Shown here: one piece after another, positions 1 through 35,981 of the stretch
Numbering within the stretch: the stretch's first letter is position 1
How the letters are laid out: the number at the start of each line of letters is the position of its first letter
DNA from: Catajapyx aquilonaris
Taxonomy: Eukaryota
Length of the DNA: 35,981 nucleotides
Assembly: GCA_000934665.2 (NCBI GenBank)
Contig: JYFJ02003963.1
Coordinates: forward strand, 1-35,981
Reading direction: 5' to 3'
Made by a program: the position numbers and the translations under genes
Notes under the pieces: model-generated
What the model was told of the DNA's origin: nothing
What the model saw: the letters and a program-made list of their open reading frames with translations, nothing else
Databases searched by the model: none

Positions 1-95
1 AGCTCAAGGGGGACTATATTAAAAAATGATTAGGAGGATTTCAATAAAGGTGTTCATTTTGATACTCAGGTAGATAAATTATTGAACCACCCTCG
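1..95 (+). mobile_element. 3' end of a mariner-like element (truncated by the window edge)
   Basis: GGG GAC TAT ATT AAA AAA TGA (GDYIKK*, typical mariner transposase C-terminus), then a right TIR ...ttattgaaccaccctcg followed by TA at 96-97. Confidence 0.75.
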
Positions 96-530
96 TAATT
101 ATCCATTCTAAAGTCCAGATAATCTTCATGGAAACTTTTTATCACATCCTGTGTATAACCCCACCACTCCATTTTTTGGGGGTGTCCCAATATTTTCAGA
201 TCAGAGCAAGTATATGTATGAAGCAGCTGCAAATATCCTACACAGACGAAACAGTTTGTGGCATTGTTCACATTGGACACACACTTTTTGATGCAAAAGT
301 TATAATTTTTAAAGTAACTAATGAATAATTATTTAATAAATATTTGACAAGGAAATAGGTACTTAATGTTATGGGTATTTAATATTGAGTGTCTGTTTCT
401 GAGGTGGGCAGGGGTGGGGGGTGGGACGGGTTGTTTTTAGGTTTATTCTCATGAGTATTATTAGTTCATATGTTGGGTTAGCTTGCGTCTCCCTTCATCG
501 CTGACTACCCCTCATAGGGAAATGTCGTGA

Positions 531-550
531 TGTTGTTGTTGTTGTTGTTG
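531..550. repeat. (GTT)n microsatellite
   Basis: tgttgttgttgttgttgttg seen directly. Confidence 0.9.
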
Positions 551-637
551 AAATAGGTACTAAGGCAAACCAGTATCATCAATACCATCTGATCACAATG
601 TCAGGCATCCCCTCTTATGTATGTGATTTTCAATATA

Positions 638-1031
638 CAGGGTGGTCCAACTTTTTTGACCGAACAGCTATTGACAAATTCGGCCTAAGCTGCTTATGTT
701 GTAGTGCGTTACCTGGCAACCCTGTCCGGCGGGCCAATTCAAACATCAGCACATGGAGAGCGCTTCCATTGTTGCCACTGTTTACAAATCGAGTGAGTGA
801 CGCGGACGACCCAGCGACGGGTCTCTGCCTGCTTACACATCAGTAGCAAGGGATAAGCAGGGAAAATAATGATGTTACTTAGAACAATGGAAAGAACACG
901 TAGCACTCGTCTCCATGTGCTGATGTTTGAATTGGCCCGCCGGCCGGGGTTGCCAGGTAACGCACTACAACATAAGCAGCTTAGGCCGAATTTGTCAATA
1001 GCTGTTCGGACAAAAAAGTTGGACCACACTG
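638..1031. mobile_element. Tc1/mariner-type MITE with ~120-bp inverted arms
   Basis: TA|cagggtggtccaactttttt... and ...aaaaaagttggaccacactg|TA. Arms ~638-759 and ~910-1031 are near-perfect reverse complements. Confidence 0.9.
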
Positions 1032-1058
1032 TATATCTTGAACCCACTAATAACTCAC

Positions 1059-4000
1059 CAATGACAGCTGGACTTTTCCCTGCTGTATGCATAACTCCAG
1101 AAAAAGTCTGATGGAATCCTCTGATGGCAATCCCATAATGTCTTCCACTTCGCCTAAAAGTTTTTTGAAGAGTGCTTCTGCAATGGTGAAGTCACCCATT
1201 TGTAACGATATGGTCATGGCGTCACCCAGCATTGGTCCTGTCCATCTGTCAGGAGAAAGTAGGAAATGATGATGAAATTGGTTCAACAAAGCACGTACCA
1301 AATCAGTGCAAATACTGCAGTATTTATCTGACAGGATAGATGCCATTATACACTATACATACGAGGTGCAGTCAAAAATTACTTGCGCGTATTTTTTTTT
1401 AGCCATTGCGCATGACATTTACATATTTGCACTTCAAGGAACATGAAATCCAGCCCATGTGGGATTTTTTGATAAAGGTTTCAAATTTCGCACTGACCGG
1501 ACGCCTGTTTCGCAGCCCTGCAAACAGAGGGCCTTACCGACACTAGCAAAATGGCGGACTTCAGCAAAGCCGATCAGCGTGTTGTGGTGCGATTTCTTTT
1601 TCTGCAAGGGAAAAGTGCTCCTGCGATCCTTAAAGACATGCAGGCCATATGTGGGAACTCCGTCATGCCCTTACGGACGATCCAGTGGTGGGTGAAGGAG
1701 TTCAAGGAAGGGCGTACAAGTGTGACGCATTCCTCAGGGGCTGGCCACCCGTTGACCGCCACAAACGACGCCACTGTCAGCCGTGTGGAGGAACTTGTCA
1801 TGGGCGACAGGCGGATCACTGTGGACGCTATAGCCAATGTCATGAACATTTCGCATGGTTCTGTTCATACCATTATGCACGATCATCTGAAGATGTACAA
1901 AGTCCAAAATGAAAAAGAAATCGCACCACAACATGCTGATCGGCTTTGCTGAAGTCCGCCATTTTGCTAGTGTCGGTAAGGCCCTCTGCTTGCAGGGCTG
2001 CGAAACAGGCGTCCGGTCAGTGCGAAATTTGAAACCTTTATCAAAAAATCCCACATGGGCTGGATTTCATGTTCCTTGAAGTGCAAATATGTAAATGTCA
2101 TGCGCAATGGCTAAAAAAAAATACGCGCAAGTAATTTTTGACTGCACCTCGTATGTATGCAAATTTTCAATGAGGTCAGAAAAAAAAACTGCTGGCTTCC
2201 TAATATGAACTGAGGCTCAAGGGAAGAGCCATTTTCTTATTTCATAGGTATTCAGTCGACTCCCAAATTTACCCATAAATTCTAGAACATATCCACATAC
2301 CACACAACAAAGTGAACCCACCTCAACACTTGGCTTCGGCTGGTTCTCCTGTGGCCATCCTCCTGTGGCTCCATCATGGCTACTATCTCCTTCAGAATGA
2401 CACCAAATTTCCCTCCCTCTTCTTCCTCTTCCCCAGCTTCCTCAGGATGAGCAGCCATGATTTTCAGCAGCAGTCCCAACATTCCCTCCCTGGTTAAGTG
2501 GTCAAAAAGGACGAGGTCAGACCAAAGCCTGGGTAAGTGGCTTATAGCCTCCATCCTCAACATCTTGGCTGCTTCTCCTTCCTCTTCTCCTTTCCTCTGC
2601 ACTTCACCTCCCACCAGCCTCAGAATGGCCTCCATCACACTGGGCTCTGGTGTGTACACATTTGGGACTAGATGATGGTACAGATGCATCACATCCGCAA
2701 GAGATTCCTGGCTTATCTTCACCATAAAGTAATGTCGACTGAAATGAGGGCAAAGTTTAGATCAAGTGTTAAAAATCACAAGAATAGAGTGACTCTTCAA
2801 GAATTTTGCATTACATCATGCCATTTGAAAATTACAAGGGTCAGTCAATGGATTCTCAGCTTAACATAGATGGGGTTGATGCGTAAGGATGTGTTGTCAG
2901 TAAATTGTAGTGGCACTCTCTAGATCTAGAACATCACTCGCAAATTTTCATTGCAATTGCATCATACCAATGGGAGTTATTGACCCCTGAAGACGCGAAA
3001 GTGTGGGGTCTTCTGATGATGCAGAAGATCGAGGCTCATGCAGTGATCAAATTCCTTCACAGGAAGGGAATGAGCCCCAGGACATTTATGAAGAAATGCT
3101 AAACAGAGTGGGTTGCAATGATCCATCCTACAGTGTTGTCAAAAAGTGGGCAAGGGAGTTCAAGGTGGGTAGCACAGCCTGGAAGATGACCCCCACCCAG
3201 GCGGCCCAGCAACAGTTAACACTCAGGAGAATGTGGATCACATTCATAATGTGGTGATTGATGACAGTCAACTCACCATAGACCAGATAGCGGGCGATGG
3301 GCATATCAAATGGCAGTGAGCATTCCATCCGGACACAAACCTTGGGGATGCACACGCTGGGAGCCCGATGGGTACCCAGAAACGTGACACCTGATCAGAA
3401 GGCCCATGTTCAGGCATCATTGGAGGTGTATAAGTGGGATACAGATGCTTTCTTGGGTTGATATGTTACACAAGATGAAACGGGGCTTCACCAACATTGC
3501 CCCAGAAATAAAATAGCAGAGTAAGGAGTCACATCATATCGGATCCCCACCTTATCGAAAGTTCTGTGTCGTCCCATCAGCGGGGAAGGTGATGGCTTCC
3601 ATTTTATGGGACTGTGAAGGGCCTCTGCTGGTGGGCATTCTGGAACATTGTTATGTCACTGTTCCCAAAGATGAAGGAAAGTCTGTGTGGGACTCATTTT
3701 GTCAATGACAGTAAGGTGGTCAGTGTCATGCATGAGTGGTTGGGTGGGGTGGGGAAAGAATTTCATTTGGGGAGAATCAGAGTTTGCAGCACAGATGGGA
3801 GACATGCATTAGTGTTAGGAGGGACTATGTTGAGAAGTCACAATAAATTGGTGACCATGAAAAAAGTCTTTCTGTTCAAGGCCGATAATATTGACTGACC
3901 CTCGTATAACCAAGTGTGCCAAAATTGTGGATTAAACTGTCAAAAACTGCTGGCCCAGTGTGCAGCTGAACCTTCTCTCTCTATCCTTCCCTTCCAGGCA

Positions 4001-7000
4001 ATGATATGCTTCACCTTCACTTCCACCTCCAAAGCTAATCCGCATCATACACTTCCTCCTCCACAATCCTTCATCATCATCATCTGAAGAGCAGAGTGCC
4101 AACTAGTTCAAATACACACTGGGATAGCAGTACCTAGCAACTGATGCAACATGTAAAATTATGTAACTTATTAAGGCCCATTCACACAGGCCGTCGACAG
4201 TTTTGGTTTTGGTTTTGGTTTTGGACCAATCAGAGCGGGCCCTCACGGTAACCATGACGCGTTGTTTACGTGAGGGCCCGTTCTGATTGGTCCGCGGAGT
4301 CGACGAGACCAAAAACCAAAACCGTCGACGGCCTGTGTGAATGGGCCTTGAATGGGCCTTTAGTCAACAAAAAAACACTTCCATTCCATTCCTAAAGTGA
4401 TCACATCACACTGCTCGTCTAACATGCACAAACTAGTCTTACTAGTAGACAGACTCCTTGTATGAATCTCCAATGAACTTGTAGTTGTTTCCCTTGGTGA
4501 GAATGGCATGCAACCTGTCAGCATGTTGAGGGGAATGCAGATGGTTCCTGCAGGCTTCCATGGCCGACATGAAGAAGAAAGTGTCCATAGCATCACGTGG
4601 GTCAATATCCGTGGTAGACTCGAGCTGGCTCATGATGGAATCAAGGATGCCACTTGGTGGGCCTCCTGAAAAACAACACTTTCTTGTCAGTGACTCTTGG
4701 AAGCACAAGCTGCATAAAACGACATTGCACCTGCACATCTGCCCACTCAGCAAACCCTCCCTCACTCACAGTACCAAGGCGTTATGGAAAAGGACAACAC
4801 TTGTACACCATTATAAGGAAAATAAAAGGTACCATGTCAGATGCCCAGGAGGTGCACTAACCCAAATAATTAACTGTATAAAAATCAGAAATATGTCGGA
4901 GGGGGATTTGGCTCAAGTAATGAACCAATCCAATCATATGTGGCTGATATCAATGTCATATTTTGTGATTCTTCACATCACTTCATACCATAAAAAGGTA
5001 GGTCAACCCACCATAATCACTTACAAGTGCGCCAAAAAAAGATGACATTGTCCCAGAATCTCAGACTTATTCCCAGGTGTGGCAGTTATTCAGTAAAAAT
5101 TAATAAAACTGCATTGACACCTTAGCTTCTCCAAACAAACCTCCAAAGTGCAACAGTAAACAGGCAATACTTACTTCCTGGACAGAATATGTTGACAAGG
5201 TAGTAGTAAGATGCAAGGCTGGGACTTATCCCTATCTGTTTAAACTCTGACATGATCTGAAGTGATACTGAACGGGAAATCTGTAGTGAGTTGAATGTTG
5301 TGAGGCAATCAAGGGTTGAGTTAAGACTCCCAAGGTTGGGCATCACTCCATCTGACTGCATGTTCTTCAGGAGCTCCTGCAAGGAATCCAGTCTATTTAA
5401 AGCTACACCCATCTTGTTAATGCTTGTGTACACATTCACATCTTATTGCTTGCAAGGGAAGAATGGACACAGTGACGGCACAATTCCAAACTCAAATACA
5501 GTAGAACCCCGATTATATCCGTCACCCACAGGACAGGGGCATTGTCGGATGACAGAAATGGTAGGATAATCCTAGGAGCAAAGGAAAACACAACAAAAAA
5601 CATTAAAAATCATGAAATCATGTAAAATAGTATGCTTTTCACAGAAATAGGGAAGTATTAATCTTTTACGTACACACACTGCTGTTTAAAATTTAACTAA
5701 GGCAATACAAAAAAAAATGATAACTAGGCCTGCATTACACTATTTGAAGAGTAAACATACATTTACTGCTGGAGCAGGATGGTCGGATAATGAGGTTCTA
5801 CTGTACAAACAGTTTCTCACTAGTAGGTCGTCTGGCATGCATTGAACTTGTTGGCCCAAGACAAGTCAAAAGTGTACGGGTGAGAAATGCGGACCAATTA
5901 CTTTAAAATATCAGAGATCAACATTTTCTTGTACTGTACAATAAAAAAACACTTCAATATTTATAGCACCACAATAATTATAAACATCACTTTACCTGCA
6001 CTAGCTGCCATTTCAGCTCATCTCCTTCCCTGAGAAAATGCACTGCCCTGATGACAGCATTAGTTGTGTCGGCATCAACAATCATCCCCTTCTCCCTGAG
6101 TGAACAATACTCCTCGTAGGACTGGTCTGCCTTTAAGTAGCGGCACATACCCCGGATTAAGGCACATTTTGCCCTCATTGCCTCTGCTCCACCTGCTGCT
6201 GAAATACCATCCAGGAGGGAAGGTATCAAGGGATTAACTTTCCATGTGGTCCTCAGCCTGTCCTTGTTGCGCTCCCTTCCTTCCATCCCTGCTTTAAACC
6301 AGCGTTCTTCCAACCAGTCCTCTTCCAGGGGTTCCTCTCCATTGAAGAAGCAAATAAGTTCTAGTAGAGACTGCTTTGTTTCGACTGACACTTGCCTAGA
6401 AAACGCACCATAGTCATGTAACTGTGTCAGTAGGGTGAGAAATTAACAGCATAAAAAATTACATACTCAATAAGGCCCTTCTTTGCCAGGAGGTCATACA
6501 CTTTCACAGCCTCCTCAACTCTAACATCTTCGATTAGTGATTTTAAGATATCTTCATTGACTTTGCTCTCCTCATCGTAAACTTGCTCGGGGTAGAATGG
6601 CTGAAAGGCATCCAAACTTGAATGAGTGCTCCACAAAGGCATTATAGCAATTTTTATATGTATTACATTTGTACACTACACACCATAATGTCAGGACTGG
6701 CCAGCCTGTGGTTGAAGTACTTTGAATGCTCCTGCCTGACCCACCGAGCTGCTTTTCTGCCTGACTCTTTGGCCAGTGCAAATGTCCTCTTGCCAACATT
6801 GGAAGAGGGGATGAGGAATGGATCATCCTCATACTTGTAGTGGGGTGCAGTTGGGTCACGTTTCACAGTGGCTGACAGTGCCTGACGGGTGAAAAAGGAA
6901 CTAGATGAGTAAATAATAATAAATTAAGCAAAGAAAATCATGCAGAAAACGCCCTGACAAGTTCAAGGCTGCATATTTTTAGAACAGTCCTGCAGATAGC

Positions 7001-9796
7001 AGAGGCTCTTGCTCCTATAGAAGCAAATCAATATACTCGCTTTGCGAGGCGGGGGGGCTCCGCCCCCCCACACCCCCCTTGGGGCTCCGCCCCAATTGGC
7101 GCGCCTTCGGCGCTACGCGTTCCCGCCCGGGCGTACCCAGCACCGCTAGAGAGCTGGAAATAATAACCTGGAGTTCGTCGTCAACGGAGTGACCTATTTT
7201 CCGCCTAATCCATCCTGTTACAGAAATCCATCTGTTTACAGAACCCGTGACGTCACGGTCCCCAAAGGTATGACGGTATGAGAATGCGCCCCTAGATGAA
7301 AAGTGGGGTGGGGGCCAGGGGGAGGGGGTGTAACCATATGTGAGCTGAGAGGTCTCCGGAGATGAGGGTGAATGGGCCATTGTTCTTTCCCGGCTTAACG
7401 ACAAACAGATGTTCCTTGTGGAGTGGGCAAAAGTCGACTTTTTGCCAGCTCGAAAACGGCTGGGAATTTTGGCATTTTGAGGATTTTTGGACAATGTATA
7501 TCGACCGCAAGGAATCCAACGGAATTTCGACCACAGCTCTACGACCTCGGGAGGTGCGAAATCTTTTCCATCCTATATCCTATATCCTATATCCTATATC
7601 CTCGGCGTGGGGCTTTATATATATTAGATTCTTCCATGGGTATCAGCTACATTTTCTAATGTTTTGCCTGCCCAGATTTGTTTGCCAACCCTTCTAGTCA
7701 GGGTTCTGAACCGAACCGAACCCTTGCTCCTTGAAACCGATAACAGCGGAGCCACTCCGGAGAAGTAGAGCCGGGTTTGGAGCGAGCGTCGGAGCTTGGT
7801 TTGGGTTCCAGCCGGTTCAGGGGGAGAGTGGAGCCAAGGTTGGAGCGGGTCCGGAGTTTGGTTCGGGCCAACGGCTCCGGAGCTGAACCTGGTTCCGGAG
7901 GGAGGTTCGGAGCGGTTCAGAGCTTGGTTAAGTCCAACATACCAACGCAATGGGGGGGAAAGGCAGAAAAACTTCTGCATTTACTCCAGCATATGCATCA
8001 TGTTTTCATGGTGGCAGAATGACATTTCCAAGCACCTGCGATACAGGGTGTACCGCAAATGTCACAGTTTTATGTCAGACGCATTTTTGGATGTTACAAT
8101 AATGTCATACACATTTTTTGGGTGTCACATTTTCATGTCATACGCATTTTTTGTATGTCACAATAATGTCATACACATTTTTTGGGTGTCACATTTTCAT
8201 GTCATACGCATTTTTTGTATGTTACAATATTATATTGTAACATACAAAAAATGCGTATGACATGAAAATGTGACATACAACTAATGCATAATATGACCAT
8301 TAGCTCTTGGTATGACATGAAAATGTGGCATCCAAAAAATGCGTATGAACTGAATATGACAAAAATGACAGTCTGGAAGGTGTTGACCATTAACCTGGAC
8401 ACTGATATGAAAAATGCGGCTTCATCAGTGAAGACGAGCCATTCTACAAAACCACCGTCCTCCAACCTTGACTGCATTTCCCAGCGAAAGTCACTTCTTT
8501 TCACCTTGTCTGCTGGTGTTAGGGCCTGCACCAACCGCAACTTGTATGATTTGACACAAAACCTTCCAGACTGTCGTTTTTTTGCATGTTCAGGTCCTTG
8601 CTTCCTTCAGTCACTGACTTTCCCCAAAAACACAGAATGCCTTCTCCTGTAGAGTCGCCATTTTGGAAACTGGGCCCACAGTGACCCTGCAGTGACCATA
8701 AATGAACTGTTGGTATCTCATCTCAAACTTGGACCTTTGCTCTTCCTAATGGTGCAGGGTACACCCATGTAAGGTTGTAAACAGCTGTTTTATTAACTTA
8801 CAAAACCCTACCATTCTTTTATAAACACCCTGTATTGTGACATACAACAAATGCTTTTGACATTAAAATGAGACATTCAAAAAATGCGTCTGACATAAAA
8901 CTGTGACATTTGCGGTACACCCTGTATTGCAGGTGCTTGGAAATGTCATTCTGCCACCATTAAAACATGACACATACGCTGGAGTAAATCCAGCGGTTTT
9001 TCTGCCTTTCCCCCCCGTTGCATTTGTATGTTGAACCTAACCAAGCTCTGAACCGCTCCAAACCTCCCTCCAGAACTGGGTTCAGCTCCGGAGCCGTTGG
9101 CTCGAACCAAACTCCGGAGCAAGCTGGCAAGCTCCCAACCATGCTCCCAACCAAACTCCGGACCCGCTCCGACCTTGGCTCCACTCTACCCCTGAACTGG
9201 CTCGAACCCGAACCAAGCTCCGATGCTCGCTCCAGACCCGGCTCTACTGTTATCGGGTTCACGGAGCAAGGGTTTGGTTCACAACCCTGCTTCTAGTCAC
9301 AGGTGCCCAGCAAAATGACAGAACAGTCAGGCAACATGTAGTCGTGTTCTACAGTATTATGAAACAATGTTTAAGCTACGCTGAAACTATTGTTACACAT
9401 GCAGACACAGAGGAAATATGCAAGCGTTTTCCCTCCTTTTTTTTTGTTTCGCATTACCCCATGTGTCCAGGATTTCCCCATTTGCACTGATCAAGTAAAA
9501 GCAAACCTTAAGTATGTCTGTGGGTCCACGATGAATATACTTGGGGACCACAACAGCCGCATCGTTGCTGGCCTGGCGTATTCCCCTGAAAAGAGACACA
9601 CGTGACAAACAACCGCTGATAATACATGTCAAACTCAGTCGGACACACCGGCCAGCAGCCTACTGCAATGGCCACATGAAGCCGCATCATCAGTGACGGG
9701 AGAGTTCATCATCAAAATTGCAACAACTTACGCTATGAAGGAATTTCCCAGATATTTCCCGCAGCCACAAAACGTGGGAAGCCGACTCAGCGCCAT
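1059..9796 (-). CDS. PTCD3: Pentatricopeptide repeat domain-containing protein 3 (mitochondrial small ribosomal subunit protein mS39); multi-exon, 3' end not found in window
   Basis: Phase-consistent GT-AG exons: 9796-9732, 9585-9507, 6881-6684, 6600-6467, 6395-5996, 5376-5175, 4665-4443, 2738-2322, 1245-1059 (635 codons, no stop reached). Diagnostic motifs: IHRGPTDILKALSATVKRDPTAPHYKYEDDPFLIP, LAKESGRKAARW, PSLASYYYL, FIGDSYKESVYY, LVPNVYTPEP, LPRLWSD. Confidence 0.92.
1362..2151 (+). mobile_element. Rearranged mariner derivative with two 5' ends (241-bp inverted arms)
   Basis: TA|cgaggtgcagtcaaaaatt...aatttttgactgcacctcg|TA. Arms 1362-1602 and 1911-2151 differ at about 2 positions, and each contains the transposase 5' UTR and first ~17 codons. 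Confidence 0.92.
1551..1952 (+). CDS. Truncated mariner transposase: N-terminal bipartite HTH DNA-binding domain only (133 aa)
   Basis: MADFSKADQRVVVRFLFLQGKS...WVKEFKEGRTSV...GHP...DRRITVDAIA...ISHGSVHTIMHDHLKMYKV matches mariner HTH1/HTH2. It stops before the WVP linker and DD34D domain, and the last ~14 aa are read from the inverted arm. Confidence 0.8.
   Translation: MADFSKADQRVVVRFLFLQGKSAPAILKDMQAICGNSVMPLRTIQWWVKEFKEGRTSVTHSSGAGHPLTATNDATVSRVEELVMGDRRITVDAIANVMNISHGSVHTIMHDHLKMYKVQNEKEIAPQHADRLC
2835..3904 (+). mobile_element. Degenerate, internally deleted mariner element
   Basis: TIRs TA|caagggtcagtcaat and attgactgaccctcg|TA. Frameshifted transposase remnants: KKWAREFK, WVPRNVTPDQK, VTQDETG, GKVMASIL, GDYVEK. 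Confidence 0.85.
4175..4347. mobile_element. PIF/Harbinger (Tourist-like) palindromic MITE
   Basis: TAA|ggcccattcacacaggccgtcgac ... gtcgacggcctgtgtgaatgggcc termini, an internal second hairpin, and (ggtttt)n subterminal repeats. The superfamily is inferred from the terminal motif and TAA flank. Confidence 0.7.
5499..5803. mobile_element. pogo/Tigger-like MITE
   Basis: TA|cagtagaaccccgattat ... ataatgaggttctactg|TA. Confidence 0.75.
7030..7628 (-). mobile_element. Probable non-autonomous Helitron/Helentron-like element
   Basis: Minus-strand 5' end A|TCTAATATATATAAAG, followed by an (ATAGGAT)n microsatellite. The GC-rich far end has short hairpins (gcgccgaaggcgc; ctcgcaaagcgag-tata). No canonical CTRR|T 3' end was found, so that boundary is approximate. 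Confidence 0.45.
7570..7602. repeat. 7-bp tandem repeat (ATCCTAT)x4+
   Basis: atcctatatcctatatcctatatcctatatcct seen directly. Confidence 0.85.
8044..8924. mobile_element. Tc1/mariner-type MITE nested in the hAT element
   Basis: TA|cagggtgtaccgcaaatgtcacagttttatgtcagacgcatttt and its exact reverse complement ending at 8924|TA. Internal ~64-bp tandem duplication (8098, 8162) and a ~43-bp perfect hairpin centred on 8231. Confidence 0.85.
8370..8832 (-). pseudogene. 5' fragment of a Tc1/mariner-superfamily element with a broken transposase
   Basis: TIR cagggtgtttataaaaagaatgg at 8832 with TA. ATG at 8661 (MATLQEKAFCV...), then YKLRLVQALTPADKVKR...LVFTDEAAF (first catalytic D motif). Confidence 0.75.
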
Positions 9797-10525
9797 CTTG
9801 GACTGGCAGCAGGAGAGCCAACAGCCGAACAGCGGAGCCAACAGCAGGTGCGAATCGCAACTGCGACTTATTTAATTCTGGATCACTGTACCTACAATAA
9901 CGGTGAATAAGAAATATAATTGAGCAAAAAAAAAATGTCGTTTCTTTCAGTGTTATTATTGCAATTGTAGATCAGTTCGATAAAAGTACGGTAACCTGGA
10001 AAGGAATGGAGCATATACGTATGATTGAAATCATTGAATAATCGGAATATATATGCAGTAACCTGCTTAAATCTTTTATTGTCGTCTTGAAGGACGAATC
10101 ATCAACAAGTAGCAATAACAACAGGAATATTTCATGACCAAAACAAAAAAAACCAAGTGTCATTATGTCCATCACCTGATGGGTGACTGGGTGTAAATGT
10201 TGTAAGAACGAATACTTTATTATAGTAAATAGTCTACGTGGTATTGCATGCGGTGCTACATCCAGTACCTGTCATTCAGCTAGGACTATATAAATAAAAT
10301 GCAACACAAGACATCAATATTAGTATGCCTATATAGAAGTGAGGAGAGGTGGAGGTGTCTCTTATGATGACTTCATTTGTCATATCAGCACTTGCTAAAT
10401 ATCACTTAACTCTTCACGGACGTAAGTAGACATCCATAAACGTCCCAGTAAAATAATGGCTCAATTTAACTGCAAATAAATCATTTGACACATGACAGAT
10501 CCATTATTACTGCAAACACACATCT

Positions 10526-12436
10526 TTATGATTCACTGCCATAATACATGGGCCTTCTCCTCTTCTTAGGCGCGCTATAACTATTCTGATGGACATAAAA
10601 CAGTTTACGCTCCACAAACATCGACACCAGTCGCCTAAATATCCTGCTCTGAGCATATTTCGCAATGATCTGGACAGCCTTCACAGTCCAAATCTCATGA
10701 ACAATGCAGGCTATCGACAGGGCGGTCCCAACTATCAATAAAACAAACAACTGCTTCATATCACGCAACCGAAGAGCTTTGGGACCCTCGTCATCAATGT
10801 TCATTTTGCCAAGCTTGTACCAATTCCTCTGCTCGATTTCTCTATTCTGTTTGATTGTCATTTCGACATCATGAATCTTGAGTCCGGACTGCAGGTGAAT
10901 AAGGACACCTCGGTTGATCGCTTCGTACGTTACATCGTACATGCGAGTGACCACACCGCCCATCATGATCGGAAGGTCAGGTGTGGCTTCATGAAGATGC
11001 TCGTGATGAAACTGGTTTGTCGGATCTAACTTAAAATACCACACGTTATTTTGAGCAAAACAGGCATACTTGTCCTCCAATGCGCGACTGATACACTCGG
11101 TTAGAAAAGCATCGTACGTGGTGTTATAAATGTCCACGGAGGATGCTACTATTTGCTCTGCTGGAATGAGAGTGAGGTTCACAAACGAGTCAAAATACCA
11201 GTGGTCTTTTGACCCCCACTTGTACCCCAAGCCCAGCAAGTCCTGCAATGAGTCTATGTTCTTCGTGGTATGTGCGTTTGGAAAGTAGCCGACTAATTTT
11301 GAGCTAAACACAGCCGAGATGATCATGCAGAAAAAGAAATGGAGAAAAAATATCCAGCCAATCACTGGATCAAAAGTGGTCATACTCACCCTCAGGCCGA
11401 AGAGAGGTGGTAACATTTTTTCGGACATAATATCAGCCCAGGCTGAACGTCTACTTTGCCCTTCTTCTCTTTTTGACACAAATGTCAAAATGGTGGTCAC
11501 CACAAAAATGCAAACGATCAGCCCGAACCAAACGATTTTCGGAAAAGGCTGGATCACCAAATCGAATGTCTTTGGCGGAAACTTTCTGGTAATCATCACC
11601 ATTCTGTTAAACACGTTAGGCTGGGTGTACAGCAAAGACATGTTCGGCCTGATAGAAAAATCTTGACAAAAGCAATATTTATTCTTGCAACCTTTGACCT
11701 TGCGCGCCTTGTAATTTAAATATTGCTGCAAGAATCCATTTATGGATCGTCCTATCCAACATACGTCGACCACCCTCCCTCTAAAACTATTGGCAGTCTC
11801 TGGAAAATAAACTTCGGACGAATTCACGTCACGACGTTCCCAAACAGAGTAGTTTCCTCCATTGCAAAAGTAACAGGACGTCAAAAGTCGATAACTCAAT
11901 TCATCTTCTTTTCGCCTCAACTGATCAATCCCTATCCTATATTTCAACATGCTCACTTCTACATTCATGCAACTCTGCAGCTTATCTTTTTTCACATGAT
12001 GTATGATATAATCTCTAGCCATTTTCCAATGTCTGAACCTCTCCTTGTAGTTGTTCAGAAGAGTATGCCATACTCGTACTCGGGAATGGGTCAGAACTAG
12101 GAAGCAATGGCCAGAATTTTGTAACACCAAGGAATTTTGGTCCACTGATTTGCTGGAGTTCACCAAGGATGAGATGACTATTGGAGATGAGACCATTTTG
12201 GGCAGTTGGTCCATCCCGTTGGACAGAACTGGGTCGTCGTGGAGGATGGCCAATGAGCAGGAGGCCAGCTGTGGAGATTCGGTGAGCATTTGGGACACTG
12301 TTTGTGACAGCAGCATTTCTTCTGTCTCTTGCAGGTAGGTGGTGGACAGTTTTGGGCTGGCTGTCTCTACGTAGATGGCAAGAAAGCATAGTGTAAAGAG
12401 GAACGTCAACAGCACCGCCATCCTGTTCAACGGCAT
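10526..12436 (-). CDS. Divergent ionotropic receptor (IR, iGluR-derived chemoreceptor), intronless
   Basis: ~636-aa single ORF (first ATG 12436, alternative 12421) with a signal peptide. M1 QPFPKIVWFGLIV, M3 MIISAVFSSKLVGYF followed by IDSLQDL, S2 end LIHLQSGL, M4 PKALRLRDMKQLFVLLIVGTALSIACIVHEI. Confidence 0.82.
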   Translation of the reverse strand: MPLNRMAVLLTFLFTLCFLAIYVETASPKLSTTYLQETEEMLLSQTVSQMLTESPQLASCSLAILHDDPVLSNGMDQLPKMVSSPIVISSLVNSSKSVDQNSLVLQNSGHCFLVLTHSRVRVWHTLLNNYKERFRHWKMARDYIIHHVKKDKLQSCMNVEVSMLKYRIGIDQLRRKEDELSYRLLTSCYFCNGGNYSVWERRDVNSSEVYFPETANSFRGRVVDVCWIGRSINGFLQQYLNYKARKVKGCKNKYCFCQDFSIRPNMSLLYTQPNVFNRMVMITRKFPPKTFDLVIQPFPKIVWFGLIVCIFVVTTILTFVSKREEGQSRRSAWADIMSEKMLPPLFGLRVSMTTFDPVIGWIFFLHFFFCMIISAVFSSKLVGYFPNAHTTKNIDSLQDLLGLGYKWGSKDHWYFDSFVNLTLIPAEQIVASSVDIYNTTYDAFLTECISRALEDKYACFAQNNVWYFKLDPTNQFHHEHLHEATPDLPIMMGGVVTRMYDVTYEAINRGVLIHLQSGLKIHDVEMTIKQNREIEQRNWYKLGKMNIDDEGPKALRLRDMKQLFVLLIVGTALSIACIVHEIWTVKAVQIIAKYAQSRIFRRLVSMFVERKLFYVHQNSYSAPKKRRRPMYYGSES

Positions 12437-12983
12437 CACATTTGGGGTACACACGTTGGCATCAAAAAGTGTCTAGTGTGAAAGTCTTTTGTCGAGCACA
12501 TTGCACTCACTGCAGTTCGCTCTGTATGCTTTCACTTGCACTGGTAACTCACAACAGTTGTTAGCATTGAACTATTACACTTGACTGTCACTTGTATCTG
12601 AGGTGAAGTAGCGGCAGCTGATAATAATAGTCCTCTGGTCAGAAAGGTGCTTGTAATCATGGCGTGCGAATACTGTGCAGGCGACAGAGAGACTAACACT
12701 CAAACTAAGTCCTCTTGGCATACTAATATTGATTGCTCACCCCTCCCGGCCTTCCCATTTATTATTCATTTTGCCTTGAAATTGTCTTGACAGAAGGAAG
12801 CAATTACTACGCAAGTTATTGACTAAATTGTGGATCAAGGAAAATGTTTCCCAAATAAAGGAGTTTTCGGATTATGATGAAAACTATATTAATATGCAAC
12901 CATGCTTCTGCTGGAAATGATTTGGGGATTTTGTCTTTCTGACCCAAATATTGCGAGGCAGTATACAGTCCTGTAGTAAATTA

Positions 12984-13297
12984 CTAGCAGGTTACCCGGT
13001 GTTGCCCGGGTAAGTTATGGTGGTAGGCCTACAATGTAATGAGGGCATTACCATGGAAATCTATGAATATTGTTAAATAGGTAATTGGCAATTGGTTAAT
13101 TGGGAATATGCGTGTTATGGGTGTTAGGTTCATTTTCGGAAGCTGAAACATGCGGCATTAAATTCCTTGAAAAATGTAACTCCCGATATGCTAATTTAAG
13201 GCGGTGTAGGGGCCTTCCCCCGGATTTCTATAAGGGATAAACAAACTGACAAATTGACAAATAAACTGACGAACTTCCTTATTTATAGAGATAGAGA
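12984..13297 (-). mobile_element. Non-autonomous Helitron
   Basis: Minus strand: A|TCTCTATCTCTATAAATAAG, then GTCAGTTT/TTTG microsatellite-like repeats. The 3' hairpin TTACCCGG-gcaaca-CCGGGTAA is followed by cctgCTAG|T, giving canonical TC...CTAG ends inserted in AT. Confidence 0.85.
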
Positions 13298-13981
13298 TGT
13301 ACTGCGTAAGCTTGCATGTTGTGAGTATTTTCTAAATATGGCAGATAGCATGACATATCACCCCTCTAGCCTAAATGCAATGTATTGGTTTTTGGGATAG
13401 ACTCTATTCTACTGTATGGTATAGAATTATTCCATCAGCATCATTTTCTGCTTGAGGCAACATTTAAACTATACACAATATTTGAACTTTTTAGTCTAAA
13501 CAACTCATTTTCCAAGTACCGTAGACTATAAAGAACCTTGATGATCATAATTTTTCTTCAAACCTGTTAGCAGAAATAATTATTTCTAAATTCAATTCAG
13601 TCGATTTCTTCGAATACTGTATTCTGGAAAGCAGACATTGTCTCTGGCTGACATGACAATAAAATAGAGATACATAAACAGGCACTTTAAAACGTTTTCA
13701 TGTGTATGAGCCAGTGTAAAACGTTAGAAACAATAGAGAAATTATATGCAGCTTTTTTTAAGTTTCAGAGGATCACAAAAGGCTAGCAGTAATGACAGTT
13801 ATTATCTCCACTAATGATGAAAGGAGATCATTTCAAACCACGCAAGTTATACAGTATACGTATTATGCTAGAGAGACTCGAAAAAGTAATATACATGACT
13901 GTCAACTATTCCTGGCCCACACAGTCTTACACTGCCTATTTCCTCCAGGATTTTGATATACTATTAGTTTTAAATATACAA

Positions 13982-14737
13982 CTGGTAAAACCTCTAAATA
14001 TAATTAACGCTTTCCAAGGGACCGACCCAAAGTAGCATTATAAGCGGGATAGTGTTGTATGTGGGAAATACAATTTAATTCGCCCTTTTCTCAGGAAATG
14101 AATGCCTTCATTGCTGCTATGTAGATGAATGCTTATAAACCATGTTTACCTGACCTGACCTGCCCGCGTTCCACGTAGTCTTTTCTGAAAGTTTGGGACC
14201 ATCCCCATCGAGAGGTTTTTCATTTCTCAAGCTTAAGCTTACAGTCCTTCTTCCTTCAAAAACACTATAAAACAAAAAAGGAATGGTGTCCTAGGTTCCA
14301 CAGAAGCGCAGATTTTAATTGCTTTGTCTTGAGAAAATTTCGACAAAAGCTTACATTTTCAACTATAAATATTAATAAATAAAGGTGACAGTCACGAATT
14401 GACATGTGGTTTTTTTCTTGTGACAAGAAATAAACGCTGAACAAGGGAAAAATCCACAAAGTCTTTTAAAAATCTGTATCTGAATAAGAATTTGTCCAAT
14501 TTCCATCACTTTCCTTGCTATAATCGCGATTATGGGGAGAAAAGTGCCGGAAATTGACGTTATATGTGGGATAAGTGTCTCTGGGGACTAGGGAAACTGA
14601 GCATTATATACGGAAAGCGTTAAAAGCGGGAAGTGCTATAACTGGGAAAATTTACATTGGGCCTTATGGGAGGATGATCAAGGGACCGGCAAAAAGGAGC
14701 TTTAAAAGCAGGAAAGCGTTATATCGAGGTTTTACTG
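13982..14737. mobile_element. pogo/Tigger-like non-autonomous element
   Basis: Right TIR ggaaagcgttatatcgaggttttactg|TA, a degenerate left TIR ggtaaaacctctaaatataattaacgctttcc, and shared subterminal aagggaccg and taagcggga motifs. Confidence 0.65.
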
Positions 14738-14950
14738 TATTTTAATACTGCTTACTAAAGTTATTAACTATGCACAGTGTCACACAGCCATTAAACGAAG
14801 ATATTGGTACCGTACTCTGCCTGCAAATTGACGTAAATAAAACCAACAAATTTTGTGCCAATCTTTTTCTTTATGCTTTTGTTATTACGTAAATAGTCCG
14901 AAATAGAGCGACGTTACAATTTTTGAAACTAATCTTTTATGCCGCTTACG

Positions 14951-21816
<6,866 letters not shown>

Positions 21817-22980
21817 TGTGATGAACTTTTAGCTCTTCTCCTCTTGACTTAGTAAAATTCACAGCAGCTCAACGACCAAAAAGAGGTTTCGTCAGCTTGG
21901 TTTCAGACCTGCAGTTCATACAGATGTTCCATGCAGCACTGAAGAGATAAATATCTAATGAATAAAGCTCACCAGAATATGTACAACGTTACGCCGTGAA
22001 TGATAAAAATGAGTTCCGTGAGTGTTCCCCTCTCCTCTCTCCATCCCCGTTACTAGGATAAACAACTGGAAAAATTATCAATTGTTAGGAATAATTAATC
22101 TGTCATGGCAGCAACATTGAATATAGGGATTATTTGAAATTACATTTGGGCAGGGTTTCTAGGGTTTTATTTTTTGGCAAGAGTGGTAGTTTGACATAAT
22201 TATTGTAGCTACAGACTGCGCCACAGCCTGCAAAATATTAGCCTCTATTGACGTCAGTAATACGGTATTGTTTGGTACAATAATGATTTCAAAATGGTAC
22301 AGAGGGCTTGAACACTTGATGGGCATTGAAACTGTTATGCTAAGTACGTGTAGGTTAGGCTACTTTCATTCAGTGACCTAGTTTTTCTTGGAGAAATAAT
22401 GTTAAATACCCGTTGCCCAACAACAGCAGTTGATGTATATTTCAGCAGAGATTTTGATAAAGGAAATTAACACAGTGATGCAGCCTGATCACGATTAGGG
22501 TGCTCAAGTAGTTTGGCCTACTTTGCAAATGTGTCCTGATAAAGGTAAATAATATGTACAATCGCGAGCATAAAGTTGGAAACCCTGTGCGCCTTCTTTG
22601 ACCTTTCTTTATCCGACTCAAATTAATTAACTCTTTTTGGACCAAGTTAGCTGCTTCAGGCGTGTGTTTGTGTATTTATGACAGTATATTTGATACCGTA
22701 ATAGCGAAGATTGGCAGAGCAGCCTGCCGTTTCCAACTTTATGCTCGCGACTGTACAACTGTGAAACCTATCTATAGCAAAATCTTGTCTATTGCGGATC
22801 TGGGAGCGGGATAGGTTTCCTTTTGCATTTTCGTCGAATACAGCAGAAATGGGCACATTTTAGGTATCAGTAAGGAAAATGATGTATAGACCAAAATAAT
22901 TTGTAATACATTAATGAGAGATAGGGAACAACAATATGAAAAATGTTTTCTTGGTGTTCCCTACCTTCCAACTGGTATCA

Positions 22981-23103
22981 TACCTGCTGTCCAACAAGAA
23001 TTGTCGCAGCGGCAGCGCACAAACTACAGTCTCTCGTGTCCCTGTGCTCGTAGATTGTAGTTCGTGCGCTGCCGCCGCGACAATTCTTGTTGGACTGATA
23101 GTA
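22981..23103. repeat. Short inverted repeat, probable MITE
   Basis: gtccaacaagaattgtcgcagcggcagcgcacaaactacagtct (22989-23032) pairs with agattgtagttcgtgcgctgccgccgcgacaattcttgttggac (23052-23095). Confidence 0.75.
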
Positions 23104-23196
23104 CAGTTTTAATCACCATGTACACTGTATGATGATTATTGTGATACCCAAGGTGATAACCCATAACTTTCTTTTACAGGAGAGTCAACCATTACC

Positions 23197-24219
23197 ATGA
23201 AACCAGTGACTGTAGGGCATCTGACCAAAATTTCATCCTCCAGTTTGCAATGGAAAATTGATGCATTTCCTTCTTACCTGACAATAAGATCACCTGAAAA
23301 ACTGGAATCACCTTCATTCAAAATACACCCTGACGTCCTGGGGCGGTGGCAGTTACGCATCTGTCCATGGGGGGATGAATTCCCTCAAGATTTTGGCTAC
23401 ATTTCAACCTTCCTTTACTACTCTCCTCCACCTGAAAGCAAAGACAAAATCTACATGTCATGGAAGTTAGCCATTAAAGACATGGACGGAGATCACTACT
23501 ACCCAGTAGTACGATCAGAGTCACATGACGAATTTTATACCAGCATGGGTTGGGGATTTGGTCGATTTTTGAGCCATGACGAATTCAGAAATAATGCAGA
23601 GATGCTGGTGCCAGGAAACACACTGACTTTGGTCTTAAAGTGGGACATTGACTTCCAGCAATCGTTGATAGTCACCACACATGCCACGTTCAAGCTGTGC
23701 GAAGACTTTCAGAGCCTTCTGGAGACCGGCGATTACTCTGACTTCACCATTGTCAGCGCAGATGGAATTGAGACTCCTGTCCACAGAGTGATCCTGTCAG
23801 CCAGAAGCCCAGTGTTTGCCGCCATGCTGAAGTACAACACATTGGAGAAGCAAACGGGTGTGGTCAACATCCAGGACGTGGGCCACAAGGCCATCCAATC
23901 AATCTTGTTTTATATGTACACTGGAAAGAAGCCCGAGAAATTGCAGACCATGGCGGCTGAAATCCTGAAGGCGGCTGATAAATATGACCTAGACATTCTC
24001 AAGATTATGTGTGAAGCCCACATGAGCATTAACCTGGAGGTGCCCAATATTACTTCAACGCTGAAATTAGCCCAGACACATAACTGCAGCTTGCTCAAGA
24101 GAGAGTGCATTCTTTTTGCTGCCAAAAATTTGGAGGCGTGGAAGAGTTCGTCTCATTGGCAGGAGGAGGACTTACCTGAGGATGTCATGAGAGAAATTGA
24201 GGAAACCAAATTGACATGA
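23197..24219 (+). CDS. MATH-BTB/POZ protein (SPOP/roadkill/TDPOZ-like Cullin-3 adaptor), single coding exon
   Basis: MATH: WKIDAF..LESPSF..WQLRICPWG..YISTFL..GWGFGRFL..LTL. BTB: SDFTIV..VHRVILSARSPVF..MYTGK..AADKYDL..LKIMCE. Splice acceptor ttttcttttacag at 23179 just upstream; AATAAA near 24295. Confidence 0.9.
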   Translation: MKPVTVGHLTKISSSSLQWKIDAFPSYLTIRSPEKLESPSFKIHPDVLGRWQLRICPWGDEFPQDFGYISTFLYYSPPPESKDKIYMSWKLAIKDMDGDHYYPVVRSESHDEFYTSMGWGFGRFLSHDEFRNNAEMLVPGNTLTLVLKWDIDFQQSLIVTTHATFKLCEDFQSLLETGDYSDFTIVSADGIETPVHRVILSARSPVFAAMLKYNTLEKQTGVVNIQDVGHKAIQSILFYMYTGKKPEKLQTMAAEILKAADKYDLDILKIMCEAHMSINLEVPNITSTLKLAQTHNCSLLKRECILFAAKNLEAWKSSSHWQEEDLPEDVMREIEETKLT

Positions 24220-25040
24220 CATTTGTACTTATTGCACTGTCATCGGTCACTGAATTTCAGCCTGTGTCCAAGCCACCAATATTTTTAAAATTAAAATAAA
24301 TTTAATGTCATTATCAAGATATAGCCTACTCTATGCATATCTGATTTGCATATGATTGAATCAAGGTCTTGGATTGGATGGCACACATGCATCACAGTCA
24401 TGTGGTCTGAATCACCTTCAATGAGCGACACTAGGCTCAAGCCAAGTGCAATGACTTCGGTTATGGTAAGTTCATAGTTCAGGGAGTACTCAAGCAAACC
24501 TGAGATGCTAGACTCCTAGAGCCTAGAGCAATGGCACATGAAGGTTCAGTGAAAGTTGCAGTACGTCCAGGCATTGCTTTGAATGCCCAGGTGTCAGTTG
24601 GAACTGTCAGTGGAATGTTTGGGTCCATTAGAGATTGGCAAGCAGTGAGGCTCGCTTGTTCAGTAGTTGTCTAAGGAGTAGGCTAATTATGAGCTCATTA
24701 CCGTATTAGGCGACTTCTCCAAAATCAGTCATATCCTGCTCAACTAGGCAACCACTACATGTGTGACTCATTTCCTGTGATCGTGCCTATATAAAGGTGC
24801 AATATGGGTTGTGGCATTTGCATGAGGGCTGGGTACTCATACTGGTGCCTCATCTCTCCATTTTTGACGAATGTTACTGCCACAAGGAGTTCCCTGGGCA
24901 ATGCGCAACAACAGTTACCACTGAATGAGTAGCTTCGTAATTATTATTTTCATCCCGCAGCCAGTCTGGTACAAAACATCTATCTCACAACACAGAGATA
25001 GATTGAGAAACATCATTTTTAGCCCTTTTTTCCGCTACAG

Positions 25041-25301
25041 CAGGGGTTCTTAAACTGTGGGGTACACCTCCCCAAGGGAGGTGTAGACAGCCTCCAGGGG
25101 AAGTGTGAGTTGTCACAAAACTAGAAATAATTTTATCAACATTTTATGTACACAAAATTCTAGAATGCCCAGGGATGGAGAACTACGTATGTAACAATAA
25201 AGTATCAGTAACTCCTGTCTTCAAGGCCAGAAACGTGGGAGGTGTCAGTCAAAAGATTTTTCCAAAGGGAGGTGTGACAGCAAAAAGTTTAAGAACCACT
25301 G
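25041..25301. mobile_element. hAT (Charlie-like) MITE
   Basis: TIRs caggggttcttaaac / gtttaagaaccactg, an imperfect 8-bp TSD cgctacag/cactatag, and repeated ggaggtgt subterminal motifs. Confidence 0.8.
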
Positions 25302-27309
25302 CACTATAGAGGGCCCTGAGAATTGAGCATACACAATAAAAATAAGTCTGCTAGCTAATAGCCTCAATTTATTTCCAGTACTGCCCATACAGGTGGGACA
25401 TCTCTCTTTCAATATACCGAAATGATAACTGCATTGTGGTTTTGAAATGTAATGTATGCACAAAGCATTACAAAGTAAAAAAAATACATAATTTTGTCTC
25501 GCATCGAAAAAGTCACTGTTACGGGTGAAAAGGGGAGAGCGATTTCCACATCATCTGCTTCATTATAAAGAAAGTACCACACTGGAAACTTTTAGGCTAC
25601 TTCTGTATAAAAATAAAATATTCCGTATAAAAATTGAGCACAAAATATCATGTACACAACTCCAATAACATGTATCCTGCTGGCTTTTTTGTTGCACTTT
25701 TAAATGCACTGGAAAGATCCCCAGCACTATTACAAGAATATGTCAATTTCCTCATTTGCATTACATTAATTTATCCACGCCATTCCAGTTTTCCAATCTC
25801 CATTCACAGTAACAATCACTTCAAAAATTAAAAGTTAAAAAAAATTAATATCATAAAGTCAGTGGATAAAATAATACTGATGCCATGAAAAAAATAACTC
25901 ACAAGTCAAATGCTCATTGCTATGACATGGCAAGCTTGTCGCAAATCATAAAAAAGAAAAATGAGAAAAGGAAAAAAGAAAGAAAAAACGAGAAACACTA
26001 CTGAAGGCATATCTAACAATAACATATTGGTACCTCAAATATTGTCAGAAACAAAGAAATTCCAAAACGTGGATTATATCCAGCAATCACAAAGAACGTC
26101 AATTTACTGTTATCACAACACCTAGGCCATTTCCCCAGCATGTTACTAAAACACGTAAAGGACTACAAATTCATATGGTGTGACTGCTGGAAAGACAAAA
26201 AAATGCTAGCTTGTAAGATAAGAAATTTGTAGGTCTCACGTTTCACTCTGTTATTCTGTTAAGACATTTGGTGCAACCTTTGGTGCCTATTAGAAATGTG
26301 AAAGCTCGAATGGCAATGCAGAGCTAAGATATACTCAATTATCTCACCTCTGTAGCTCTGGCTTGCAATATATTCTAAAAACCTTTTCTAGTTAAGTGCT
26401 ATCAAGCACCATCTGCATCAAATCGGGGTCATACAAATTACATACCATACCATACTTGCTAGCATTCTTACTAAAGTGTACCTGAATAATAAGAAATAAG
26501 AAAGAACACTCATCTTGACTTCCCAATTTTGACTTCGAGGCGAACCCCTAACCTTCATCAACATATTCCCCTCAGGAACGAGTGTCATTAGACTGTTTTT
26601 AGTGCAATGTTTTGTGCTTCTAAGCATGGCAATCTGGTTTTATGTACCTCAAAAAGGATAAGTAAACTTTTCTACGCTGGTAAACAAAATGTAAGTGACA
26701 ATTTAAACTAGTGCCAATCAAAAAACTCTTTCAAGAAAGAAAGACACCCAAGATGAAATTAATAAACTAATGAGAATGCAGCTTCAAGCAGTATTGGGAT
26801 AAGTTTCAAAGTTGCCAAAATATCAAGCCAAACTAACTTGTAGGTTTTTAAGATCAGAAGGACTGGGCCAATTCAAATGGAGTTCTCTGTGGAAATGAAC
26901 TCAGGTTTCACAGGTCGAGTCTGGTGGAATTTAGCATCATGTTTGGAAGAGAGAAGATACTTATATCTACATATTAACAAAACTTACATTGCACTGTAAT
27001 TTGCACAAAAATACACACCAGGTATACGAAGGGGTAGAAAGAAAAAAAATTTAATAAACAAAAAACAAACTGATGTTAGGCTTCCCCTCATCTACTGAAG
27101 GAAAATAAGCTTCACTGATTGGTTGATATTCTCTCTTTTTAAATTACCATATCTTACCACAACTCCAAATGGAGATTCATGCTTTGGGCATTTATCCCTT
27201 TCAATTGCACAATGTGCTTAAATTTGAAATCCCCAAGCATTTCTCTCTCCCCCTTCCAAACCTGGTCCAATTCTACTCGGTCCAGCTAAGTTTTTAAAAA
27301 GCAGCAGAA

Positions 27310-30300
27310 TCACTCTCTCACTTGACTCTCCTCTTCTTTCCGGTTAGGCTTTATGCTTCCATCCACTTCACGTCCACTACCTCCACCATAACCGCCTGAT
27401 TCTTCAGGTTGCTTTGCAGCCCGAAGCCTTGTAACCCTGTAGCAATTATAAGCCCGGTAGGGTGGACGTGACACATCTCGCCTTCTGATCATTCGGGTCC
27501 GGTTCGGCACCACATCTTCCCCCTTGCCCATCATCCAGTCCCAGTTCTCTGCATCCTGGTCGCTGCTTACATTGGTCTCGGCCCATGCCTGGTGCCAGTC
27601 CTGAAAACGGGCATCGATCCTGCTGGTTACCCTGCGATGGCTTTCACGTCCCCGACGGAGTGCCTGTGGCTTGTACAAGTAGCTCTTGCTCTTCGTTGAT
27701 ATCGCCATATTGTATGTGCTAGGATGAAAAATGTAATGCATGTCCTCAGAGATTTCCATTCCTTCAGACGCCTTGGACGCATTTTCCGACTCCTCAGCTT
27801 TTGTTGTAGCATGGCAAGAGCGCAGGTTGCGTGGCAAAACTACTGGTTTGTGCATCATCACTTCCTTCAAGTCGTCTGGCAAAGTGTCATCGTTACTTAT
27901 CAAGTGTTCAACGTAAGATGACCATTTTCCAACCTCACCAATCAGTTCAGTTTCCTCAACTTCTGGGTCCAGTAGCTCCACCGTCATGCGACAGTCATCT
28001 TTGTAGACAGCAATGCGAAAGCAATTTTCTTCTCCCAGCATTTGCTCAACACAACGCTGGTAAGATGCCTCACTACGACCCCGTCCTTGTAAGTATGCAG
28101 TCATGCATCTCAAACATGTCTCATCATTGACAATGTGCTGAAGTTGGCGGACAGTATTGCCAACAACTTTGCCTAAGGTGAAGGCAATGTATGCATTGAT
28201 GCCAAACATCTCACGTAATGTGTCTTCATAAACCTTAGCTTCCATATTTCCATCAAGTACATTTTTTACCATGTCAAGAAGAGCAGGATAGTAGTCTTCA
28301 ATAAGTATCTCACACTTTGGCTTCAATTGCTGAGCTACAGCAGTTGATTCACGGCGGTTCTTACGTTCACGAGCCTCCTCTGATGCAATCCGATTTGCAT
28401 GATCATACATGCAGGTCAGCCGCTCACATAGGATGTGGTGGAGACGAAACAGAAGGTACCAGATGTTGTTACCAACCAACAATGTGTAGCTCTCAGATGT
28501 TGGTGGAGTGTCCCAAATTGGTGCATGCCAGAATTGCCTCTGCCTGTCAATCTTGTCCTTGCATTCATTCTCCTTGTCATCAATGTCATCGCGCTCATCT
28601 TCACTCAGCTCCTGGCGTGGATGAAAGAACATATCCGGCACAAATTCACGCAGCAGGCGCTTGATTTTCAGTTTGTCTTCCTTATTTATTCCTGTCTGCT
28701 GCTTCACGTGATGAATGAGAAGGTTGGCAGCATCATCAAGCACTCTCTTGTCTCGATAACACAACACAAGGTGAGGACCTTGTGGTAATTCCCCACCTTC
28801 CTCAGCCTGCTCATGCCTTTCATCATAAAGTGTCTCTACTTCATTTAAGAGGCTCTTGCTTCGTAGGGCCTTCATGTCCTTCTGCTTGAAGTTGATCCCT
28901 TTATGATCAAGTGACTTCAGGTAGTACTTCTCCGTCTGCTCACGCCACACCTTGTTGAACTTCTTTTGAGCTTCACGCCACTCCTCCTCCTTGCCCTTTA
29001 GCCGCCTTAAGACAATCGGAACTGCGACAGATGGAGTCTTCTTTAGTCCGTCAATAATATCATGCGCTTTATCACCATAGACACGACGTACGGCACTCTG
29101 GTTCACAGTTGGTGAGGTGCCTCCAAGACAATCATCAAGTTTGAATTGAGCAGCCTCCTCTGCAGACATACGAGACAACTTCTTCTGCACTGCCTCCAGG
29201 GAGCGAACAGCTGATGCATTCGTGTCAATGACAATGTCTAGCTCAAATCTTTCATCTTCACATCGGTACATGATCTCTTCATACACCGTCTTACGAGAAC
29301 TCACACAAGTGAAATCTTCAGACCACGAGAGGGATGAAACCATCCTGTCATTGAGTACCTCTTTGCAAAGGGTGGTGCGGCCCGAACACATGGGAGGAAC
29401 GAATTTTTCTGGGAAAGAAAAATAGCTGGAACCAAGTTGCTTCTTTATGGAGTAGTCAATCTCCAGGGGAGGATGACGAGCAGCTAGTTCATTTTTAGCA
29501 ACTGCACTAGGAATTGGATCAAATGTCACGATGCTGTCACTGTGGTAACCCAGGAGGTCTTTAAAGTATCTAAATAGCTCTGGAAATTTTCCCAGAAAAG
29601 GAGTCACCATTTGTACCAAATCCTTGCGTGATGCCTTCTCTTCATTGTAGATCTTCAAACATCTCAGAAAGTTATTGTACACCTCCTCTGATTTGACTGC
29701 ACGACGCACCTTGTTAAAAAAGGCATAATCAGTGAATGAACAATATTTTCCAGCTTCAGCCATTGACAGATCTTGTACTGAGGTCATCTTCGGTTTTTTA
29801 ATAGCAGGTTCCTGTGGTAATATAGCTGCTGCTGCTGCTGGGCTCTCAGTGGGTCCACACTTGGGCACAGCAGTAGCTGCAATGGTAACAATGGGGGGGG
29901 GGGGGGATTTGCAACAGTAACCACTGGCTTTCTCACAACTGAACCATAATCATTGTTGACACACTTACCGGCAAATGCCTGATGTCTTGTGGCATCTGAC
30001 AAGAACTGGCCAAACTCCTGCAGCAAATCTTCCTGGCGTTGAAACAGCTTGGCAACCTGTGAGTACACTTTTGCTTCCTTCAGTTGTTTTCCTGGAGCTG
30101 CAATTGCAGATGGTGCACCTTCTTTCACGCTGCACTGGTACGTGCGGAGAATCTTAAGAAATTGCTTGTACTTGTCTGGCTGCCTTTGAAACCGGTTCTT
30201 GACTTTGATCATATAGTTGGTGGCATGGGTGACTCCAATTGGTTTAACTTGTGGAATTACAGCTGGCACTGGCAGTGCAACAGGTGACACAACAGGAACA

Positions 30301-31121
30301 TTGTTGTGTACAGAGTGAGCAGTGGACTTTACTGTTACACCAACGGGTGCTGGTGGTGCGGTAGCAGCAACTGGAGCCAAGGCAGTCAGCCGGGGGTGGT
30401 GAGTCAGTGTGGCTCCTGTTGGAGTGTGCACTACTGTGGTCTGACAAGGCATGCTGACTGACTCCTGTTCACCAGGATGCACTTCAATTTCGTAGCCATG
30501 TGGCAGGAACATATTGAAGCCAGCAATCAACTCAGGATGCCCTCTGAAGAGGCTTGCGATAATAGCAATAACCCTCGGTGTATCAATGGACTTTGACCTG
30601 AATTCTTTCATGATGATTAAGAAGTCATTGAACACATGCGGTTGCTGTCGAAACGTGTATTTGATATGGTCCAAATATGACACCGCATATTCATGGTTCA
30701 CGTCTTGGTACTGGTGCGGCTGGCTGGTACTGGTTCCGTTACTGCCATTACCAGTGTTGGCTGGAATAGTAGGGGTTGCAGATGCAGCAGCTGCAGCAGC
30801 ATGAGCAGTAGCAACTGCTGCATTAGCAGCTCTGTACATGGCATGTTGCTGGTGCAAAGCATGCTGTTGGTTGGCAAGGGTTGCCATATTGTGCCATGTT
30901 GTTTCAACACTTCCGTCCCCGGCTAGTGCTGTTGCTGATGATGATGCCACACTACCAGTTAGTGCAATGCTGTCCAGCCTGTTCCCCAAGTCATTAAGAG
31001 ACTGTTGGTATGTTGGACTTAGAGGAGGCTGTTGGGTGACACTGGCAACTGTTGATGCTGGAGCATCGGTGACTGACAATGGAGTAGGTGTCTTGGGGGC
31101 TTCACGTCTACCAGGCTTCAT
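27310..31121 (-). CDS. Sin3A: Paired amphipathic helix protein Sin3-like corepressor, divergent near-intronless copy (probable retrogene). Either two exons 31121-29969 + 29876-27310 (1239 aa) or frameshifted at the C14 run
   Basis: PAH1 SYLDHIKYTF..FLIIMKEFRSKSIDTP..HPELIAGFNMFLP, PAH2 NYMIKVKNRFQRQPDKYKQFLKILRTYQ..DLLQEFGQFL, PAH3 EVYNNFLRCL, HID CSGRTTLCKEVLND..RCEDERFELD..YYLKSLDH, PAH4 and the C-terminal domain. Splice acceptor ttatttacag at 31191 in the 5' UTR. Confidence 0.88.
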
Positions 31122-31671
31122 GGCTGCTGCTCCTTTCTTGATTTACCTCACAGCCAGACTGTCTTCAGAATATACAGATGAATTCTGCACCTGTAAATAA
31201 CAGACCAATGTGAAGGAAAAGAATGATAATCTAGACACTTTTCATATAGGGTGAGTCATAATTCCAGGTCAATATCTCACTAGCGTCATTGCTGGCCCAA
31301 AATAAGTCTAAGATGTAGATGAACCATGTGGCCGCAAACCTGCAATAATGCACACTACTGCATACTGATTAATCCACAACTATCCACAAAAATGCGATAT
31401 CACGTCATCCGCAAATTACACAGAACAATAAAATCCTTAATTCTCCTCTGCCATCTCCTTGTTTCAAAATACAGGTAGTCCCCGGTCTATGAATGGGGCT
31501 ACGTCCCTGGAAATGTCCATAAGTTGGATTTGTACATAACGCAGATCCCCGAGGAACAGCTCATACAAGGTGCCACCCAAAAGTTCGCGAACTGACTTTT
31601 GTCTGAAAAATGAGCTTACCGTTCACCTTATTTTCCTTCATCACCTTCGAAGTAGTCTCCTTTTGAATATA

Positions 31672-33725
31672 AGAGGTAGGCGGCAAAAGTTTCCTTCCTG
31701 GCTATGTTCCAGGGGTGATAGAAATAAAACAACTATAGTGTCAGGTAGTCCCAACTATGAGTGGAGGAATGTACAAGTTTCCCCCCGCAATGTCAGTCAG
31801 TCTCTTAGAAAAGTCAACTTTAGTCAGACGAGTTGCAACATGGTGAAAATCGAGTATCGAGAGTGATCAAGTTCCTCACCAAGGCCTTACTACCATCTCT
31901 ATTAAATAGGGCTTGGATGGTGTGCATGGTGAAGCTTCCTCTTCATATTCCACAACGAAGGAATGGGCTAAGAAGGTGTGTTTGGGTTGAGAGAGTATCG
32001 AAGGCAAGCTAAGCGACTTACGGCCCATGGAGGTGCTGACAGCAGAGACCGTCTCGCTTGTGGAGGAATAGGTGCTGCAAGCAGGCCCTTGAAGGTGAAG
32101 GAACTCTTAGCAAGGTTGGAGCTTTCAGACACCACCATTCCTCTCATTCTTCATGAACACCTTCACATGAAAAAGGTCAGCACAAGATGGGTGCCCCAAC
32201 TTCTGTCCGCAATTCAAAAGCAAAAATGCGTAACATGTTGCGGAGCGTTTTCGAACCTTCGCCGTGGCAAACAGAAAGAAGTACTGGAGTTCATCGTGAC
32301 AGGAGATGAAACTATGGTCCTGTGCTATGATCCTCTATCAAAAAGAGAATTAACGGAATAGCGTAGGGCAGGCGGAAAGCGGCCAAGTGACCCGGTCAAC
32401 CAAGAAGACCATGGTGACGGTTCTTTAGAATTCCAAAGGAATCTTACTAATAGACTTCAAGGATTAAAACACGATTGTCTACGGGGAGTCTTACTCTGGC
32501 CTGCTGTACAGGTTTTGTGATGCCATGAAGGAGAGGAGATGGGGGAAGCTGAGTTGGGGTGTTCTCCAACTTCAGGATAATTCACCAGGTTACATGATAA
32601 TGTTTCCAAGGCTGCTGTGAGGAACTGTGGCTTCGAGGAGCTTGATCACCCACCCTACTGGCCCCTAGTGACTATTACCTGTTATCCAAACTCAAAAAAG
32701 AACTTCAAGGTACGGCTAAAAAGTGATAAAGAGGTGTAAGAGGAAGTATATGATCATTTTGAAGAGAAAACTTTGGACTAATTTTCCCGAGGTATTGAAA
32801 TGATAATTTTGAGATATGAGAAGTGCAGTGATGTACAAGGAGACTATATTGAAAAATGACACTGTCGTTTTATTTCGGATAAACTATTTGTTCATCCGCA
32901 CCTTAACAACACGGTCGGTGTTAGGCCTCCGACAGTTGGCAACGCTGCGTCGCAAACAATCGGGTGCCTATTGATACTGCTGCATGGTTACATGGAACTG
33001 TGCTTTATTCTTCTTTTCGGCCTTTCGGGGATTCAATTCGGGATTTTGAGGTGATTAAGTGGATGGAATAGCCCTTTGTCTTGGTGTTGCTGTATGGCTT
33101 TTTGTTACCGCAACAGTACTGTACATTGTTGTGGCCCTGCCAGGCACGGTACGTCGCCCGTGTGTGATATTTTTAGTTTTTGCGGAGCGATAGCGGAGCT
33201 GGGCGCTTATTGTGGGTTTCTGTATCCGCAACATTTACTGCCCGTCTTGTGGCGCCGCAGGCCAACGAACGTTATTGTGGCTTTGTCAAGCGCGAAGTAC
33301 ACCTTCACAGAGTCATGACGTCAAGTTCCACCCGCCACCACCCGGCTCTCCCCTCCAATCATGCCCACAACTTACTCTGCAGGCATACTACTGCACACGC
33401 TCAGAAAACACGGCTGGTGTGACATCATATCGTTCTTTGGGTTAAAGGACTGCAGCAACCATCATGGGTTTCATATTTCCCACCTCCTTCATTAATACTG
33501 TGGTCCTAACACTCGTCTGAACGGTTCGCGTGGCAGGGGTAAGAAGACGCCCTTTGTTATGCTCTCCCGGCAACCGGTTGTTTGCGACGCGTAGCCAACA
33601 TGTTTGGAGCACACGACGCCCTGCCAATTCCACCACGTCGCTAGGTGCGGATAAACGATAGACTTTCCTTTATTTCCATCACCCCTGGAACATAGCCAGG
33701 ACGGAAACTTTTGGCGCCTACCCCA
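31672..33725. mobile_element. Mariner-like long-TIR non-autonomous element inserted in the outer mariner
   Basis: TA|agaggtaggcggcaaaagtttccttcctggctatgttccaggggtgatagaaataaa and its reverse complement ending at 33725|TA. Removing it restores WEEHWDWYLYSKGDYFEGDEGK* of the host transposase. Confidence 0.85.
31840..32859 (+). pseudogene. Mariner transposase pseudogene (near full length, multiple stops and frameshifts)
   Basis: MVKIEYR..IKFLTK, LHMKKVSTRWVPQLL, IVTGDETMV..YDP, KTMVTV, LAPSDYYL, GDYIEK*. Confidence 0.88.
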
Positions 33726-35638
33726 TAGATACCAATCCCAGTGCTCTTCCCACAATTGGAATGCTTTGTCGAAGTCATTTTTTGTTAGGACTCTCAACAC
33801 CACCTGCGACCGTGGACCTGGTTTACTGAGTCAAATCATCTTCCTTTCAACTTGATTTTCATATTCGGGAATAGGAAGAAGTGGCAGGGAGCTAAATCTG
33901 GCAAAAAAAAGTGGGTAAGGGACAATCTTCATGTTTTGGGACGCCAAAAACTGCTGCGCAGCAAATGCGGGGTGGGCGCGCAAGTTATCATATTGTTGTT
34001 CTCGCGCCACTTTGCAAGGCGTTTCCTTGGAATGTCCTTCCTCAGCCACCTTTTCCGCCAGATTTAGCTCCCTGCGACTTCTTCCTAATCCAAAAATGAA
34101 AATTAAGCTGAAATAAAGAAGATCTGAGAATAATTTTATCCATTTTCTGTGGGGTTGTGCTCTTCAGAGGACGTCCAGAACGATCGTCATCTTCAATTGA
34201 AATGGGGCCATCTTTGAACCACGATTATATCACTTCTATGTCCCTAAAACATTGTCATCGAATGCATCTTATAGCATCTTGTGAGTTTGCAGCACTTTTG
34301 CCAAGTTTGAAACAAAATTGACGCTGTTCTTTTAGGCCATCCATTTTCACTCCCAGATAGAATCGCAGAACGCACCAAACACAACACTACAAAACTGCCC
34401 ACAGAAACTGATCCATTCAACCTCAGACGTTACCACTTCGCAGAGTAGTTCAGAAAGGTCACGTGCAGCACTACGTAGAGTGGTAGCAACAAACTATGTG
34501 CTGTTCAAAAGTACTAGCGTCAGTTCGCGAACTTTTGGGTTGCACCTCGTATATACAGCATAAAGATGCTGCTCCAACAAACCGCTTGCATCATGAGTGT
34601 TTGTTTACATGCGCAAAAGAATGTAGTTTCCCAATTATTTATTTATTATACCGTAATTGTATTTATGTTGAACTTGGTGTCAGTCAGGGTAAGCAGTTCT
34701 GAATGATTGAAAGCAGAGGGATAACTACCCTTCTGGGGAGCCTTGGAAGCCCGTTCGTAAGTACGGATAGCCGTAAGTCTGGTCGCTTGTTAAACCGGGA
34801 GCTACCTGTATACCAGAAAAATTTTTTTTGACCTTTTTGCCAAGTGTAAAGGAGGACCTTTTAAACTTGCTGTACAACATCTTGGCTGGGAGTTGTCTCA
34901 GTGCCAACTGCATGACTCAAGTACAGTGTGACCCAATAATGGCTGGAAAACAAGGTCAGCTCTGTGGCCCAGCACGCGGAGGGGAGTTCATTAAGACTCC
35001 CAGATACATTGAGCAGAGCACATAATTATGTACCTCAACCTTGAGACACGAAACTTGTGACTAGAAAGCTTAGGTAAGTGCGAGATGGGCAAATCACCCC
35101 GGATCCAGTAAACAGTGCCTTCTTATGCGTCAAGTAATCAAAAGCAGCATATTTTCCCACCAAGGGGCCAAGAAATGGTCTGTTATAGCCGAGGTGATGT
35201 GAAAATGAGTCTGCAAAATAAAAATGCACAGGGCCTGATGGAAGTATGCCAGGACCAGGTTTTTGAGTCGACATTAACTGTGAGACTCTTAAAAGTTAGG
35301 CCATTATATCCAGAGTCAACAGTATTTCCGAGCTTCAGAAATTTAGTGATCCTTGGCACTTGAGGTCAGTAGCTGGACCAATTTTGCCAAGTCTACACAC
35401 TTCTGCATCCAGGCATGGAGGCAGCCGTTAGATGGGATGGTCAACAAATAAATTGTTATTGTTCAATATGTATATTGGATTGTTACATATTCCGCTCAAA
35501 TGTTAAGCATCGTGTTAAGTACATACAGCATGTTCCTATTGAAATGATAATGGTTTGCAAAATTTTGGGGCACTAAGCAGCTCATTTCAAGCAGTTGTAT
35601 GGTTACTAAAAGTAAGCATAAGATTCTATAATACAATA

Positions 35639-35784
35639 CGAGGGCCTTACCAAATGATTTACAATTTATTTTTTTGCCACAAATACAGGGCCCTTGCAGG
35701 TAGGCAGATGCGTGGCACACATTATCGACATAATCCTCCTGGAGCCGAATGCACTGGTGCCACAAGTGTGGCAGCATCTCCAGG
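35639..35784 (-). mobile_element. 3' end of another mariner relic
   Basis: TA|cgagggccttacc terminus; minus-strand LPHLWHQCIRLQEDYVD resembles a mariner C-terminus. Confidence 0.65.
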
Positions 35785-35981
35785 CAGTGCTGCATTAACC
35801 AACAAGCCCAACAAGCCCGGGCTTGGGGCGCGCGAGTTTTAGGAGCGCAAAATTTTGGACTCTGCACTTTAGATATATTGAAAAAATTATTTATTAATTT
35901 ATTAATTTATTTAAAATTATTATGCACTGCTTTGCTAATTCTATCAGTGGCGTAACGGCAGGGGGGGGGGGGGGCTAAAAT
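35785..35981. mobile_element. Left ends of two probable hAT-type MITEs (35785 and 35945), running off the window
   Basis: cagtgctgcattaacc...gcccgggcttggggcgcg abruptly interrupts the mariner relic, and cagtggcgtaac + G-run begins at 35945. The partner TIRs are not visible. Confidence 0.45.

Follow-up and report, generated by a model that had tools for sequence, protein, structure and literature searches.

In Catajapyx aquilonaris, an intron-less Sin3A gene has a diverged duplicate in which 28 codons of the variable linker between PAH2 and PAH3 may have turned into a spliceosomal intron. We place this reading a little short of an even chance, and nearly the same weight goes to a copy that is dying and only mimics splice signals. 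The gene lies in the window, i.e., the whole stretch of DNA that was analyzed (35,981 nt), which is the entire contig G000:C2116. Its parts are as follows.

29969..31121, minus strand, 5' coding part of the Sin3A duplicate, the predicted exon upstream of the candidate intron, with the ATG at 31121
30504-30638 and 30000-30176, minus strand, PAH1 and PAH2, respectively, inside that 5' coding part
29877..29968, minus strand, candidate phase-1 GT-AG intron of 92 nt, whose homolog in the conserved Sin3A is a coding linker of 84 nt (28 codons)
29963..29971, minus strand, donor CCG/GTAAGT (score 9.7; 1 of 21 inferred introns scores higher)
29893..29906, minus strand, C14 homopolymer (G14 on the plus strand), the cause of the frameshift; two other runs from the same sample give C11
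29877..29892, minus strand, acceptor region, ending in TTGCAG (score 7.6; 10 of 21 inferred introns score higher)
29784..29876, minus strand, end of the unspliced 445-aa product, out of frame up to its stop
27310..29876, minus strand, 3' coding part with PAH3, the HDAC-interaction domain (HID; Sin3_corepress), and Sin3a_C, open to its stop

The domains of the Sin3 co-repressor family (three PAH repeats, HID, and Sin3a_C) are all present and in the same order, split over two frames. Pfam (family models PF02671, PF08295, and PF16879) finds two PAH stretches in the 445-aa ORF and PAH3, Sin3_corepress, and Sin3a_C in the second ORF. Both flanking ORFs are without stops, and the frameshift at the C run is the sole lesion in about 1270 codons. 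The window copy, one of the 11 Sin3-derived loci that own-genome searches recovered, differs from the rest of the Sin3A/Sin3 family in being a lineage-specific paralog that evolves fast. In protein searches (lengths 510-1626 and 483-1539), the best match to the window region had 60% identity, and no close protein of Catajapyx aquilonaris was among the matches listed.

That the C14 run puts the two Sin3 ORFs out of frame had been proposed in an earlier note on this DNA, and this was confirmed. As a check for assembly error, contigs covering the run were inspected; they give C14 (X1) or C11 (X3 and X4) and never C12 or C15. The X1 contig is identical to the window, and X1 may be the source of the assembly. 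X3 and X4, from the same sample as X1, each have one contig across the stretch, with three bases fewer at 29893 and no further mismatch in 1.1 kb. X5, from another sample, covers 29400-29613 of the window copy without differences and ends short of the run. Overall, the frameshift looks real rather than an assembly artifact, and the simplest reading of C14 and C11 is that they are two alleles. Both keep the same truncating frame (C11, 444 aa; C14, 445 aa); a run of 9, 12, 15, or 18 would keep the frame open, and the two lengths, which differ by exactly 3, are each one base short of an in-frame length. The run grew from CCA CCA (Pro-Pro codons). Across 114,734 bases (the window plus 10 fetched loci), there are 19 G/C runs of at least 8 nt, with a mode of 13 and lengths reaching 26, and 10 of the 19 long G/C runs in the fetched DNA adjoin an N. 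The length distribution of these runs is flat, and A/T runs drop off beyond 8-9; the spread of G/C homopolymer lengths suggests an expansion bias in this genome.

The window copy had also been taken for a retrocopy of a multi-exon parent, which the comparison with the rest of the family argues against. The conserved Sin3A (G000:C5546 plus C4790; loci L008 and L014), whose nearest outside proteins are mostly arthropod Sin3A, has a dN of about 0.005 on its branch, differs from 30 outside homologs at 0 of 58 conserved PAH1 columns and 0 of 61 conserved PAH2 columns, and is without an intron over the 929 + 294 codons seen. About 92 of its codons fall in a contig gap, and the same codons are uninterrupted in the window copy and in C2962. 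No multi-exon Sin3 parent was found in the own-genome searches. C944, considered as a candidate parent, proved to be a different PAH-like gene and not Sin3. The window copy and the conserved gene are also homologous over about 200 nt 5' of the ATG, a stretch that reaches beyond a predicted 5'-UTR acceptor, and then again farther upstream.

31191..31323, minus strand, upstream block shared with the conserved copy, ending at the predicted 5'-UTR acceptor TTTACAG (31191, score 9.6)
35323..35596, minus strand, two further upstream blocks collinear with the conserved copy (84% over 96 nt and 73% over 64 nt)

The two further blocks, 35323-35418 and 35533-35596, have E values of 3e-24 and 4e-6, respectively. 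A repeat check of the shared block gave only a single weak extra match, which is weak evidence because the search also failed to recover the known match to C5546. At the point where 3' homology fades, there was no poly(A) to be seen. Between the collinear blocks, at 31324-35322, the window holds about 3.5 kb more than the conserved copy, probably as insertions; three ORF remnants in 31972-34163 resemble a transposase, but none of them (0/3) had a Pfam match.

Given the shared collinear upstream blocks, the missing poly(A), and the intron-less conserved gene, the window copy probably arose by DNA-level duplication, from a gene that already lacked introns, rather than as a fresh retrocopy. This genome is rich in introns, and the CDS of the sole conserved Sin3A found in it has none as far as it was seen. 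Sin3A genes of other animals are multi-exon, and a neighbor of the window copy has 16 inferred introns, from which we infer that the founder of the family was anciently retroposed; the conserved Sin3A is possibly an ancient retrogene that replaced its parent.

Seven of the nine other derived copies (C2341, C3217, C6154, C4231, C7119, C2415, and C2962) contain stops, frameshifts, or large deletions; C2465 looks whole, and C2467 is a PAH1+PAH2 ORF. Four of their features are as follows.

L024:2945-4183, stand-alone PAH1+PAH2 ORF of C2467, 412 codons
L025:2720-3433, PAH1-only remnant of C7119, joined to a C-terminal fragment
L009:6445-6466, G22 run in the Sin3 CDS of C2962, adjoining an N; the conserved gene has G4 here
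L012:6928-7200, intron-like insert of C2465 (GTAAGT..ACAG, 273 nt), missing in the conserved and window copies

No intron was seen around the G22 run of C2962, a copy that has lost about 400 nt of C-terminal coding sequence after that run. In C4231 (L010 near 5540-5560), the linker spot homologous to the C run reads T9 and then CTCTAG, which is acceptor-like. The C2465 insert lies between two almost identical 12-nt copies of exon sequence, and it may represent a second, insertion-type intron gain in the Sin3 family.

The candidate intron of the window copy is bounded on the minus strand by donor GCCG/GTAAGT at 29968 and acceptor TTGCAG/CT at 29877, 92 nt apart and in phase 1, as the earlier note described. 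Its removal does join both ORFs in frame (1239 aa, junction QAFAATAVPK), and the unspliced form is indeed, by Pfam, a 445-aa protein with PAH1 and PAH2 and without the HID. The enclosed NDYGSVVRKP aligns with NDHGGTVKKP of vertebrate SIN3A, the resemblance that the earlier note pointed out, and with the linker motif NDH..KKP in the conserved copy. The segment is an 84-nt (3n) coding linker in C5546 and C2962, where it carries the NDH..KKP motif seen across animals. Because the ancestral length is 3n, removal of the segment restores the frame regardless of changes inside it. Frame restoration was rejected as evidence for an intron: in addition to the 3n ancestral length, 112 GT..AG pairs of 40-300 nt within 29701-30200 restore the frame, 10 of which use the candidate donor.

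Comparison among the copies indicates how the splice signals may have been assembled. The AG at the end of the segment is already present in the conserved copy (as TAG). At the segment start, C5546 and C2962 have GGA and the outgroup copies C2465, C2415, and C4231 have GGT; by parsimony, the donor GT is probably ancestral. In favor of a newly born intron, the conserved copy has no GT donor there; against it, the AG is ancestral and the GT occurs in three outgroup copies. The further claim that the intron rescues a frameshift is not supported, since the ancestral segment was 3n and the AG and the outgroup GT preexisted; an order in which the intron came first and the C run expanded later is at least as likely. 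New in the window copy are T at +6 of the donor and, in the acceptor, the loss of an upstream AG, C>T at -6, and T>C at -3, all three of which improve the score. Within the scored windows, GT itself aside, four of six differences raise the score (by 0.7 to 2.4) and two lower it by 0.2. About 26 residues of the PAH2-PAH3 linker are deleted in C2465 and C2415, which indicates that this region is dispensable in derived copies.

Splice signals were scored with a simple weight model built on 21 introns inferred from the reading frame in two neighboring genes (16 in an ATPase-like gene and 5 in the mS39/PTCD3 gene), and the candidate was ranked leave-one-out. The neighbors, and a second strong pair, are as follows.

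14951-21816, minus strand, P-type ATPase gene (1007 aa, 16 inferred introns of 64-863 nt), which we take to be Na+/K+-ATPase alpha-like
1059-6881, minus strand, mS39/PTCD3-like PPR gene (PF22330)
1497-1952, plus strand, Mos1-type transposase HTH remnant within an intron of the mS39/PTCD3-like gene
10526-12472, minus strand, intron-less ionotropic-receptor-like ORF (Lig_chan)
23167-24219, plus strand, intron-less SPOP-like MATH-BTB-BACK ORF
29709-29580, minus strand, strong GT..AG pair of 130 nt, not 3n, in the PAH3 coding region (score 17.6; 18.9 in the conserved copy)

The joined exons of the ATPase-like gene give 1007 codons and one terminal stop, with a Pfam match to Hydrolase (E 3e-5); one GC-AG intron lies at 20377-20314.

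Donor and acceptor of the candidate match the strength of the reference introns, and their sum of 17.2 is exceeded by 5 of the 21. In an exon background of 23,445 nt (eight CDSs), none of 1,334 other GTs scores as high as the candidate donor, and 2 of 13,801 GT..AG pairs of 60-200 nt reach the candidate sum, neither of them 3n. Exon positions spanned by an equally strong pair number 0 of 23,445 for 3n pairs and 260 of 23,445 (1.1%) for any phase. The 3n background count stays at 0 in 24 of 30 bootstrap models, and the remaining 6 give matching 3n pairs. Five Sin3 CDSs, 17,460 nt in all, contain GGTAAGT just once, 62 nt upstream of their one frameshift. When an ancestor-like segment was evolved at gene-wide rates, a donor of at least 8 together with an acceptor of at least 6 arose in 0.66% of 20,000 runs (16-intron model), and none of the 20,000 runs reached the scores of the candidate.

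The two background pairs that reach the candidate sum are one homologous site, at 29709-29580 here and in the conserved gene, and this 130-nt pair is probably never used as an intron. Its use would frameshift the conserved gene, and high scores alone are therefore no proof of splicing. A frame-restoring pair of such strength is expected across the break by chance in about 0.4-1% of cases, and about 6 of 21 real introns reach the candidate score, which gives a likelihood ratio of roughly 25-75. Combined with an assumed prior of 1-3% that a new intron encloses the only frameshift of a redundant duplicate, this yields a posterior of about 20-70%.

The C run had been suggested to serve as the pyrimidine tract, and it is more likely a burden. 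Introns of the window have T-rich tracts (T 0.45, C 0.19), whereas the candidate tract has 6 T and 11 C at positions -25 to -4. The accessible text of PMC11182011 reports that C-rich, U-poor tracts give poor splicing and cites a substrate in which 13 Cs replacing 8 Us abolished splicing. The acceptor score of the candidate derives from the 16 bases downstream of the run, and all other acceptors for its donor score lower (best, 4.4 at 29812). The candidate is without a YTRAY branch motif, which was found in 10 of the 21 reference introns, and its GC content is 0.48 (0.38 without the run) versus 0.28-0.44 in 16 introns.

Purifying selection has acted on the window copy through most of its history, and the copy either is still alive or died very recently. 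Its branch has a dS of 0.22-0.27 and a dN/dS of 0.44-0.48, and synonymous changes are in excess in each third of the gene (P of 0.002 to 7e-7). In simulated neutral decay (400 runs each), the ORF remained stop-free with a probability of 0.055 at 0.02 and 0.015 at 0.03 substitutions per site, and the time dead is at most about 0.02-0.03 of about 0.25 substitutions per site. As the ORF so rarely stays stop-free under neutral decay, the signal-improving changes probably arose under selection. Inside the segment, 15 of 84 sites differ and dN/dS is 0.46 (over 28 codons), like the rest of the gene; were the segment neutral throughout, 15 or fewer differences would have a probability of 0.035. With a substitution rate and dN/dS as elsewhere in the gene, the intron, if it is one, is young. 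Relative to the 30 outside homologs, conserved columns are changed at 21 of 138 positions in the HID, 16 of 58 in PAH1, and 18 of 61 in PAH2, and PAH1 and PAH2, including the first helix of the latter, are the most eroded domains.

If the segment has become an intron, four point changes would have strengthened a donor and an acceptor on the ancestral GT and AG, and the spliceosome would have come to remove a 3n linker segment at little cost to the protein, since deletions have removed part of this linker in outgroup copies. The intron most likely came first, at a 3n length that did no harm, and the run expanded later: with most transcripts spliced, the reading frame within the segment would cease to matter and the C run could slip freely out of frame. 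Splicing would yield a 1239-aa co-repressor with PAH1 to PAH3, the HID, and the C-terminal domain. It is probably incomplete because of the C-rich tract, and unspliced transcripts, ending at codon 445, would be by-products and not a selected decoy. For the claim of intronized exon sequence, then, the former coding origin stands, given the homology to the coding linker, as does the strength of the signals relative to the exon background; the reading as a whole is one that we hold tentatively.

A serious alternative, to which we assign a somewhat lower probability, is that the gene is a recently disabled or dying copy in which the Pro-Pro codons became a hypermutable C run, the frame was lost, and the splice-like signals are coincidental, resting on an ancestral cryptic GT and AG. 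Such an end would fit the family-wide decay (the 7 of 9 disrupted copies), the abundance of long G/C runs (19 in 114,734 bases), the G22 run in the CDS of C2962 and the T9 run of C4231 at the homologous linker spot, and the changes at conserved columns in PAH1 (16/58) and PAH2 (18/61). The donor is only one substitution from an ancestor-like CCG/GTAAGA that already scores 8.8, and the conserved gene contains a strong and probably unused pair. However, chance would place a pair this strong, restoring the frame over the break, in only the 0.4-1% of cases estimated above, and any time since the death of the copy is limited to about 0.02-0.03 substitutions per site; nevertheless, the run has gained at least 5-8 bases in each of the two lengths seen.

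It is unlikely that the gene is intact, with true alleles of C12 and C15 (1269 and 1270 aa) from which the short-read consensus drops one base and with the GT-AG pair serving at most as an optional in-frame exitron. C11 and C14 are each one short of an in-frame length and are 3 apart, no second lesion occurs in about 1270 codons, and 10 of the 19 long G/C runs adjoin an N. According to the available portions of two studies, the one-unit deletion is the commonest mononucleotide sequencing error (PMC4417121), and Illumina error rates rise at long G/C runs (PMC11140927). Even so, the error would have to be in the majority in all three runs covering the site, in single contigs without another mismatch in 1.1 kb. 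In the same portion of PMC4417121, an (A)13(A)14 genotype is called from 13 PCR+ reads, which implies that read lengths usually peak at the true one. This reading would also leave the strengthened splice signals unexplained.

Still less likely is a regulated switch between the full co-repressor and a 445-aa PAH1+PAH2 decoy, through intron retention or polymerase slippage on the C run, as the earlier note had envisaged. The unspliced product has the domain layout of Sin3B-293 as described in the accessible part of PMC3786298, C11 and C14 share the truncating frame (444/445 aa), and a stand-alone PAH1+PAH2 ORF exists at C2467. But PAH1 and PAH2 are the most eroded domains, so that binding to normal partners is doubtful, and the better-kept HID argues against a selected decoy of this kind. 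The tail of the short product is out-of-frame linker sequence whose premature stop may trigger decay, and no unusual RNA structure was found around the site (fold, z = 0.21). The boldest proposal is the least probable of all: an intron caught at birth, made from a coding linker by four point mutations, in which a hypermutable C run locks the intron in and, through the length of the run (C11 or C14), tunes co-repressor versus decoy, in a lineage whose only conserved Sin3A is intron-less, probably anciently retroposed, and regaining introns in its duplicates.

Intronization itself is already known and rare. It is described, in the available sections, in PMC2586383 (Catania and Lynch 2008), PMC2740785 (Cryptococcus), PMC12124190 (human CYP21A2), PMC3565874, and PMC9612004, and Irimia et al. 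2008 is cited as an intronization study among the first three. The same sections give 5 apparent cases among 28,256 introns (Roy, in PMC2740785) and 3 of 342 intron gains in a human survey (PMC12124190). Intronization of 3n segments in duplicates has precedent there too, with 8 of 10 intronized retrogene introns keeping the parental frame (Kang et al. 2012; PMC3565874). The window copy resembles known cases in that a dispensable linker of 3n former coding sequence retains recognizable coding homology and in that its GT-AG was made or strengthened by point changes. It differs in that the candidate intron is predicted from DNA and in that a homopolymer of varying length in one sample breaks the frame; with the frame so broken, the intron would be obligatory at a very young age. 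Like the intronized human retrogenes in the accessible text of PMC3565874, it would be a gain in an otherwise intron-less duplicate through cryptic sites plus substitutions. Unlike them, it has a parent that is intron-less in the CDS and shares collinear upstream DNA, and it is thus probably a DNA-level duplicate; moreover, those cases rest on transcripts, and the candidate intron here is predicted from DNA. The mouse Sin3B 293 short isoform likewise has PAH1 and PAH2 without the HDAC-binding domain, but, as far as the available part of PMC3786298 goes, it is an expressed isoform of a conserved gene, whereas the short form here is hypothetical, with an out-of-frame end and eroded PAH domains. 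We found no literature on an intron-less, duplicated arthropod Sin3A.

Should splicing be absent, the window copy would be no more than a common kind of young pseudogene and would caution that exons can contain strong splice-like pairs. Few clear cases of intronization exist, and age has made the steps of most of them unreadable. Here, the ancestral coding state, each signal-improving substitution, and the frame-breaking run are all readable from paralogs in one genome, so that the case, if real, would add youth and readable steps and would provide a step-by-step example of the 3n-first model. Together with the apparent second intron gain in C2465, it would make the Sin3 family of Catajapyx aquilonaris a small test of how an intron-less gene gains introns.
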